In this document: piece by piece, positions 1 through 64,000 of the stretch
Numbering within the stretch: the stretch's first letter is position 1
How the letters are laid out: every line of letters starts with the position of its first letter
NCBI GenBank assembly: GCA_965277785.1
Contig: CBDIDP010000014.1
Span: 570,299 to 634,298, forward strand
Direction of reading: 5' to 3'
Origin: Caulobacteraceae bacterium
GTDB taxonomy: Bacteria > Pseudomonadota > Alphaproteobacteria > Caulobacterales > Caulobacteraceae
Length of the DNA stretch: 64,000 nt
Position numbers and translations under genes: made by a program
Notes under the pieces: model-generated
Database searches by the model: none
What the model saw: the letters and a program-made list of their open reading frames with translations, nothing else
What the model was told of the DNA's origin: nothing

Positions 1-1
1 C

Positions 2-214
2 CGCCGCGGCGGCGCGCTGGTCACGGCGCGGGTCGATGACGCGGCGACGCCCGCGGTCAGGGCGGCTCTAACCCACGAACGCACCGTCGATCTCGCGGCC
101 CGCCGCGACGCCTATCGTTCCGAAGGTTGGACAGCGTTCGACGAAACCTCGCCTCCCTACACCGCCGACCAGATCGCCGCCGAGCGCGCGCGGTACGTCA
201 GCGGCGGCATCTGA
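2..214 (+). CDS. C-terminal part of an alphaproteobacterial general stress protein (5' end outside window)
   Basis: Frame 2 reads RRGGALVTARVDD...AYRSEGWTAFDETSPPYTADQIAAERARY to TGA 212-214, a C-terminus typical of this family; not in the ORF track. Confidence 0.7.
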   Translation, partial: RRGGALVTARVDDAATPAVRAALTHERTVDLAARRDAYRSEGWTAFDETSPPYTADQIAAERARYVSGGI

Positions 215-240
215 ACCGCGATCCTCAAGGAAAATCCCAC

Positions 241-822
241 GTGAAACACACGCTCATCACTCTGTTGCTCGCGAGCGCCTTCGCCGGCGCCGCCTTCGCC
301 CAGACCGCGCCCGTCGGCGACCCGGACGCCAAGGGCAACTCGCCGGTCAAGGCCGCGCATACCGTCAATGACGGCGCCGCCAAGCCGGCCGCGAACTCCT
401 TCACCCGCGGCCAGGCGATCAAGCACATCGAGAAATCCGGCTATTCCGGCGTTGCGGGCCTGACCGAGGGCCGCGACGGCGTCTGGCGCGGAAAGGCGAT
501 GAAGAACGGCGCGTCGGTCAATGTCGCCATGGACTTCAAGGGCAACGTGACCGAAGGCATGGCCCCCGTCGCCGCCCGCCGCATGATGGCCCCGCCGACC
601 GTCGCAACGCCGACGACCGATGATGGCGCGGCGGCGCCCGCCGCCGCACAAGCGCCCGAGGCCGCCGCCACGTCGGGAATGAGCCGACATCACGGGCGCC
701 ATCATCGCCACTGGCGCCGTCATCATCGTCACCACGGCGGCGGCGGTCACGGCATGAGCGGCGTCGACCGCAACAAGAACGGTATCTCCGATAAGGAAGA
801 CCGCGCCATCGCTCGCCATTAG
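241..822 (+). CDS. Secreted PepSY-like domain protein with His/Arg-rich C-terminal tail
   Basis: GTG 241 after AAGGAAAA; signal peptide KHTLITLLLASAFAGAAFA; ANSFTRGQAIKHIEKSGY...GVWRGKA...VAMDFKGNV. Confidence 0.8.
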   Translation: MKHTLITLLLASAFAGAAFAQTAPVGDPDAKGNSPVKAAHTVNDGAAKPAANSFTRGQAIKHIEKSGYSGVAGLTEGRDGVWRGKAMKNGASVNVAMDFKGNVTEGMAPVAARRMMAPPTVATPTTDDGAAAPAAAQAPEAAATSGMSRHHGRHHRHWRRHHRHHGGGGHGMSGVDRNKNGISDKEDRAIARH

Positions 823-835
823 CGGCGCACGGACG

Positions 836-870
836 AAGGGCCGCCGCCTCGCGGCGACGGCCCTTGTTTC
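836..870 (+). terminator. Probable intrinsic terminator hairpin
   Basis: AAGGGCCG(c)CGCC-TCGC-GGCG(a)CGGCCCTT followed by GTTTC, 13 nt after the stop at 822. Confidence 0.5.
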
Positions 871-1004
871 GCGCTGACCTAAAGACGGGTTCCTCCAGGA
901 ACGTCGCGAACTTGCACGGTCGTTAGGCGCCGCGCCGTTCAATTCGCCGTCTCAATGGGCGCCGGAACCCGAGGCGTGTCAAGAGATCAGGACACCGCCA
1001 CCGT

Positions 1005-1964
1005 TCAGGCGAGGACCAAGCGCCTCGCCAATCGGTCGACCGCGGGCGTGTCCGCCTCGAACACGAAGTCGGGCCGGCTGACGCTCACCGGACCGACGCC
1101 GGCCTCGGCGAGCGCGTGGGCCGCGGCGAACAGGTCGCCGCCGTCGACCAGCACGCCGCTCTGGCCCACCGCGTCTCCCGGCGCCGCGAACCCCGCGACC
1201 GCCGTGCGCGCTTGCCCGTCCCGCCCGGGCGGCCACGCCAGGCTGGCGATCGCCTTGCCGCGCGCGCGGGCGGCGACGATCGACAACAGCCGGCGGCAGA
1301 GGTCGAGGCGGTCGGTGTCCCACGTCGCGGTAAGCGCCGCGGCGACATGGGCTTGGCTGCTCAGGATCAGGCCGTCGTCCAGCACCTTGAGGCCGTTGGC
1401 GGCGAGCGTCGCGCCGGTGGTGGTGATGTCGACGACGAGTTCCGCCGCGCCGGCGGCGGGAGCGCCCTCGGTGGCGCCCCCCGACTCCGCGAGCCGATAG
1501 TCGGCGATGCCGTGGCGGGCGAAGAACAGCCGGGTCTGCAGCAGGTATTTCGTCGCCACCCGCAGCCGCCGGCCGGTGCGGGCGAGATAGTGGTGCGCCA
1601 CCTCGTCGACGTCGGCCATGGTGTCCACGTCGATCCAGCTCCTAGGCGCGGCGACCACGAGGTCGGCGCGGCCGAAGCCGAGGGCGGCGAGGAGCATCAC
1701 CCGCTCGTCCATCTGCTCGCCCGCCTCGCGCAGCAGGTCCTCTCCGGTGACGCCGAGATGGACCTCGCCCGCGAGCAGGCTGGCGGCGATGTCGCCCGCA
1801 GAGGCGAGGCGGACCTGGACCTCGGGGAAACCGTCGAGGGTGGCGCTGTAGCCGCGCACGCCGCCGGCCATGCGCAGGGCGAGCCCGGCGTCGGAAAGCC
1901 AGGACTCGACCTGATCCTTCAGCCGGCCCTTGGACGGCAGGGCGACGATCAACGGCTCGGTCAT
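1005..1964 (-). CDS. hisG: ATP phosphoribosyltransferase
   Basis: ALPSKGRL, LGVTGEDLL, VATKY, ESGGATEGAP, VDITTTGATL; ATGA overlap with hisZ. Confidence 0.95.
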   Translation of the reverse strand: MTEPLIVALPSKGRLKDQVESWLSDAGLALRMAGGVRGYSATLDGFPEVQVRLASAGDIAASLLAGEVHLGVTGEDLLREAGEQMDERVMLLAALGFGRADLVVAAPRSWIDVDTMADVDEVAHHYLARTGRRLRVATKYLLQTRLFFARHGIADYRLAESGGATEGAPAAGAAELVVDITTTGATLAANGLKVLDDGLILSSQAHVAAALTATWDTDRLDLCRRLLSIVAARARGKAIASLAWPPGRDGQARTAVAGFAAPGDAVGQSGVLVDGGDLFAAAHALAEAGVGPVSVSRPDFVFEADTPAVDRLARRLVLA

Positions 1965-3100
1965 GCCGCGCCCACCCAGGCCCGGCCGGGCCGCACCATG
2001 CAGCCCACCGCGCCCGTGTCCATCGTCTCACCCAGCTTGGCGGCGAGCCCGTCATAACGCCCGCCGGCGGCCACCGGCTGATCGGCCCCGAGCGCCGCGC
2101 TGCGCACCTCGAACAACACGCCGTCGTAATAGCCGAACGCGCGCCCGAACGCGGCGGAGAACCGCACCCGTTCGGAGGGAACCCCCGCCGCGGTCATGGC
2201 CTCCATGCGCCGGCGCCACGAGTCGCGGACGGCGGTGAGGGCGGAGTGCCCGGCGCCGACCAGGGCTTCGGCGGCCGCGAGCGCCTGGTCCGGCGCGTCG
2301 GCGATGGCCAGGAAACGCTCGATCATCTCCGCCTGTTCGGGAGCGAGACGGGGCGAGGCGCCGAGCGCGGCGCGCTCGGCGAGGCGATGGACGATCTCCG
2401 CCGGACCGCGACCGCCGACGGGCTCGATGCCCGCCAATCCCCAGATGTCCTGCAACACCTCGGCCGCGGCCTCTTCGGAGAGGCCGGAAAGGAGGGCGGC
2501 GAGGCGTTCGCCGCCACCCCGGGCGCGCCGCTCCGGGGCGGTGTCGCCGGCCCGGAGTTCGGCCCGAAGCCGGCGGGGGCTTGAAAAGGCGCGCTTCAGG
2601 CGCGTCGCCAGCGGAGGAGCGACACCCAGGGCGTCGACGAAGGTCGCGAACAAGCCGACGTCGCCGAGCAGCAGGGTCAGGTCCGATCGGCCGCCCGCCG
2701 CCGCCGAGCGCCAGGCTAGCGCGGCCATCTCGGCGTCCAGTTCCGCCGGGTCGCCGCCCTCGAACACCTCCAGCCCGATCTGCGGAAACTCCTCCGACCT
2801 TCCCGTCCCCGGCGGCGCGACGCGAAAAGCGTGGCCCCGATAGTAGTAGCGCCCGCTGGCGCGACCGCTGTCGAGGTGCGCGCGCAGGGCGGCCAGGGTA
2901 AAATCGGTTCTCAGGCAGGATTCCGGGCCGTCGCCGCCCTGGACGATGAACAGACGCTCCCGCAACTCCTCGCCTAGCAGGTCGAGGAGAAGTCCGAGAG
3001 GCTGGATGACGGGCGGGTCGAGGGGATGGGCGACGATCGCCCGGAGCGGCTCGCGGATCGCGGCGAACGCTTCGGCGGGGATCGCCGGTTCCAGTCTCAC
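1961..3100 (-). CDS. hisZ: ATP phosphoribosyltransferase regulatory subunit
   Basis: LRTDFT, EFPQIGLE, FGYYDGVLFE, AAGGRYDGL; GTG 3100 overlaps the hisS TGA (the longer track ORF is a spurious extension). Confidence 0.9.
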   Translation of the reverse strand: MRLEPAIPAEAFAAIREPLRAIVAHPLDPPVIQPLGLLLDLLGEELRERLFIVQGGDGPESCLRTDFTLAALRAHLDSGRASGRYYYRGHAFRVAPPGTGRSEEFPQIGLEVFEGGDPAELDAEMAALAWRSAAAGGRSDLTLLLGDVGLFATFVDALGVAPPLATRLKRAFSSPRRLRAELRAGDTAPERRARGGGERLAALLSGLSEEAAAEVLQDIWGLAGIEPVGGRGPAEIVHRLAERAALGASPRLAPEQAEMIERFLAIADAPDQALAAAEALVGAGHSALTAVRDSWRRRMEAMTAAGVPSERVRFSAAFGRAFGYYDGVLFEVRSAALGADQPVAAGGRYDGLAAKLGETMDTGAVGCMVRPGRAWVGAA

Positions 3101-4572
3101 GGCGTGGCGTCCACGATCCGCTTCACCGAGGCGACCAGTTCCGACCTCGGCGCGGTGAACTGGCCTGGCCGTTCCGCGCGCCAAGCCTCGTTGCCGCTGA
3201 CACCGGCGGCGAGTTCCCGGCCGAGGTCGAGGTCCTTGATCGTCACCGTTCCGGCGGCGATCTCGTCGCCGCCCACGATCACCGCGGCCGGCGCGCCCCG
3301 GCGGTCGGCGTATTTCATCTGCGGCCGCATGCCGGACGAGCCGAGATAGACCTCGGCGGCGATCCCGGCGGCGCGCAGTTCGGCGGCCATGGCGAAATAG
3401 GCGTCCATCTGGGTCTGATCGAGGGCGAGCACGACCACGGGGCCGCGCGTCTTCAGGCCGGTTCCGCCCCCGCCGGCCGCGAGCGCGCCGGCCAACCGCG
3501 ACACGCCGAAAGAGAAGCCCGTCGCCGGCGTCGTCTGACCGGTGAAGCGCGCCACCAGATCGTCGTAGCGACCGCCGCCGCCGATCGAGCCGTAGCGCAA
3601 CGCCTCGCCGGCGTTGTCCAGGCCGGCGCCGGTGAGCTGCGCTTCGAACACCGCGCCGGTGTAGTATTCCAGCCCGCGCACCACCGACGGATCGAACAGG
3701 GCGCGGTCCTCGGCGACGCCCAGCGCGGTGAGCGCCGCGCCGATGCGGTCCAGCTCCGCCAGGCCCTCGTCGCCCACCGGCGAACCGCCGATCACTTGGC
3801 TCAGGCGCGCCAGCGTCTCGGTTCGCGTCGGGCGCCCGGCTTCGACGAAGGCCATCACCGAGTCGATCGCGGCGCCGCTCAGGTCCGAGCCCCGGGTGAA
3901 GGCGCCGGACTCGTCCTTGCGCCCCGCGCCGAGCAGAGCCCGCGTGCCGCCGGCGCCCAGCCTGTCCAGCTTGTCCACCGCGCGCAGCACCGAAAGCTTC
4001 TGGCCGCCGTCGCTCACCCCGGCGACGGTCAGCAGGCCGTCGAGCAGTTTGCGGTTGTTGATCTTGACCACATAGGCGTCGGTCGGCAGCCCGGCGGCGG
4101 CGTAGCCCTCCACCGCCATGGCGATGATCTCGGCGTCGGCCTCGGGCCGCGCGGAGCCCACCGTGTCGGCGTCGCACTGGATGAACTGGCGGCCGTGGCC
4201 AGGCCCCGGCTTCTCGTTGCGCCACACAGGGCCATGGGCATAGCGGCGGAACGGCTTGGCCAGCGTCTCCCAGTTCTCGGCGCAGAACCGCGCCAGCGGG
4301 GCGGTGAGGTCATAGCGCAGCGCCATCCACTGCTCGTCGTCGTCTTGCAGCGCGAACACCCCTTCGTTGGGACGATCGGCGTCGGGCAGGAACTTGCCGA
4401 GGGCGTCGGCGTACTCGAACGCCCCGGTGTCGAGCAGCTCGAAACCATAGGATTCATAGACCCGCGACACCGCCTCCAGGATGCGCCGCTCCGCGCGCAG
4501 AGCCTCGGCCCGGCGGTCCTGAAACCCACGCGGCGCGCGCGCGACCGGCCTTGCGATGTCGGGGGCGTCCAT
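3097..4572 (-). CDS. hisS: Histidine--tRNA ligase
   Basis: PRGFQD, LRYDLTAPLAR, VWRNEKPGPG, QFIQCDAD, VRGLEYYTG, GGGRYDDL. Confidence 0.97.
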   Translation of the reverse strand: MDAPDIARPVARAPRGFQDRRAEALRAERRILEAVSRVYESYGFELLDTGAFEYADALGKFLPDADRPNEGVFALQDDDEQWMALRYDLTAPLARFCAENWETLAKPFRRYAHGPVWRNEKPGPGHGRQFIQCDADTVGSARPEADAEIIAMAVEGYAAAGLPTDAYVVKINNRKLLDGLLTVAGVSDGGQKLSVLRAVDKLDRLGAGGTRALLGAGRKDESGAFTRGSDLSGAAIDSVMAFVEAGRPTRTETLARLSQVIGGSPVGDEGLAELDRIGAALTALGVAEDRALFDPSVVRGLEYYTGAVFEAQLTGAGLDNAGEALRYGSIGGGGRYDDLVARFTGQTTPATGFSFGVSRLAGALAAGGGGTGLKTRGPVVVLALDQTQMDAYFAMAAELRAAGIAAEVYLGSSGMRPQMKYADRRGAPAAVIVGGDEIAAGTVTIKDLDLGRELAAGVSGNEAWRAERPGQFTAPRSELVASVKRIVDATP

Positions 4573-4622
4573 GCGGCGGCGCTTAGCGGGTATCGGGGGG
4601 GCGCGGCAAGGCCGGCCGCCGG

Positions 4623-7600
4623 TCAGGTTCCGTCGAGCAGGCGGGCCACGAGGGCGTCGATCCGGCCGGAGACGCCGTGTTCGCGCAGCTGATCGCGCAC
4701 GATCCGCCGCGCGCGGGCGAACGGGATGCCGTCGACGAACTCGATCTCCGCCGTCAGCCCCTCCGACTCGCGTCCGGCGTTGGAGAGTTCGGCGTGCAGG
4801 GCCGATGTGGCGGAGAAGCGCGGGATGGGCAGGGTGAACATCACCTTGTCGAAGTGACGAGCGCCGAAAAGCCCGCGCGATTGGCGATCCGCGACCCGAC
4901 CCCGCGCTTCTTCGGAATTGAGGATCGCGATTAGAAAGTAGGCTTCGTCCTCACTGTCGGGAACGGCCCAATAGAGCATGTGGTCGATGACACCGCTGTC
5001 GTGGCGCAAGATGCACGCGGCGGGGTGTGTCCCCGCTTTCGAGTAGACCACGCGAAGGGGTGAAATCGGAAACTGCGCTCCCAGTTCGTTGTGATAGTTC
5101 CATCGCTCGACCAGCGACATCCTGTCGGCGCTGTGCTCTCGCCAGACAGGCTCCGCGCTCCGCAACCAGGCGCCCAGACCGGACAGCCCGAGGTCGGCCG
5201 CTCCTTTGGCATCGATCATCTGCCCGTTGGCGTGGGTCGGAATCACGCCCTCGAACGCTCGCCAGACCCGGTAGGGCAAAATGCTCTCGCCGAGATAGAC
5301 GGGCCGCAGATACTCCGCCTCGACCGGGTGCTGGATCGCCGGCAAATCCTTCCATGGGCTCTTTTCGAGAGAGGTTCGTCGACTGGCGACCAACGGCGAC
5401 GACCTCGACATGCCAAGACGACCTTGGGATTTGCGTTCGACCAGACACAACATTCGCGGAAACAGGCTCGCACCGTTCCTGAACATCTTTTGGAACTCAG
5501 AAGGTCGCGCGCCGTCCTCAGCTGGCGGCGGCGCGTTGCTCGCGCCCACCGTCAGCCGTTCGTCGGCGATCGCCTCCGAAGCGTCGCGCAGCGGCAGGCG
5601 ACCGGAGTAATGCACCATCCGCTCGGGCGTCTTCTTCCCCACCGCGCGACGGCGGCCGAACAGGACGCAGGCGGGGACTGGGAAAAGCGGTTCGACTTCG
5701 TCGAGGTCCCACGCCTCGTCCCAGGCGATCCGCGCGCTGTCGTAGCTGCCGGTGCGGAACGGCGCGAATTGGCCGCCGCGCATGACCGCGCGGGGCAGCA
5801 CGAAGGCGATCGTCCCCGCCGCGCGCAGATAGAGGCCCGCGGCGCGCACGGTGAACAGGGCGCAGAGGTCGGCCTGGGTCGCCATCTTGCCCCCGACCCA
5901 GATGCGCTCGCCGCGTGCCAGTTCGCGAAAACGGCGTTGCAGGCCGTCCGTCATATGCCGGAAGGCCAGCCACGGCGGGTTGCCGACCAGTACGCTGGCC
6001 CAGCGCACCCCTCCGGAATAGGTGAACGGCCGCGTCAGATTTCGCGCGACATAGCCCCAGATCGAGTCCCGGCCCGCCCGGCGCAGTTCGTCGTAGGTCG
6101 TATAGGTCTTGGTCAGGTCGTCGAGCGCGGTCTCCTCGTAGCCGATCAGGTCGCGCTTGTAGTGCTGCTCGATGGTCCGGACGCCCCGGCGCCGGAACTG
6201 CTCGGCGCCGTCGCCGGCCAGGGACGCGACGCGCACATTCTCGATCAGCTTGTCGAACAGCGGCCCGTCCTTGGCGAGTTGCTCGGGGAAAACCAGCACC
6301 GCCGCGCCGCTGGCGACCCCGCCGCCCGTCGCGCCACTGCCGTTGGTCACCAGATGAGCGGCCTCGCCCGGCGGGGCGGGCACGGTGATCACCAACTCCT
6401 GACGGCGCATGTAGGTCTGCACCGACAACTGCATCGCGTCGCCGAGGTAGACCGGGATCGAGAGCGTTCCGTCGCGATCGGCTAGGGCGGGGGCCAGCGC
6501 GAGTAGGTAGGTGACGCGGGCGATGATGATGGCGACGGGGTGAATATCCATGCCGGCCACGAGCCGGCAAGCCTCGACCGCGCGTTCGGTCGGTTCGAGT
6601 CCGGCGTCGACGCTTTCCGCGAGCGCGCGGCGTACGGCGTGGAACAGAAACGTGCCGGAGCCGCAGGCGGGGTCGAGCACCGTCTGTTCGAGGGGGTTTG
6701 TCACCACCTTGGCGACGATCTTCGCGGCCAGCCAGTCCGGCGTGTAGTATTCGCCGAGGCCATGGCGCTGGTCGCGGTCGATCAGGGATTCATACAGGAT
6801 CTTCAGCACGTCGATCTTCACCGCGCGCAGCCGGAACCGTCCGACGTGGCGCGCGAGGCGGCGGACGAGATCGGGGCCGCCCGGCGCCAAGAGGATCCAG
6901 TCGAAGAAGTCGCTCTCCACCGCGCCGACGATCCCCGCCTCGCTGAAGATGCGGCCGGAGAGGATGGCAGCCGGATCGTCGTCCTCGACCTCCATCACCC
7001 GCGCGGCGATGGATTTAGCGACGATCACCAGGAAGGTGTGCTGCAGCCACAGCTCGTCGTCATCGACATCCCGGCCATGGACCAGGGTGAGGAGCTGCGA
7101 CCATAGTTGTCGTTGAAGCGAGGCGGTGGGGTGTTCCGCCACCGCTGCCCACGCCCGCAACAACCCCGCCTTCGCCCGCAGGAAGGCGATGCTCTCGTGG
7201 CCGAGTTCGGCGATGACGTTGAGGGCGTCCGGCTCGATCTGGGCCTTGGCGGCGACCGCGCCGTCGAGCCAGGCGAGCAGGGCGTCGGGATTGCGCGGGT
7301 CGGTCTTGTAGGCGCGCAGCAGGAACGGCGCGCCGGCGCGCATTTCATAGGCTTCCCATTCCAGCCCATCGGTCACCACACCGACGAACAGTTCGCCCGT
7401 GGCGGCCTCGCGCTCCGGGAGGTAGCGCCCTAGTTCTTCCAGGGCGTCGCCGCGCTCGCGGGGCAGGTTGGACTTGAACTCCAGGACGGTGCGGCCGAGC
7501 AGGGCGTCGATGCGGCCCCGCGCCTCGACCACCCGCACCTCGTGGGCGATGTCGTGCAGTTCCGCGCCCAAACCTTCGGTCAGAAGGGTGGAGACCAGGG

Positions 7601-7676
7601 TGCGCACCGCCTCGTGTCGCGGCCGACGCGCCAGTTCGGCGACGATCTCGAACAGGCGGGACGAGGTCAGCGGCAT
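4623..7676 (-). CDS. Single-chain type IIG/IIL-like restriction-modification enzyme (nuclease + N6-adenine MTase + target-recognition region)
   Basis: N-terminal GRIDALL...LEFK nuclease motif; GEYYTP; motif I VLDPACGSGTFL; motif IV VGNPPW; 1017 aa. Confidence 0.85.
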   Translation of the reverse strand: MPLTSSRLFEIVAELARRPRHEAVRTLVSTLLTEGLGAELHDIAHEVRVVEARGRIDALLGRTVLEFKSNLPRERGDALEELGRYLPEREAATGELFVGVVTDGLEWEAYEMRAGAPFLLRAYKTDPRNPDALLAWLDGAVAAKAQIEPDALNVIAELGHESIAFLRAKAGLLRAWAAVAEHPTASLQRQLWSQLLTLVHGRDVDDDELWLQHTFLVIVAKSIAARVMEVEDDDPAAILSGRIFSEAGIVGAVESDFFDWILLAPGGPDLVRRLARHVGRFRLRAVKIDVLKILYESLIDRDQRHGLGEYYTPDWLAAKIVAKVVTNPLEQTVLDPACGSGTFLFHAVRRALAESVDAGLEPTERAVEACRLVAGMDIHPVAIIIARVTYLLALAPALADRDGTLSIPVYLGDAMQLSVQTYMRRQELVITVPAPPGEAAHLVTNGSGATGGGVASGAAVLVFPEQLAKDGPLFDKLIENVRVASLAGDGAEQFRRRGVRTIEQHYKRDLIGYEETALDDLTKTYTTYDELRRAGRDSIWGYVARNLTRPFTYSGGVRWASVLVGNPPWLAFRHMTDGLQRRFRELARGERIWVGGKMATQADLCALFTVRAAGLYLRAAGTIAFVLPRAVMRGGQFAPFRTGSYDSARIAWDEAWDLDEVEPLFPVPACVLFGRRRAVGKKTPERMVHYSGRLPLRDASEAIADERLTVGASNAPPPAEDGARPSEFQKMFRNGASLFPRMLCLVERKSQGRLGMSRSSPLVASRRTSLEKSPWKDLPAIQHPVEAEYLRPVYLGESILPYRVWRAFEGVIPTHANGQMIDAKGAADLGLSGLGAWLRSAEPVWREHSADRMSLVERWNYHNELGAQFPISPLRVVYSKAGTHPAACILRHDSGVIDHMLYWAVPDSEDEAYFLIAILNSEEARGRVADRQSRGLFGARHFDKVMFTLPIPRFSATSALHAELSNAGRESEGLTAEIEFVDGIPFARARRIVRDQLREHGVSGRIDALVARLLDGT

Positions 7677-7701
7677 CGACGGCTCCGAATCGCCGTCCAG
7701 A

Positions 7702-7728
7702 TTAGGCGTCGCGCGCGCGGACGCCTAA
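7702..7728. terminator. Inverted repeat between the dsbD-like gene and the RM gene (possible terminator)
   Basis: TTAGGCGTC-N9-GACGCCTAA; no clear U-tract. Confidence 0.35.
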
Positions 7729-7732
7729 CGCC

Positions 7733-9853
7733 TCAGCCCTTCTTGGCGTGGTCCAGCGCGGCGACCACCGTCGCGGGGGTCAGAAGTTGGGGCAGGACGT
7801 GGGGCGCGCCGCCCGCCGCGTCGTAGACCAGGTAAAGCGGCACGCCGATGCGGCCCTGTTGCGACAGGGCCGAGGCGATGGCGGCGTCGCGGTTGGTCCA
7901 GTCGGCGACGAGGTAGGCGGTCTTGGTCGCAGCGAAGGCCTTGGCCACGTCGGGGCTCGAGAAGGCGCCGCGTTCGTTGACCTGGCAGGTCACGCACCAG
8001 GCGGCGGTGAAGTTGACGAAGATCGGCCGGCCGGCGGCTTGCAACTCGACGACCTTGCCAGGCGACCACGGCTCGGCGGTCACAGCGCCCGCGCTGGTGA
8101 CCAGCACGCCCGGCGCCATGCGCGGCGCGAAAGGCTGGGCCGCCACGACCGCCACACCGCCGGCCAAGGCGGCGGCCGCCAGGCCGCCGGTGACGAAGCC
8201 CCGTCCGCCCGCCGCTCGCCGGCGCTGGGCGAAGCCGAACAGCCAGACGCAGAGCGCGAGCAGGACGCCGGCGGCGAGAACCCGGGCGAGGCCTTCGGAG
8301 TCGGTCTGCTGCGCCAGGACCCAGACCAGCCAGGCGGCGGCGGCGTACATCGGGAAGGCGAGGACATGCTTGAACGTGTCCATCCACACGCCCGGGCGGG
8401 GCAGCCGCCGCAGCAGGGCCGGGCTGAACGCCAGCAGAGTGAACGGCGCCGCGAAGCCCAGACCGAGGGCGATGAACACCGCCACCGCCACGAAGGCGGG
8501 CTGGGTCAGGGCGTAGCCCAGCGCCGGCCCCATGAACGGCGCGGTGCACGGCGCGGCGACGATCACCGCCAGGATGCCGGTGAACGCCGAGCCGACCAGC
8601 CCGCCGCGCGCCGCCAGGCCGGAACCCAACCCCTGGGCGGACGTCCCGATCTCGAACACGCCGGACAGGTTCAGCGCCGCCGCCAGCATGACCAGGGCGA
8701 GCACCGCGACGATCACCGGCGACTGCAGTTGGAAGCCCCAGCCCACCGCCTCGCCCGCCGCCCGCGCGCCGATCAGGGCGAGGGCGAGGGCGGCGAAGGT
8801 GACCAGGACTCCGCCCAGAAAGGCCAACGCCTGTGGTCGTGCGCCGGCCGCGTCGCCGCCATGACCGGCGAGCGAGGCCGCCTTCATCGACAGGATCGGG
8901 AACACGCACGGCATCAGGTTGAGGATCAGCCCGCCCAAGAAGGCGAAGGCGACCGCGCCGACGAACCCAGCGCCCAGCCCCGTCGCCGCCGCCTTGACCG
9001 CCGCCGGAGCGCCGAGGCCCGAGGCGCCGGCCGGAGCGGGGCCGTCGGCGGCCGACACCTCGAACGCCTTGCCATCGGCGACCAGCACGCCTTCAACCGC
9101 CGGCAGGTCGCCGCCCTTGGCGAGGTCGCCGACCGGTGTCAGCGACAGGGTGAGCCCCTGCTTGCCGCGTTCGACCGCCTGCGGCTTGGCATGGTCGATC
9201 ATCTTGTCGGAGTACGGATAGAAGTAGACGTCGTGGTCGCCGGCGCCCGCGAGCGGCGGACCCACCACCGCCAGTTGGATCATGTTCCTTTGCCGGCGGT
9301 AGGTCGCGGTTAGATCGTCCGATTTCGGCAGGCTCGCCAAGGTTGCGGCGATCCTGCCGGCCCAGGCCGGATCGGCCGCGCCCGGCGCCGCCGTGACCAT
9401 CACCGGCAAGGTCACGGTCGCCTGGTCCGGCACGCAGACGTCGGCGCAGACCAGGAACCGGACCACCGCGGACAGGGTGACGGTCTGGCCGACCACGGCA
9501 TTGGCCGGAACCTGAAGCGTCACCGGCAGGACGACGCCGCCTTCGTAGCCGTAGTTCATGATAGGCCCCACCGGCAGGCGCTTCGGCGTCGGCCACTGGA
9601 TCGGTCCCGCCGTCCAGCCCGCCGGCAAGGTCCAGGCGATCGCCGTCGCCTCGCCGGCGTCGCCGGGATTGCGCCAATAGCTGTGCCAGTCCTTCTGAAA
9701 CGTCTGCACGACGGCGACCTGGAGCGGGCGACCGGGCGCGGCGCTGGTCACGCCGGCGACGAGTTGCGTCGTCGCGTGCGGGCTGGCGACAGGCGCCGCC
9801 ACGGCGGGACCGCCGAAGATCAGCGCGGCGAAAAGGGCGAGAAGACGGACCAT
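7733..9853 (-). CDS. dsbD: Protein-disulfide reductase DsbD family protein
   Basis: Signal MVRLLALFAALIFGG; WHSYWRNPGDAG; ILNLMPCVFPILSMK; APCTAP; thioredoxin FTAAWCVTCQVNE. Confidence 0.85.
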   Translation of the reverse strand: MVRLLALFAALIFGGPAVAAPVASPHATTQLVAGVTSAAPGRPLQVAVVQTFQKDWHSYWRNPGDAGEATAIAWTLPAGWTAGPIQWPTPKRLPVGPIMNYGYEGGVVLPVTLQVPANAVVGQTVTLSAVVRFLVCADVCVPDQATVTLPVMVTAAPGAADPAWAGRIAATLASLPKSDDLTATYRRQRNMIQLAVVGPPLAGAGDHDVYFYPYSDKMIDHAKPQAVERGKQGLTLSLTPVGDLAKGGDLPAVEGVLVADGKAFEVSAADGPAPAGASGLGAPAAVKAAATGLGAGFVGAVAFAFLGGLILNLMPCVFPILSMKAASLAGHGGDAAGARPQALAFLGGVLVTFAALALALIGARAAGEAVGWGFQLQSPVIVAVLALVMLAAALNLSGVFEIGTSAQGLGSGLAARGGLVGSAFTGILAVIVAAPCTAPFMGPALGYALTQPAFVAVAVFIALGLGFAAPFTLLAFSPALLRRLPRPGVWMDTFKHVLAFPMYAAAAWLVWVLAQQTDSEGLARVLAAGVLLALCVWLFGFAQRRRAAGGRGFVTGGLAAAALAGGVAVVAAQPFAPRMAPGVLVTSAGAVTAEPWSPGKVVELQAAGRPIFVNFTAAWCVTCQVNERGAFSSPDVAKAFAATKTAYLVADWTNRDAAIASALSQQGRIGVPLYLVYDAAGGAPHVLPQLLTPATVVAALDHAKKG

Positions 9854-10143
9854 CGCCGCCCTGTTAAACTCAGCGCGCGGTCGCGTCTGCATCTGAAGGC
9901 GGCAAACGCCCGCCTGCTCTTCATTGATGCGCTCCCTCAAGAGCGTTCTCACTTCGATCGATGGACATCGTAGCAATGCAGAATACTGGGTCGCCGCCTC
10001 TTCGCGGGGAAAGCGAAGCTGAAGAGCATGTACCCCGACTTTTTCACACCTGCTAACGCCCGGCCATGACCTTTCCATGGAAGACAACCTCACGGAGGCC
10101 ACTCACCCGATCGACCCACCCCGGTCGGTCGAAAACCTGAAAA

Positions 10144-10956
10144 ATGGCGGATCGTGCTTTCCAACCATGGCTCGACCGCTGGACGCTGTCGCCCGATGGC
10201 GAGGCGTTCACCACGCGGATGGGCAGCCGGCTGCTGCCGGTGTCGCATCGGGGCGAGGCCGCCATGCTGAAGGTCGCCGATAGCGAGGAGGAACAGCGTG
10301 GTGGGGCGTTGATGGAGTGGTTCGGCGGTGTCGGCGCGGCGCGGGTGATCGCGCGCGAGGGTCCGGCGCTGTTGATGGAACGGGTGGTGGGCGAACGCTC
10401 TCTGTCGGACATGGCGCGCGCGGCGCTCGACGACGAGGCCACCCGCATCCTGTGTCGGACGGCGGTGGCGTTGCACGCGCCGCGCAGCGCGCCCGCGCTG
10501 TCCAGCCTGGTTCCGCTCACCGTCTGGTTCGCGGCGCTTGAGCCCGCCGCCGCGGCGTTTGGCGGCGCGTTCGAGGCGGCCGCGGCGGCCGCTCGCCCGC
10601 TTCTGGCCGAGCCGCGCGACCCGGTCGTGCTGCACGGCGATTACCATCACGACAATGTCCTGGACGGCGGCGCGCGGGGTTGGCTGGTGATCGATCCCAA
10701 GGGCCTGATCGGAGAACGCGGCTTCGAATACGCTAACCTGTTCCGCAATCCCGACGTCGATATCGCCCTCGCGCCCGGCCAAATGCGTCGCCGCGCCGAG
10801 ATCGTCGCCGAAGAGGCCGCGCTGGACATCCTCCGGCTGCTGCAATGGGTGCTCGCCTACGCCGGCCTGGGCGCGGCCTGGAGCCTGCAGAGCGGGCACG
10901 ATCCGAAACCGGGGTTGGCGATCGCCGAACAGGCCGCGCGCGAACTGGCGAGCTGA
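10144..10956 (+). CDS. Aminoglycoside/hydroxyurea phosphotransferase, APH(6)/StrB-like family
   Basis: AMLK, LHGDYHHDNVL, WLVIDPKGLIGERGFEYANLFRNP. Confidence 0.85.
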   Translation: MADRAFQPWLDRWTLSPDGEAFTTRMGSRLLPVSHRGEAAMLKVADSEEEQRGGALMEWFGGVGAARVIAREGPALLMERVVGERSLSDMARAALDDEATRILCRTAVALHAPRSAPALSSLVPLTVWFAALEPAAAAFGGAFEAAAAAARPLLAEPRDPVVLHGDYHHDNVLDGGARGWLVIDPKGLIGERGFEYANLFRNPDVDIALAPGQMRRRAEIVAEEAALDILRLLQWVLAYAGLGAAWSLQSGHDPKPGLAIAEQAARELAS

Positions 10957-11039
10957 TCCGCGGTGCGGGCGCGCTTTCTTGCGCGCGGGAGCGTCAGAGG
11001 TTACGCGGCTCGGGGTCTCGCGCCCCCGAGGATTTCTCC

Positions 11040-11426
11040 ATGCCCATCAGTTTCGACGACATCGAGGTCGGCCAGGTCGTCTCGCTCGGGGCGGCGGTGG
11101 TCGACGGCACGGTGCTGGAGAGTTTCATCGCCGCCTTCGATCCTGGATGGCCGGCCGATCAGGGCGCGCCGGACGCCATGACCTACGCCATCTGGTCGCG
11201 GCTGGAGGCGCGGGGCGAGGCGCCGCGCGGCAAGCGGCTTGGCGTCGACGCCCTGCGCTGGATGCGCAATCCGCCGGCGGGCGAACTGCTGCGCGGCCGG
11301 ATGACGGTCATGGCCAAGGATCCTGTCGGCGACGGCAAGGGCATCGTCATCGCCCAGCACGACCTGCTCGACGAGGCCGGGCGACTGGTGTTCTCTTGCC
11401 TGACCCGGAGCGTTCACGCGCGATAG
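11040..11426 (+). CDS. MaoC-like hotdog-fold dehydratase
   Basis: SFDDIEVGQ; LGVDALRWMRNPPAGELLRGRMTV; single hotdog fold size. Confidence 0.7.
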   Translation: MPISFDDIEVGQVVSLGAAVVDGTVLESFIAAFDPGWPADQGAPDAMTYAIWSRLEARGEAPRGKRLGVDALRWMRNPPAGELLRGRMTVMAKDPVGDGKGIVIAQHDLLDEAGRLVFSCLTRSVHAR

Positions 11427-11436
11427 AGGCGTCCCG

Positions 11437-12348
11437 ATGCGTGCGGAAATCCTAACCTTCACCCGCCGCGCGACGCTCGCCGGTTTCGCCGCGGGGGTTG
11501 CGACGCCCGCCTGGCCTCAGCTTCGGCAATACAAGGCGCAGCTCCAGCTCGGGCAGGGCGCCGAATACGGCTTCGCGACATTCGACATGGCGACCGGAAG
11601 CGGCCCGTCGGCGAACGGCGATCTGCGCTTTCCGATGTGCTCGACCTTCAAATGGCTCCTGGCGGCCCGCGTGTTGTCGCGGGTCGACGCCGGCGAGGAG
11701 CGTCTCGACCGCCCGGTGAGCTTCGGGTCGGGCGACATCCTCGACTACGCGCCAACCTCGAAGTCGGTGCTCGCCGCCGGCGGAGGGGCCGGAGCGCGGA
11801 TGACGGTGGACGCGCTGTGCGAGGCGGCGGTGGAACTCAGCGACAACACCGCCGCCAACCTGCTGCTGGCTGGCGTCGGCGGCCCTCCGGGGCTGACCGC
11901 CTGGCTGCGCGCCCATGGCGACGCGGTCACCACGCTCGAGCGGACCGAACCGGCGCTGAACCATGTCGCCGCCGGCGAAACCCGCGACACGACCACGCCC
12001 GCCGCCATAGTCGGTAACCTGCGGCGCATCCTGTTCGGCGACGTGCTCGCTCCCGCTTCGCGCCGGCGCCTGATGGAATGGATGCTGGCGTGCAAGACCG
12101 GCGAAACGCGGCTGAAGGCCGGCCTGCCGCCGGAATGGCGCATCGCGCAGAAGACCGGAACTTGGAACTACAATCCCGACTCGAAGGAGCCCCAGCGGGC
12201 GGCGTCCGGCGATGTCGGCGTGCTGTTTCCACCACGCGGCGCGCCGATCCTGATCGCCGCCTACACCGCCGGCTCGACCCGGCCCCAGGCGGAGGTGGAC
12301 CGCTGGTTCGCCGCGGTGGCGCGGCAGGTCTCGACACCTCTCCCATAG
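11437..12348 (+). CDS. Class A beta-lactamase-like serine hydrolase with Tat-like signal
   Basis: FPMCSTFK (SxxK), SDN, ERTEPALN (E166/N170 equivalents), KTG; RRATLAG signal. Confidence 0.9.
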   Translation: MRAEILTFTRRATLAGFAAGVATPAWPQLRQYKAQLQLGQGAEYGFATFDMATGSGPSANGDLRFPMCSTFKWLLAARVLSRVDAGEERLDRPVSFGSGDILDYAPTSKSVLAAGGGAGARMTVDALCEAAVELSDNTAANLLLAGVGGPPGLTAWLRAHGDAVTTLERTEPALNHVAAGETRDTTTPAAIVGNLRRILFGDVLAPASRRRLMEWMLACKTGETRLKAGLPPEWRIAQKTGTWNYNPDSKEPQRAASGDVGVLFPPRGAPILIAAYTAGSTRPQAEVDRWFAAVARQVSTPLP

Positions 12349-12486
12349 GGAGAGGAAGGGGCCCAGCGAAGCTGGGAGGGTGAGGGGTTACGGTCTCAAC
12401 AATGTGAGTGCGTTGCCTGAAACACCGTAGCCCCTCATCCTCCCACGCCTATGGCGCGGGCCCCTCCTTCTCCCTCTGGGAGAAGG
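12337..12486. repeat. Bipartite palindromic intergenic repeat, family A (CIR/RIME-like)
   Basis: CCTCTCCCATAGGGAGAGG...CCTTCTCCCTCTGGGAGAAGG; similar copies at 18652 and 33174. Confidence 0.85.
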
Positions 12487-12490
12487 AAAC

Positions 12491-13288
12491 TCAGTTCAGA
12501 TTCGCCGGGGCCATCGGCGTGTTTTGCCTCACCAGCGCGATCGAGATCAGCTTGTCCCAGCCCATCAGCGAGGTGAGGTGATAGTAGATCTGGCTCAGGG
12601 CGCCGTTGTCCATCAGCTCGCGCAGCTTGGCGTCGGGCAGGGCCTTCAGCTTCTCTTCCGACACGGCGATATAGTCGGCGACCTGCTGGACCGGTCCGGC
12701 GCTCCCGTCGGGAAGCTGGGGCGTGTAATTGGCGGTGCGGCTTTCGAACAGGTCGAGATCGGTGAGGATCTGGACGAAGGACTCGGTCCGGCGGCACTCG
12801 ACCTCGTAGTCGTTGCAGAACTGGATGCAGCCCTTGGTGTAGTCGGTGGGTTGGCCCGCGGGATCGAACAGCGGCAGGTCCGGCAGGTCGCCGATCATCC
12901 GCGCCGCGCGGTCGATGCACACCACCAGTTGCTCGTTGGCGTCGTCCCGCGCGAGCACGAAGGGATAGCGCCGGATATAGGCCGGGACATAGACGCCGGC
13001 GTCGAAGAAGCCGTTTTCACCGATGAACAGGTTGCGGTTGTCCAGGCCCATCACCGCCAGGGGCTGACGCTTCTCGCCGGCGAAGATGATCGGATAGGAC
13101 ACCGCGCAGCCCGGGAACTCGGTCACCGCCAGCGGCGAGACGTTGCTCAGCATGGCGAAGGCGAACGGCCGGTCGACCCGGCGCAGACCAAGCGTGGCGT
13201 GAGCCTGGTTGTTCAGCGGCTCCGGGTTCACATAGAACAGGACCTCGCCGGCGATGTTGCTGGCGGTCGGCTGGATCTCGTCGGCCAT
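12491..13288 (-). CDS. SapC family protein
   Basis: PLAVTEF, YPIIF, PLAVMGL, YVPAYIRRYPFVL; ATG 13288. Confidence 0.85.
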   Translation of the reverse strand: MADEIQPTASNIAGEVLFYVNPEPLNNQAHATLGLRRVDRPFAFAMLSNVSPLAVTEFPGCAVSYPIIFAGEKRQPLAVMGLDNRNLFIGENGFFDAGVYVPAYIRRYPFVLARDDANEQLVVCIDRAARMIGDLPDLPLFDPAGQPTDYTKGCIQFCNDYEVECRRTESFVQILTDLDLFESRTANYTPQLPDGSAGPVQQVADYIAVSEEKLKALPDAKLRELMDNGALSQIYYHLTSLMGWDKLISIALVRQNTPMAPANLN

Positions 13289-13427
13289 CGGGCGCTCGTT
13301 CAATCGTTTGGGAAATGAGGGAGGCGGCGCTTCTAACGGATCGCCCTATCGGCGGCAATAAAACGCCGCGGCTCGGTTGCGGCGCGCATTGTCGCGGGCT
13401 TCAATGGCGAAAAAAGGAAGGAAGCCC

Positions 13428-14309
13428 ATGCCGATCCATTACCCCGACATCCTCGACCAGCGCACCGCCGCGAGGACGTTCAGCTTCGACGACAAGGACA
13501 TCATGCTCTACGCCCTCGGGATCGGCATGGGCGCCGATCCGATGGACGCCGAGGAGCTGAAGTTCGTCTACGAGCGGGAGCTGAAGGTCGTGCCGACGGC
13601 GGCGACGGTGCTGGCCGCCGGCGCGCGGGGGACGGGCCAGCCCGCCGACATGCCGCCCGGCCACCGGCCCAGCCAGATCAACTTCCTGATGGTGGTCCAC
13701 GGCGAACAGAAGATCGAACTGCACCGTCCCCTGCCGACCTCCGGCGCCTTTACGACGGAGAGCCGCACCACCGGGGCGTACGACAAGGGCGAGGGCAAGG
13801 GCGCGGTTCTGATCAACGAGACGACCTGGACCAACGAGGCGGGCGAAAAGGTCGCCACCCTCACCGGCTCGACCTTCGCGCGAGGCGACGGCGGCTTCGG
13901 CGGCCCGAGCGAAGGCGCCCCTGTTCCGCACCCGACGCCGTCCAGGCCGGCGGACCTGTCGCTCGACTTCACGACCCAGCCCGACCAAGCCCTGCTCTAT
14001 CGTCTGAACGGCGACCGCAACCCGTTGCACTCCGATCCCGAGGTGGCGGCGAAGGCCGGCTTCCCGCGCCCGATCCTGCACGGCCTGTGCACCTACGGCG
14101 TCACCTGCCGCGCGATCCTGCAAGGGATCACCGGCTACGACCCGGAGCCGATCCTGAGCCACCAGGCGCGGTTCTCGGCGCCGGTGTTCCCGGGCGACAC
14201 CATCACAGTCGACCTCTGGCGCGACGGGAACGAGATTGCCTTCGAAGCCCGGGTCAAAGCGCGGAACGTCACGGTGATTAAGAACGGACTGACGGTCCTG
14301 CGGTCGTAG
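13428..14309 (+). CDS. MaoC family (R)-enoyl-CoA hydratase, double hotdog
   Basis: MLYALGIG, VHGEQ, YRLNGDRNPLHSDP, PILHGLCTYG. Confidence 0.9.
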   Translation: MPIHYPDILDQRTAARTFSFDDKDIMLYALGIGMGADPMDAEELKFVYERELKVVPTAATVLAAGARGTGQPADMPPGHRPSQINFLMVVHGEQKIELHRPLPTSGAFTTESRTTGAYDKGEGKGAVLINETTWTNEAGEKVATLTGSTFARGDGGFGGPSEGAPVPHPTPSRPADLSLDFTTQPDQALLYRLNGDRNPLHSDPEVAAKAGFPRPILHGLCTYGVTCRAILQGITGYDPEPILSHQARFSAPVFPGDTITVDLWRDGNEIAFEARVKARNVTVIKNGLTVLRS

Positions 14310-14318
14310 CATAGGTAT

Positions 14319-14478
14319 CCTTCTCCCCTTGCGGGAGAAGGTGGCGGCGAAGCCGACGGATGAGGGGTCGACGGGACCTGTCCGCCTACGTTTTCCGGGT
14401 TCACGCCATTCACTACGTCCGGCGCGACCCCTCATCCGACCCGCTACGCGGGCCACCTTCTCCCGCAAGGGGAGAAGG
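14319..14478. repeat. Bipartite palindromic intergenic repeat, family A-related
   Basis: 27-bp terminal inverted repeat CCTTCTCCCCTTGCGGGAGAAGGTGGC / GCCACCTTCTCCCGCAAGGGGAGAAGG plus inner GGATGAGGGG/CCCCTCATCC. Confidence 0.85.
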
Positions 14479-14549
14479 ACGAGTTATGAGGCCGGATCAG
14501 CTAGAGCTGATCAACAGCATTCCTATCACCATTTGAAAAGTCGCCGCCC

Positions 14550-14978
14550 TCAATCGTCCCGGTGCACCCGCTCGCGCCGCTCGTGACGTTCCTGGGCTTC
14601 GAGCGCCAGGGTGGCGATGGGGCGGGCTTCGAGGCGGGCGATGCCGATCGGCTCGCCGGTTTCCTCGCAATAGCCGTACTCGCCGTCTTCGATGCGGCGC
14701 AGGGCGTCGTCGATCTTGGAGATCAGCTTGCGCTGCCGATCGCGCGTGCGCAGCTCCAGCGAGCGGTCGGTCTCCGACGAGGCGCGGTCGGCCAGATCGG
14801 GATGGTTGACGGTCTCAAGTTGCAGGTGGCTGACGGTCTCGCGCGACTCCTTCAGGATATCCTCGCGCCAGGTGAGCAGCTTGCGTTTGAAGTAGGCGAG
14901 CTGCCGATCGTTCATGAACGGCTCATCGTCGGTCGGACGATAGCGGTCCAAATCAACATAAGTGGAAGACGGACTCAT
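14550..14978 (-). CDS. dksA: RNA polymerase-binding protein DksA
   Basis: YRPTDDEPFMN, DLADRASSE, YGYCEETGEPIG..RL.ARP. Confidence 0.95.
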   Translation of the reverse strand: MSPSSTYVDLDRYRPTDDEPFMNDRQLAYFKRKLLTWREDILKESRETVSHLQLETVNHPDLADRASSETDRSLELRTRDRQRKLISKIDDALRRIEDGEYGYCEETGEPIGIARLEARPIATLALEAQERHERRERVHRDD

Positions 14979-15173
14979 AAAAGCCTCACGCCGCCATCCC
15001 CGATAGCCCCCAGCCATGGAGGCGCGCTTAGCCGAATTCGTCCGCCCCGGCAATCGTACCGAGTGCGACGTTTCGCGCGCAACTCGCTCCAACCTTAACG
15101 CGATTTAAGTGGCGCCGCGGCCGCTGTGGGGGACAGTGGACGCTTAAGACCTAGACCACTGGGACCTCAGCCT

Positions 15174-15938
15174 ATGTTTCGATCCTTGACCTCGACCAGC
15201 CTCGCCGCCGCGCTGTGCGCGGTCGGCATTTCGCTGGGCGCAGTCACCGCCGCCCACGCGCTGGACGATGACGTCCGCATGGTGCCGCGGCAGGTGTCGC
15301 TGGGTGGAAGTTGCCCGGGGTGCGATCTATCGCGGCGCAACCTGCGGGGCGCCCGCTTTCTAGGCGCGGACTTCAGCAAGGCGTCCCTGGTCGGCGCCGA
15401 CCTCAAGGGCGCGTCGTTCATGGGTTCGGACTTCTCGCGCGCCGACTTTTCCCACGCCGACCTGACCGGCGCGGGAGCGATGGGCGCCACATTCACGGAT
15501 TCGGTTTTTGAAGGCGCCGTGATGATCCGGTTGCGCGGCACCGGCGCGGATTTCCAGAACGTCGACCTGAAGAACGTCCGTCTTGACGGATCGGACCTGC
15601 AGGGCACGGATTTTCACGGCGCCGACGCGCGCGGCGCCAGCTTCGACAACGCCCGGCTGACGGGGGCGGACCTGCGCGGCGGCCACTTCGAACAGGCTTC
15701 GTTCCGCGGCGCGGACCTCATCGGCGCGGATCTCGCCGGCGGCCATTTCGCCGGAGCCGACTTCAAGGGCGCGAGCCTGCGCCTGACCTCGCGGGCCGGC
15801 GTCGATCTGTCGGACGCGAAGAACGTTTCCACGGAAAGGACGGTGATCTGCTTCACCCGCTCGGGATCGCCGTCGCACCCCTGCGCCTTCCCGGCGCCGC
15901 CCGCGCCCCCGGAACCACCGCGCGCGCCGCACTACTGA
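15174..15938 (+). CDS. Exported pentapeptide-repeat protein
   Basis: Signal peptide; CPGCDL; long A(D/N)(L/F)xx repeats; Pro-rich tail. Confidence 0.85.
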   Translation: MFRSLTSTSLAAALCAVGISLGAVTAAHALDDDVRMVPRQVSLGGSCPGCDLSRRNLRGARFLGADFSKASLVGADLKGASFMGSDFSRADFSHADLTGAGAMGATFTDSVFEGAVMIRLRGTGADFQNVDLKNVRLDGSDLQGTDFHGADARGASFDNARLTGADLRGGHFEQASFRGADLIGADLAGGHFAGADFKGASLRLTSRAGVDLSDAKNVSTERTVICFTRSGSPSHPCAFPAPPAPPEPPRAPHY

Positions 15939-15980
15939 TTCAGCATTCCGGGAGTGTACCAAGGTTAGGAAAGGCTTTTG

Positions 15981-16150
15981 AACCACCAAGACACCAAGGA
16001 CGCCAAGGTTTCGCCTCTTTACGCGGTTCCTTCGGCAATCGATCGCCCAGAATAATTCGACGGCGAAGCTGTCCAAATCGCTCGCCGCGGTCTCACCAAT
16101 GGATCCCCGGAAACGCCGCGCCCTTGGGTGTCCTTGGTGTCTTGGTGGTT
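15981..16150. repeat. MITE-like element with CCAAG-periodic inverted arms (family E)
   Basis: AACCACCAAGACACCAAGGACGCCAAGG (15981-16008) vs CCTTGGGTGTCCTTGGTGTCTTGGTGGTT (16122-16150). Confidence 0.8.
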
Positions 16151-16503
16151 TAAACCTCTTTCTTAAGCGACGGCGACGGCGACGGACCGCGCTCCGCTTT
16201 TTCCGCCAAGCCCGACCGTCCCTCGCGCGCCGCCAAGGCTTTGGCGACCTCATCGAGAGTGACACCGGCGCCGGCGAGCAGGGCCATCCAGTGGTAGATC
16301 AGGTCGGCGCTCTCGGCGACCACGCCCTCGCGGCGCCCGGCCACCGCCGCCAGGGATAGTTCGACCGCCTCCTCGGCCAGCTTCTTCGCCGCCAGTTCCG
16401 GGTCGTTCAGCAGCCTCGCCGACCACGACGCCGCCGGATCGGCGTCCCGCCGCGCCGCGATGGTCGCACTGAGCTTGTCGATCTGGTCGCCGAACCGGCT
16501 CAT
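16150..16503 (-). CDS. hisE: Phosphoribosyl-ATP pyrophosphatase
   Basis: [18 protein letters not shown]; ATG overlaps the hisF stop. Confidence 0.9.
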
Positions 16504-17282
16504 GCCCGCGCCTCCCATGCCGGCCGCACGGGGATGCCCGCCGAGCGCATCGCCGCCTTGGCCTCGGCGATGGTGATCTCGCCAAAGTGGAAGATGGAAG
16601 CGGCGAGCACCGCGTCGGCGTGGCCGGTTTTCACCGCGTCGATCAGGTGGTCGGTCGATCCGGCGCCGCCGCTGGCGATCACCGGCACGCCGACCGCCGC
16701 GTTCACCCGCGCCAGCAGGGCGACATCGTAGCCGTCCTTGGCGCCGTCGCGGTCCATCGAGGTCAGCAGGATCTCGCCCGCCCCGCGCCCCGCCGCCATC
16801 GCGGCGTAGTCCACCACATCCAGCCCTGTCGGCCTGCGGCCGCCGTAGGTGAACACCTCCCAGCCTTCGCCGCCGTCGGAACGGCGTTTGGCGTCGATCG
16901 CCACCACCGTGGCCTGCGATCCAAAGGCGTCGGCGCAGGCGGCGATCAGGTCGGGGGTCTCCACCGCCGCGGTGTTGATCGAGATCTTGTCGGCCCCGGC
17001 GCGCAGCAGGGTGCGGGCGTCGTCCACCGCGCGGATGCCGCCGCCGACCGAGACCGGCATGAAACAGACCTCGGCGGTGCGCGCGATGACGTCGAGAATG
17101 GCGCCGCGTCCTTCATGGCTGGCCGTGATGTCGAGGAACATCAGCTCGTCCGCCCCCGCCGCGTCATAGGCGGCCGCCTGCTCCACCGGATCGCCGGCGT
17201 CGCGCAGATCGAGGAACTGGACGCCCTTCACCACCCGGCCGTCCTTGACGTCCAGGCAGGGGATTACCCTCACCTTCAGCAT
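16500..17282 (-). CDS. hisF: Imidazole glycerol phosphate synthase cyclase subunit
   Basis: [32 protein letters not shown]. Confidence 0.97.
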
Positions 17283-18004
17283 CGCCCCGCCGCTTCGATC
17301 GCCTCCGCCGGATCGATCGCCCCATCGTACAGCGCCCGGCCCAGCACCGCGCCGGCGATCGGCGTTCCCGGACGCGCCTGGAGGTTGTGAATATCGGTCA
17401 CCGAGGCGAGACCGCCGGCGGCGATCACCGGAATGCCGACGGCGTCGGCCACGGTTCCGAAGGTCTCGATGTCGAAGCCCTGTTTCGCGCCGTCGCGATC
17501 GATATCGGTGATGATCAGGGCCCCGACGCCCTCGTCCTCAAACCTTTTGGCGACCTCGATGGCGCTTAACCCCGAGTCCTCGGTCCAGCCCTGCACGGCG
17601 ACCCTGCCGCCACGCACGTCGACGCTGACCGCGATCCGCTCCGGCCAGCGCCGGGCGCAAGTCTTGACCAAGTCCGGGTCGCGCACCGCCGCCGTGCCCA
17701 GGATCACCCGGCTGACCCCCGCCTCGAGCCAGGCCTCGACGTTCTCCAGCGTGCGCACCCCGCCGCCGAGCTGCACGGGAACGGAGACCGTTTCGAGGAT
17801 CGCGCGCACCGCCGCGCCGTTCACGCTCGCCCCGTTTACCGCGCCGTTGAGGTCGATGACGTGCAGCCAGGAGAACCCCGCATCCGCCCAGGCGCGCGCC
17901 TGCGCCGCCGGACTGGCGTTGAACACCGTCGCGGTGGCGAGGTCGCCGCGCACGACGCGCACGCACTCGCCGTCCTTCAGGTCGATCGCCGGATAGAGGA
18001 TCAA
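17276..18004 (-). CDS. hisA: Phosphoribosylformimino-5-aminoimidazole carboxamide ribotide isomerase
   Basis: [38 protein letters not shown]; TTG 18004 overlaps the hisH stop. Confidence 0.95.
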
Positions 18005-18642
18005 GGGCGCCACTCCAGGAAGTTGGCCAGCAGCCGGAGGCCCGCGTCCTGGGATTTCTCCGGGTGGAACTGCACCCCGGCGATATTGTCCCGCGCCACC
18101 GCCGCCGCGAACCGCCCGCCGTGGTCGGTCCACGCGACGACGTCCGTCTCGTCGTCGGCGACGAGGGCGAAGGAGTGGGTGAAATACATGTGGTCGCCCG
18201 CCGTCAGTCCCTTGAAGATCCGCGAGGCGAGATCGCCGTCCACACTGTTCCAACCCATGTGCGGCACCTTCAGCGCCGGGTCGGTCGGCTCGAGCGCGCG
18301 CACCTCCCCGCCGATCCAGCCCAATCCTTCGGTGACCCCGAACTCCCGCCCCCGGTCGGCGAGGAGCTGCATGCCGACGCACACGCCCAGAAACGCCGCG
18401 CCGCGTTGTATTGCTTGCGTCATCGCCTCGATCACCCCCGGCCGGGCCCGGAGCGCCGTCATGCACGCCGCGAAGGCGCCGACGCCGGGCAGGACGATAC
18501 TGTCGGCCCTCGCGATCGTCTCGGGATCGTCGCTGACGGTCACCACCGGCGGATGCGCCAGCGAAGCCGACGCTTTGGCCAACCCCTTTTCGGCGGAACG
18601 CAGGTTGCCAGAACCATAGTCGATGAGGGCGACGGTGGTCAT
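18001..18642 (-). CDS. hisH: Imidazole glycerol phosphate synthase glutaminase subunit
   Basis: IDYGSGNLRS, LPGVGAF, LGVCVGMQ, VPHMGWN, QFHPEKS. Confidence 0.97.
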   Translation of the reverse strand: MTTVALIDYGSGNLRSAEKGLAKASASLAHPPVVTVSDDPETIARADSIVLPGVGAFAACMTALRARPGVIEAMTQAIQRGAAFLGVCVGMQLLADRGREFGVTEGLGWIGGEVRALEPTDPALKVPHMGWNSVDGDLASRIFKGLTAGDHMYFTHSFALVADDETDVVAWTDHGGRFAAAVARDNIAGVQFHPEKSQDAGLRLLANFLEWRP

Positions 18643-18651
18643 GAACAAACC

Positions 18652-18802
18652 ACCTCTTCCAGAGGGAGAGGAAGGGGCCCAGCGAAGCTGGGAAGGTGAG
18701 GGGGTACGGTGTGGCCGAACTTGGCTGACAACCTGAGGCCGCGTAACCCCTCACCCTCCCGCCGCTGCGCGGCGGGCCCCTCCCTCTCCCTCTGGGAGAG
18801 GT
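18652..18802. repeat. Family A palindromic repeat between hisB and hisH
   Basis: GAGAGGAAGGGGCCCAGCGAAGCTGGGA shared with the 12337 copy; right arm GGGCCCCTCCCTCTCCCTCTGGGAGAGG. Confidence 0.85.
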
Positions 18803-18811
18803 GTTCCAATC

Positions 18812-19402
18812 TCACAACACCCCCTTCGTCGACGGCGCCAGTCCCTCCGTCTTCGGGTCGATCTCCACCGCTTCCCGCAGCGCGCGCGCCAGGGCCTTGA
18901 AGCCGCTCTCGGCGATGTGGTGGGAGTTCTCGCCGTACAGAGTCTCCAGATGCACGCAGGCGCCGGCGTGCATAGCGAAGGCATGGTGGAATTCCTTGAA
19001 CAGCTCGGTGTCCATCTCGCCCACCGTCGGGCGGACGAACTTCACCCGCCAGATCAGGTATGGCCGGTTGGACAGGTCGATGGCGCACCGGGTCAGCGTC
19101 TCGTCCATCGGGATATGGGCCACGCCGAACCGCCGCACGCCCTTGAAGCCGTCCAGCGCTTGGTTGAACGCGTGGCCGATGACGATGCCGGTGTCCTCCA
19201 CGGTGTGGTGCATGTCGATGTGCAGGTCGCCCTTGGTCTCGACGTCCAGGTCGAAACCGCCGTGCCGGGCGAAGCTCTCCAGCATGTGGTCGAAGAAGCC
19301 GACGCCGGTGCTGACCTTCGATACCCCGGTCCCATCGAGGTCGAGCGCGACCTTGATTTGGGTCTCCTTGGTGTCGCGGCCGACGGTCGCGGTGCGCGCC
19401 AT
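18812..19402 (-). CDS. hisB: Imidazoleglycerol-phosphate dehydratase
   Basis: FFDHML, DMHHTVEDTGI, NSHHIAES.FKA. Confidence 0.97.
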   Translation of the reverse strand: MARTATVGRDTKETQIKVALDLDGTGVSKVSTGVGFFDHMLESFARHGGFDLDVETKGDLHIDMHHTVEDTGIVIGHAFNQALDGFKGVRRFGVAHIPMDETLTRCAIDLSNRPYLIWRVKFVRPTVGEMDTELFKEFHHAFAMHAGACVHLETLYGENSHHIAESGFKALARALREAVEIDPKTEGLAPSTKGVL

Positions 19403-19405
19403 GGC

Positions 19406-20395
19406 TTAGAGTCCCGCCTTTGCCGCCAGGTCGCGCAGGGACACCTCCGGACGCGGGCCGTAGTGCGAGATCACCTCGGACGCCGCCAGCGACGCCAGCC
19501 TGCCGCACGCCGCCAGATCGCGTCCGCCCGTGAAGCCGTAGAGGAAGCCGGCGGCGTACTGGTCGCCCGCTCCCGTGGTGTCGATCACCTGATCCACCGG
19601 CGCTGCGGCGATGACGTGGTCGCCCGCCCCGTTGAGCACCACCGAGCCTTTAGCCCCCCGCGTCAACGCCGCGATCTTCACCCGCCCGCGCAGGGCCGCG
19701 ACCGCCGCGTCGAAGCTGTCGGTCTCAAACAGGCCGCACACCTCGACCTCGTTGGCGAACAGGATGTCGACCTCCGCGTCGATGAAGGCGAGCAGGGCAT
19801 GGCGGTGGCGCTCGACCACGAAGGCGTCGGACAGCGAAAAGCCGATGGTCCGCCCGGCCCCGTGGCTGAGCGCCGCGGCCTTGGCGAAGGCCCGCCGCGC
19901 CTCCTCCGGATCGAACAGGTAGCCTTCGAGGTAGAGCGCCGTGGCGCTCTCGATCGTCGCGGCGTCGACATCGGCGGGCGTCAGGTGCAGGGCGGCGCCG
20001 AGAAAGGTGCTCATGGTCCGCTCGCCGTCGGCGGTGACGCTGATCAGGCAGCGCCCGGTGGCCGGGCCGCCCTCCAGGGGCGCGGCGCGGAACTCCGCCC
20101 CGATGCCCCGCATCTCCCGGGCGTATTCGTCGCCCAGCGCGTCGCCGGCGACCTTGCCGACGAACACCGACCGCCCGCCGAAACTCGCCACGCCCGCCAC
20201 GGTGTTGGCCGCCGACCCGCCGGAGGTCTTCACCCCGGACGCCATCCGCGAGTAGAGCGCGTCGGCCCGATCCTGATCGATCAGGGTCATCGCCCCCTTG
20301 GCCAAACCCTCGTCCGCGAGGAAGGCCTCGTCCGCCGGCGCGATGACGTCGAGCAGGGCGTTGCCGATCGCGGCGACGTCGTATTGGGCGGTCAT
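19406..20395 (-). CDS. PfkB-family carbohydrate/adenosine kinase
   Basis: IGNALLD, GGSAANT, LEGYL, DTTGAGDQYAAGF. Confidence 0.9.
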   Translation of the reverse strand: MTAQYDVAAIGNALLDVIAPADEAFLADEGLAKGAMTLIDQDRADALYSRMASGVKTSGGSAANTVAGVASFGGRSVFVGKVAGDALGDEYAREMRGIGAEFRAAPLEGGPATGRCLISVTADGERTMSTFLGAALHLTPADVDAATIESATALYLEGYLFDPEEARRAFAKAAALSHGAGRTIGFSLSDAFVVERHRHALLAFIDAEVDILFANEVEVCGLFETDSFDAAVAALRGRVKIAALTRGAKGSVVLNGAGDHVIAAAPVDQVIDTTGAGDQYAAGFLYGFTGGRDLAACGRLASLAASEVISHYGPRPEVSLRDLAAKAGL

Positions 20396-20480
20396 GAAGG
20401 CTCCGGCGCGGGTGACGCGCGGGGTTTAGGGGAAGAGGGGGCGGATGTCATGTGGCCGACAAGGTCGAAGGCGCTGGACG

Positions 20481-20505
20481 GCAACCGCTCCGAACGCGCG
20501 GCGTT
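20481..20505 (+). promoter_or_regulatory. Candidate SigT/EcfG general-stress promoter
   Basis: GCAAC-N16-CGTT, one mismatch to GGAAC-N16/17-CGTT, about 44 nt upstream of ATG 20549. Confidence 0.4.
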
Positions 20506-20548
20506 TGCAAAACTCGCGGGCCTCGCGCCGCCGCCGAAGAGGTTGCTC

Positions 20549-20869
20549 ATGCCGGACGTTTTCAAGCCGACGATCAAGATGGCCGCCAATGCGAAGAAGG
20601 GGCTCGAACTGCGCGCCAAGTTCAAGCGCGGCGGAACCGAGGTTGGCGTCGACCGGGCCAATCAACTCGTCCGACGCGACGAACTCGCCGCTACGGACGT
20701 GAAGTCGATGCACAGCTATTTCGCCAGACACGCCGTTGACAAGGAGGGAAGGGCGCACGCGTGGGACTCCAACGATGACCCCTCCGCCGGCTACATAGCC
20801 TGGCTGCTGTGGGGCGGCGACGAAGGCAAGGCGTGGGCGGATGGTCACGCCGCGAAGCTGTCGGACTAG
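20549..20869 (+). CDS. Conserved 106-aa hypothetical protein
   Basis: GAAGAGG before ATG; GGTEVGVDRANQL...MHSYFARHAVDK...PSAGYIAWLLWGGDEG. Confidence 0.75.
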   Translation: MPDVFKPTIKMAANAKKGLELRAKFKRGGTEVGVDRANQLVRRDELAATDVKSMHSYFARHAVDKEGRAHAWDSNDDPSAGYIAWLLWGGDEGKAWADGHAAKLSD

Positions 20870-20905
20870 GTTTCCCCGTTCCGCCCGAGGGGATATCCTT
20901 CTCCC

Positions 20906-21841
20906 ATGCAATCCACACGTCGGCGGCGTTGGGCGCTCGCGCCCCTTGTTTTGCTATGTCTCACGGGCGCCGACGCTCCGCGCGTATCGATCACGGTCAA
21001 GGATCTGACGCCGCGGTTTCTGACCTTCTACCGCGCCGCGACCGTCGCCCACGCAAACGCCGACGAGCGCTTCAGCCTGTGGAAGCGCGACTACGGTTTC
21101 GCGGCCGTGCCGCCGACGCCTCAGGGCGATGCGATCGCGCGGAAGCTGCTGGACGACGCCTGGCCGAAGTATCCGGCGGTGCTGAACCGCATCGACAAGG
21201 GCGCCACGGGGATCGAGCCCAGCCCCGAGGTCACGCTCGAACGGGTCGCGGCCCTGCTGCGCCCGACCGCGCCGGTGAACCTGACCTTGGTTGCGTACGT
21301 CGGCGCGCTGGAGGGAAACGCCTTCACCGTGGGCGACAAGGGCAAGGCGACCGTCGCCATCCCCGTTGAGGAAAGCCCGCTCGAGCGCGGCCCGGTCATG
21401 GCCCACGAGTTCACCCATGCGGTCCAGATCACCATGGGAAGCAACGCCGGCGGATGGGTTCGCAGCATTGGAGAGACGGTGCTTGCCGAGGGGCTGGCCA
21501 TGCGCGTCGCCCAGACGCTGTATCCCGACCGTCCGGCGGCCAGCTCCGTCGAGATGGCCAGCGAACCCGGCTGGCTGAAGCGGGCGGACGCGAAGCGAAC
21601 GCAAATCCTGACCGATGTCCGCCGGGCCAGCGCGTCGTCCAATTCCGATGACGTCATGCGCTTCACCATGGGCGTGGGGCCGGCCGGCATCAACCGCGAG
21701 GCCTATTACGCCGGCTGGCTGGTCACGCGTTACTGGTTGGACCGGGGACGAAGCTTCGCGGACATCGCCCGCATCCGCGAGGCCGACGCCTCCGCCGAAG
21801 TCCGGCGCGCGATCGACGCCATGCTGAAGACGCCGGGTTAG
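20906..21841 (+). CDS. Exported putative Zn-metallopeptidase (DUF2268-like)
   Basis: Signal peptide; AHEFTH...EGLA (HExxH...E). Confidence 0.65.
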   Translation: MQSTRRRRWALAPLVLLCLTGADAPRVSITVKDLTPRFLTFYRAATVAHANADERFSLWKRDYGFAAVPPTPQGDAIARKLLDDAWPKYPAVLNRIDKGATGIEPSPEVTLERVAALLRPTAPVNLTLVAYVGALEGNAFTVGDKGKATVAIPVEESPLERGPVMAHEFTHAVQITMGSNAGGWVRSIGETVLAEGLAMRVAQTLYPDRPAASSVEMASEPGWLKRADAKRTQILTDVRRASASSNSDDVMRFTMGVGPAGINREAYYAGWLVTRYWLDRGRSFADIARIREADASAEVRRAIDAMLKTPG

Positions 21842-21856
21842 GGCGCCCGCGCCTCG

Positions 21857-22324
21857 TCAGCGCCCCGCGAGACTGGCTTCCGTCGGGCGAAACGAGCCGA
21901 GATAGCGCAGGTGAAGGCCGATGCGGGTGGTCCCCTCGGTGGCGGCCACGGCGGCTTCGTCGAACTTCGGACCGCGCAGGTGCAGTCGGGCGTCGTTGGA
22001 AAAGCCGATCCCTTCGCGCGGGATGCCGAACAGGCCGCGGTGGATCACGCCGCCGCCGGTATCATCATCGAAGACCTGGATCGCGTACGTGCCCGGGGTG
22101 ATGTTCGGGACCTTGAGCACCGTCTTCCCGACAACCGCGGCGGCGTCGGCGAAATATTCGCAATTGTCAGTCAGGAAGGTCGCGCGCGAACAGACCGCCA
22201 CGCGGACGAATCCGCTCGCCGATCGCACCCCGTTCACCGTCACGTCCAGCGTCGCGGCGCGGAGGGCCATTGGCAGGAGACTGAAACCGGCGACCGACAG
22301 GATGATGCGGAAAGCGGGCGGCAT
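21857..22324 (-). CDS. DUF2141 family exported protein
   Basis: Signal; GTYAIQVFDD...FGIPREGIGFSND...PKFDEA. Confidence 0.8.
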   Translation of the reverse strand: MPPAFRIILSVAGFSLLPMALRAATLDVTVNGVRSASGFVRVAVCSRATFLTDNCEYFADAAAVVGKTVLKVPNITPGTYAIQVFDDDTGGGVIHRGLFGIPREGIGFSNDARLHLRGPKFDEAAVAATEGTTRIGLHLRYLGSFRPTEASLAGR

Positions 22325-22375
22325 GGGTTGTCTTGACCCAGTTTGGCGGCGCGGGGAAGACGGCCCGGCGTTTCA

Positions 22376-22972
22376 CTAGAGGCTTGGCGCGCCCAAGACT
22401 GGGCGCGGATCGCGCAGCACGAAGTACGAGGCGTCGCGCGGCGCGCTGGGCGCGAACCCGGTCAGCCGCACCAGGGTCGCGCCGCCGCCCGCGTCCGTGA
22501 TCGTCCATCCAGTCAGGGCGATGGGCGACTGGGTGAAGTCCAGCGCGATCTGGCCCTGGGCCTTCTTGCTCCCGTCGCGGGCGACCACGGTGAAGCCGTC
22601 CGGCGTGTGGGTAACTTTCGCGACCGTGACGCCGCGATCCAGCCGGATATCCTTGGCGAGGAACAGTCCGAGCGGAGTCATGCCGAGCGGCGCGGCTTGA
22701 ATCGTCTTCAGCCGCGCGTTCACCACGGCGACCCGGTGGCCGTCCGAGGCGATGGTCAGGCCGGACGGCGGATCGTAGTCGAACCGCGCCTTGCCCGGCC
22801 GCTGGATGACGAAGCTCCCGCTGACGCTCTGGCCGCGCGGATTGGTCTGGGTGAAGCGGCCGCTGGCGGTGGTGAGGTGCTGGAGGTAGGCCGTCGCGCG
22901 CTGGACGAGGGCGCTGTCGTCGGAGGTGAGGGGGGCGGCGGCGAGGGCGAGGGCGAAGAGGGGTGTGAGCAT
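22376..22972 (-). CDS. lolA: Outer-membrane lipoprotein carrier LolA family
   Basis: GRFTQ, QRPGKARFDYDPP, TPLGLFL; downstream of ftsK. Confidence 0.85.
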   Translation of the reverse strand: MLTPLFALALAAAPLTSDDSALVQRATAYLQHLTTASGRFTQTNPRGQSVSGSFVIQRPGKARFDYDPPSGLTIASDGHRVAVVNARLKTIQAAPLGMTPLGLFLAKDIRLDRGVTVAKVTHTPDGFTVVARDGSKKAQGQIALDFTQSPIALTGWTITDAGGGATLVRLTGFAPSAPRDASYFVLRDPRPVLGAPSL

Positions 22973-22990
22973 GCTAAAATCCGTCACTTG

Positions 22991-23143
22991 CCTCGCGCCC
23001 CCTCCGTCTCGCGCAAGAAGGCGCGAGCCACCTCCCCCGCAAGGCGGCGGGTGAGGAGTAGAGGGTTTTTGATCCTCCACCGCCCGCTTGCGGGGGAGGT
23101 GGCGCGGCGCTCTTTCTTGCGCCGCGACGGAGGGGGCGCAAGG
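22991..23143. repeat. Family B bipartite palindromic repeat
   Basis: GCGCCCCCTCCGTC...CCACCTCCCCCGCAAG / CTTGCGGGGGAGGTGG...GACGGAGGGGGCGC; copies at 39721 and 59776. Confidence 0.85.
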
Positions 23144-23149
23144 CCGCGA

Positions 23150-25471
23150 CTATAAAGCCGGTGGTGGCGCCGCCAACACCTCGCGCTTCCCCGCGTGGTT
23201 GGCCATGCCGACGACGCCTTCCTTTTCCATCCGCTCGATCAGGCTGGCGGCGCGGTTGTAGCCGATCTGGAGGCGGCGCTGGATGTAGCTGGTCGAGGCC
23301 TTGCGGTCGCGGGTGACCACGGCGACGGCCTGGTCGTAGAGATCGTTGCCGCCCTCGCCGCCGCCGCCGAGATCGAGATCGCCGCTGTCGTTGTCGTCGT
23401 CCGGGCCGGCGGTGACATCCTCGAGATACTGCGGCTCGCCCTGGTCGCGCAGGAACTTCGCCACCCGCTCGACCTCGCCGTCGGAGACGAACGGGCCGTG
23501 CAGGCGCGTCACCCGGCCGCCGCCGGCCATGTACAGCATGTCGCCCATGCCGAGGAGCTGCTCGGCGCCTTGCTCGCCCATGATGGTGCGGGAATCGATC
23601 TTGGAGGTGACCTGAAAGCTGATCCGGGTCGGAAAGTTGGCCTTGATGGTGCCGGTGATGACGTCGACCGACGGCCGCTGGGTTGCCATGATCAGGTGAA
23701 TGCCGGCCGCCCGCGCCATCTGCGCCAGGCGCTGGACCGCGCCCTCGATGTCCTTGCCGGCGACCATCATCAGGTCGGCGACCTCGTCGATCACCACCAC
23801 CAGGTAGGGCATGGGTTCGGGGCGGAGCTTCTCCTCCTCGTAGACCGGGCGACCGCGCTCATCGAAGCCGGTCTGGATGGTGCGGACGAAGTGCTCGCCC
23901 TTGGCCACCGCCTCCCGCGCCCGCTCGTTGTAGCCGGCGACGTTGCGCACGCCGATCTTCGACATCTTGCGGTAGCGGTCCTCCATCTCGCGCACCGTCC
24001 ATTTGAGGGCGACGATCGCCTTTTTCGGTTCGGTGACCACGGGGGCGAGCAGGTGGGGGATGCCATCGTAGACGCTGAGCTCCAGCATCTTGGGGTCGAT
24101 CATAATGAACCGGCACTGGTCCGGCGTCAGCCGATAGAGGATCGACAGGATCATGGCGTTGACGCCGACCGACTTGCCCGAACCGGTGGTGCCGGCGATC
24201 AGCAGGTGGGGCATCTTGGCGAGATCGACGATGTAGGGCTCGCCGCCGATGGTTTCGCCCAGCGCCAGCGGCAGGATCTGACCCTGCTTTTCGTATTCGG
24301 CGGATGAGAGCATGTCGCGCAGGGAGACCATTTCGCGCTTGGCGTTGGGCAGCTCGATGCCGATGGCGTTGCGGCCGGAAACGACGCTGACCCGGCACGC
24401 CGCCACGCTCATTGAGCGGGCGATGTCGTCCGACAGCGCGACAACCCGGGCCGATTTCACCCCGGGAGCCGGGACCAGTTCGTAGAGGGTGACCACGGGT
24501 CCGGGACGGATGTGGTCGATCGCGCCGCGCACGCCGAATTCGGCGAGGACGCCCTCAAGCATCTGGGCGTTCTGGCGCAGGGAGGTCTCGTCGACCGACG
24601 CCTCGCGCACCGGCGGCTTGGAAAGGATGCCGAGCTCGGGCAGGCGGAACGCGCCCGGCTCGTCGAACGGCAGGGCGGGCTGCAGTTCGCGCAACTCGCG
24701 GCTGGAGAGCTTGACCGGCGTCTTGGGCGGCTTAATCGCCAGCGCCGCCGCCGACAGCGACAGGGTCTCGGCCTCCGCATCGTCCGCGAGCGGTTCAGAG
24801 TCGAGGTCGACTGCCGGGGCGCCGCGCCGCTCGCGCTTTAGCGGCTTTTCCTTCTTCACCGGCGTCGAAGCCGGAATCGCCCCAGCTTCGCGGCGGCGCC
24901 AGATCGGCGCGACGAAGGCGAAGGTCAGCAAGCTGATGGCGGCGAAGACGGCGCCAGCGATCCAGCGCGGCTCGGGCGCGCTGAACACCATCAACGGGTC
25001 GAGCGCCAGGGCGAGCAAAGTGTCCCCCGCCGCGCCGCCGAGGCCGGTGGCGAGCGGCCAAGCGTTCGGCGGCGCCGGCGCGGCCAGGGCGCCCGCCAGA
25101 GCGACGAAGCCGAGCACGGCGGCGAGCGCGCGCAAGCCGCGACGTCTCATCGAAGAAAGGGGTCCGAACAGGCCCTGCAAACCCGCTGCCATCAGGGCGA
25201 TGGCGATGGCCCAGGACGCCAGGCCGAGCGACTGGTTGGCGAGGTCCGCGACCGCCGCGCCCGGAGCGCCCAGCCAGTTGGCCGGCGGTCCGGCGCTCGA
25301 CGCATCGAAGCTTGGATCGCCGGCGTTATAGCTGGCGAGGGCGCAGACGAGAGCGCCGCCCACGGTCGCCGTCACCAGACCGCGCAGACGGGTCGTCACG
25401 CTTCTGGAGACGGCAAAACGGGCGACGCGACTGAAGAGGGGAAATCCCTGACGTCTCGCCACCCTCGCCAT
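23150..25471 (-). CDS. ftsK: DNA translocase FtsK
   Basis: N-terminal TM region; AGTTGSGKS; [10 protein letters not shown]; [12 protein letters not shown]; gamma domain LQIGYNRAA. Confidence 0.97.
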
Positions 25472-25522
25472 TTTCACCCCTCGACCCGCGCGCTGCTTCT
25501 TAAGCTGATTTGCGCCCGATGC

Positions 25523-25538
25523 GTTAAGGGCGGGTTAG
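25523..25538 (-). promoter_or_regulatory. Candidate CtrA-binding site upstream of ftsK
   Basis: Minus strand CTAA-CCCGCCC-TTAAC, one mismatch to TTAA-N7-TTAAC. Confidence 0.45.
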
Positions 25539-25631
25539 TTTCCTCCTCCTTTGATGTGGCGTAAACAGGCCTCGTACTCGCCGCCGCGCCGGCTTCGGCC
25601 TTGGCTCGGGGAGCGATGTTCCTACCCTCAT

Positions 25632-25698
25632 CCGGAGCGCGGTCGTCCCGACCGCGACCCTAGCTTCGTCACCGGCGGACGAGACGTCCGCCCTCCGG
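25632..25698. repeat. Family D REP-like palindrome
   Basis: CCGGAGCGCGGTCGTCCCGACCGC ... GCGGACGAGACGTCCGCCCTCCGG; ends match the element in hemD. Confidence 0.65.
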
Positions 25699-25742
25699 GT
25701 CGGAGCGCGAAACCCTCCCGAGACTGAATGAGGCTCTCAGCC

Positions 25743-26933
25743 TCACTCGTCAGTTTCGGCCGTCGCCGAGGGCGGCGCGAGCGACAGCAGGCTGGCGCCC
25801 GTCAGGACCGACAGCACCGATCCCAGCACGACCGCGAGGCGAATCTGGGCGGCGGCGAGGTCATCTCCGGTTGAAAAGGCGAGCGCGCCCAGGAAGAGGC
25901 TCATGGTAAAACCGGCGCCGCACATCATCGCGACGCCGAGAAGCTGTACCCAGGTCGTCCCGGACGGACGGCGGCCCAGCCGCGCGCCCGCCGCCGCCGC
26001 GGCGAAGCCGAACACACCCAGCGGCTTGCCGACCACCAGCCCCGCCACGATGCCGATGGTCACCGGCGACGCCGCGCTCGTCAAGGTCATCCCGCGCAGC
26101 GAGAACCCGGCGGCGGTGAAGGCGAACAGGGGCAGGATCAGATAGGCGACATAGGGGTGCAGGCCGTCCATGAACGTCTTCAGCGTGCTCTCCTGTCCCG
26201 CCCGCCGCGACCCGATCGGCACGGTAAAGGCCGCCAACACGCCGGCGAGCGAGGTGCTGACTCCCGCCTGCAAGGTAAAGAACCACAGCAGCAGGAACCC
26301 CGCGCCGTAAAAGGCGAACGGCGCGCGGCGCCAGCGCGACAGCAGGATCAGGCCGGCCAGTGTCGCCCCCGCTCCGGCCAAGGAGGTCCAGTGCGGCGCC
26401 CGGGTGAACACCGCCGCGATGATCGCCACCGCGCCGAGGTCGTCGGCGATGGCCAGGGTCAGCAGGAAGACGCGCAGGGACGGCGGCAGCCGCTTGGCGA
26501 CCAGCGTCAGCCCGGCCAGGGCGAAAGCGATGTCGGTCGCCGTCGGCACGGGCCAGCCGCGCGGCGATCCGGCCGCGCCCTGGTTGATCGCGAAATAGAT
26601 GACGGCCGGCACGATCATCCCGCCCGCCGCCGCCAACAATGGCAGGGCGAGGCGGCGCGGGCTGGACAGCTCTCCGCGCAGGACCTCGAACTTGATCTCC
26701 AGCCCGACCACCAGGAAGAACACCGCCATCAAGCCGTCCTTGACCCAGTCGCCCACGCTCAAGGACTGGCTGAACGCCCCCACGCGCACCGGAATAACGG
26801 CATGGACGAAGGTGAAGTAGTCGTCGGACAGCGGAGAGTTGGCGGCGATCGCGGCCAGGCCGGAGGCGACCACCAGCAGCGCGCCGGCGCCGGCCTCGGT
26901 CCGCAGGAAATCGAGTGTCGGACGCTTCGCCAT
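25743..26933 (-). CDS. nhaA: Na+/H+ antiporter NhaA
   Basis: DGLMAVFFLVVGLEIK, PTATDIAF, LAIADDLGA, GAGFTMSLF. Confidence 0.95.
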   Translation of the reverse strand: MAKRPTLDFLRTEAGAGALLVVASGLAAIAANSPLSDDYFTFVHAVIPVRVGAFSQSLSVGDWVKDGLMAVFFLVVGLEIKFEVLRGELSSPRRLALPLLAAAGGMIVPAVIYFAINQGAAGSPRGWPVPTATDIAFALAGLTLVAKRLPPSLRVFLLTLAIADDLGAVAIIAAVFTRAPHWTSLAGAGATLAGLILLSRWRRAPFAFYGAGFLLLWFFTLQAGVSTSLAGVLAAFTVPIGSRRAGQESTLKTFMDGLHPYVAYLILPLFAFTAAGFSLRGMTLTSAASPVTIGIVAGLVVGKPLGVFGFAAAAAGARLGRRPSGTTWVQLLGVAMMCGAGFTMSLFLGALAFSTGDDLAAAQIRLAVVLGSVLSVLTGASLLSLAPPSATAETDE

Positions 26934-26993
26934 CGGCCCCGCCTATCATGGCGCCGCTTGCCGCGCGACCGAAGCTCGGGCCATGTCCGCGCC

Positions 26994-28463
26994 ATGCCGT
27001 TCTCCCCGCGCTACGCGCCCGACCCCCGATTCCAGGCCCTCGGCGCGGAGTTCGCCGACCCGGTCCGGCCGGCGGAGTTTCCGGAGGCGCGGCCGAGGTT
27101 CTGGAACGCGCGCGCCGCTGAGACCGTCGGCCTGGGCGACCTCGACGCCGACGAACAGGCGCGCCATTTCGCCAGGTTCGTGGCTCTGCCCGACAACCAG
27201 CGCGAGCCGCTGGCGATGCGCTACCACGGCCACCAATTCCGTGTTTACAACCCGGACCTGGGCGACGGCCGGGGGTTCCTGTTCGCCCAGCTTCGCGAGG
27301 CGGCTGCCGGCCGCCTGCTCGACTTTGGAACCAAGGGCTCCGGTGGCACGCCGTGGTCGCGCGGCGGCGATGGCCGACTGACCCTGAAGGGCGGGGTGCG
27401 CGAAGTCTTGGCGACCGCCATGCTGGAGGCGCTCGGCGTGCCGACCTCCCGCTCCTTTGCCCTTTACGAGACCGGCGAGGCGCTGGAGCGCACCGACGAA
27501 CCCAGCCCGACGCGCGGCGCGGTGCTGACGCGGCTGTCCCACAGCCACATCCGCTTCGGTTCGTTCCAGCGGCACGCGGCGCTGGAGCGGCCGGAGCTGA
27601 TCCGGACGCTGATGGATCACGTGATCGAGGTCTACTACCCGGAACTCGGCGACGCAGCGGACCGCGCCGCCGCCCTGCTCGCCGCCGTCGCCGCCAAGAG
27701 CGCGCACCTCGCAGCACGCTGGATGACCGCCGGTTTCGTCCACGGCGTGCTCAACACCGACAACATGAACATCAACGGCGAGAGCTTCGACTACGGGCCT
27801 TATCGCTTTCTGCCGAGGAACGATCCCAACTTCGTCGCCGCCTATTTCGACTCCGGCGGCCTCTACAGCTTCGGCCGCCAGCCGGAGGCGGTCTTCTGGA
27901 ACCTGCGCCAGCTCGCGGGCGCCTTCAGCCTCGTTTCGCCGACCGAGCCGCTGGTCGACGCCCTGAACGGCTTCGCCGCCGCCTATCGCGCTTCGCTTGG
28001 CGCCGCCATGCTGGCGAGACTCGGCGTGACCGCGCGCGACGAGGCGGCCGACCTCGACCTCGTCAACGCCGCCTTCCGCGCCCTGGTCGACGGCGGCGAA
28101 GCGCTGCGCTGGGAGCCGTTCTTTGTCGACTGGTACGGCGGCGCAGCGTCGGAAGCCCGCGCCATGGGCGGCGTTCGCGCGGAACTCTATGGCAGCGAAG
28201 CGTTCGTCGCCTTCCGCACCCTGCTCGGCTCCTATTCGGCAAGCCCCGCTGTCGATCTGTCGGCCGACTACTTCGAACGTCCAGACCCGGAGGAACTGCT
28301 CTACGACGAGATCGAATCGATCTGGGCCGCCATCGCCGACCGCAACGACTGGTCGCCGTTCGAGGCAAAGCTGGCGGCAATTGAAGGCGCGCGGCGGGGG
28401 TGGAACTACTCGCCCACTCAAACCACCCGACCCTCGACACCGTCACCCCGGACGGCAGCGTAG
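26994..28463 (+). CDS. selO: Protein adenylyltransferase SelO (YdiU/UPF0061)
   Basis: YHGHQF, LGDGRG, KGSG.TPWSRGGDGR, HGVLNTDNM. Confidence 0.92.
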   Translation: MPFSPRYAPDPRFQALGAEFADPVRPAEFPEARPRFWNARAAETVGLGDLDADEQARHFARFVALPDNQREPLAMRYHGHQFRVYNPDLGDGRGFLFAQLREAAAGRLLDFGTKGSGGTPWSRGGDGRLTLKGGVREVLATAMLEALGVPTSRSFALYETGEALERTDEPSPTRGAVLTRLSHSHIRFGSFQRHAALERPELIRTLMDHVIEVYYPELGDAADRAAALLAAVAAKSAHLAARWMTAGFVHGVLNTDNMNINGESFDYGPYRFLPRNDPNFVAAYFDSGGLYSFGRQPEAVFWNLRQLAGAFSLVSPTEPLVDALNGFAAAYRASLGAAMLARLGVTARDEAADLDLVNAAFRALVDGGEALRWEPFFVDWYGGAASEARAMGGVRAELYGSEAFVAFRTLLGSYSASPAVDLSADYFERPDPEELLYDEIESIWAAIADRNDWSPFEAKLAAIEGARRGWNYSPTQTTRPSTPSPRTAA

Positions 28464-28590
28464 CGCAGCGGAGCGACGATCCGGGGCCTAGGGGACCGGG
28501 CGCGACCTTACGCGGCGGCGATAGCTTCGCGCTGCAACCCCTGGGTCCCGGGCCTCCGCGACGCTACGCTCTGCTCCGCCCGGGATGACG
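28441..28590. repeat. Family C palindromic repeat
   Basis: CGTCACCCCGG...CCGGGATGACG termini; inner GGGGACCGGG/CTGGGTCCCG. Confidence 0.75.
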
Positions 28591-28599
28591 TGATTGGGG

Positions 28600-29373
28600 T
28601 TACACCTTTGCGATAGACGCCTTGATCAGCGCGCGACGCTCCTCGGGGCGCAGCTCCCGCCAGCGGCCCTCCGGCAGATCGCCCAGCGCCAGCGGCCCGA
28701 TCCGGATTCGCCGCAGGTCGGCGACCTTGAGTTGCACCAGATCGCACATCCGGCGGATTTGGCGTTTGCGGCCCTCTCGAAGGATGAAGCGCAGCCCACC
28801 GTCCCCTATCGGGGTAATCTTTGCCGGCTTGAGCTGCCGGCCGTCGAGCTTCAGGCCGAAGCGCAGTTGCGCCAGCTTGCGGTCGGTCACCGTCCCGAAC
28901 ACCCGGACGAAATATTCCTTCTCCAGCTCGGAGTCCGGTCCGATGATCGCCTTGGCCAGGACGCCGTCGCTTGAGAGCAGCAGCAGACCGCGCGAATCCA
29001 TGTCGAGCCGCCCGAGCGGGGCCAGGCTGGTATCGCGGTCGGGCATGACGGCGCTCGCGCCGACCAGCGCCTCGGCGGTCAGCAGCCGGACGGCGGGGAT
29101 TTGGCCCTGTTCCGGCTGGGCGGAGACGACGCCGACCGGCTTGTTCAGCACGGCGGTGAACGCGCCGTGTCCCGCTTCCATGTCGTCGGCGACAGCCAGG
29201 GTTTGGCCGGCTTCGATCTTGCGGCCGGGATCGTCGACCCGAACGCCGTCGATCGACACCAGGCCGCGCGCGATCAGGCCCTCGGCTTCGCGCCGGGAGC
29301 ACACGCCGCTGTGCGCCAGCCAGCGGTTGATCCGGCTGGGTTCGGCGTCGGTGTAGCGCCCTGACCACGCCAT
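28600..29373 (-). CDS. S4-domain rRNA pseudouridine synthase (RsuA/RluB/E/F family)
   Basis: INRWLA..GVCSRREAE, LNKPVG, LGRLDMDSRGLLL, EGRKRQIRRM. Confidence 0.92.
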   Translation of the reverse strand: MAWSGRYTDAEPSRINRWLAHSGVCSRREAEGLIARGLVSIDGVRVDDPGRKIEAGQTLAVADDMEAGHGAFTAVLNKPVGVVSAQPEQGQIPAVRLLTAEALVGASAVMPDRDTSLAPLGRLDMDSRGLLLLSSDGVLAKAIIGPDSELEKEYFVRVFGTVTDRKLAQLRFGLKLDGRQLKPAKITPIGDGGLRFILREGRKRQIRRMCDLVQLKVADLRRIRIGPLALGDLPEGRWRELRPEERRALIKASIAKV

Positions 29374-31376
29374 CAGGGCCGCACCGTCACCCCGACGAGG
29401 ATCAGGCGCGGCGGTCCGTAGCTCACGGTGTTGTCCGCCGTGCGTCCGGTCTGGATCGCGGCGTCGAACAGGTTCTCGGCGGCGGCGAACACGGTGACGG
29501 TGCGGGTCACCGCGACATCGGCGCGCAGATCGGCGGTTCCGCCAGGCGCGAGCCGCCGGCTGTTGCGGTCGTCGTCGAACCGCGCGCTCTCGTAGCGAGC
29601 CTCGGCGAGCAGGGTCAGGCGCGCGAGCGGTCGCCAGCTCGCCCCGGCGGTCATCGTCAGCCTCGGCGTCTCGGCGGGACGCAGGCCGGTGAGCGCCGGC
29701 GCCACGGCTCCGCCGTCGACGCGGGCGTAGGTATAGTCCGCCGCCAACCGCGCACCGATCCGGCCCCAATCGCGCCGGGCGGACGCCTCCAGGCCCCAGG
29801 CGTCGATGTGGTCGACGTTGCGGCGCTGGAACAGCGCGCCGCCGGCGGGGATGAAGCCTTCCACCGGATCGGTGAACGGCCCGGCGCGCACGGTGGCGTT
29901 GATCACCGCGTCGTTCAGGCGATTGTAGAACCCCGTGGCGTCCCACACGACACCGGCCGCGTTCCCGCCGACGCCGACCTCGGCGCCGTACAGCTTTTCC
30001 GGTTTCAATGTGGGGTTGGCCTCGGTCACGTCCGAACCGACACGGAAGGGCCGGTCGAGCTCGTTCAAGGTCGCGGGGCGGAAGCCGACATAGGTCGCGG
30101 CGCGCGCATAGAGGTCGCCGCCGAGGTCTCGCCGCACGGCGAGGCGGGCGGTGGGTAGGGCGCCGCCCTGGTCGGCGGGATGCTGGGCGACGGTGGCCGC
30201 GCCGCCGGGGACCGCGAACTCCAGCCGGCGGCTCGCGAGATCGCCCCAGCCGTCCAGCCGCGCGCCGCCGGTGATCAGCCACGGCCCGAAGCTCCGTGAG
30301 GCTTCGACATAAGCGCCGCCGACGATCGTCTCGCCGCCGGCGAACCGCCGCCGGGTCGGGGCGCCGGCGACGTATTTGAACAGCTCCCGGCTCTCGCCCA
30401 CCGCGCCCCGAGCGTCGGCGCCGATCTCGACGCTGCCGGTTCCCACCGTCCAGCGCAGCAGGCCGCCGACGCCGTAGCCGGTCGCGGGGGTGGCGTACTG
30501 GTCGTCGGACAGCGTTGCGCTCGCCCGCCCCGGCGCGACGCTGACCGAGGTGTTCAGCAGATTCGAGCGATCGACCCAGGCGCGGAGCTGATAACCCGCG
30601 TCGCGTCCTGCGGGCGCGCGGGTCAGGCTGACGCTGGCCTGGCCGCCGCCGTCGCGGGACACCGCTCCGGCCAGTCCCGATCCGCGATCCTCGTTGTAGC
30701 CGGCGACCCGCACCGCCAGCACATCCGCGCCGAGGCTCGCCACCCATCGCGCCGAGCTGCTGTAGGCATGGAGATCGAGCGCGGTGTCGGCGGCGCCGCG
30801 GCCGGCGCGGACCGGGATGTAGCCGTCGGCGCTCTCGCCCGCCGCCGCCAGCGACAGCACGCCGGGACCGAGCTTCAGCGCGACGAGACCCTGCCCCTGC
30901 CGGTCGCCCAGAGTTCCCGCCGACGCCTCCCCCGCGACTTGTCCGGGCGCCAAGTCGCGCGAGGTCAGGTCGATCACTCCGGTCAGAGCGCCCGCGCCAT
31001 ACGGCCCCGCGCCGGCGCCGCGCACGATCGACACCGCGCCAATGGTCTGCTGCGGCAGCCCAGACCAGATCACCCAGCCGCCGAACGGATCGCCCTGCGG
31101 CACGCCGTCCAGGGTCACCAGCGCACGCCCCGCGCCCGAACCGGCGATGGAGCGCAGCGAGATCCCCTGCACCGTCGGGTTCGCCGACAGGCTGGAGTTG
31201 CGCCGGAACAGCGACACGCCGGGCACGCTCTCCAGCGCCTCGTCCAGCCGGGGCGAGGCGCGCAGGGCCTCGTCACCGATGCGCACGATCGAAAAGGCGG
31301 CGTCGCCGACCGGGTCGGGCAGCCGAGCCGCGCGCACCACCACCGCCTCGACCGGAGGAGGGGCGTCGGCGCTCAT
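29373..31376 (-). CDS. TonB-dependent receptor
   Basis: TonB-box-like EAVVVRA; plug LVTLDGVP; LNELDRPF; ENLFD; terminal VTVRP; ATG 31376 overlaps the tfoX-like stop. Confidence 0.85.
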   Translation of the reverse strand: MSADAPPPVEAVVVRAARLPDPVGDAAFSIVRIGDEALRASPRLDEALESVPGVSLFRRNSSLSANPTVQGISLRSIAGSGAGRALVTLDGVPQGDPFGGWVIWSGLPQQTIGAVSIVRGAGAGPYGAGALTGVIDLTSRDLAPGQVAGEASAGTLGDRQGQGLVALKLGPGVLSLAAAGESADGYIPVRAGRGAADTALDLHAYSSSARWVASLGADVLAVRVAGYNEDRGSGLAGAVSRDGGGQASVSLTRAPAGRDAGYQLRAWVDRSNLLNTSVSVAPGRASATLSDDQYATPATGYGVGGLLRWTVGTGSVEIGADARGAVGESRELFKYVAGAPTRRRFAGGETIVGGAYVEASRSFGPWLITGGARLDGWGDLASRRLEFAVPGGAATVAQHPADQGGALPTARLAVRRDLGGDLYARAATYVGFRPATLNELDRPFRVGSDVTEANPTLKPEKLYGAEVGVGGNAAGVVWDATGFYNRLNDAVINATVRAGPFTDPVEGFIPAGGALFQRRNVDHIDAWGLEASARRDWGRIGARLAADYTYARVDGGAVAPALTGLRPAETPRLTMTAGASWRPLARLTLLAEARYESARFDDDRNSRRLAPGGTADLRADVAVTRTVTVFAAAENLFDAAIQTGRTADNTVSYGPPRLILVGVTVRP

Positions 31377-31711
31377 CCGCGACGCTTGGCCTTCTCCGGC
31401 GCGCGAAGAGCCGCTTCCCAGGCCAGCTTCGCCCAAGTCGCCATGGCGTCTGGATCGTCGAGCGCCGCGTCGGGGACGGTCCAATACGGCATCGCCACCG
31501 GCTTGCCGCCGGGCCTCTGATAGATCCACTGCTCCGCTCCGGCCGCCTCGAACGCCGGCGCGGAGATAGCGTCGGCCTTCAACCGAAGCACGCCGCCGAT
31601 CTCCGCCGCCACCATCCTGCCCTGATGATAAACGCCCCTGCCGCCGAACATCCGCCGAACCGTGACAGGTCCCACCGCGGCGAACAGCTCCTCGACATCG
31701 TCGTTGATCAT
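31373..31711 (-). CDS. TfoX/Sxy N-terminal domain family protein
   Basis: VRRMFGGRGVY, LRLKAD, MPYWTVPD. Confidence 0.85.
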   Translation of the reverse strand: MINDDVEELFAAVGPVTVRRMFGGRGVYHQGRMVAAEIGGVLRLKADAISAPAFEAAGAEQWIYQRPGGKPVAMPYWTVPDAALDDPDAMATWAKLAWEAALRAPEKAKRRG

Positions 31712-31784
31712 CGCCTTGTCCGCGTCCTGGATCGGCCTAAAGCTGAAGCGTTGCTTTAGGTGGAGCGAAACCATAAACCTAATC

Positions 31785-32723
31785 GTGACGCTGAACGCCG
31801 TGTTCGCTTGCCTCAGCCTGTCCGCCGCCCGGGCGAGCGTGGCGGATCCGCCCGCGTGGCCGCCGCTGTACGTCGACTGCCGGGGCCAGCCGTCGGCGTC
31901 GCCCACCGTGATCCTCGAGGCCGGAGCGTTCGGGACCTCGGCGGACTGGGACTACATCCTGGACGACCTCGCGCCCGGCGGCCGGGTCTGCGCCTACGAC
32001 CGCGCCGGGATCGGCCGATCGCCGGACCGGCCGGGCGACCGCGGCGTGCTGGCCAAGGCGGGCGAGCTCAACGGCCTGCTGGACCAGATCGGCGAGACGC
32101 GCCCGGTGATCCTGGTCGGCCACTCAAACGGCGCGCTCTACATCGAAGCCTTCGCCCGCCTGTTTCCACAGCGAGTCGCGGGCCTGGTCTATGTCAACGG
32201 CGTCAACGCCGACGCCGCCGACGATCCGCTGCTGCTGAGCGACCTGCGCACCGAGCGGGAGCTGTCGGATCTCGCCGCGCTCGGGGCGCATCTGGGCCTC
32301 GCGCCGCTGGTCGCCGGCAAGCTGACCGACGACGAGCACCTCGCCCCCGCCGCCGCGGCGCGCAAACGCCAGGCGCTGGACTGCGTCCGCTGCCTCACCG
32401 TCTCGCGCGACGAGGACCGCCTGATCGTCACCGGTCTCGACGCGGTGAACCGGCTGGGCGCCGAGGCCGTGCGCCATATCCCGACCGTGGTCATCTCCGG
32501 ATCGCCCTATCCCAAACAGCGCCTCGCCGCCGCCTGGCGCGCCGCCGAGGTCAAGCCGGCGGCGCTGGCCGACCGCTCCTGGGTGCTCGACGCCCCCGGC
32601 GCCACCCACGTCTCCCCCCTGGCGCGCGACCGGGCTTATATCGACGCGGCCGTGGGCTGGCTGCGCGCGCCGTTCACCACGCCCCCACGTTCTGCATCGA
32701 CGTCCACGGCTCCGCCGGAGTGA
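31785..32723 (+). CDS. Alpha/beta-fold hydrolase
   Basis: [15 protein letters not shown] nucleophile elbow, THVSPL; start uncertain. Confidence 0.8.
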
Positions 32724-33114
32724 GCGCCGGACCGGCCTGGAGCAGCTCGATGGAGATGCCATCCGGCGAGCGCACAAAGGCCATCCGACCGTCGCGCGGC
32801 GGCCGGTTGATGGTCACCCCGCCATCCATCAGGCGCTGGCACGTACCGTGGATGTCGTCCACCGCATAGGCCAAGTGGCCGAAGTTGCGCCCGCCCTGAT
32901 AGTCCTCCGGATCGTAATTGTAGGTCAGCTCCACCGTCGGCGTGCGCTTCTCCTTCGCCGCGTCGGCGTCGCCGGGCGCCGCGAGGAAGACCAGGGTGAA
33001 CTTGCCCGCCGGATTGTCGACCCGCGAGATCTCCTCCAGCCCGAGCTTGGCGCAATAGAAGTCCAGCGCCGCGTCCAGGTCGCGGACGCGCACCATCGTG
33101 TGCAGATATTTCAT
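32674..33114 (-). CDS. gloA: Lactoylglutathione lyase / VOC family
   Basis: [37 protein letters not shown]. Confidence 0.9.
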
Positions 33115-33173
33115 GGGGAGGGCTCCGGTAGGTCGGGTTGATGCGTCATAGCGCGCTCCAGGGCTCTCTTCCA

Positions 33174-33281
33174 CTTCTCCCGTAGGGAGAAGGAGGGGCC
33201 TACGCGCCCTCTCGCGCGTGGGAAGATGAGGGGTTACGGAGTTCCAGAACTTGGCGCGGCGTTCGGCTACACCGTAGCCCC
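33174..33281. repeat. Family A repeat lacking its right arm
   Basis: CTTCTCCCGTAGGGAGAAGG...GAGGGGTTACGG...ACACCGTAGCCCC, then similarity to the 12337 copy stops. Confidence 0.75.
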
Positions 33282-33303
33282 AGCCTGCAGTGCGATCGCG
33301 GCG

Positions 33304-33771
33304 CTAGCCGAACAGCGTGTCGTCTTCCGGCAACGGGGCGATCGGCCGTTCGAAGTGGAACATCCCTTCAGGTCCATTGTAGGTGACGATGAAGTGCTTG
33401 AGAAACGAGCGCCCGAGCAACACGCGGCTGGAGGGGTGAGACATGCTCAACGCGTGGAAGCGCGTGAGTTCGTCGAACTCAAGCGCGGGAACGATGAGGC
33501 GGCCAAGGTAGACCGATGCTTGTAGCCGCGCGTCGCCGACGACTTCGAGGCTCGTGTTCCGATCGATCAGCTTGAGCCCAGCCTTCGCTGCAAGTCGATC
33601 GTCGATACACACCGTTGAAGCGCCCGTGTCGATGAGACCCTGAGCAACTATTCCCGCGAAGGCGGAACCAGCGGCGCATATTTGAATCTGGATGATCGGG
33701 CCGGTATCGGCCAACCCGCTTTGTCGCTGAACAGCCGACCCGCCGTCCGCGCCGAAAACCGGCCGGCGCAC
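33304..33771 (-). CDS. Retropepsin-like (clan AA) aspartic protease
   Basis: GLIDTGAS catalytic motif and VLLGRSFL psi-loop motif; GTG start 3 nt after the upstream stop. Confidence 0.8.
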   Translation of the reverse strand: MRRPVFGADGGSAVQRQSGLADTGPIIQIQICAAGSAFAGIVAQGLIDTGASTVCIDDRLAAKAGLKLIDRNTSLEVVGDARLQASVYLGRLIVPALEFDELTRFHALSMSHPSSRVLLGRSFLKHFIVTYNGPEGMFHFERPIAPLPEDDTLFG

Positions 33772-33774
33772 CCG

Positions 33775-33999
33775 TCAGCCGACCGAGATGAACGGAATGA
33801 ACTCCGGCTCCGGGTCGGTGTGCCGGATCAGGAAGTCGGCGTCGGGGAACTTGGCAATGGCGAAATGAGCGGCGGCGTCGAATTCGGCGAAATGCCCTTG
33901 GGGTTCGGAGCCGACGACAACCACCCAGCTCGGACCCCAGGTCGAGCGGTATTGTCCGACATTACGCTCGAAAGCGTCGATTTCCGTCTGTAGGGCCAT
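33775..33999 (-). CDS. 74-aa acidic small protein (DUF5678-like) coupled to the retropepsin
   Basis: ALQTEIDAFERN...WVVVVG...F..F..A...AIAKFP..DFLIRH; GGCGGGGA before ATG. Confidence 0.65.
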   Translation of the reverse strand: MALQTEIDAFERNVGQYRSTWGPSWVVVVGSEPQGHFAEFDAAAHFAIAKFPDADFLIRHTDPEPEFIPFISVG

Positions 34000-34110
34000 T
34001 CCCCGCCTCGCCAACTTTGGGCCGCTCGCGAATCAGGCTTACCACCAGTCGCGCGATTGAAGAATCCCTGCTTCGGCTAATTCGGTTCGACTTGCCCGCC
34101 GCCCAAGCGT

Positions 34111-34370
34111 GCGGCCTAGACGTGGGACCGCCCGAAGAAGACCAACGTCAGCCTGCGCCGCGCCAAACAGTTCGCCCTGATCCAGCCCACCACCAAGATC
34201 CGCATCGACCTCGGCCTGAACCTCCACGGCCGCCAACCCGGCCGGGAGATTGGAGGAGTCGGGCAGCTTCCACGCCATGTTCACCCACCGGGTGAAGCTG
34301 GGCGCGGCGGCGGAGGTGGACGACGAGGTGCGGGGACGGTTGCGGGAGGCTTATGGGGAGACGGGGGTGA
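34111..34370 (+). pseudogene. 5'-truncated, frameshifted DUF5655/DUF4287-like gene remnant
   Basis: PKKTNVSLRRAKQFALIQPTTKIRIDLGLNL, then in the next frame GRLEESGSFHAMFTHRVKL...VDDEVRGRLREAY; TAG at 34117-34119 in the first frame. Confidence 0.7.
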
Positions 34371-34382
34371 GGTCTCGCGTCT

Positions 34383-35954
34383 TCAAATCCGCATCGAAGC
34401 AGGAATCTTTTTCAGGTCTTCCTCGCGGAGGATGGCGCGCCGGATAGAACGATAATCATCCTTAGGAACCTCGGCAGCTTCGTCGTCATCAACAGTGAAA
34501 AGCGCCTCCGGCGCCCGCGTCGTGTTGATTAATTCAACATAGCAGCCATCGTCAATCTTGTATACGTCATAACGACTACCGGGTTCATCGTTCGATGATA
34601 CGTTGCGTTTGAGTATGTGAAGAAGACGAGCATCAAAAAGCTGATCGATTATGAGGTGCCTCGAATTGCTCGCATATAAGAAAGCTCTAGCTCTCCTCTT
34701 CCCAATTACTTCATCAACAATCATCGCAAGGGCATCTTGCAATTCGGGCGTGGTGCGCGTGATCGCCGCCTTGTCCTGCTGGTACCAATCTCGCGCTGCC
34801 GTTCTCACGTCATTAACCGCTATAAGTTGGCCAAAGGCTCGCGAGACTGCTGCTGAACAGAGATTGAGCGCGTCTCGAGGCACTCCCTCTACCGCTCGAA
34901 CAAATTCTTCGAAGGCGGGCCATTGTGTGAATAGTTTACCAATTAAAATATCCGGATTATGTATTGACTCAAGGGAATCCACAATATTCTTATAATGTCT
35001 ATAAAGCAGTGTCTTGAAGAAATCGGTAGCCTTGGTCTGATCGTTATCGAAGACTAGGAAGTTATCTAAATTCACGTCAGCGAAAATATCCGCACCGAGT
35101 TCCAGCCCCACATACTCACCGTTTGGACGTTGAAGACTAAACACTGATCGATGTTCGATCGCCGCAATTTTCAACGTTACGTTGCGAACTGTGACCACAG
35201 TCCGCCGAAGAAGGTCCGCCAAAAATGGCTGAAGATCAAATGGCACTTCGCTCCACTCATCAAGCAGAAGCCAGACATGATCAACGTTTAGGCGTTCTAT
35301 CAAGTCTCTTAGTGACGCGGCTATATTTCCAAAGTCGAGGTGCAGTCTAGAGTCACCCTCAAGAGAAGACGTTTCTTCGATCGATGAATTTGATTTTGAA
35401 CCAAATCCAAACTTTGCGCTTATGTCGCTGATGCTGCCCTTCAAGCCCCCCTCAAGAGAACGTTCGCGCCCTGCAATAGCTTTTGATGACTCCGTCGCTG
35501 TGCCGGTAATCCGGAAGGTAGAGATAGACTGCCGTAGATTATCTAGCAGGAGCGTAAGCTGGCCGGGATCAGGGTGGCCGTCAATTTGTTCAATTGCTAG
35601 ATTTGTTAACTCCGAGTGTATCGCCGTTAAAACGTCAACTATAAGGGTAGCTGCTCGGGTGGAAAGAGTTTGGGACGGATCGGAATAAATTGATGAGCTC
35701 GAACCTATAGTTCTCAAATCCATATATATTGGCAGTTCATTTTGCGTCACGACGTGTTCCGCAAGATATTTCAGTGCGTGGGTCTTGCCGGTGCCACGTC
35801 GTCCATAAATAACTTGGTTATTTCGCGTCGACATCATATCAAATAAAGGTTCAGAGTCTACAAACGTGGCTACTAAGAGCTCGTCGTTCGTTTTTTCCGC
35901 TCGCTTGCTAATGCCAATGAGTGCTCGATGAATTCCTTTGATGTCTTCGTCCAA
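34383..35954 (-). CDS. Low-GC P-loop NTPase (ORC/CDC6-like or STAND-like), function unknown
   Basis: Walker A IYGRRGTGKT, Walker B LLLDEWSE; 523 aa; GC about 45-50% by eye; TTG start. Confidence 0.8.
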   Translation of the reverse strand: MDEDIKGIHRALIGISKRAEKTNDELLVATFVDSEPLFDMMSTRNNQVIYGRRGTGKTHALKYLAEHVVTQNELPIYMDLRTIGSSSSIYSDPSQTLSTRAATLIVDVLTAIHSELTNLAIEQIDGHPDPGQLTLLLDNLRQSISTFRITGTATESSKAIAGRERSLEGGLKGSISDISAKFGFGSKSNSSIEETSSLEGDSRLHLDFGNIAASLRDLIERLNVDHVWLLLDEWSEVPFDLQPFLADLLRRTVVTVRNVTLKIAAIEHRSVFSLQRPNGEYVGLELGADIFADVNLDNFLVFDNDQTKATDFFKTLLYRHYKNIVDSLESIHNPDILIGKLFTQWPAFEEFVRAVEGVPRDALNLCSAAVSRAFGQLIAVNDVRTAARDWYQQDKAAITRTTPELQDALAMIVDEVIGKRRARAFLYASNSRHLIIDQLFDARLLHILKRNVSSNDEPGSRYDVYKIDDGCYVELINTTRAPEALFTVDDDEAAEVPKDDYRSIRRAILREEDLKKIPASMRI

Positions 35955-36032
35955 CGTTCAGGCGCTTTCAGCTGACGATCTTCTTCAATTAGCACGCGGT
36001 GCGGTTCTGTTGAGAATCGCTCAAATTTTAGG

Positions 36033-36968
36033 TCAAGCCACCCTAACCACACCCGCCCCGCCAACTCCACACTCCAGGCTCTCCCGATCCCATCGCCTCC
36101 CATCCGCCGCCGCCGCATAGGTCGCGTTGAGGAACCCCATCACCGCCGCCTCCGGGTCCGCCGCCGCCCGGGCCGCCGCCCACGGCAGCACATACTCCCC
36201 CAACGCCGCGTCGAACCGCGCGCCCTCCACCGCGATCTCCGCCTCCCGGAACCCCGGCGGTTCGGGGTAGGCGTAGCTGTAGAACACCGCCTCCTCCGCG
36301 CCCGGACCACCGGGCCAGAAGCCGGCGCTGCTGACTTCGTGGGAGTAGGCTTCGCGGGCGACGGCGTCGGGCAGGTGGGGGATGCCGCCGGGATGGGGCG
36401 GCGCGCGGCGGCCGGAGAAGCGGGTCACGGCGAGGTCGAAGCTGCCCCAGAAGAAGTGTGCGGGGCTGGCCTTGCCGAGGAAGGCGGTACGGAAGGTCTT
36501 CAAGATGCGGTCGGCGGTGAGCAGCACGCGGTGAAAATTGCGCGCGACAGCGGGGTCGTAGGCGCGCGGCGCGGTGTCGTCGCGGAACGGCGTCGCCTCG
36601 GGCAGTTCGTTCGGCGCGCCGTCGATGGTCACCGGCACGCCGAGGTCGCGCAGGGTGTGGAGCAAGCGATCGTGGAACGCCGCCACCGTCAGGCCGGGGA
36701 TCGCGAACGCCGCGGCCTCCGCCTCCGTCCGCACCCGCAGGGCGCCGTCGATCAGGTCGAACTCGACATCGAACGCCCGATCGCCGTGCGGGACGAGGCC
36801 GGTGGTCAGGCCGCGCGGCGAGACATAGAGCGGCACGCTCCAGGAATGGTTCAGCCACGGCGTTTGGCTGAGGCGCGCCTTGCCGACGATCTGGGTGAAC
36901 AGGTGCAGGGCGCGAAGGGTCTCGGCGCTCGACGTGTAATCGAGTTCGGGCCAGGCGGGCGACGGCAT
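36033..36968 (-). CDS. DUF5996 family protein
   Basis: QIVGK.RL..TPWLNHSW, FWGSFDLAVTRFSGR.AP.HPGG, AYSHEVSSAGFWPG. Confidence 0.85.
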   Translation of the reverse strand: MPSPAWPELDYTSSAETLRALHLFTQIVGKARLSQTPWLNHSWSVPLYVSPRGLTTGLVPHGDRAFDVEFDLIDGALRVRTEAEAAAFAIPGLTVAAFHDRLLHTLRDLGVPVTIDGAPNELPEATPFRDDTAPRAYDPAVARNFHRVLLTADRILKTFRTAFLGKASPAHFFWGSFDLAVTRFSGRRAPPHPGGIPHLPDAVAREAYSHEVSSAGFWPGGPGAEEAVFYSYAYPEPPGFREAEIAVEGARFDAALGEYVLPWAAARAAADPEAAVMGFLNATYAAAADGRRWDRESLECGVGGAGVVRVA

Positions 36969-37017
36969 GGGCCTTATCCTTGAAAAAGGTCTCCCCCTCC
37001 GGAATTAAGACAGCGGC

Positions 37018-37671
37018 TTATCCGAACAAGTCTCGCGACGGGCAGAGATCGGCCACCACGCATTCGGCGCACTTCGGTTTGCGCGCGACGCAGACATAGC
37101 GGCCGTGCAGGATCAGCCAGTGGTGGGCGCGGGTCAGGCGGTCCTTCGGCACGAGTCGCATCAGGTCGGCTTCGACCTTGTCCGGCGTGGCGCCGTTCGA
37201 GAGTTTCAGCCGGTGCGACACGCGGAAGACGTGGGTGTCCACGGCGATGGCGGTCTCGGCGCCCAGTTCGTTGAGCACCACGCTGGCGGTTTTGCGCCCG
37301 ACGCCAGGCAGGGCTTGCAGCGCCTCGCGGTTCAGCGGAACCTCGCCGCCGTATTGTTCGAGCAGGATGCGGCACAGGGCGATGACGTTTTTAGCCTTCG
37401 TCCTGTAGAGCCCGATGGAGGCGATGAACGGGGTCAGGCCCGCCTCGCCCAGCGCCAGGATCGCCTCCGGCGTCGCCGCCCGGGCGTAGAGCACCTCCGT
37501 CGCCCGGTTCACCGAGGCGTCGGTGGCCTGGGCCGACAGCACGACCGACACCAGGAGCTGGAACGGCGAGCCGTGGCGCAGTTCGCCCCTGGGCTCGGGC
37601 GTCGCGGCGGCGAAGCAGTCGAAGATCTCCTGGGCGCGGCGACGCAGGGCGGGCGAGAGTCGGGTCGGCAT
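37018..37671 (-). CDS. nth: Endonuclease III
   Basis: VVLSAQATD, HhH LPGVGRKTA, VDTHVFRV, CVARKPKCAECVVADLC 4Fe-4S motif. Confidence 0.97.
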   Translation of the reverse strand: MPTRLSPALRRRAQEIFDCFAAATPEPRGELRHGSPFQLLVSVVLSAQATDASVNRATEVLYARAATPEAILALGEAGLTPFIASIGLYRTKAKNVIALCRILLEQYGGEVPLNREALQALPGVGRKTASVVLNELGAETAIAVDTHVFRVSHRLKLSNGATPDKVEADLMRLVPKDRLTRAHHWLILHGRYVCVARKPKCAECVVADLCPSRDLFG

Positions 37672-37735
37672 GATCGCGGTGTCCGACGTTTCGCCGCTCT
37701 CGCCAAGCCACCGAGCGCGGGCTAGAGACCCGGCG

Positions 37736-38215
37736 ATGGACGGTCCCTATTTCATGGACGCGGTGATCACCCCCAACCGCTCCCTCTCCCGCAAGGGCTT
37801 CATCATCCTGATCAGCGTGATGACGGCGATCAACGCGGCGATCGCCGCGTTTTTCTTCGCCATCGGCGCGGCGCCGATCCCGGTCTTTCTCGGAGTCGAT
37901 CTCGTCGCCGTGGTTGTCGCCTTCGCCGTCAGCCGCGGCGCCGGCGCCAACGAGCGGATTCAGGTCACGGCGGCGGAGGTGAGGGTGCTGATGCTGAGCC
38001 GCGAGGGGGCTGAGCACATCGTCTGGACCTCGCCTACCGCCTTCACCGAGGTCGATCTCGCCGGCGACGCCGGAGACGCCACCGACCTTTCGCTGCGCCT
38101 GTCCGACCGCCGCCTGCCGGTGGCCAAGACGCTGAGCCGGCCCGAACGGCTGGCCTTCGCCCAGGCGCTGCACGAGGCGATCCGCCAAGCGCGCATCGGT
38201 GGGGTCTGGGCATGA
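37736..38215 (+). CDS. DUF2244 family membrane protein
   Basis: ITPNRSLSRKGF, LS.PER..FA.AL; divergent from nth. Confidence 0.85.
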   Translation: MDGPYFMDAVITPNRSLSRKGFIILISVMTAINAAIAAFFFAIGAAPIPVFLGVDLVAVVVAFAVSRGAGANERIQVTAAEVRVLMLSREGAEHIVWTSPTAFTEVDLAGDAGDATDLSLRLSDRRLPVAKTLSRPERLAFAQALHEAIRQARIGGVWA

Positions 38216-39699
38216 TATCTCCGGCGGACGATCTCGCGGGGGTGATGGATCGCCTCGGCGTTCCGGCGTCGCACTGGCGCGCCGGACCCATCCCCGCCAC
38301 CTCGCCGATCGACGGAGAGCGGATCGGCGGCGTGACCTGGAGCGAGACGGAGGACGCGACCGCCGCGATCGAGCGCGCCCACACCGCCTTTCTGGCGTGG
38401 CGCGACGTCCCCGCGCCCCGGCGCGGCGAACTGGTCCGCCTGCTGGGGGAGGAGCTCCGCGCCGCCAAGACCGATCTCGGACGGCTGGTCACCCTGGAGG
38501 GCGGCAAGGTGGTCTCCGAAGGGCTCGGCGAGGTCCAGGAGATGATCGACATCTGCGACTACGCCGTCGGCCTGTCGCGCCAACTGTTCGGCCTGACCAT
38601 CGCCACCGAGCGGGCGCATCACCGGATGATGGAGACCTGGCGCCCGCTGGGCGTGGTCGGGGTGATCTCGGCGTTCAACTTCCCGGTCGCGGTCTGGGCG
38701 TGGAACGCGGCCCTGGCGCTGGTCTGCGGCGACGCCGTGGTGTGGAAGCCGTCCGAGAAGACGCCGCTGACCGCCGTCGCGGTCCATGCGATCTTCGAGC
38801 GCGCGGCGGCACGGTTCGGCGACGCGCCGGCTGGCCTGTGCGAACTGCTGCTCGGCGGACGGGAGGTCGGCGAGGCGTTGGTCGATCACCCCCGGGTCGC
38901 CCTCGTCTCGGCCACCGGGTCGACCGCCATGGGCCGCGCGGTGGGACCGCGCCTCGCCACCCGTTTCGCGCGGGCCTTGCTGGAATTGGGCGGCAACAAC
39001 GCCGCCATCGTCGCGCCGAGCGCCGATCTCGACCTCGCCTTGCGCGGCGTGGCCTTTGCCGCGATGGGCACGGCCGGACAGCGCTGCACCACCCTGCGCC
39101 GGCTGTTCGTCCATCGCGACATCTACCCGGATTTCGTCGGACGTTTGAAGCGGGCGTACGCCTCGGTCAGCGTCGGCGATCCGCGCGAAGACGGCGTACT
39201 GGTCGGCCCGTTGATCGACGAGGCGGCGTTGGCGGCGATGACCGCCGCGCTTGGCGAGGTCGGAGGCGCCGTCAGCGGCGGCGAGCGGGTCGACCGCGCC
39301 GGATGTTACGTCCACCCCGCCGTGGTCGAGGTCGGCGCCCAGAACGACGCGGTGCGCCGCGAGACCTTCGCCCCCATCCTCTACGTCATGGCCTACGATA
39401 CGCTGGACGAGGCCATCGCCCTGCAGAACGACGTCGCCCAGGGGCTGTCGTCGTCGATCTTCACCACCGACCTGCGCGAGGCCGAACGCTTCCTCGCCGC
39501 CTCCGACTGCGGCATCGCCAACGTCAATATCGGTCCCTCCGGCGCCGAGATCGGCGGGGCCTTCGGCGGGGAGAAGGAGACCGGCGGTGGACGCGAGTCA
39601 GGCTCGGATAGCTGGCGGGCGTACATGCGGAGAGCGACCAATACGGTGAACTACGGCGATACCTTGCCGCTGGCGCAGGGGGTGGAGTTTGAGATTTAG
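38212..39699 (+). CDS. Aldehyde dehydrogenase, ALDH7/piperideine-6-carboxylate dehydrogenase-like
   Basis: SAFNFPVAVW, LELGGNNA, GQRCTT, IGGAFGGEKETGGGRESGSD. Confidence 0.9.
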   Translation: MISPADDLAGVMDRLGVPASHWRAGPIPATSPIDGERIGGVTWSETEDATAAIERAHTAFLAWRDVPAPRRGELVRLLGEELRAAKTDLGRLVTLEGGKVVSEGLGEVQEMIDICDYAVGLSRQLFGLTIATERAHHRMMETWRPLGVVGVISAFNFPVAVWAWNAALALVCGDAVVWKPSEKTPLTAVAVHAIFERAAARFGDAPAGLCELLLGGREVGEALVDHPRVALVSATGSTAMGRAVGPRLATRFARALLELGGNNAAIVAPSADLDLALRGVAFAAMGTAGQRCTTLRRLFVHRDIYPDFVGRLKRAYASVSVGDPREDGVLVGPLIDEAALAAMTAALGEVGGAVSGGERVDRAGCYVHPAVVEVGAQNDAVRRETFAPILYVMAYDTLDEAIALQNDVAQGLSSSIFTTDLREAERFLAASDCGIANVNIGPSGAEIGGAFGGEKETGGGRESGSDSWRAYMRRATNTVNYGDTLPLAQGVEFEI

Positions 39700-39720
39700 A
39701 CTAGTCTAGGCGGCGGCTTT

Positions 39721-39871
39721 GCGCCCCCTCCGTCACGGCGCGAGAAAGAGCGCCGCGCCACCTCCCCCGCAAGCGGGCGGGTGAGGAGTAGACATTTCTT
39801 AATCCTCCCACGCCCTCTCGCGGGGGAGGTGGCGCTCGACGCCCTCTCGCGTCGGGTGACGGAGGGGGCGC
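39721..39871. repeat. Family B palindromic repeat between convergent genes
   Basis: GCGCCCCCTCCGTCAC...GTGACGGAGGGGGCGC. Confidence 0.85.
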
Positions 39872-39885
39872 GGGGCCGCCACCGC

Positions 39886-40236
39886 TCAGCCGGTGATTAT
39901 GGTGTCTTCCTTCACAGTCACCACCCACTCCCGCAACGCCTGCCCCGCGCACGGGCCACCCACGCATCGTCCGTCCTCGACCCTGAACAACGCGCCGTGC
40001 GAGCTACAGAGGATGTAGTCACCCTCCCGTGTCAGATAGCGGTCCGGCGCCAACGCCAGCGGCATGCCCGCGTGGGGGCAGCGGTCGATGTAGCCAACCA
40101 CGCTTTCCCCGCGCCTGACGACAAAGCCGAGGAACAGCGCCTCACCCTCGCGGAACAGGAAGCCCTTCGAACCCGGGTCGGCGATCTCATCCAGCGCGCA
40201 GAGGCGGGTTCCCGGCGGCGGCTGGGCAGGGTTCAC
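39886..40236 (-). CDS. Rieske 2Fe-2S protein
   Basis: CPHAG...CSSHGALF...GPC; GTG overlaps the yciI-like stop. Confidence 0.9.
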   Translation of the reverse strand: MNPAQPPPGTRLCALDEIADPGSKGFLFREGEALFLGFVVRRGESVVGYIDRCPHAGMPLALAPDRYLTREGDYILCSSHGALFRVEDGRCVGGPCAGQALREWVVTVKEDTIITG

Positions 40237-40517
40237 GGCGCTCCGACGGTCCGGCGCCAGGGCAGGATCTCGACGCTCTCCCATAGTCCGGCCAGGCTGT
40301 ACGGATCGGCGGCGTTGAACGCCTCGACCTCGGCCCGGCTCTCCGCTTCGAGGAAAAACACCGAACCGGCCATGGTGCCGCCGTTGGTCAGCATCGGGCC
40401 GGCGCGGATCACCTTCGCCATGTTGTCGCCGACCCAGGCCAGGTGCTTCTCCCGTGTCGCCATGCGCAGGTCGAGGGCGCCGGGCTTGTCGCGGCAGATC
40501 AGGATGAAGCTCGCCAT
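40233..40517 (-). CDS. YciI family protein
   Basis: CRDKPG..DLRMATREKHL, AGPML, DPYSLAG. Confidence 0.9.
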   Translation of the reverse strand: MASFILICRDKPGALDLRMATREKHLAWVGDNMAKVIRAGPMLTNGGTMAGSVFFLEAESRAEVEAFNAADPYSLAGLWESVEILPWRRTVGAP

Positions 40518-40524
40518 GTCGATC

Positions 40525-41514
40525 TCAGCTTTCTTCCTTGAGGGGCCGCGCGAGCAGGGCGGCGATCACCGGGTCGACCTCCGCTTCGCCGGACAGGATG
40601 GCGTGGACGGCGGCGCAGATCGGGACTTCGACGCCGACGCGGGCGGCGAGCTGAACCACCGCGGGCGCGGACGCCACGCCCTCGGCCACGCTCGTCTTGC
40701 CGGCCAGGGCGTGTTCCAGCGACTCGCCGCGGCCGAGCGCCAGTCCCACGCTCATGTTGCGCGACTGAAGGCTGGAGCAGGTCAGGACAAGATCGCCCAG
40801 ACCGCACAGGCCGGCGACCGTCTCCGCCTCGCCGCCGAGCGCCACCGCCAGCCGGGTCAGTTCGGCGAAGCCCCGCGTGATCAGGGCGGCGTGGGCGCTG
40901 CGGCCGAGCGCCCTCCCTTCGACGATGCCGCAGGCGATGGCGAGGACGTTCTTCACCGCCCCGCCGGCCTCCGCGCCGATCATGTCGTCGGTGACGTAGG
41001 GGCGGAACGACGGCGTCGCGATATCGTGGGCAAGCTCGTGCGCCACGGCCACGTCCGCCGCCGCGAGGGTGATCGCGGTCGGCAGCCCCCGCGCGACCTC
41101 GCCGGCGAAACTCGGTCCCGACAGCACCGCCGGCGCGGCATCCGGCAGCACCTCGGCCAGAACCTCGGTCATCAGCTTGAGCGAGCCCTGCTCCACGCCC
41201 TTTGCGCAGAGCACGACCGGCAGGCCGGCGCGCGCGTGCGGGGCGAAGGCTTCGAGGCTGGAGCGCAGGTGCTGGGCCGGAGCGACCGCGAGAACGAAGT
41301 CGCTGTCCGCCAGACCGGCTGGATCAGGCGCGGCGCGGATTGTCGGATCGAGATCGACGCCGGGCAGGAAGATCGAATTGCGGTGTTCGACGTTGATCGC
41401 CTCGACCACCTCGGTCTCCCGCGCCCACAGCGCGACCCCGAGCCCGGCGCGCGCGCAAACCTGGGCCAGGGCGGTTCCCCAGGCGCCGCCGCCGATGATC
41501 CCCACCCGCTTCAC
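40525..41514 (-). CDS. gpsA: NAD(P)H-dependent glycerol-3-phosphate dehydrogenase
   Basis: [38 protein letters not shown]. Confidence 0.95.
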
Positions 41515-42605
41515 GCCTTGGCGCCCTTGCGGCCGGGGACGTGGGTGGGGTTGAGGCGAGCGGCGTCCTCGTCGAGCGGCCAGCGCGGACGGGCGACCAC
41601 GTCCAGGCCATCGGTCCTTCCGGCGGCCAGCCGCTCGGCGCCGGCGAGGGCGATCATCGCGGCGTTGTCGGTGCAGTATTCCAGCGGCGGCGCGTCGAAC
41701 GTGAAGCCTTCGCGCTCGGCGAGGCCGCGCAGCGCCGCCCGCACCGAGCCGTTGGCCGCGACCCCGCCGGCGACCACCAGCCGCCGGTTCCGGCCGTCGT
41801 GGGTGTCGAGATAGGTCTCGATGGCGACGGCCGTCCGTTCGGTGAGTTGGCGGGCGATGGCGACCTGCGCCGCGGCCGCGAGGTCGCGGCGGTCCTCATC
41901 GGTGGTGATCCCATCGGCCAGCCGCGCGGCCGCGGTCTTCAGGCCGGAGAACGAGAAGTCGCAGCCGGCCCGGCCGAGCAGGGCGCGGGGCAGCGGGAAG
42001 CGCGAAGCGTCGCCGCCTTGCGCCAGCCGCTCCAGCGCCGGTCCCGCCGGATAGGGTAGGCCGAGCGCGCCGCCGATCTTGTCGAACGCCTCTCCGGCCG
42101 CGTCGTCGATGGTCGATCCTAGTCGCCGGCAGGCGCCGATCCCCGCCACCTCGAGGAGCTGGCAGTGTCCGCCGGAAACCAGCAAAAGGAGGAAGGGATA
42201 CGGGATGTCCGCTGTCAGCCGCGCCGAGACCGCATGGCCTTCGAGATGATTGACGGCCACGAGGGGCAGGTCGAGCGCCAGGGCCATGGCCTTGCCGAAC
42301 GACAAGCCGACCATGACACCACCGACCAGCCCGGGTCCCGCTGTCGCGGCGATCCCGTCCAGGTCTCGCGGAGCGGCGCCCGCATCGCTCAGCGCTCGTG
42401 CCACAACGGCGTCGATCGCCTCCACGTGGGCCCGGGCCGCGATCTCGGGGACCACGCCGCCATAGGGCGCGTGCTCGACGATCTGGCTGAGCACGACCGA
42501 GGAAGCGACCTCCACGCCGCCGTCTCCGCCCAGGCGCACCACCGCCGCGGCGGTCTCGTCGCAGCTCGTCTCGATGCCGAGGACGGTCAGAGTGGGAGAG
42601 GACAA
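41511..42605 (-). CDS. tsaD: tRNA N6-threonylcarbamoyltransferase TsaD
   Basis: [44 protein letters not shown]; TTG start uncertain. Confidence 0.95.
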
Positions 42606-42659
42606 GATGGCCTGTCGCGACGTTGCCGGGGAAGGCCGGTTGGCGTAGCTCACGGCGCC

Positions 42660-43592
42660 ATGACCATGCAACCGATCCTCATCGGCACGCGGGGCTCCCG
42701 CCTCGCCCTTGCCCAGGCCGATACGGTCCGCGCGCGGATCGCCCAAGCCCTCGGCGGCGACGACATGGCGCGGCTGGAGGTCATCACCACCTCCGGCGAC
42801 CGCATCCAGGACCGCACCCTGACCGAGATCGGCGGCAAGGGCCTGTTTACTCTGGAAATCGAGCAGGCGCTGCTGTCAGGCCGCATCCACTGCGCGATCC
42901 ACTCGCTGAAAGACATGCCGGCGGAGGGGCCGCCCGGCCTCACCCTCGCCGCCATCCCGGAGCGCGAAGACCCGCGCGACGCCTTTCTCGGCGTCAATCA
43001 CCAGACGCTGGCCGAGCTGCCGCCGGGAGCGCGGCTCGGCACCGCCAGCCTGCGCCGTCAGGCCCAGTGCCTGCACGACCGGCCGGACCTCGGCATCGTC
43101 AACCTGCGCGGCAACATCGACACCCGGATCGGCAAGATGGCGGCCGGCGAGGCCGACGCCATCCTTCTCGCCATGGCTGGACTCAACCGCCTCGGCCTCG
43201 CCCACCACGCCAGCGGGGTCATCGATCCGGTGTCAAGCCCGCCCGCGCCGGGACAGGGCGCCCTGGCGGTGCAAAGCCGGATCGAAGACTCGGACGCGCC
43301 GTGGCTGGATGCGATCCGGCACCGCGAGACCACCATCGCCGTCGCCGCCGAACGCGGGGCCCTCGTCGCGCTGGAGGGGTCGTGCAAGACCGCCATCGGC
43401 GCCTACGGCGTCCTCGACGGCGACCGCCTGACCCTGATCGTGGAGGCGCTAACCCCGCGCGGGGAGCGCCGCTTCCGGCGCACCGGCGAGGCCGATGTCG
43501 GCGGGGCGGACGGCGAGGCGACGGCGCGGGCGCTGGGCCTGAGCCTCGGCCGCTCGATCCATGCCGAGGCCGGCGACCTGCTGTTGGCGTGA
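42660..43592 (+). CDS. hemC: Hydroxymethylbilane synthase
   Basis: IGTRGSRLALAQ, GGKGLFT.EIE, HSLKD, GTASLRR, RGNIDTR. Confidence 0.95.
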   Translation: MTMQPILIGTRGSRLALAQADTVRARIAQALGGDDMARLEVITTSGDRIQDRTLTEIGGKGLFTLEIEQALLSGRIHCAIHSLKDMPAEGPPGLTLAAIPEREDPRDAFLGVNHQTLAELPPGARLGTASLRRQAQCLHDRPDLGIVNLRGNIDTRIGKMAAGEADAILLAMAGLNRLGLAHHASGVIDPVSSPPAPGQGALAVQSRIEDSDAPWLDAIRHRETTIAVAAERGALVALEGSCKTAIGAYGVLDGDRLTLIVEALTPRGERRFRRTGEADVGGADGEATARALGLSLGRSIHAEAGDLLLA

Positions 43593-44326
43593 AGACGGTC
43601 TGGGTCACCCGCACCCTGCCGGGGGCCGAGGCCACCGCCGGGCGGGTGCGGGCGGCCGGGTTCGAGCCGTTCGTCGCGCCGCTGCTGGAGGTCATGTTCG
43701 AGCCCGGCGGCCCGATCGATCTGACGGACATCACCGCCCTGGCCTTCACCAGCGCCAACGGCGCGCGGGCGTTCGCCGCCCGGTCGGCCCGGCGCGACCT
43801 GCCCGTCTTCGCCGTCGGCCGGGGGACGGCCGGCGCCGCCCGCGACGCCGGCTTCGTCGACGTCACGGCCAGCGACGGCGATGTCTTAGCCCTGGCCGAA
43901 GCCATCCCGCGCGGCGGCGTCGTGCTCCACGCCGGCGCCGCCGAACCCGCCGCCGACCTCGTCCTGGCTCTGGAGAAACGGGGCGTGGCCGCGCGGGGGA
44001 TCGTCGTCTACCGCACGGTTCCGGCGAGATTGTCGGACGCCGCTCTCGCCGCCGCCGCCACGGCCGATTTCGTGTTGCTCCAGTCGGCCAAGGCGGCCCA
44101 AGTTTTCAGCAACCTCAACCTCGATCGTCCCCGGCCGATCTGCCTCTCCGCGGCGGTGAGTCACGCGCTGGCTTCCGGAGCGCGGGCTCCCAGCCCGCAT
44201 CGATCGGCGCCGCTTTCGAGGGATCGGGAAGAGTTGCGGGCTGGGAGCCCGCGCTCCGGGATTAAGGTCGCCGTTGCTCCCACCGAGGAGGCCCTGATCG
44301 CCGCTCTCGTCGAGGCGGCCCGATGA
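43589..44326 (+). CDS. hemD: Uroporphyrinogen-III synthase carrying an in-frame repeat insertion
   Basis: WVTRTLPGA, AFTSANG, FAVGRGTA, VYRTV; GTGA overlap with hemC. Confidence 0.85.
   Translation: MKTVWVTRTLPGAEATAGRVRAAGFEPFVAPLLEVMFEPGGPIDLTDITALAFTSANGARAFAARSARRDLPVFAVGRGTAGAARDAGFVDVTASDGDVLALAEAIPRGGVVLHAGAAEPAADLVLALEKRGVAARGIVVYRTVPARLSDAALAAAATADFVLLQSAKAAQVFSNLNLDRPRPICLSAAVSHALASGARAPSPHRSAPLSRDREELRAGSPRSGIKVAVAPTEEALIAALVEAAR
44175..44259. repeat. Family D REP-like palindrome inside hemD
   Basis: Perfect 25-bp inverted repeat CCGGAGCGCGGGCTCCCAGCCCGCA / TGCGGGCTGGGAGCCCGCGCTCCGG with a 35-nt spacer. Confidence 0.9.
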
Positions 44327-44469
44327 ACGAGCCGCGCGTCCGCATCCTGTCTCCGCTCTTCTGGGCGGCCATGGTGTTCTGCCTCGCGTGCTTCGGCGGC
44401 GCGGCCTATGTCGCCCTGGCTCCGGTTCACCGACCCGCCGCCCTTGGCGTCCACCCGCGCCCGCGCTAA
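44323..44469 (+). CDS. 48-aa small membrane protein
   Basis: ATGA overlap with the hemD stop; MNEPRVRILSPLFWAAMVFCLACFGGAAYVALAP... one TM helix; below the ORF-track cutoff. Confidence 0.5.
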   Translation: MNEPRVRILSPLFWAAMVFCLACFGGAAYVALAPVHRPAALGVHPRPR

Positions 44470-44482
44470 AGGACCGGCCGAG

Positions 44483-44558
44483 GCCGCCTTAGCTCAGCCG
44501 GTAGAGCATCGCATTCGTAATGCGAGGGTCGCGTGTTCGAGTCACGCAGGCGGCGCCA
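44483..44558 (+). tRNA. tRNA-Thr (anticodon CGU)
   Basis: Acceptor GCCGCCT/AGGCGGC; D-arm GCTC/GAGC; anticodon stem TCGCA/TGCGA with loop TTCGTAA; T-arm GCGTG-TTCGAGT-CACGC; encoded CCA. Confidence 0.95.
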
Positions 44559-44627
44559 CCTGTTTGCCAGCCTTTCGCTTCCCTTTGATCCCCGGGTAAG
44601 CGCCTCCGCCTATCGCCCGGATGTCCG

Positions 44628-45887
44628 ATGACAAGGCCGCGTATCGTGATCGTCGGGGCGGGTTTCGGGGGAATGGCGGCGGTCAAGGCGTTGAAGACGG
44701 CCGACGCCGACATCACCCTGATCGACCGCGTCAACCATCATCTGTTCCAACCGCTGCTCTATCAGGTGGCGACAGCGGCGCTGTCGCCGGCCGACATCGC
44801 CACCGCAAGCCGCGCCCTGCTGAGCCGCCAGAAGAACGTCACTGTCGTCATGGGCGAGGTGATCGGCGTGGACAGCGCGCGGGGCGTGGTCGGCGTCGCG
44901 GACGCGCCGGACATGCCGTTCGACTATCTCGTGCTGGCGACCGGCGCGGCCTACAGCTTCTTCGGCAACGAGCGGTGGGCGGCCGACGCCTCCGTCCTTA
45001 AGTCCCTGGACGACGCGCTGACGATCCGGGAGCGCCTGCTCGGCGCCTTCGAGTGGGCGGAGAGCCACGCCGAAACGTGTGACATCAGTCGGGCGTTGAC
45101 CTTCGTCGTCGTCGGCGGCGGTCCGACCGGCGTCGAACTCGCGGGCACCATCGCCGAACTCTCGCGCCGGACACTCACCCGGAACTTCCGTCATATCGAT
45201 CCCGCTTCGGCGCGGATCGTCCTCTTCGAGGCGGGACCCCGGTTGCTCTCCGCGTTTCCCGAGCGCCTGTCGGCGTACGCGCGGACGGCGCTGGAGGCGC
45301 TCGGCGTGGAGGTGCGCACCGGGGTCGCGGTCGACGGGATCGACGAGCGCGGGCTCGACGCCGGGAGCGAGCGGATCGAAACGACCAACATCCTGTGGTG
45401 CGCCGGCATCGCCGCGCGGCCGGCCGCCGAATGGCTCCACGCCGAGGCGGCGCGGAACGGCGCGGTCGAGGTCGAGGGCGACTGCTCGGTTCGAGGCCAT
45501 CCGAATATCTTCGCGCTCGGCGACGTGTCGAGCCTCGACGCACCGGACGGCAAGCCGCTTCCGAGTCTCGCGCCGGTCGCCAAGCAGCAGGGGGCCTACG
45601 TCGGCCGCCTGCTCAAGGCGCGCGTCGAGGGTCGGCCGAGCCCCGCGCCCTTCCGATACCATGACTACGGAACGCTGGCGGTTATCGGTCGCTCGCGCGC
45701 CGTCGCCGACTTCGGCTGGTTGCGTCTGACGGGCTTCCCGGCTTGGCTCACCTGGTCGCTGGTGCACCTGATGCTGCTGGTCGACTTCCGCAGCCGGCTG
45801 ACGGTCTATGTCAACTGGTCCTGGGCGTGGTTCACGGGCGGCCGCGGCGCGCGACTGATGAATCGGGCTGGCACGGCGGCGATGTGA
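44628..45887 (+). CDS. Type II NADH dehydrogenase-like FAD/NAD oxidoreductase
   Basis: VGAGFGG, HLFQPLLYQVATA, VVVGGGPTGVELAG, FALGD, GTLAVIGR. Confidence 0.9.
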   Translation: MTRPRIVIVGAGFGGMAAVKALKTADADITLIDRVNHHLFQPLLYQVATAALSPADIATASRALLSRQKNVTVVMGEVIGVDSARGVVGVADAPDMPFDYLVLATGAAYSFFGNERWAADASVLKSLDDALTIRERLLGAFEWAESHAETCDISRALTFVVVGGGPTGVELAGTIAELSRRTLTRNFRHIDPASARIVLFEAGPRLLSAFPERLSAYARTALEALGVEVRTGVAVDGIDERGLDAGSERIETTNILWCAGIAARPAAEWLHAEAARNGAVEVEGDCSVRGHPNIFALGDVSSLDAPDGKPLPSLAPVAKQQGAYVGRLLKARVEGRPSPAPFRYHDYGTLAVIGRSRAVADFGWLRLTGFPAWLTWSLVHLMLLVDFRSRLTVYVNWSWAWFTGGRGARLMNRAGTAAM

Positions 45888-45895
45888 CGGACTTT

Positions 45896-48736
45896 TCAGC
45901 CGCCGAGCACCGTCCTCACCTTCTCCGCCAGCGCCTCCACCGTGAATGGCTTGCCGATCAAAGCGACTTCCCTGTCCAGCACGCCGTTGTGGACCACCGC
46001 GTTGCGGGTGTAGCCGGTGGTGAACAGGACCTTGAGGTCCGGACGGCGGGCCAGGGCTTCGTCGGCGAGTCTGCGCCCGTTCATGTCGGGCATGACGACG
46101 TCGGTGAACAACAGCCCGATCTCGGGGTGGGCGTCGAGGACGCGCAAGGCCGCGGGGCCTCCATCGGCGGCGAGCACGGTGTAGCCGAGTTCGCTCAAGG
46201 CCTCGGTGGTGAAGGCGCGGACGCCCGCCTCATCCTCGACGACGAGGATCGTCGCGCCTTCGCCGTTCGCCGGTGTGGTGGTGGAGCCGCCGGCGGTGAC
46301 GGCGCCTACCTCGGGCGCGGCGTCCAGACGCGGGAGGTAGATCTTGATCGTCGTCCCGTGACCGGGTTCGGAATAGATCTTCACGTGGCCGTTGGACTGC
46401 TTGATGAAGCCGTAGACTTGGCTCAGCCCCAATCCCGTGCCTTTGCCGACCGCCTTGGTGGTGAAGAAGGGATCGAACGCCTTGGCGATGACGTCCTCGG
46501 GCATGCCGGAGCCGGTGTCGGTCACCGCCAGCAAGGCGTACTGGCCGGCCGCGACACCGGCGTGGGTCGCGGCGTAGCGGTCGTCGAGGTGGGCGTTCTG
46601 GGTTTCGATGGTCAGGCGTCCGCCGTCGGGCATGGCGTCGCGGGCGTTGACCACCAGGTTCAGGATGACGTTCTCGAGTTGATTGGGATCGACGTGGACG
46701 GGCCAAAGGCCGCCGGCCAGCACGGTTTCCAGGCGCACGTCGGCGCCGATCGAGTGGCCGAGCAGATCCGACATGCCGGCGACCAGCCTGTTGAGGTCGG
46801 TGGCCTTCGGCTCCAGAGGCTGTTGCCGGGAGAACGACAGCAGGCGCTGGGTCAGCAGGGCGGCGCGGCGGGCGCCGTCGCTGGCGGCGTCGACATAGCG
46901 CCGCGCGCGTTCGTCGCCGCCGAGGCGGCGGCCCAACAGATCGAGCGATCCGACCACCACGGCCAGCATGTTGTTGAAGTCGTGCGCGATGCCGCCGGTG
47001 AGCTGGCCGACCGCGTCCATCTTCTGGCTTTGGCGCAGGGCTTCTTGGGCGAGTTCCAGATCAGCCTCGGCCGCCTTCTGCGCCGTCACGTTGCGGCCGG
47101 TCGCGTAGATCAGGTTGTGTTCGGAAGAAGCGACCCACGAGATCCAGCAGTGGCCACCCTGTTTGCGTAAGTAGCGATGCTCATAGTTCGGCAGCGGCGC
47201 GCGGGTCGCGGTGTCCAGCGCCTCGCGGCTGGCGGGATGATCGTCGGGGTGGACGAAATTGAGATAGTTTCGACCGACCAGCTCGTCCTGTCTCCAGCTT
47301 AGCACAGTCGTCCACGCCGGGTTGACCGCCTTGATGATCCCATCCTGGTCGAGGACGGTGATGAGGTCTTGCGAGGTTTGCCACAGCCGGTCCCGCTCGG
47401 CGGCTTGTTCGGCGACGCGGGTTTCCAGGCTGGCGTTGAGTTGGGCCAAGGCGGCGGCGGTCGCCTTCTGATCCTCGATATCGGTGTTGGTCCCGATCCA
47501 GCGCGCGACCTCGCCGTCATGACCGCGAATGGCCACGGCGCGCGCCAGGTGCCAGCGCCAGGCGCCGTCGGCCCGGCGCAGGCGAAATTCAGTCTCGTAG
47601 TCCTCTCCAGTGGCCAGGGCCGCGGCCCAGCGGCCGCCGGCGAGAGTGGCGTCGTCGGGATGGACCATGGCGACCCAGCCCTGGCCGTCCAGCGAGCCCC
47701 GCGCTATGCCGCTGTAGTCGTAGACGCGGTCGTTGAACCAATCGAGCAGGCCGTTCGGCGGCGAGGTCCAGACGTGGTTCGGCATGGCCTGAGCCAGGGT
47801 GCGGAACTGGGCCTCGCTTTCGGCGAGCGCCTCCTGCGCCGCCCGGCGCTCGCTGATGTCGATGAAGGTGCAGATCGCCCCCTCGTGGACGCCATTGCGG
47901 TGGATCGGCCGCACCCAGTACTCCACCGGAAAAGATTCGCCGGAGAGGCGGAAGAACACCTCGCTGTCGATGTGGCAGGGCTCTCCGGTGGAGGCCGCGA
48001 GGTAGATCGGACAGTCGGCGACCGGATAGTGCGACCCATCGGGATGGCTGTGATGGATGACGTCGTGCAGTTTTCGCCCCACCGCGTCCTCCTCCCGCGC
48101 GAAGCCCATCAGGCGCAGGAAGGCGGCGTTGCAGAGCTGCGTCACGCCCGCGCGGTCCAGGGCGTAGAACGCCTCGCCGGAGGAATCGAGAAGATCCTGG
48201 AGGTACGACCGGCTGTCGGTGAGCGCGCGTTCGGCGGCGACGCGGGCGGTGGTCTCGACGGCGGTGACCAGGACGCCGCCGACACCGGTCGCGGCGGCGG
48301 GATCGGGCACCGGGCTGTAGCTCAAGGTGAACCGCGCATCCTCCCACCGCTCGCCGTGGCGGCGGATGCGCAGGAGGATGTCCTCGGCGAAGAGGGCCGG
48401 GCTGTCCCCGTTCAGGATCGCGAGGTGACCGGGTTCGAGCCGCGGCCAGACCTCCGCCCACGCCTCCCGCGCGGAACGGCCGAACGCCCGGGGATGCTTG
48501 TCGCCAAGGATCGGCCGATAGGCGTCGTTGTAGATCAGCACGAAGTCCGGCCCCCAGCGCAGAGCCATCGGAAACGCCGACGCCATGACCAGATCGACCG
48601 CCAGACGCAGGCTGTCCGACCAACCGGAGCGCGGACCCAAGGCGGTTTCCGACCAATCCTTGGCCTTCACCAGTTCGGACATCCCGGCGTCCGCGACGCG
48701 CCATCCGGAAGGCAAGCTAAAGGAGGACTGGGTCAT
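45896..48736 (-). CDS. Multi-PAS hybrid sensor histidine kinase
   Basis: Several PAS/PAC domains; H-box [10 protein letters not shown]; [10 protein letters not shown]; DTGSGM; GTGLGLS; C-terminal receiver domain. Confidence 0.92.
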
Positions 48737-48856
48737 CGCGTTCCGAAATGGGAGGGGAGCGCAGTCTATCGGCGACGGTAAGCACGCGCCAGTTCACGCG
48801 AAATCCTTCCTCCCTTCGCTCCATGGCTACGGCATTCACACAACTTGCCGGATGAG

Positions 48857-49111
48857 GTGCTTGTCATCCCCGACGAAGCCGCGCGAAGCGGCGAGATCGG
48901 GGACATCGCGTTGCGCCTCGGTCGCGGCCGGGCGGCCGTAAGCCGAACCGGCCGAACGTTTGGGATCTGACGCGCCCCGGCCTGGCTTACAGCATTGGAG
49001 ACCCGGCGAGCGTGTCTCCGGCTCGCCGCCGCGCGGCGTCCGGAGCGGGCCTGGGCGACGCCGGCGTCCCCGATCTCGCCGCTTCGCGGCTGCGTCGGGG
49101 ATGACAAGCAC
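48857..49111. repeat. Family C long palindromic element
   Basis: About 46-bp arms GTGCTTGTCATCCCCGACG...GAGATCGGGGAC / GTCCCCGATCTC...CGTCGGGGATGACAAGCAC. Confidence 0.85.
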
Positions 49112-49164
49112 TTCAGCGGGTAAAACGTGTGAATCCGAAAGCCCATAAAGGGGAGGAAGGAAGG

Positions 49165-50313
49165 TTAAGGCGATCTCCGCGCCAGGAGGTCTTGACCCGC
49201 CTCGCGCACATCGACGCATCCCGTCAGCGACATCGCCATCCGCAGTTCCTGGCGCAGGATGGTCAGCATATGCGCCACGCCCGCTTCGCCGCCGGCGCCC
49301 AAAGCCCAGGCCCAGGCGCGGCCGATCAGGCAGGCTTTGGCGCCAAGGGCGAGCGCCTTCAGTACATCGAGCCCGGAGCGAACGCCGCCGTCCATCATAA
49401 CCGTGAGGTCCGCTCCCACGGCCGCGGCGATCTCCGGCAAGGCGGCGACCGAGCTGGGCGCTCCGTCAAGCTGCCTGCCTCCATGGTTGGAGACGACGAC
49501 GCCCTCGACGCCTGCGGAACGCGCCGACCGGGCGTCTTCCGCGTCGAGCACGCCCTTGAGCATCAGGGGGCCAGGCCAGCGCTCGCGGACCCAGTCGATG
49601 TCCTTCCACGTCACCGAAGGATCGAAGTTGCGGCCGATCCAGGTCCAAAACTGACCGATCTGCTTCAGGTCGTCGCGGCCGGGGCCGGCAATGTTGCCCA
49701 GGGTGTGCGGCCGGCCGTGCAGCCAGACGTCCCACATCCAGGCGGGGTGGGAGAGACCGTCCAGCGCCTGGCGGAACCGTTCCACAGGCGTGGCGGCGAC
49801 CATGCCGTTGCGCGTGTCGCGATAGCGCGCGCCGGGGACGGGCAGGTCGACGGTGAACAGCAGGACCGGACAGGCGGCGTCGCGCGCGATCGCCAGGAGT
49901 TCGGTCATGAAGCCGCGGTCGCGCATCATGTAGAGCTGGAACCACGGCGGCTGGGCGGCCGCCGCGACCTCGCCGATCGCGCTCACTCCGACGGTAGACA
50001 GGCTGAACGGCACGCCCGCCGCCTTCGCCGCCCGCGCCGCCTGGGTCTCGCCGCGACGGGCGTACATGCCGGCGAGGCCGACCGGCGCCAGGATCACCGG
50101 CATCGACAGGTCCTGTCCAAAGATCGTCGTCGAGAGCTTCAACTTCGAGACATCGCGCAAGACGCGCTGGCGTAGGGTCACGGCTTCGAAATCCGCGACG
50201 TTGGCGCGCAGCGTGGTCTCGGCGTAGGAGCCGCCGTCGATGTAGTCGAACAGCACGCGGGGCAGTCTTGCCTTCGCCGCCAACCGGTAGTCGGCGACGC
50301 AGGCCGGTTTCAC
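49165..50313 (-). CDS. lldD: FMN-dependent L-lactate dehydrogenase
   Basis: [34 protein letters not shown]. Confidence 0.92.
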
Positions 50314-52235
50314 GCCGTGACCGTCGACCGGCGCGGCTGGGGTTTGGCCGGCGCGCCCTGGACGCTGGGCAGCGGCCCGAGCAGCGCGGCGCTGGCCCGG
50401 GTGACCGCGCGGGGCTCCTCCTCGAACAGGGCGGCGAGCTGGTCGGTGATGGCGCCGCCGAGCTGCTCGACATCGACGATGGTGACCGCGCGGCGATAGT
50501 AGCGGGTGACGTCGTGGCCGATGCCGATGGCGATCAATTCGACCGGGCTTTTACCCTCGATCTCGGCGATCACCCGGCGCAGGTGGCGCTCCAGATAGTG
50601 GCCTGAGTTGACCGACAGGGTGCTGTCGTCGACCGGCGCGCCGTCGCTGATCACCATCAGGATGCGGCGCTGCTCGGTGCGGCCGATCAGGCGCTGGTGC
50701 GCCCACATCAGCGCCTCGCCGTCGATGTTCTCCTTGAGCAGGCCCTCGCGCATCATCAGGCCGAGGTTCTTGCGCGCGCGGCGCCACGGCGCGTCGGCGG
50801 ACTTGTAGACGATGTGGCGCAGGTCGTTGAGGCGGCCGGGCGCGGCCGGCTTGCCGGCCTTGAGCCACGCGTCGCGCGACGCGCCCCCCTTCCACGCGCG
50901 CGTGGTGAAGCCCAGCACCTCGGTCTTCACCGAACAGCGCTCCAGCGTCCGCGCCAGGATGTCGGCGCACACCGCCGCGACCATGATCGGGCGGCCGCGC
51001 ATGGAGCCGGAGTTGTCGATCAGCAGGCTGACCACCGTGTCGCGGAACTCGGTGTCTTTCTCCTCCTTGAACGATAGAGCCGCGGTCGGATCGACGATGA
51101 CCCGGGTGAGACGCGCCACGTCGAGCAGGCCTTCTTCGAGGTCGAAGGTCCAGGAGCGGTTCTGCTGCGCGAGCAGCTTACGCTGCAGGCGGTTGGCGAG
51201 GCGCGAGACGACGTTGGACAGGCTGGCGAGCTGCTGGTCGAGGTAGGCCCGCAGGCGGGTCAGCTCCTCCGGTTCGCAGAGGTCCTCGGCGGCGACGATC
51301 TCGTCATTCTCGGCGGTGAAGATCTTATAGGCCGGCTCAGGTCTGCCGGCGTCCTTGATGTCCGGCCGCGCCGGGCGGTCGCCGTCGGTGAGGTCGAGTT
51401 CGTCGGAGGTGTCCTCGCCCTCCTCGTCGGACTCGGCGGCCTCGCTCTCGGCGGTGTCGCTCTCGCGCGGGCTCTGCTCGCCGTCCTGCGAGGAGTCGCT
51501 TTGCGGCGACTGCTCCTCGCCCTCGCCTTCGTTCTGGTCGGACGCCTCGGGTTCGCCTTCCTCCGTCGACTCGTCCTTGGCGTCCTGCTCGGGAGCGTCG
51601 GACAGGTCGTCGCCCATGGAAAGGTCGCGCACCACGGCGCGGGCGATGCGGGCGAAGGCGACCTGGTCGCCCACCGCCCCGGTCAGCCGGTCCATGTCGG
51701 CGCCGGCCTTGGCGTCGATCTCGGCGCGCAGGGCGTCGACCAGGGCCTTGGCGCAGGCCGGCGGCGGCGCGCCGGTCAGCCGCTCCCGCACCAGCAGGGC
51801 GACCACATCCGCCAGCGGCGCCGCGGCGGGATCGACATCGCGGTGAAGGCCCTTCTTCAGCGCGGCCTGCTCCCACACCGCCGCGAGATTGTCCTTCACC
51901 CCGGCCAGGGCGTTGGCCCCGATCGCCTCGATCCGCGCCTGCTCCAGGGCGTCGTAGACCAGGGCGCCCTCGGCCGATTTGGGTTTGTTGCGTTGGTGGG
52001 CGATGTCGTCGTGGTGGGCGACACGCAGGGCCATCTGGTCTGCGAGGCCGCGGATGCGCGTGGTCTCCGGCCCGGACAACTCGCGCGGCGGATGCGGCAG
52101 GATCGCGCGATGCCCGATCAGCGACGGTCCGTCGCCGGAGAACACCACCTCCAGGTCCGGCTGCTCCGCCAGCGACCGCGCGGCGTGAGCCAGCGCGCGC
52201 TTGAAGATCTCCCCGGGGGTTTCCTTGCCGCTCAT
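50310..52235 (-). CDS. cobT: Cobaltochelatase subunit CobT
   Basis: [21 protein letters not shown], v[38 protein letters not shown]. Confidence 0.95.
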
Positions 52236-52303
52236 GTCAGCGCGGTCATAGCGCGCGGGCGGGCAGGATAGGAAGGGACGGAACCCGCCGGTAAGCTCGG
52301 CGC

Positions 52304-52789
52304 GTGCAACCTCTGATCCTCACCCTCCGCCTGGACGCTCCGACATTCGCGCGCCTGGACACGTTGCGGCGCACGCACTTCCCGGCCCATCTCAATCTGA
52401 TCCCGGCCCACCTCACCCTGTTCCACAAGCTCGAAGGGGAAGTGGCCGGAGTTCTGCGCGCCGCCGCGCTTCGTCCGAAGATCGCCCTGACGTTCAGCGG
52501 CTATCGGCCGATGGGGCGCGGGGTATGCCTCAAGGTCGAGTCGCCGGAACTGATGGCGCTGCGGCGCGAGCTCGCCAGGGCTTTCGCCGCCCAACTCACG
52601 CCGCAAGACCGCCAGGGCTATGGTCCGCATGTCACGATCCAGAACAAGGTGGCGCCGGAGACCGCGAGGGCGCTGCGGGACGCTTTGGCTGAAGAGTTCA
52701 GGCCGTTCGAGGGCGTCGGCGAGGGATTGCTGCTGTGGCGCTACCTCGATGGCCCTTGGGCTTTGGAAGACGAATACCTGTTTCGGTAG
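52304..52789 (+). CDS. 2H phosphoesterase (2'-5' RNA ligase family)
   Basis: Two HxT motifs, PAHLTLF and PHVTIQNK. Confidence 0.85.
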
Positions 52790-52885
52790 ACCGAAGTCCT
52801 CGACCGGCGGTCCGTTTGGGATAAGCTGTGAATACCAACGGCCGGCGTTCCACGATCGGCCAGGCAGTGATCAGCGGAGGACGTC

Positions 52886-54403
<1,518 letters not shown>

Positions 54404-54405
54404 CC

Positions 54406-54729
54406 ATGGACAGCGTTTCGGCGACCCCCGCCGCGCTCGCGTTGCTGGCGGAGATCCAGGCCGAGCATGGTCCGGTGCTGTTCCACCAGTCCGGCGGCTG
54501 CTGCGACGGCTCGTCGCCGATGTGCTACCCGGTCGGCGACTTCATCCTCGGCGACGCCGACGTCCGCCTGGGCGAAATCGGCGGGGCCGAGGTCTACATC
54601 GGCGGACAGCAGTTCGAGGCGTGGCGTCACACGCAGCTGATCATCGACGTGGTGAAGGGGCGGGGCGGCATGTTCTCCTTGGACAATGGTCGGGAGGTGC
54701 GGTTCCTGACGCGGTCGCGGATGCTTTGA
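54406..54729 (+). CDS. DUF779 family protein
   Basis: HQSGGCCDGSSPMCYP, GRGGMFSLDNG; usual partner of AldB-type genes. Confidence 0.92.
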   Translation: MDSVSATPAALALLAEIQAEHGPVLFHQSGGCCDGSSPMCYPVGDFILGDADVRLGEIGGAEVYIGGQQFEAWRHTQLIIDVVKGRGGMFSLDNGREVRFLTRSRML

Positions 54730-54751
54730 GCGAGGCGGAGAACGGTTCGCT

Positions 54752-56215
54752 CTACATGGCCTTCGCCGCCGTCCTCTCGTCCCTCAACTGCGTCCGCCTT
54801 ACCTTTCCCGCGTCATCCCGGATGTTTTCGGTTACGAACTCGTAGCTTCTCGGCTGCTTGTAGGTCACCAGCAGGCCGGCGACGTGGGCGCGCAGATCGG
54901 CCTCGGTGAGGCCCGCCCTCGGCTGGACGATGGCGTGGACGCGGCTGCCGAGGTCCTCGTCCGGCAGGCCGATCACCGCGCTCGACTGCACCAGCGGATG
55001 CTCGTCCAGCGCCGCCTCGATCTCGGCGGGATAGACGTTGGAGCCGCCGACCAGGATCATGTCGGTGCGGCGGTCGGCGAGATAGAGGTAGCCGTCGGCG
55101 TCGAACCAGCCGATGTCGCCCAGCGACTCCCAACCGCCGGGCAGCGTCCGCGCCGTGGCGCCGCGATAGGAATACGACGCCGGCGCCCCTTCCGGCCGGC
55201 GCATGAACACCTCGCCGATCTCACCCGGCGGCAGTCGATTGCCGCCCGGGTCGAACGCCGCCATCTCCCCCACCGCGACCTTGCCGACCGAGCCGCGATG
55301 CTCCAGCCACTCGGAGCCGGTGATGATGGTCACCGCCTGGGCCTCGGTGCCGGCGTAGAGTTCCATGATGGTGTCGGCGCCCCACCACTCGACGAAGGCC
55401 TGCTTCAGCCACGGCGGGCACGGCGCCGCGAGGTGCCAAGCGGTCTTCAGGCTCGAGGTGTCGTACCTCGCCTTCACCTCGTCCGGCAGGCGCCAGATCC
55501 GGCTCATCATGGTCGGCACCAGGTAGATCCAGGTTGCGTGCCAGCGGTCGATCGCTTTTAGGGTCTCCTCGGCGTCGAAGCGCGGCATGAGAATGAGGTG
55601 CGCGCCTTGAGCCAGGCCGCCGAACGAGGCGGTGAACGGGCCGTTGTGATAGAGCGGCCCCGGCATCACCATGATGTCCTCGGGAACGGTCCGATAGGCG
55701 CCGGGCATCTCGGGGTTGAAGACGCCGGGACCGCCGGACAGGATCAGCTTGGGCCGGCCGGTGGACCCGCCGGAGGTCGGAGCCTTCCAGATCGGCGCGG
55801 TGCGGTCCTCCAGCGCCTCGTCGCTGTCGCCCAGGTCCGTCAGGATAGGAACGTCGAAGCGCGGCTTGTCGGAGGCGACCGACTCGCCGGCGATCAGGAT
55901 CGGCGTCTCCGCCAGGTCCATCACCGCCTCCGCCTCGGCGGCGGGCAGGCGGTGCGAGATCGGCTGCGGCGTCGCGCCGACCTTCCACAGGCCGTAACAG
56001 ACCTCGACGAAGTCGACGCTGTTGGCCAGACCGACGGTGACGAGGTCGCCCAGCTTGACCCCCGCCGCTTCCAGGCTATGAGCGATCCGGTTGGTGCGGC
56101 GGTCGAGTTCCGCCCAGGTGACGGTGCGGTGCTGGTCGGTGACCGCCGGCCGGTCCGGCCGCTCCGCCGCCAGTTCGCTCAGCCGCGCGCCGATGGAGAT
56201 GATGGCGCCGGTCAT
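54752..56215 (-). CDS. AMP-dependent acyl-CoA ligase (bile acid-CoA ligase-like)
   Basis: TSGGSTGRPK, YAGTE, GDIGWFD.DGYLY, NVYPAEIE, GKVRR. Confidence 0.9.
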   Translation of the reverse strand: MTGAIISIGARLSELAAERPDRPAVTDQHRTVTWAELDRRTNRIAHSLEAAGVKLGDLVTVGLANSVDFVEVCYGLWKVGATPQPISHRLPAAEAEAVMDLAETPILIAGESVASDKPRFDVPILTDLGDSDEALEDRTAPIWKAPTSGGSTGRPKLILSGGPGVFNPEMPGAYRTVPEDIMVMPGPLYHNGPFTASFGGLAQGAHLILMPRFDAEETLKAIDRWHATWIYLVPTMMSRIWRLPDEVKARYDTSSLKTAWHLAAPCPPWLKQAFVEWWGADTIMELYAGTEAQAVTIITGSEWLEHRGSVGKVAVGEMAAFDPGGNRLPPGEIGEVFMRRPEGAPASYSYRGATARTLPGGWESLGDIGWFDADGYLYLADRRTDMILVGGSNVYPAEIEAALDEHPLVQSSAVIGLPDEDLGSRVHAIVQPRAGLTEADLRAHVAGLLVTYKQPRSYEFVTENIRDDAGKVRRTQLRDERTAAKAM

Positions 56216-56484
56216 GTGGGCCGCCGCGCGCCGTGGCGGATCGTGAGGATTTCGACCATGTCGTGATCGACGATATAGCGGATTAGATAAGGTCGCACAC
56301 TTACAAGTTCCCGGCGGCCTCGCGCCAGGGGCCGTCCGCGTTGCGGATGTTCGCACAAGCTGTGTGCGGCATCTTGCAAGCGTAGCGCGAGGTTATCGGC
56401 GGCTTTAGGAGCGAATTGCGCGACGTAACCGCGAATGGCTTTCAGGTCGGACAGCGCACGCCGCGACCAGATTACTCGAACCAT
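56212..56484 (-). CDS. RelE/ParE family toxin
   Basis: RVIWSRRALSDL..I..Y, HPQRGR, YLIRY.V....VEILTIRHGAR. Confidence 0.88.
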   Translation of the reverse strand: MVRVIWSRRALSDLKAIRGYVAQFAPKAADNLALRLQDAAHSLCEHPQRGRPLARGRRELVSVRPYLIRYIVDHDMVEILTIRHGARRPT

Positions 56485-56657
56485 TCGGCCGGAGGCGGCT
56501 GTTCATCGGGCGAGCCCCATGTCCTCAGCCATTTCACGACCTCCTCATGCGGAACGGTCCGACCGGCTTTGACGTCAGCTTCGCCTTCGAGCATGGCGGC
56601 CTCGTCCGCCAACTCGTCCGCATCGTCGAATATTGCTACGTCGCCGTCCATCGCCAA
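56472..56657 (-). CDS. Short acidic antitoxin
   Basis: EGEADVKAGRTVPHEEVVKWLRTWG..DEQPPP; overlaps the toxin start; TTG 56657 or ATG 56651. Confidence 0.8.
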   Translation of the reverse strand: MAMDGDVAIFDDADELADEAAMLEGEADVKAGRTVPHEEVVKWLRTWGSPDEQPPPAEWFE

Positions 56658-56689
56658 AGTTTAACTCCGCTCCCCAATAGCCGCAACCT

Positions 56690-57478
56690 CTAAGCCCGCC
56701 GCGATCCCACTGGGTGAGAGCTGGAGAGGCCGCCGTCGACCACGATGGCCTGACCGTTGACGTAGCTCGAGTCGTCGCTCGCCAGGAACAGCGCCGCCCC
56801 GGCGATCTCCTCCGGCTCGCCGCCGCGCTTGAGCGGGTTGAGTTGGCCGATCTTGTCGTCGGTCCCGCGTTCGCGCGCCGACTTGTAGATCGGCGCGGTC
56901 ATGCCGGTCTCGATCAGGCCGGGGCAGATGGCGTTGACCCGCACCCCCGTGCCGTACAGCAGGTTGGCGCTGGTCTGGACCAGGTTGATCACTCCGGCCT
57001 TGCTGGCGCTGTAGGGCAGCGGCCCAGCGCCGGAGCGGATGCCGGCGACCGAGGCGGTGCAGATGATCGAGCCCTTGCCCGCCGCGCGCATGACCGCGCT
57101 GGCATGTTTGATCATCAGGAACGGGCCGATCAGATTGACCCTTAGCACCGCCATCCAGTTGTCGGCTGTGAGGTCCTCCAGCGCGACATAGCCGCCGGTA
57201 ATGCCGGCATTGGCGTGGACCGCGTCGAGGCGGCCGAAGTCCGATATCGCCTTGGCGACGAGGGACTGGACGTCGGCTTCCTCGCCGGCGTCGCCCTGGG
57301 CGGCGAAGGCCTTGCCGCCGTCCGCCTCGATCATCGCGACCGTTTCGTGGATGGCGTCCGACTTGTCGAAACAGGCGACGCTGGCGCCCTCTTTCGCAAA
57401 AAGACGTGACGTAGCCCGGCCGATGCCGCTGGCCGCGCCGGTGACGATGGTGGCGCGGCCTTCGAGGCGACCAGCCAT
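56690..57478 (-). CDS. Short-chain dehydrogenase/reductase
   Basis: TGAASGIG, ANAG, YSASK. Confidence 0.92.
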   Translation of the reverse strand: MAGRLEGRATIVTGAASGIGRATSRLFAKEGASVACFDKSDAIHETVAMIEADGGKAFAAQGDAGEEADVQSLVAKAISDFGRLDAVHANAGITGGYVALEDLTADNWMAVLRVNLIGPFLMIKHASAVMRAAGKGSIICTASVAGIRSGAGPLPYSASKAGVINLVQTSANLLYGTGVRVNAICPGLIETGMTAPIYKSARERGTDDKIGQLNPLKRGGEPEEIAGAALFLASDDSSYVNGQAIVVDGGLSSSHPVGSRRA

Positions 57479-58413
57479 CAGGCCGACGCTGTCGCCGGGG
57501 CGGCGGCCGGCGTCGGCGGCAGAGGCAGTCTCGCGAGGGAGTAGAACTTGTCCGCCATCTTCGGGATGGCTTCGGAGAGGATGGTCTCGATCGTCCAGCC
57601 CTCCGGCTTGCTCACCGTCTCGATCGGACGGGGCTGGCTGTAGAGGATGATGTTCTCGCCGCTGACGCCGAAGATCTGGCCGGTGACATGCTTGGCGGCG
57701 TCGGAGATCAGGGCGACGGAAAACCTGGCCGGCTGGTCGGGGCGGATGTTGGCGGCCATCTGCGCGCGGCGGGCGGCCTGGGCCTCGTCCTTGACCGGCA
57801 CCGACTGTGTCATCCGCGTCCAGGCGACGGGCGCGATGCAGTTGCAGCGCACGTTCTTGGCCGCGCCCTCCATGGCGATGATCCGCGACAGGCCGGCGAT
57901 GCCCATCTTGGCCGCGCCGTAGTTGGTCTGGCCGATGTTGCCGATAATCCCCGAGGTCGAGGTGTACAGCATGTAGGCGCCGTCGTTCTGGTTGCGGAAA
58001 TGTTCGATGGTCGCCCGGCAGACGTTGAAGGTGCCGCGCAGGTGGACCTCGAGCACCTTGTCCCAGTCCGCCTCGCTCATCTTGTGGAACATGCCGTCGC
58101 GCAGGATGCCGGCCGGGTTGATCACCGCGTGTAGGCCCCCGAAGCTGTCCATCGCCTGCTCGACCATGCCCTCGACGGCCTTCATCGAGGTGACGCTTTC
58201 AGAGTTGAAAACCGCCTCGCCGCCGGCGGCCTTGATCTCGTTGGCCACCGTCTCGGCCGGGCCGGCGGAACCCTCGTCCGCGCCGGAGAGGCCCGCGCCG
58301 AGGTCGTTGACCACCACCTTGGCGCCCTGCTGCGCCGCGATCAGGGCGCAGTCGCGTCCGATGCCGTTGCCGCCGCCGGTGACCAGCACGACCTTGCCGT
58401 CAAGTACGCCCAT
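57478..58413 (-). CDS. SDR, MFE-2/3-hydroxyacyl-CoA dehydrogenase-like
   Basis: TGGGNGIG, VVVNDLG, GNIGQTNYGAAKMG. Confidence 0.92.
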   Translation of the reverse strand: MGVLDGKVVLVTGGGNGIGRDCALIAAQQGAKVVVNDLGAGLSGADEGSAGPAETVANEIKAAGGEAVFNSESVTSMKAVEGMVEQAMDSFGGLHAVINPAGILRDGMFHKMSEADWDKVLEVHLRGTFNVCRATIEHFRNQNDGAYMLYTSTSGIIGNIGQTNYGAAKMGIAGLSRIIAMEGAAKNVRCNCIAPVAWTRMTQSVPVKDEAQAARRAQMAANIRPDQPARFSVALISDAAKHVTGQIFGVSGENIILYSQPRPIETVSKPEGWTIETILSEAIPKMADKFYSLARLPLPPTPAAAPATASA

Positions 58414-58455
58414 GGCGCGTCTCCTCCTGAAGTCATCGTTGTTCGTTATCGACGA

Positions 58456-59706
58456 TTATTCGAGCCGGTCGGCTTTGCGCAAGGCCGGAAACATCCACGC
58501 CCAGAGGCCCGTCGCCGCCAGGGCGCCGACCCCGCCGAACACCGCCGCCCCGACCACGCCCAGCAGGCGCGCGGCGATGCCGCTCTCGAATTCCCCCAGC
58601 TCGTTGGAGGCTCCGACGAACAGGCCGGAGACCGCGCCGACCCGGCCGCGCATGGCGTCCGGCGTGGTGAGCTGGATCAGGGTGTTGCGGATGAAGACGC
58701 TGAGCATATCCGCCGCGCCGAGGATCGCCAGCGCCACGACCGAGACCCACAGAAATTTCGAGACGCCGAACACCACGGTGGCCGCGCCGAACACGCCGAC
58801 GCCGCCGAACATCACCCACCCCGCGCGCCGGGCGACCGGCCGCCTTGCGATGTAGATCCCGACCGCTGTCGCGCCGATCGCCGGCGCCGCGCGCAGCAGG
58901 CCGAAGCCCTCGGCGCCGACGTGGAGCACGTCCTTGGCGAAGGCCGGCAGCAGGGCCGTGGCGCCGCCCAGGATCACCGCGGCCAAATCGAGGGAGATCG
59001 CCCCGAAGATGATCTTCTTTTCCCAGACGTAGGTCAGGCCCTCCTTGACCATCTCCATGCGCGAGCCGGTCGGCGCCTCCGGCCGGGTCGGGCGGCGGAT
59101 CAGGGCGAGGCAGACGACCGCCGCGACATAGACCCCGAGCACGGCGGCGTAGGCCGCGCCCGGCGAGATCGCGATCAGCAGGCCCGCCACCGCCGGCCCG
59201 GCGATCGAGGCCGATTGCCAGGCCAGCGAATTGAAGGCGATGGCGCGCGGCAGCAGATGCCGGGGAACCAGCATCGGTCCGAGCGCGCCGCCGGCGGGGG
59301 AGAAATAGGCGCGGGAGGTCCCGAACAGCACCGCCACCGCCAGCAGCAGCGGCACGCTGGCGTGGCCGGCGAACGCGGCCCACACCAGGATGGCGATGGC
59401 GATCAGTTCGCCGGCGTAGCAGATCATCAGCACGCCCCGCCGATCGTGCCGGTCCGCCGCCTCTCCGGCCGGCAGCGCCAGCAGCAGGAGTGGGATGAAG
59501 GTCACCAGCCCGATCAGGCTCACATTGAGCGCCGAGGCGCCGACATTCAGCGTTCGCCGGGAAACGGCGTAGATCTGCCAGCCCATGGTGACGCCCTGGA
59601 TCTGCGAGCCCAGAGTGCCCAGCCAGCGCGAACACCAGAACAGGACGTAGTCCCGCTCGCGCAGCAGGGCGCGGGCCGATGTGGGCGAAAGCGCGGGAGG
59701 CGGCAT
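58456..59706 (-). CDS. MFS transporter (EntS/DHA3-like)
   Basis: Multiple TM segments; AADRHDRR; TPDAMRGRV; SNELGEFESG. Confidence 0.9.
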   Translation of the reverse strand: MPPPALSPTSARALLRERDYVLFWCSRWLGTLGSQIQGVTMGWQIYAVSRRTLNVGASALNVSLIGLVTFIPLLLLALPAGEAADRHDRRGVLMICYAGELIAIAILVWAAFAGHASVPLLLAVAVLFGTSRAYFSPAGGALGPMLVPRHLLPRAIAFNSLAWQSASIAGPAVAGLLIAISPGAAYAAVLGVYVAAVVCLALIRRPTRPEAPTGSRMEMVKEGLTYVWEKKIIFGAISLDLAAVILGGATALLPAFAKDVLHVGAEGFGLLRAAPAIGATAVGIYIARRPVARRAGWVMFGGVGVFGAATVVFGVSKFLWVSVVALAILGAADMLSVFIRNTLIQLTTPDAMRGRVGAVSGLFVGASNELGEFESGIAARLLGVVGAAVFGGVGALAATGLWAWMFPALRKADRLE

Positions 59707-59775
59707 CGGGGCTAATAGCGGCAGGCCCCGGCCGTGGGCAACGCCGGCCCGGCCAGCGGCGTCCGTATCTTTAGT

Positions 59776-59923
59776 TACTCCTCACCCGCTCTCTTGCGGG
59801 GGAGGTGGCGCGGCGCTCTTTCTTGCGCCGTGACGGAGGGGGCGCGGGGCCACCAGACACGGTGCTTGCGGACTCAGCAGGCCTGGCCTTGCGCCCCCTC
59901 CCCCGCAAGAGGGCGGTGGAGGA
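59776..59923. repeat. Rearranged family B element
   Basis: Arm TACTCCTCACCCG...GACGGAGGGGGCGCG followed by an internally deleted arm GCGCCCCCTCCCCCGCAAG...GGTGGAGG. Confidence 0.75.
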
Positions 59924-60573
59924 GCGATTTCAGGAACCGATGATCCGCGGGATCGGCACTCGAAGTCCGGTCCGCCAAACTTCGACGTGCTCCAGTCGTC
60001 CTCGGCGCCGAGGTCAGCGCGGATATGCTCGACGGTTTCCCGGAAGGGCGCGCGGGGAAGGATGTCCGGGCGTTCGATGTCGAGACGCTCGGTCTCGCGG
60101 CGGTCCGTTTCGCCGTCAGCGTCACGATTCCTCAAGCAAGAGCCGGCGGGACGCCGGCGGACCAGAAGGCCCTCTTGGTCCGCCGGCGTCTCGCCGGCAC
60201 CTCTGCTGACCGCAACTCCGCCGATGTGGGTGACGACGCCGGCGCGAATGTCGCGCACGATCTCGGCGACCTTCATCTCCAGCATCAGGGTCAGGCGCAC
60301 GGCGCGGGTGACCTTCTGCAAGGACTCCGCCGCATCCTTGGCGCCGCAGGCGTTGGCGCGGCCGACCTCGGGCCTGAAATACTTATCGTCGAGAATAGCC
60401 TCCGCCGCCTTGGCCGAGGCCACCGCAGAAGCGGTGAACACCCGCGCCGCCGTCATCGCCATCTCCGCCAGCTCGCCCAGCATCGCGAGCTGGCGCTCGG
60501 CGATGTCGAGGGTGGGGTCGACGGAGGTGTCGCGCTGGGTAAGACTGTCGTAGGCCACACCAGATATTTGCAC
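59782..60573 (-). CDS. Hypothetical helical protein whose C-terminus is repeat-derived
   Basis: RQLAMLGELAEMAM...QKVTRAVRLTLMLE core; start uncertain (GTG 60573). Confidence 0.6.
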   Translation of the reverse strand: MQISGVAYDSLTQRDTSVDPTLDIAERQLAMLGELAEMAMTAARVFTASAVASAKAAEAILDDKYFRPEVGRANACGAKDAAESLQKVTRAVRLTLMLEMKVAEIVRDIRAGVVTHIGGVAVSRGAGETPADQEGLLVRRRPAGSCLRNRDADGETDRRETERLDIERPDILPRAPFRETVEHIRADLGAEDDWSTSKFGGPDFECRSRGSSVPEIAPPPPSCGGGGARPGLLSPQAPCLVAPRPLRHGARKSAAPPPPQESG

Positions 60574-60637
60574 ATTGATATGTATCGCGTCAAGAGCCCA
60601 GGACGAATAGACATTAAGGGTTTTGCGGAACGACACC

Positions 60638-60685
60638 TTGTCATCCCCGACGAGCCGCTGGAGCGGCGAAGATCGGGGATGACAA
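60638..60685. repeat. Short family C palindrome
   Basis: TTGTCATCCCCGA...TCGGGGATGACAA; same ends as 48857-49111. Confidence 0.8.
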
Positions 60686-60781
60686 CGGGTGGCCTTGCGC
60701 AGGCGGCTGCTTCATCGACCTGAAGCAAATACGCGGAAATCCCCGAGGAACGATCCGTCGCGGAATAAACTATGAGCGTTC

Positions 60782-61294
60782 ATGTCCCGCCCCCGACTAC
60801 ACGTCGAAACGCTGGAAGACACCGCCGAGGCCGACGCCCTGGTGGCGCGCGCGTTCGGTCCCGGGCGGTTCGCCAAAGCCGCCGAGCGGCTCCGCGAAGG
60901 GCGCCCCCAGCTGTGCGACCTGTGTGTCGTCGCCCGGCGGGATGGAGAGTTGGTCGGCTGCGTACGGCAGTGGCCGATCACCGTCGGCGACACGCCGGCT
61001 CTGCTGCTGGGGCCGATCGCCGTTGACGCGGACCATCGGAGCCACGGCCTGGGCGCCGCCCTGGTGCGCCGCGCGCGCGAGGTGGCCGACGCCGCCGGGT
61101 TCCGACATACCCTGCTGGTCGGCGATCTGGAGTTTTTCGGACCGCTGGGGTTCGCGGTGGCGACCGGCGTGACCCTTCCTGGACCCGTGGACCCGCGCCG
61201 GGTCCTGGCGCGCTCGCCTCCTGGCGACGCGCTGATCGGTGGCGCGCGGGGTGGAACCGCGATTTCGCTCGCCCGTTTCCAAGGCCAAGCTTGA
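60782..61294 (+). CDS. GNAT N-acetyltransferase (YhbS-like)
   Basis: AFGPGRFAKAAERLREG, LLGPIAVD...RSHGLG, LLVGDL.FF. Confidence 0.9.
   Translation: MSRPRLHVETLEDTAEADALVARAFGPGRFAKAAERLREGRPQLCDLCVVARRDGELVGCVRQWPITVGDTPALLLGPIAVDADHRSHGLGAALVRRAREVADAAGFRHTLLVGDLEFFGPLGFAVATGVTLPGPVDPRRVLARSPPGDALIGGARGGTAISLARFQGQA
61253..61277 (+). promoter_or_regulatory. SigT/EcfG general-stress promoter
   Basis: Exact GGAAC-N16-CGTT, 35 nt upstream of the DUF3309 start. Confidence 0.6.
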
Positions 61295-61312
61295 CCCGAT
61301 GGAGACGCAATC

Positions 61313-61468
61313 GTGCTCGGCACAATCCTGATCATCGTGCTCATCCTTTTCCTCATCGGCGCCCTGCCGACCTGGGGGCACAGCCGCTCCTGGGGCTATT
61401 TCCCGAGCGGCGGCCTCGGCCTCATCCTGCTGATCGTCATCATCCTGGTGCTGATCGGACGGCTATAG
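61313..61468 (+). CDS. DUF3309 family 51-aa membrane protein
   Basis: MLGTILIIVLILFLIGALPTWGHSRSWGYFPSGGLGLILLIVIILVLIGRL; GGAG RBS; not in the ORF track. Confidence 0.92.
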   Translation: MLGTILIIVLILFLIGALPTWGHSRSWGYFPSGGLGLILLIVIILVLIGRL

Positions 61469-61527
61469 CCGCCCGTGGCGCGATCTTACGTCTCGGGTTA
61501 AGCTTGCTCGCCAGGGGAGGGCGGGCG

Positions 61528-62136
61528 TTGAAGCTGTACTATTCACAAAACCTCAATCCACGCGTCGCCGTCTGCGTGGCGCGGTATTTGAAGTCGCCGG
61601 TGGACTACATCGCCGCCAGTCCGCGCGACCCGGCGAACACAGAGGCGTTCCGAGCGATCAACCCCAACACCCTGGTGCCGGTGCTGGTCGATGGCGACCG
61701 GCGGCTGTGGGAGACGGACGCCATCGCCTGCTACCTGTCGCGGGTGGCGGGATCGGACTTCTGGCGCGCCGGCGACGATGCGCCGGAGATGGTCATGTGG
61801 CTGAGCTGGGCGGCCTATCATTTCAACAACGCCGGCGGCGCGCTGTACTTCGACAAGCTGATCCGGCCGCGCATCGGTCTGGAACCCGCCGATCCGAAGT
61901 TCGTCGCCCAGTCGCTGAGCGACTTCCGGGAGTATGCCAAGGTGCTCGACGGCGAACTGGCCGGGCGCGAGTGGCTGCTGGGCGACCGCCTGTCCTACGC
62001 CGACTTCCGCGTGGCGACCCCATTGCCGTTTGCCGAGGGCGCGGGCATGCCGGTGGAGGAGTTTCCCAACATCGTCCGCTGGAACGCGCGACTGACGGCG
62101 ATCGATGCGTGGCGGGAGCCGTTCGGGGGGTTGTGA
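61528..62136 (+). CDS. Glutathione S-transferase family protein
   Basis: INPNTLVPVL.D....LWETDAI..YL, WLLGDRLSYADF; TTG after GGAGG. Confidence 0.9.
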   Translation: MKLYYSQNLNPRVAVCVARYLKSPVDYIAASPRDPANTEAFRAINPNTLVPVLVDGDRRLWETDAIACYLSRVAGSDFWRAGDDAPEMVMWLSWAAYHFNNAGGALYFDKLIRPRIGLEPADPKFVAQSLSDFREYAKVLDGELAGREWLLGDRLSYADFRVATPLPFAEGAGMPVEEFPNIVRWNARLTAIDAWREPFGGL

Positions 62137-62210
62137 ACCGCGATTTCTTTGCGTAGCGTCGCCAGCGATTAGTACAGTTCACGTCCTTTAAAGAAGCGAG
62201 GAGATCAATC

Positions 62211-62774
62211 GTGGCCAACACGCGTCGTTCCCTGGTCGCGGCCCTGACCGGCCTGGCGATGACCTTTTCGTTCGGCCTCGCGCCGCTGACGGCGCATGCC
62301 TCGGCCGCGTCCCTGAGCGCCGCCGGGCGCCGGGCTCTCGACCGGCTTTACGCCAGCGACCCCCGCGCGCGGCGGATCGGGCGACGGGCGCACGCGATCC
62401 TGGTGTTTCCCGGCATCATCAAAGGAGCGTTCGTGTTCGGCGGCCAGACCGGCGACGGCGTGCTGCTGGTGCGCGGGCGCCCGGAACGCTTCTACAACAT
62501 CAGCGCCGCCTCGTGGGGCCTGCAGATCGGCGGCAAGCAGTTCAGCTACGCCCTGTTCTTCATGAACGACCACGCGCTGAACTACCTTCGAAAGAGCGCG
62601 GGTTTCGCGGTCGGCGCCGATCCCAGCATCGTGGTCGTCAACGTGGGCGCGGCCGCGAACGTCGACACCACCACCTTGAGCCAGGACGTCTATGCCTTCC
62701 CGTTCGGAGCCAAGGGCCTGCTGGCCGGCATCTCCATCCAAGGCTCGAAAATCACCCCGATAAATCCCAGCTAG
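62211..62774 (+). CDS. Exported YSC84/SYLF lipid-binding domain protein
   Basis: ILVFP.IIKGAFVFGG, ASWGLQIG, GLLAGISIQGSKI. Confidence 0.85.
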   Translation: MANTRRSLVAALTGLAMTFSFGLAPLTAHASAASLSAAGRRALDRLYASDPRARRIGRRAHAILVFPGIIKGAFVFGGQTGDGVLLVRGRPERFYNISAASWGLQIGGKQFSYALFFMNDHALNYLRKSAGFAVGADPSIVVVNVGAAANVDTTTLSQDVYAFPFGAKGLLAGISIQGSKITPINPS

Positions 62775-63075
62775 CCCGGCGAGGTTCACGCCCCGAGACC
62801 CTCCGGCGGCACCCGGGACAGGTCGATCGCGCCTAGGCTGATGAAGGGTGGGGTTGGTTCGGGCGATTGCGCTAAGAGATGGAACTTGGGGACAGGAGCA
62901 ATGGTCCCAAAGCCAAATCCTGTCTCGACAAACACCACGTCGCATGCCGCCCCTTCCACCACCTTCGGTAGTCCCCCGTCCTTTTGGACGGGAGAGGAAT
63001 TAGGAGTGAGCGAGGCGGGGCGTCGGCGATGCCGCCTGTGTTTCCCTCGGGCGACTATACGGATAAGCTCTCGCC

Positions 63076-63423
63076 ATGAACGCCATTTCGTTCGACACGC
63101 TGAAGTTCGCTCGCACGCTGCAGGCGGACGGGACGTTCACCGACGCTCAGTCGGAGCGTCTGGTCGAGGCGCTTGGCGACATGCTGTCGTCCGACCTTGC
63201 CTCTAAGCAAGATGTCGGCGAAGTCAAAAGTGGGATCGGCGAGGTCAGGCATGAACTCCGCGAGCTTGACGGCCGTATTCGAGAGTCCGAACTTCGGTTG
63301 GAGACCAAGATTGCCGAGACCAAGGCGGAGATCATCAAGTGGTTTTTCGGCGTGGTCGGTATTCAGACCGCCGCGATCATCGGGTCGGTTTTGACGCTCG
63401 TGCGGGCCGGGCCTCACGGCTGA
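63076..63423 (+). CDS. DUF1640/CCDC90-like coiled-coil membrane protein
   Basis: FDTLKFARTL...FT..Q.E.LV, LASKQD, KAEIIKW..G plus a C-terminal TM segment. Confidence 0.8.
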   Translation: MNAISFDTLKFARTLQADGTFTDAQSERLVEALGDMLSSDLASKQDVGEVKSGIGEVRHELRELDGRIRESELRLETKIAETKAEIIKWFFGVVGIQTAAIIGSVLTLVRAGPHG

Positions 63424-63439
63424 CGGGCATGTTTCGCGA

Positions 63440-63588
63440 CCTCCCTACCCTTTATGGGGAGGATCGAGACGAAGCGAAGCAAAGTCCGGGGTGGGGAAGT
63501 GAGGAGACTTCCGAACAGCGCGTATGATCCGGACTTCCCCACCCCGCTCGTGTGCCGCGAATCGGCCCTCCCATGAAGGGGAGGAAGG
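63440..63588. repeat. Family A-related palindromic repeat
   Basis: GGGGTGGGGAAGT / ACTTCCCCACCCC inner arms; terminal CCCTTTATGGGGAGG / CCCTCCCATGAAGGG. Confidence 0.7.
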
Positions 63589-63598
63589 ATGTTGTGCC

Positions 63599-64000
63599 CT
63601 ACACCCCCAGGCTCTCCGGCGTGGCCCTGAACAGGTCGATCGCGCCCTGGCTGACCGCGCCGGCCAGCGCCGGGGCTCCGGCCAGGACCTGTTCGGAGAA
63701 CACCCGCGCCAGGCCGATCTTGGTGCGCCAGTAGTCGGCCGGCCCTTCGCCGGCGGCGATCTTGGCGGAGGCGGCCTCGGCGCCCTTGGCGAGCATCCAG
63801 CCGCCGACGACGTCGCCCAGCAGCTTGAGGTAGGGCGTGGCGCCGGCGAGGGCGTCGGGCGCGGCGTGGCCGCGGCGTTCGATCAGCCAGCCCGTGGCGG
63901 ACTGCACGGCGGCGAGGCCGGCCTCCAGCCGCGCGCCGATGGTGTGCAGCCAGGCGTCGTCGGCGCTCTTCAGGGCGGCGGCGGTGGCGACGATGTCGCT
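63599..64000 (-). CDS. Acyl-CoA dehydrogenase, C-terminal part (5' end outside window)
   Basis: ALAGATPYLKLLGDVVGGWMLA...K...ARVFSEQVL. Confidence 0.85.
   Translation of the reverse strand, partial: SDIVATAAALKSADDAWLHTIGARLEAGLAAVQSATGWLIERRGHAAPDALAGATPYLKLLGDVVGGWMLAKGAEAASAKIAAGEGPADYWRTKIGLARVFSEQVLAGAPALAGAVSQGAIDLFRATPESLGV

Follow-up and report, generated by a model that had tools for sequence, protein, structure and literature searches.

A solitary, AT-rich ORC-CDC6 family ATPase gene of a Caulobacteraceae bacterium and its probable role in defence

Single-gene defence proteins that lack a recognisable effector, such as DS-41, represent a mechanistic blind spot, and they raise the question of how an ATPase with a DNA-binding domain could by itself stop a phage or a plasmid. 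The same question is posed by a gene for a P-loop ATPase that lies in a 64,000-nucleotide stretch of a Caulobacteraceae genome, referred to below as the window. An initial annotation, made from the sequence alone, had described this gene as a recently acquired ORC/CDC6- or STAND-like component of a conflict system. The identity of the protein, the way in which its gene has travelled and the function that best accounts for both are considered here in turn.

Extent, composition and family of the gene

The reading frame of the ATPase begins at a TTG codon (Table 1), and an in-frame TGA is located two codons 5' of this start. The public gene call for the locus (P0002), which gives a protein of 484 amino acids starting at M40, is too short, since alignments with relatives begin at residues 3-10 and hardly any variation is seen at R18, F31 and V32; the true start is further upstream. 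The ATPase sequence is present in only four sequencing runs, all of DNA or unclassified type. For the annotation of the genome, the outcome is that a hypothetical protein, once its start is corrected, can be named an ORC-CDC6 family ATPase with a probable role in defence.

The GC content of the gene is 47.5% versus a window mean of 68.9%, and the three 1-kb intervals with the lowest GC content in the 64 kb (0.47-0.478; mean 0.689, sd 0.041) all fall inside it, which bears out the initial annotation's description of the gene as the most foreign in composition in the window. GC3 is 0.47 for the ATPase gene versus 0.85-0.89 for the flanking host genes. The low-GC patch consists of the ATPase gene alone. 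GC content returns to 60-70% within about 20 bp beyond the stop codon and, on the other side, some 80 bp ahead of the start, in keeping with the earlier remark that no adjacent partner of like composition is present. The spacer upstream of the start codon presumably carries the ATPase gene's own promoter and ribosome-binding site. A consensus promoter scan of these 78 bp returned no sigma-70-like site, and no 8-mer was common to more than four of 21 upstream regions, which comprised that of the window gene and those of 20 relatives.

Table 1. Features of the ATPase locus, with positions given in window coordinates
Feature	Residues	Position	Strand	Basis or remark
ORC-CDC6-like AAA+ ATPase CDS		34383..35954	-	523 aa; TTG start, TGA stop; ORF list and translation
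Upstream spacer, lower GC		35955..36032	-	78 bp, between DUF5996 gene stop and TTG start; sequence and 100-bp GC steps
Walker A / P-loop, GRRGTGKTH	51-59	35778..35804	-	Intact; conservation in 73 relatives
Helical insert after strand 2	87-146	35517..35696	-	Long helices 97-126 and 130-144; AF2 pLDDT 92-97
Hypervariable insert	147-206	35337..35516	-	S/G/E-rich, partly disordered, length conserved
Walker B, LLLDEWS	228-234	35253..35273	-	Conservation in 73 relatives
AAA+ lid, helical bundle	303-378	34821..35048	-	Model pLDDT >95
Sensor-2 motif, EGVPRDA	356-362	34869-34889	-	Within AAA+ lid
Winged-helix-like domain, C-terminal	421-478	34521..34694	-	AF2 topology, Foldseek and conservation
C-terminal tail motif, VPxDDYRSIRRAIL	496-509	34428..34469	-	Conserved

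The protein matches the Pfam family PF24389 ('ORC-CDC6-like') with 54.3 bits (E = 1.3e-14; gathering score 27), residues 17-267 aligning to profile positions 6-255 of 571. The N-terminal helices, P-loop, helical insert and Walker B are common to both, whereas the lid, winged helix and tail of the subfamily fall outside the matched part of the Pfam model. Relatives bear the PF24389 label in precomputed annotation, and several are named 'ORC-CDC6 family AAA ATPase' by RefSeq or UniRef. The ATPase belongs to this already catalogued prokaryotic family, although a literature search found no experimentally tested member of the subfamily. At E <= 1e-3 the search yielded 1,520 clusters (50% identity), nearly all of 510-540 amino acids and alignable over their whole length. 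Detectable relatives number more than 3,000. They occur in Alpha- and Betaproteobacteria and in Actinomycetota.

The alternative assignment to the STAND NTPases found no support. No NACHT or NB-ARC match reaches threshold, the scores for NACHT (E = 0.13), nSTAND3 (E = 0.13) and nSTAND5 (E = 0.035) being all far below cut-offs, and Pfam profiles identify no TPR, WD40, LRR or effector domain in the ATPase, which is without a repeat sensor or an effector domain. Membership of the NCBIfam family NF047389 ('P-loop ATPase, Sll1717 family') was also rejected. Nearly all relatives match this model at E <= 1e-3 (72 of 73, best 9e-17), but the window protein scores 52.2 bits (E = 5e-14, residues 19-233) under a curated cut-off of 75, and the N-terminal half alone aligns.

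A role as the cellular replication initiator, as filled elsewhere by Orc1/Cdc6, can be rejected, and with it the assignment to a housekeeping family. The genome already encodes a DnaA. Within the genus, two of 61 genomes carry the ATPase gene, whereas 300 further genomes of the class all lack it, and its contexts vary. The second copy in the genus is 58% identical and occupies a different site, where it adjoins IS110. Paralogues within the same genome were ruled out as well, since the two other PF24389 matches of the genome are one DnaA gene at two contig ends.

Predicted architecture and the variable insert

An AF2 model of the protein (pLDDT 87.7, pTM 0.86) has as its top Foldseek matches in the PDB the Orc1/Cdc6-DNA structures 2qby_A and 2v1u_A (about 500 aligned columns, E = 2e-6), with further matches to ORC subunits, SSO1545 and the RADAR ATPase RdrA. 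A sequence search of the PDB gave hints for the P-loop and lid only (E >= 0.04), and a viral structure library gave generic clamp-loader matches only. Taken with the PF24389 score, the structural matches to Orc1/Cdc6 and ORC uphold the ORC/CDC6-like part of the initial annotation.

Judged from its motifs, the predicted protein has an intact core for ATP binding and hydrolysis, consisting of Walker A, Walker B and a sensor-2 arginine. Across 73 relatives no variation occurs at G51, R52, R53, G54, G56, K57 and H59 of Walker A (consensus GxxGxGK[ST]), which had been placed correctly near the N-terminus, or at D232 and E233 of Walker B (consensus hhhhDE), where W234 is 96% conserved. About 120 residues separate strand 2 from Walker B, in agreement with the large insert previously described ahead of an LDEW motif. 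The first part of this stretch is helical, and in the model its two long helices come after the strand formed by residues 74-79. A helical insert after strand 2 is a feature of the ORC/Cdc6 clade (PMC12839542), and by their position in the model residues 87-146 would correspond to the initiator-specific or helix-extension-helix insert of that clade. In the lid, E356, G357 and R360 of the sensor-2 motif are invariant in the 73 relatives. Residues 345-386 of the family profile align to the sensor-2 lid of clamp-loader (Pol III) gamma/tau, which is a weak hint since the E-values of 0.26-0.8 are non-significant. For an arginine finger (box VII), the sole candidate in the neighbourhood of sensor 1 is R269, whose conservation of 86% falls short of invariance.

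The C-terminal winged helix that had been proposed is borne out at the level of the model. Residues 421-478 are predicted to form a strand (424-428), a helix (434-441), a hairpin (445-453/461-467) and a further helix (469-476), a topology that, together with the Foldseek alignment to Orc1/Cdc6-DNA complexes along the entire protein, supports a winged-helix fold and a putative DNA-binding domain. R443, H446 and D468 of this domain are invariant, and its wing has the pattern RYDVYKIDxGCY. In the tail that follows, P497 is invariant, and conservation reaches 90% or more at V496, D500, R502, R505 and L509. The winged helix is the most conserved domain of the protein, which is more to be expected if its ligand stays constant than if its target belongs to an invader and evolves rapidly, and in this respect counts against an immune role. 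Profiles from Pfam, PADLOC, NCBIfam and PHROGs identified no nuclease or TIR domain, and no transmembrane segment is predicted, given that the highest Kyte-Doolittle mean over 19 residues is 1.32; the same absences had been noted before.

Between the helical insert and Walker B lies a hypervariable insert, residues 152-199 of which have pLDDT values below 50. It is the least conserved region of the protein, with a mean top-residue frequency of 0.26, yet its length varies only between 54 and 68 amino acids. In a pair of family members with 80% overall identity the insert is only 32% identical, and dN is 0.80 in the insert versus 0.10 elsewhere. An attempt to obtain dN/dS for the insert found dS saturated in both usable pairs. 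With a dN of 0.10 and saturated dS, the family outside the insert is under strong purifying selection, and residues 147-206 are a candidate specificity surface.

A solitary mobile gene and its surroundings

The ATPase gene is horizontally acquired, self-contained, mobile and accessory. At 12 of 13 reference loci the low-GC patch likewise consists of the relative's gene alone, and several copies, arguably including the window copy, are located between housekeeping genes without defence neighbours. In Rhodopseudomonas, comparison with an empty site reveals a clean cassette of 1,725 bp that replaces an intergenic spacer of 122 bp; the approximately 45 bp downstream of the gene in this cassette contain no imperfect palindrome. 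The insertion in the window cannot be given an exact boundary because synteny around positions 33115-36043 is lost even in the closest relatives within the genus. An integron cassette was considered and rejected, as reading of short stretches disclosed no attC-like site and GC-rich host sequence resumes within about 20 bp past the stop codon. A transposon or IS was rejected also, there being no convincing terminal inverted or direct repeats at the window gene or the Rhodopseudomonas cassette, in which the spacer is replaced with no target duplication.

No partner gene is conserved. All-against-all BLAST of the flanking ORFs of 16 loci revealed only pairwise sharing that was lineage-specific, and no neighbour was conserved in further loci of relatives whose annotated surroundings were inspected. 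A subset of relatives is fused to a C-terminal FHA domain, and these variants are also solo. Since its relatives are full-length and have no neighbour in common across the 16 loci or the others inspected, the gene is not the broken remnant of a partnered system. It is possible that the ATPase is a sensor or switch that signals to or recruits an unlinked, host-encoded effector, such as a nuclease, a protease or the machinery for replication or repair. Such a partner would make up for the missing effector domain; the phosphopeptide-binding FHA domain of some relatives implies protein-protein signalling, and ORC/Cdc6-clade ATPases are DNA sensors or scaffolds in multi-gene BREX, HINPO and capture systems. 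A dedicated partner would, however, need to be universal for a gene that moves singly across Alpha- and Betaproteobacteria and Actinomycetota, and no co-occurring gene was found in the 16 clustered loci or the others inspected. DS-41, remotely related and equal in size, moreover works alone in E. coli. Dependence on an unlinked partner is considered unlikely.

The neighbours of the ATPase gene in the window are a DUF5996 gene, a DUF5655 remnant and a retropepsin-like gene (33304-33771). The last of these matches gag-asp_proteas and Asp_protease_2, and since it shares with the ATPase gene one non-syntenic accessory patch (approximately 33115-36043), the two could be imagined to form a sensor and aspartyl protease system. 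This arrangement is scarcely credible. GC3 is 0.74-0.76 for the protease gene and its 79-aa neighbour versus 0.47 for the ATPase gene, the DUF5655 remnant that lies between them is frame-shifted and on the other strand, and no such protease adjoins the relatives at the loci inspected, so that composition, intervening pseudogene and absence beside relatives largely refute a partnership.

Several relatives have informative surroundings. On the Burkholderia glumae plasmid bglu_4p a complete Gabija system is located 1.2 kb from a relative, on an integrase/PrimPol island of Methylocystis a complete Lamassu system is located 2.2 kb from another, and an Acetobacter plasmid carries a PtuA-like (Septu-like) ATPase near a third. 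Prophage moron positions are occupied by relatives in Chelatococcus and Brucella intermedia (tail module). Backed by this context of Gabija, Lamassu and a Septu-like ATPase, prophages and plasmids, the view that the gene belongs to a conflict system is probably correct.

The same surroundings could be read as those of a gene for the maintenance of mobile elements, be it a replication initiator, a helicase loader or an ATPase for partition or target selection after the manner of IstB, TnsC or the Orc1 of archaeal plasmids, that was left in the chromosome as cargo. The fold is that of replication initiators, and the protein and its relatives give weak profile matches to Hda, DnaA, IstB and orc1/cdc6. 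Besides the copies on plasmids, in prophages and on the integrase/PrimPol island, a small serine recombinase adjoins in three loci. Yet many copies are solitary and intergenic, with no origin, transposase, integrase or repeats, and these are intact and under strong purifying selection. The prophage copies lie in the lysis or tail module and not in the replication module, no relative was found among phage genome records, and typing assigns the B. glumae plasmid a replicon distinct from the ATPase gene. A maintenance function is therefore quite unlikely.

Whether the foreign composition means that the gene was acquired recently, as the initial annotation had it, is less straightforward. The foreignness itself stands, but recency may be too simple a reading of it: in one pair of relatives at the same site, the gene matches the neighbouring mutS in divergence, yet its GC3 is still 0.42-0.50. 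This one pair suggests that AT-richness may persist over long residence. Such maintained AT-richness in GC-rich genomes raises the question of whether low GC content in defence genes always signifies recent transfer.

Persistence of this kind in a lineage of apparently long residence would also suit a DNA-binding protein that is selfish or regulatory and takes no part in immunity, be it a nucleoid-associated or transcriptional factor or the product of an addiction-type gene that maintains itself for its own benefit. The absence of an effector domain agrees with such a protein, and the very high conservation of winged helix and tail suggests a constant ligand. On the other hand, the distribution of the gene is rare and patchy, it recurs beside Gabija, Lamassu and Septu-like genes, its hypervariable insert is typical of conflict proteins, and it has no toxin-antitoxin-like partner. 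A selfish or regulatory role of this kind is for these reasons judged very unlikely.

Proposed function and comparison with known systems

The evidence leans, if modestly, towards the ATPase being a one-gene, self-contained immunity protein directed against phages or plasmids. This function is the most likely one because the family is solo at every locus inspected and often found beside known anti-phage systems. Against it count the copies among housekeeping genes that have no defence neighbours, the lack of relatives in phage records and the want of a convincing PADLOC 2.0 match. The ATPase would act as an ATP-dependent switch, with the variable insert, possibly together with the winged helix, recognising DNA or protein of the invader. 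It might then oligomerise on DNA in the manner of ORC/Cdc6 proteins, and the oligomer could block replication or packaging of the invader or arrest the cell. The output is the least certain and most speculative step, given that the protein has no dedicated effector domain.

A more specific version of this proposal, which is rather doubtful, combines effector-less immunity through mimicry of a replication initiator with an AT-richness that is kept by selection and MucR silencing rather than owing to recency. The winged helix would load the ATPase onto origins, ends or replication intermediates of the invader, the hypervariable insert would tune recognition, and ATP-driven oligomerisation alone would block replication or packaging. 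A resident silencer of the MucR type (H-NS-like) might hold the gene off until infection. Selection and silencing would explain how a gene could diverge to the level of mutS and yet retain a GC3 of 0.42-0.50 in a genome with GC3 >0.8.

For the question of how such proteins work, the subfamily is a good entry point in that it is large and has a confident model, clear invariant residues and a discrete hypervariable insert that could be swapped between alleles. As a compact, bare mobile cassette of 1.6-1.7 kb it lends itself to assays in laboratory strains.

Among proteins of known structure, the closest in overall form are archaeal Orc1/Cdc6 and eukaryotic ORC/Cdc6 (2qby, 2v1u, 7jpo), the top structural matches over about 500 columns. 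On the evidence of the model, the architecture in common comprises an AAA+ base, a helical insert after strand 2, a lid with the sensor-2 arginine and a C-terminal winged helix. Identity is 10-14%, however, and TM-scores are 0.34-0.47. The ATPase differs further in adding the hypervariable insert of about 60 amino acids and the conserved C-terminal tail, and no canonical arginine finger was found in it. Its host is a bacterium with DnaA, in which the gene is rare, mobile and not a housekeeping gene.

Comparison with defence systems gives partial likenesses. RdrA of RADAR (8hrb; Foldseek E = 1e-4) has the AAA+ fold in common with the ATPase, and both RdrA and the BrxC/BrxD proteins of BREX, which are AAA+ ATPases of the ORC/Cdc6 clade or related to it, embody the idea of an ATPase sensor or scaffold in immunity. 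These proteins act with linked partners (the RdrB deaminase in RADAR; PglX, PglZ and others in BREX), whereas the window ATPase is without any. No model in PADLOC 2.0 gave a convincing score for the ATPase. The PADLOC model mad8 (PDLC04140) is matched by 41 of 73 relatives (best E = 6e-10) and by the window protein with 18.5 bits, but MADS comprises several genes, and the vicinity of the ATPase gene contains no other mad gene.

DS-41 (AAA2, WP_033812887.1) is a validated single-gene anti-phage protein of E. coli, 502 amino acids long, from the DefensePredictor study (PMC13092281). Its HMM (DS41_1_antiphage, NF053860) is matched through the N-terminal approximately 190 residues by 40 of 73 relatives (best E = 4e-10), and two of three DS-41 orthologues touch PF24389 weakly. 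Membership of the DS-41 family is ruled out by the score of the window protein, which is 19.3 bits (E = 4.7e-4; N-terminal 190 residues only) where the model of 448 positions demands at least 370, by the reciprocal search, in which the family HMM detects none of the three DS-41 orthologues, and by hhalign, which aligns the Walker B region only (33 columns, 74% probability). The motifs of DS-41-like proteins differ (FAPRGGGKTA and VDRVDE), and two of the three have a Cys-rich, zinc-ribbon-like C-terminal end. Kinship between the two, as far as profile comparison can indicate it, would be remote and limited to the N-terminal domain, and they are not the same family. What they have in common is their manner of existence: DS-41 is likewise a stand-alone P-loop ATPase of about 500 amino acids without an effector domain, and its orthologues, too, form one-gene low-GC patches in GC-rich genomes.

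Sequence and predicted structure of the ORC-like ATPase

The ORF proposed in the initial annotation is real and, as claimed there, has the most foreign composition in the window. The GC content of the ORC-like gene is 47.5% versus a window average of 68.9%. Among all 1-kb windows across the 64 kb (mean 0.689, sd 0.041), the three with the lowest GC (0.47-0.478) fall inside it. GC3 is 0.47, versus 0.85-0.89 in the flanking glyoxalase and DUF5996 genes. Host-type sequence is back ~20 bp beyond the stop codon and ~80 bp upstream of the start, and the low-GC patch thus covers one gene with no partner of similar GC, again as described from the sequence. The public gene call (P0002) starts at M40 and yields 484 aa. 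Because alignments with relatives begin at residues 3-10 and R18, F31 and V32 are almost invariant, the TTG start, which has an in-frame TGA two codons to its 5' side, is the better model.

The initial annotation was right about the Walker A motif (GRRGTGKTH, residues 51-59) and about the large insert (~120 residues) that separates strand 2 from Walker B (LLLDEW, residues 228-234). Its reading that nuclease, TIR and transmembrane domains are lacking also held, as no transmembrane segment was found and searches of four HMM libraries turned up no effector domain, nuclease and TIR included. Assignment to the ORC/CDC6-like ATPases was upheld by the match of residues 17-267 to Pfam PF24389 ('ORC-CDC6-like'; 54.3 bits, gathering score 27) and by structural comparison; the 'STAND-like' alternative is excepted from this otherwise supported interpretation. 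The NCBIfam 'Sll1717 family' P-loop ATPase model gives E = 5e-14, yet its 52 bits fall below the cut-off of 75. An AlphaFold2 model built from A1, an alignment of 73 relatives, has a pLDDT of 87.7 and a pTM of 0.86, and its best PDB matches are archaeal Orc1/Cdc6 on origin DNA (2qby_A and 2v1u_A; E = 2e-6, ~500 aligned columns). Other top matches are human, fly and yeast ORC/Cdc6 subunits, the archaeal ATPase SSO1545, the RADAR defence ATPase RdrA, and RuvBL1/2, which like the window protein carries an inserted domain between Walker A and Walker B.

The window protein begins with N-terminal helices, strand 1, the P-loop, helix 1 and strand 2, and past the variable insert it continues with helix 2, Walker B, the remaining AAA+ core and a helical lid (see table). 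A profile alignment with the sensor-2 region of clamp-loader lids, weak and non-significant, agrees with the assignment of R360. The C-terminal winged helix anticipated earlier was recovered at the level of the model. Residues G51, R52, R53, G54, G56, K57, H59, D232, E233, Q242, D297, F342, E356, G357, R360, K395, R443, H446, D468 and P497 are invariant in A1. R269 is conserved in only 86% of relatives, and no canonical arginine finger could be assigned.

Features of the ORC-like gene, its product, its surroundings and the loci of relatives (L-numbers)
Feature	Position	Strand	Remarks
ORC-like ATPase gene	window 34383..35954	minus	523 aa, TTG start (ORF list, translation)
Long helical hairpin	residues 97-144		after strand 2; probable equivalent of ORC-clade helical insert
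Beta-rich or disordered insert	residues 147-206		poorly predicted in model
EGVPRDA motif	helical lid		R360, sensor-2 arginine
Two linker helices	between lid and winged-helix-like domain		
Winged-helix-like domain	residues 421-478		AlphaFold2 model
Conserved C-terminal tail	after winged-helix-like domain		VPxDDYRSIRRAIL
Retropepsin-like gene and 79-aa ORF	window 33304-34014	minus	
DUF5655-type remnant	window 34017-34380	plus	split across two overlapping frames
Intergenic repeat	window 33172-33240		~65-75 bp
Relative, R. palustris BisB5	between prfC and anthrone oxygenase-like gene		
Relative, Stellaceae	between mutS and SDR gene		
Relative, another genome	between permease gene and DUF1467/RNase J/nuo		
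Relative, Chelatococcus	prophage		moron position close to lysis genes
Relative, Brucella intermedia	prophage		moron position in tail module
Relative, Methylocystis	integrase/PrimPol island		2.2 kb from complete Lamassu (LmuA, LmuC, LmuB) and ParDE pair
Relative, B. glumae	plasmid bglu_4p		1.2 kb from complete Gabija; gamma-mobile-trio element alongside
Relative, Acetobacter	plasmid		PtuA-like ATPase and IS elements nearby
Small serine recombinase genes	L005:5523-5855, L008:5265-5894, L007:3785-4348		

Family, conservation and genomic setting

A HMMER search of 1.84 billion representative proteins gave 1,520 clusters of relatives (50% identity) at E <= 1e-3, of which 463 reach E <= 1e-30. Almost all contain proteins of 510-540 aa that align end to end; a word-indexed search found more than 3,000 relatives. 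Named sources include Rhodopseudomonas, Mesorhizobium, Methylocystis, Brucella, Chelatococcus, Novosphingobium, Stellaceae and Caulobacterales, with plasmid-borne members in Burkholderia glumae and Acetobacter vaccinii. Some relatives already bear the label 'ORC-CDC6 family AAA ATPase', and the window protein adds a member to a family that is catalogued but experimentally untouched. In Actinomycetota, some members have an FHA domain at the C terminus. This ~650-aa branch (proteins P0142, P0145, P0146 and P0173; loci L055 and L056), one member of which is from Solirubrobacteraceae, is also solo, and its phosphopeptide-binding domain hints at Ser/Thr phosphorylation as a regulator.

Conservation is highest in the P-loop core and winged helix, and lowest in the insert at 147-206 (mean top-residue frequency 0.26), whose length is constant at 54-68 aa. 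Two Rhodopseudomonas proteins are 80% identical overall and 32% identical in the insert; dN reaches 0.80 within the insert, against 0.10 for the rest of the protein, and dS is saturated. Outside the insert the protein is thus under strong purifying selection. The insert itself is under either diversifying selection or loose constraint, as dS saturation precludes dN/dS.

A one-gene low-GC patch recurs in 12 of 13 reference-genome loci of relatives (42-52% GC, against 60-70% for the hosts). When the flanking ORFs of 16 loci were compared all against all, no conserved partner gene emerged, nor did one among the annotated neighbours inspected in further loci. Together with the uniform, end-to-end relatives, this favors the solitary gene originally proposed rather than a remnant of a partnered system. 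Pairing with the neighboring retropepsin-like protease is effectively refuted. Alternatively, the window protein could be a sensor whose effector is unlinked, a rival that would accommodate the missing effector domain. The gene is rare. Two of the 61 genus genomes carry it, and the second copy, only 58% identical, occupies a different site and adjoins IS110; a sample of 300 further genomes from across the class yielded no copy (E <= 1e-20).

Several relatives reside in prophages, plasmids or islands, some beside defence systems (Gabija on bglu_4p scores 817 bits for GajA and 691 for GajB), and to the extent that computation can address it these contexts support the conflict-system reading. Residence on such elements would also suit a rival role as a mobile-element replication or maintenance factor, while other relatives sit between housekeeping genes, such as prfC or mutS and their neighbors. 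In two loci a small serine recombinase gene (Resolvase and HTH_7) precedes the ORC-like gene by ~100-150 bp, and a third locus has one ~2 kb or less away; such a recombinase may be one vehicle for cassette movement. Empty-site comparison in Rhodopseudomonas shows a 122-bp intergenic spacer replaced by a 1,725-bp cassette of 49% GC that lacks a target duplication, terminal repeats and an attC-like site.

Around the window gene, synteny is lost over ~33115-36043 even relative to the closest relatives. A DUF5655-type remnant, 82% identical in DNA to a seemingly intact region of genus relative G016, is frame-shifted. Its end lies ~20 bp from where the ORC-like gene stops, and it may therefore have been destroyed by the insertion of that gene or by a deletion linked to it. 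Within the same patch, a retropepsin-like aspartyl protease gene (155 aa; gag-asp_proteas, 35 bits) and a 79-aa ORF without a family match have intermediate GC (GC3 0.74-0.76) and could be a separate small two-gene accessory module. The nearby intergenic repeat looks like a REP/MITE-type element, with many copies, at 80-88% identity, in its own genome (contigs C1, C3, C13, C14, C17) and in genus relatives G001, G010 and G011. In that genome (G000) one dnaA gene is found at both the end of C13 and the start of C1, and the two contigs therefore adjoin or share sequence around the replication origin.

Age of the AT-rich composition

Two alphaproteobacterial MAGs, L003 (Stellaceae) and L010, carry the ORC-like gene at one shared site directly downstream of mutS (6001-7560). 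Their MutS proteins are 82% identical (dS 0.80; GC3 0.81 and 0.88) and their ORC-like proteins 83% identical (dS saturated; GC3 0.42 and 0.50). Reading the gene in the long-read MAG (L010:5940-7600) requires at least two frame changes, reflecting either a pseudogene or homopolymer sequencing errors. From this single pair with its one frameshifted member, AT-richness seems to be maintained rather than just recent. If the gene was inherited along with mutS, it has been AT-rich throughout a long residence in GC-rich genomes, and low GC would not simply be a sign of recent arrival. The plain reading of the composition as recent acquisition, given in the initial annotation, is thus excepted from the otherwise supported interpretation. 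In Alphaproteobacteria the MucR/Ros family is an H-NS-like binder of AT-rich DNA, and because the window's host encodes a member, silencer-dependent control of the ORC-like gene is possible by analogy.

Proposed function and comparison with known defence proteins

The window protein is an intact ORC/Cdc6-type ATPase whose winged helix is conserved and whose insert varies, and its gene is selected, solo, mobile and recurrent in defence and mobile-element contexts. On balance, a one-gene anti-phage or anti-plasmid protein is the reading we favor, with some reserve. A selfish or regulatory DNA-binding protein is a less likely rival, which the conserved winged helix would suit and the recurrence beside defence systems would not. 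A speculative scheme for the favored anti-phage or anti-plasmid role, unlikely to hold in every step, is that the protein would recognize invader DNA or protein, that recognition would set off its ATP-dependent oligomerization on DNA, and that the oligomer would stop replication or packaging or the cell would arrest. The scheme is weakest at its output, for which the protein has no effector domain. As a model of single-gene immunity that lacks an effector, the family is tractable and of moderate interest.

DS-41 (AAA2, WP_033812887.1), a protein of 502 aa, acts as a single-gene system and gives E. coli protection from some BASEL phages (PMC13092281). Membership of the window protein in the DS-41 family was ruled out, as it scores 19 bits against a cut-off of 370 with the corresponding NCBIfam model, NF053860, the HMM of its own family detects none of three true DS-41 orthologues identified with that model, and hhalign aligns the two families only at the Walker B region (74% probability). 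NF053860 matches 40 of the 73 relatives (best E 4e-10) over only the N-terminal ~190 residues, and two of the three DS-41 orthologues weakly touch PF24389. By these profile comparisons DS-41 is a remote superfamily relative, as likewise is mad8, the ATPase of the MADS defence system, which belongs to a different family. DS-41 orthologues or close relatives in other Pseudomonadota (L037-L039, in genomes G576, G362 and G529) are likewise solo, with 45-51% GC against 61-69% for their genomes, and two have a Cys-rich, zinc-ribbon-like C-terminal end. DS-41 and the window protein share a common format, a solo gene for a protein of ~500 aa with low GC within GC-rich hosts.

What the first reader, a model, noticed from the sequence alone, without database searches (positions are those of the whole stretch)
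44175..44259. REP-like palindrome inserted in frame inside hemD
Seen: a perfect 25-bp inverted repeat (85 bp in total) lies within the last quarter of hemD. The frame stays open, giving SGARAPSPHRSAPLSRDREELRAGSPRSG between ICLSAAVSHALA and IKVAVAPTEEALI, both normal HemD C-terminal segments. A related element is intergenic at 25632. Established: Rickettsia palindromic elements create peptide inserts this way. Inference: selfish DNA adding about 28 residues to a heme-biosynthesis enzyme.
Basis: partly seen in the sequence, partly recalled or inferred. Interest (0 to 1): 0.65.

Follow-up and report, generated by a model that had tools for sequence, protein, structure and literature searches.

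The report
REP doublet inserted in-frame in hemD
A small selfish palindromic DNA element has landed inside the only uroporphyrinogen-III synthase gene of this Caulobacteraceae-like bacterium without breaking the reading frame, adding a 28-residue loop; this kind of event is already documented for other genes and species.

Summary
A perfect 25-nt inverted repeat (44175-44199 / 44235-44259, 35-nt spacer) lies at codons 196-224 of hemD (43589-44326).

- **What it is:** a doublet of a short hairpin repeat (GGAGC-GCGGGCT-CCC-AGCCCGC). The genome holds 134 such units against 3 in a reversed-genome control. 46 of them form inverted doublets, and there are no target-site duplications.
- **Transposase link:** a REP-associated tyrosine transposase (RAYT) gene above the NCBIfam cut-off is flanked by a sister REP subfamily. 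In two sister species, the hemD-type REP itself flanks a RAYT.
- **Insertion evidence:** all 29 genome orthologs, and the listed database homologs at or above 57% identity, lack the segment. The nearest (76-80% identical, same gene order) are exactly 28 aa shorter.
- **Effect on the protein:** AlphaFold gives a confident U3S fold (pLDDT 91.9). The insert is a low-confidence excursion (about 55) in the loop between a helix and the last strand, which also varies in length among relatives. hemD is single-copy, hemE is intact and every invariant C-terminal residue is kept, so the enzyme probably still works. That is inference.
- **Second case:** another doublet sits in frame in the linker of an E2 acyltransferase.

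Intragenic REP dimers encoding 20-30 aa were catalogued in 2013, so this is a new member of a known kind and of modest interest.

The parts
43589..44326 (+). hemD (uroporphyrinogen-III synthase), 245 aa. It has a GTG start overlapping the hemC stop. It is the only HEM4-family gene in the genome.
   Evidence: Pfam PF02602 at E 3.9e-24. Single PF02602 hit in the genome. The AF2 model's best PDB matches are U3S structures, 3RE1 at E 4.6e-12.
44175..44259 (.). REP doublet (REPIN-like palindrome), 85 nt, of which a net 84 nt is inserted. It is read in frame as residues 196-224.
   Evidence: Perfect 25-nt arms. The segment is absent from all 29 genome orthologs and from the nearest database homologs. 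It folds as an RNA hairpin of -75.1 kcal/mol, z -6.35.
44175..44199 (+). Left REP unit: CC-GGAGC head, a 7-bp stem GCGGGCT/AGCCCGC with a CCC loop, then A.
   Evidence: Identical to the family master sequence. The arm has 88 matches at 3 mismatches or fewer in the genome, against 0 for the reversed pattern.
44200..44234 (.). Inner spacer of 35 nt, unique in the genome. Family spacers range from 6 to 44 nt; the commonest is 11 nt.
   Evidence: The only full-length blastn-short hit is to itself. Spacer census.
44235..44259 (-). Right REP unit, the exact reverse complement of the left unit.
42675..43592 (+). hemC (porphobilinogen deaminase), translationally overlapped with hemD through a GTGA overlap.
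   Evidence: Pfam PF01379 at E 2.2e-75 and PF03900. The same tsaD / hemC-hemD-small ORF order is found in relatives.
44323..44469 (+). Conserved 48-aa small hydrophobic ORF. Its ATG overlaps the hemD stop (ATGA), so it lies downstream of the hairpin on the same transcript.
   Evidence: 83% identical over 40 aa to the 50-aa ORF in the same position in relative L063.
25632..25698 (.). Intergenic doublet of sister REP subfamilies (stems GCGGTCG and GCGGACG).

Best explanation
The palindrome is a non-autonomous mobile element: two copies of a 22-25-nt REP hairpin in inverted orientation (a REPIN-like doublet). It belongs to a genus-restricted, GTAG-type REP family.

Such families are mobilised in trans by a REP-associated tyrosine (HUH/Y1) transposase, which acts on hairpins in single-stranded DNA and leaves no target-site duplication.

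One copy inserted into hemD after this lineage split from relatives that are about 80% identical. The net gain is 84 nt and the element has no stop codon in any frame. The gene therefore stayed open and now encodes a 28-residue Ser/Arg/Pro/Ala-rich insert that is probably disordered.

The insert lies in the loop between helix 188-196 and the last beta-strand of domain 1, a loop whose length varies naturally among orthologs. The enzyme most likely remains active, so the insertion is a tolerated and probably neutral passenger.

- Shown: family membership, the RAYT association, absence from orthologs, the open frame and the predicted loop position.
- Inferred: the transposition mechanism, disorder of the insert and retained enzyme activity.
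For: **Repeat family.**
- The arm occurs 88 times at 3 mismatches or fewer in the 3.4-Mb genome, against 0 for the reversed pattern.
- A head-plus-hairpin pattern finds 134 units against 3 in the reversed genome, in 80 clusters of which 46 are '+-' doublets.
- Five stem subfamilies differ by fully compensated changes: GCGGGCT/AGCCCGC, GCGGTCG/CGACCGC, GCGGACG/CGTCCGC, GCGGGCG/CGCCCGC and GCGGGCA/TGCCCGC. The hairpin is therefore what is conserved.
- There is no target-site duplication: 36 of 46 doublets have none and 9 have 1 nt, which is the chance level.

**Transposase.**
- G000:C13:51949-52599 matches PF01797 and NCBIfam NF047646 'REP-associated tyrosine transposase' at 89.1 bits against a cut-off of 80.
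- It is flanked on both sides by REP units.
- In G012 and G020, a RAYT 52-53% identical to it is directly flanked by the hemD-type REP. In G020 the REP head is GTAG.

**Insertion.**
- 29 of 29 orthologs from relatives show a 23-24-aa gap.
- The nearest database homologs (76-80% identity, 217-218 aa, same synteny) are exactly 28 aa shorter.
- The DNA junction is clean.

**Tolerance.**
- The AF2 model has pLDDT 91.9 overall and about 55-57 only in residues 197-225, and it has a U3S fold.
- The same loop carries 4- and 9-aa natural indels in P0007 and P0013.
- All invariant C-terminal residues (A228, P231, E233, L236, L240, A244) are kept.
- hemD is single-copy and hemE is intact.
- All three frames of the element are stop-free.

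**Selection filter.** Apart from hemD and an E2 linker, every doublet examined is intergenic, typically 4-6 nt after a stop codon.

**Precedent.** Intragenic REP dimers encoding 20-30 aa are described in PMC3733652.
Against:
- Both arms are identical to the family master sequence, so the insertion may be very recent. In that case the lack of decay downstream says little about selection.
- AlphaFold driven by an ortholog alignment will reproduce the family fold whether or not the insert destabilises it.
- G000 lacks the RAYT type that flanks this REP subfamily in G012 and G020. It has only the C13 RAYT, with sister-subfamily flanks, so the mobilising enzyme in this genome is not identified.
- The head tetranucleotide here is GGAG, not the canonical GTAG.
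- No second strain of the species was found to show the empty site or to date the event.
Confidence: 0.8

Rival explanations
1. The insertion is real but has inactivated or crippled HemD. The gene would be a very young pseudogene or hypomorph that selection has not yet purged, in a single sequenced isolate or MAG.
For: Both arms are perfect and identical to the family master sequence, which suggests a recent event. The own protein is a singleton in a 5.8-billion-protein database, and no other strain carries the insert. The Pfam HEM4 match stops at residue 179. A -75 kcal/mol hairpin inside the coding mRNA could impede translation.
Against: - hemD is the only HEM4 gene, and the downstream enzyme hemE is intact, so loss would block haem synthesis.
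- The insert preserves the frame and contains no stop.
- It sits in a loop that naturally varies in length.
- All invariant C-terminal residues are intact.
- Out-of-frame or gene-disrupting copies were not found among 68 family clusters. This implies harmful insertions are efficiently removed.
Confidence: 0.13
2. The element has been co-opted. The long hairpin in the hemC-hemD-small ORF transcript would regulate mRNA stability or translation of the 3' end of hemD and the coupled 48-aa ORF, or the new loop would give HemD a new interaction.
For: REPs are known to act as mRNA stabilisers and translation-affecting elements (background cited in PMC3733652). The hairpin is very stable. It lies 64 nt upstream of a translationally coupled, conserved small ORF.
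Against: No relative has anything comparable at this position. No terminator-like tail follows the hairpin. There is no Rfam family above threshold, only generic long-hairpin matches. The second in-frame copy is read in a different frame, so no conserved peptide is produced. There is nothing to suggest selection for the insert.
Confidence: 0.05
3. The element is a conventional MITE derived from a DDE-type insertion sequence with 25-nt terminal inverted repeats, rather than a RAYT-mobilised REP doublet.
For: Superficially it has terminal inverted repeats around a variable core.
Against: - There are no target-site duplications.
- Each 'TIR' is itself a hairpin, with compensatory stem variation between subfamilies.
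- Single units occur on their own.
- The only gene-sized interval bracketed '+...-' by family units is the RAYT gene.
- RAYTs in sister species are flanked by exactly this REP.
Confidence: 0.02
4. Assembly artefact: a repeat copy was wrongly spliced into hemD.
For: REP copies often sit at contig ends in the fragmented sister assembly G012. Reads could not be examined.
Against: The element lies in the middle of a 713-kb contig and is shorter than a typical read. It has a unique 35-nt core found nowhere else in the genome. It is flanked on both sides by collinear hemD sequence that stays in frame.
Confidence: 0.02

Closest known systems
REP / REPIN-RAYT systems (GTAG-type REPs; Nunvar 2010; Bertels & Rainey 2011, PMC3116915; Di Nocera 2013, PMC3733652)
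   Same: - Short hairpin units with a conserved 5' tetranucleotide head.
- Mostly extragenic and placed just after stop codons.
- Predominantly arranged as inverted doublets that fold into one long hairpin.
- No target-site duplication.
- A RAYT gene flanked by the repeats.
- Restricted to one genus, with copy number differing between species (85 units here, 184 in G012, 0-13 in the other genus members searched).
- Occasional intragenic dimers encoding 20-30 aa, including in E2 acyltransferase linkers.
   Different: - The head is GGAG in this genome (GTAG in sister species G020 and G002).
- The RAYT type that flanks this particular stem subfamily in sister species is not found in this assembly.
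- The host gene (hemD) is not in the published list of REP-decorated genes.
Rickettsia palindromic elements (RPE; Ogata et al. 2000, as summarised in PMC10969869 and PMC3733652)
   Same: Palindromic selfish DNA inserted in frame into housekeeping genes of an alphaproteobacterium. It adds a peptide segment at sites compatible with the protein fold.
   Different: - There is no sequence relationship.
- RPE-1 is about 150 bp, and RPE-4 and RPE-6 are CGTC-tagged and lack a dedicated transposase.
- In Rickettsia nearly half of the copies of some RPE families lie in ORFs, whereas here it is 2 of 46 doublets.
- RPEs of a family tend to encode a conserved peptide, whereas here the two in-gene copies are read in different frames.
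Bacterial MITEs that make in-frame fusions (ERIC, BOX, QMITE1, Nezha and others; review PMC10969869)
   Same: Small non-autonomous palindromic repeats that occasionally sit inside ORFs without breaking them.
   Different: MITEs derive from DDE insertion sequences and have terminal inverted repeats plus target-site duplications. This family has neither a parent IS nor duplications.

Membership tests
REP / REPIN (RAYT-associated repetitive extragenic palindromes) | Short (20-40 nt) palindromic unit able to form a stem-loop, with the structure conserved | tested here: met
   The unit has a 7-bp stem and a 3-nt loop. Five stem subfamilies differ by fully compensated changes.
REP / REPIN (RAYT-associated repetitive extragenic palindromes) | Many dispersed copies, overwhelmingly extragenic | tested here: met
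   134 units against 3 in the reversed-genome control. Only hemD and E2 carry internal copies, and the others examined sit between genes, often 4-6 nt after a stop codon.
REP / REPIN (RAYT-associated repetitive extragenic palindromes) | Inverted doublets as the predominant arrangement (REPIN) | tested here: met
   46 of 80 clusters are '+-' doublets. The commonest total length is 61 nt, and the palindrome consensus extends to about 67 nt.
REP / REPIN (RAYT-associated repetitive extragenic palindromes) | Conserved GTAG (GT[AG]G) tetranucleotide at one end of the unit | tested here: inconclusive
   The head is GGAG in 116 of 120 family units here. The same REP in sister species G020 and G002 carries GTAG.
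REP / REPIN (RAYT-associated repetitive extragenic palindromes) | A RAYT (Y1/HUH transposase) gene flanked by the REPs | tested here: met
   The C13:51949-52599 gene scores 89.1 bits on NF047646 against a cut-off of 80. It is flanked on both sides by sister-subfamily REPs. The hemD-type REP flanks RAYTs in G012 and G020. That RAYT type has no closer homolog than the C13 gene in G000.
REP / REPIN (RAYT-associated repetitive extragenic palindromes) | Insertion without target-site duplication | tested here: met
   36 of 46 doublets have no flanking direct repeat and 9 have 1 nt, which is the chance level.
REP / REPIN (RAYT-associated repetitive extragenic palindromes) | Demonstrated mobilisation by the RAYT | not testable with these tools
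   This needs in-vitro cleavage or binding assays, or population sequencing. The only indirect evidence is that the CCC-loop master sequence is abundant only in this lineage: 54 units here against 1 exact match in G012.
Rickettsia palindromic elements (RPE) | Sequence membership of an RPE family (about 100-150 bp, or CGTC-tagged units) in Rickettsiales | tested here: not met
   The unit carries a GGAG/GTAG head and no CGTC tag. Doublets are 56-94 nt long. The host is Caulobacteraceae-like, since the nearest named HemD homologs are labelled Phenylobacterium. RPE features are as described in PMC3733652.
Rickettsia palindromic elements (RPE) | In-frame insertion into housekeeping genes at structurally permissive sites | tested here: met
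   The hemD loop and the E2 linker. This is a functional resemblance only.
MITE (IS-derived) | Terminal inverted repeats plus target-site duplication, and a related autonomous IS | tested here: not met
   There is no target-site duplication. No larger element is bracketed by the arms except the RAYT gene.
Uroporphyrinogen-III synthase (HemD, PF02602) | HEM4 domain above the Pfam gathering score, and the two-domain U3S fold | tested here: met
   85.5 bits against a cut-off of 27.5. The AF2 model has pTM 0.82, and its top PDB matches are 3RE1, 1JR2, 3MW8 and 4ES6.
Uroporphyrinogen-III synthase (HemD, PF02602) | Catalytic activity retained with the insert | not testable with these tools
   Only indirect support: the gene is single-copy, hemE is intact and the invariant residues are kept.

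The most novel reading that the evidence does not exclude
The hemD-type REP subfamily amplified in this lineage. The CCC-loop master sequence has 54 units here and is essentially absent from sister species. Yet the genome lacks the RAYT type that flanks this subfamily in G012 and G020.

The subfamily may therefore be cross-mobilised by the heterologous C13 RAYT, which carries sister-subfamily flanks. The pristine hemD and E2 copies would then be products of recent, ongoing transposition into coding DNA.

If so, this would be a natural system in which RAYT specificity and REPIN insertion into genes could be tested directly.
Probability: 0.12. Interest if true: 0.5.

Novelty: new member of a known kind. 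Interest (0 to 1): 0.3.

Why it matters
This is a clean, well-controlled example of how selfish palindromic DNA lengthens proteins. The empty site is visible in close relatives, the element family and a transposase are identified, and the landing site is a naturally length-variable loop of a single-copy biosynthetic enzyme.

It extends the published list of REP-decorated genes to haem biosynthesis and to a Caulobacteraceae-like genus. It also repeats a published pattern, since an E2 acyltransferase linker is again a permissive site.

For annotation, such inserts truncate profile matches: HEM4 stops at residue 179 here. They should not be mistaken for pseudogenes. The finding does not change what is known about REPs or about U3S.

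Tried and rejected
- **Fixed-window codon scoring of the flanks.** This was too crude. The hemD copy has only 67 nt of gene downstream, so I replaced it with whole-ORF scoring and a flank-joining test.
- **A first regular expression for the unit.** It had a stem-length error and found nothing. It was corrected.
- **Single 'units' inside AcrB-like, GlnE, PhyH-like, L,D-transpeptidase-like and NUDIX genes.** These are chance matches of the relaxed pattern: GGAAG heads, non-family stems and 1 mismatch. They were discarded.
- **Five doublets whose joined flanks gave one open coding-like frame.** These are tandem genes with the doublet just after the upstream stop codon (gcvH-gcvP, recN-ligA, after enolase, and others), not disrupted genes.
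- **A 637-nt interval bracketed by REPs at C13:59236-59894.** I suspected a decayed RAYT. It has no RAYT similarity and holds what looks like a small toxin-antitoxin pair, judged by eye.
- **Searches for other strains.** A hemD-specific 22-mer and the unique spacer found nothing in metagenome or genome contigs.
- **A profile search of PDB sequences.** It aligned only residues 12-158, so it could not map the insert onto a solved chain.
- Rfam gave only sub-threshold matches to generic hairpin models. Earlier notes of this scan concern other loci in the window and did not bear on this finding.

Full report
**1. The observation**

The window carries a perfect inverted repeat. The arms are 44175-44199 and 44235-44259: 25 nt each, 100% complementary, separated by 35 nt. 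The arm matches the window twice, against 0.01 expected by chance.

It lies inside an ORF that starts with GTG at 43589, overlapping the hemC TGA, and stops at 44326. The 245-aa product matches Pfam HEM4 (uroporphyrinogen-III synthase) at E 3.9e-24. The match covers residues 15-179 only. The gene upstream is hemC.

**2. The palindrome belongs to a repeat family**

The 25-nt arm occurs 88 times at 3 mismatches or fewer in the 3.40-Mb, 17-contig genome. The reversed control pattern occurs 0 times.

Each arm is itself a hairpin: a GGAGC head, then a GCGGGCT stem, a CCC loop and AGCCCGC. A pattern requiring the head and a 7-bp stem finds 134 units, against 3 in the reversed genome. They fall into 80 clusters, of which 46 are inverted '+-' doublets.

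Family features:
- Five stem variants differ by fully compensated changes, so the hairpin itself is conserved.
- The commonest doublet is 61 nt, with the spacer aTCTTgcgAAAGAt. The palindrome consensus extends to cTTCC...GGAAg.
- Spacers range from 6 to 44 nt. The 35-nt hemD spacer is unique in the genome.
- There are no target-site duplications: 36 of 46 doublets have none.
- No DDE-type element is bracketed by the arms.

**3. A transposase goes with the family**

The genome has two PF01797 genes. The one at C13:51949-52599 scores 89.1 bits on NCBIfam 'REP-associated tyrosine transposase', above the cut-off of 80. It is flanked on both sides by REP units of the GCGGTCG subfamily. The second gene, on C15, is below the cut-off and has no REP flanks.

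Among 40 relatives, the hemD-type REP is found only in the same genus, and patchily. There are 85 units here, 184 in G012, 2-13 in eight other genomes and none in the other 11 genera.

In G012 and G020, a RAYT 52-53% identical to the C13 protein is directly flanked by hemD-type REPs. In G020 and G002 the head is GTAG, the hallmark of RAYT-associated REPs.

G000 has no closer homolog of that RAYT than the C13 gene. The enzyme that moved the hemD-type copies in this genome is therefore either lost, missing from the assembly, or the C13 RAYT acting across subfamilies.

The CCC-loop master sequence (54 units) is essentially specific to this lineage, so amplification happened here.

**4. It is an insertion**

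HemD orthologs from 29 relatives all show a 23-24-aa gap at the palindrome.

A search of 5.8 billion proteins returned 804 homologs. This protein is a singleton cluster. No listed homolog at or above 57% identity is longer than 227 aa.

The four nearest homologs (76-80% identity) are 217-218 aa, which is exactly 28 aa shorter than this protein. The three of them whose contigs were fetched (P0002, P0003, P0004) lie downstream of hemC. The divergent tsaD and the small downstream ORF are seen wherever the contig reaches that far.

At the DNA level the flanks align cleanly. Removing 84 nt restores ALASIKVAVAP, collinear with ALSEAVVAAAP in the relatives. Removing all 85 nt would create a TGA. One terminal base of the perfect palindrome is therefore native or coincidental.

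No other strain of the species was found in metagenome or genome collections.

**5. Consequences for the protein**

AlphaFold2, run on a 76-sequence alignment, gives mean pLDDT 91.9 and pTM 0.82. Only residues about 197-225 are of low confidence (55-57). They lie between helix 188-196 and the last strand (226-227), which is followed by the final helix 233-244. Foldseek places the model with solved U3S structures: 3RE1 at E 4.6e-12, then 1JR2, 3MW8 and 4ES6.

The insert sits in a helix-to-strand loop. In alpha/beta domains of this kind, ligand-binding residues usually come from the opposite, strand-to-helix loops. That is a general rule applied here as inference.

Points in favour of a working enzyme:
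- The same loop carries natural 4- and 9-aa length differences in P0007 and P0013.
- All invariant residues downstream of the insert are kept.
- hemD is the only HEM4 gene, and hemE is intact.

These points make a functional enzyme the more likely reading. They do not prove it, because the pristine arms suggest a recent event.

**6. Consequences for the RNA**

The element folds into a hairpin of -75.1 kcal/mol, z -6.35. It has no U-tail and is not terminator-like. No Rfam family reaches threshold.

Ribosomes must unwind this hairpin to finish hemD and to reach the translationally coupled, conserved 48-aa ORF downstream. A regulatory effect is possible, but nothing supports it.

**7. Other in-gene copies**

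Whole-ORF scoring and a flank-joining test find only one other internal copy. It is an 87-nt doublet at C17:427094-427180, in frame in the linker between the lipoyl and subunit-binding domains of a dihydrolipoamide acyltransferase. The linker is hypervariable in orthologs, so the net gain cannot be measured. It is read in a different frame from the hemD copy.

A single unit also overlaps the last codons of a cobA-like methyltransferase gene.

The remaining doublets examined are intergenic, typically 4-6 nt after a stop codon. No disrupted gene was detected. The element is stop-free in all frames. Survival of only frame-preserving copies at permissive sites is what purifying selection on random insertion would leave.

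**8. Comparison with what is known**

Di Nocera et al. 2013 (PMC3733652) catalogued GTAG- and CGTC-tagged REPs. They reported REPs entirely inside ORFs in several species. [quoted passage not shown] Their supplement lists REP dimers in the two E2 acyltransferase genes of O. terrae. hemD is not listed.

Rickettsia palindromic elements are the classic case of in-frame selfish DNA (PMC10969869). They are a different, CGTC-tagged or longer family with no dedicated transposase. The hemD element works like them but is not one of them.

**9. Verdict**

The element is a REP doublet of a RAYT-associated family, inserted in frame into a permissive loop of the sole HemD. It is a new member of a known kind, and interest is modest.

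Untested here: read support, expression, enzyme activity, and which RAYT mobilises this subfamily.

Noticed in passing
G000:C17:427094-427180 (outside the window): A second REP doublet (GCGGGCG stem subfamily, 87 nt) lies in frame in the lipoyl-to-E3-binding-domain linker of a dihydrolipoamide acyltransferase E2, encoding ...PRSAGVPPASEAEIAPAVEAKQDAGGTPALRSG.... The same kind of host site is listed for O. terrae in PMC3733652.
   Followed up: partly
G000:C13:51827-52656 (outside the window): A RAYT gene (188 aa from the first Met, HUH motif HVHVL) is flanked by three REP units on one side and two on the other, forming a 'REPtron'. The genome has no closer homolog of the RAYT type that flanks the hemD-type REP in sister genomes G012 and G020.
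   Followed up: partly
G000:C4:90345-90366 (outside the window): A single family REP unit (GCGGACG stem) overlaps the last approximately 10 codons and the stop of a cobA-like uroporphyrin-III C-methyltransferase gene. It may supply that gene's C-terminal tail.
   Followed up: no
G000:C13:59236-59920 (outside the window): A 637-nt interval bracketed by REP units holds two small minus-strand ORFs. By eye they look like a ParE/RelE-type toxin and a ribbon-helix-helix antitoxin. No family search was run.
   Followed up: no
window 44323-44469 (+): A conserved 48-aa hydrophobic small ORF (MNEPRVRILSPLFWAAMVFCLACFGGAAYVAL...) has a start codon that overlaps the hemD stop (ATGA). It is 83% identical to the ORF in the same position in a relative. 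No Pfam search of this frame was run; the query was read in a different frame.
   Followed up: partly
window 44483-44558 (+): tRNA-Thr (CGT) lies immediately downstream of the hemCD-small ORF cluster. In relatives L063 and L067 other protein genes follow instead, so the neighbourhood differs after the small ORF.
   Followed up: no
G000:C16:269746-269817 (outside the window): A REP doublet lies between recN and ligA. The open frame of ligA runs through the doublet, so the ligA start codon may lie inside or just after the repeat.
   Followed up: no
G012 (sister genome), many contig ends: The TTC-loop variant of the same REP has 184 units in G012, and many sit within 100 nt of contig ends. The repeats probably fragment that assembly.
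   Followed up: no
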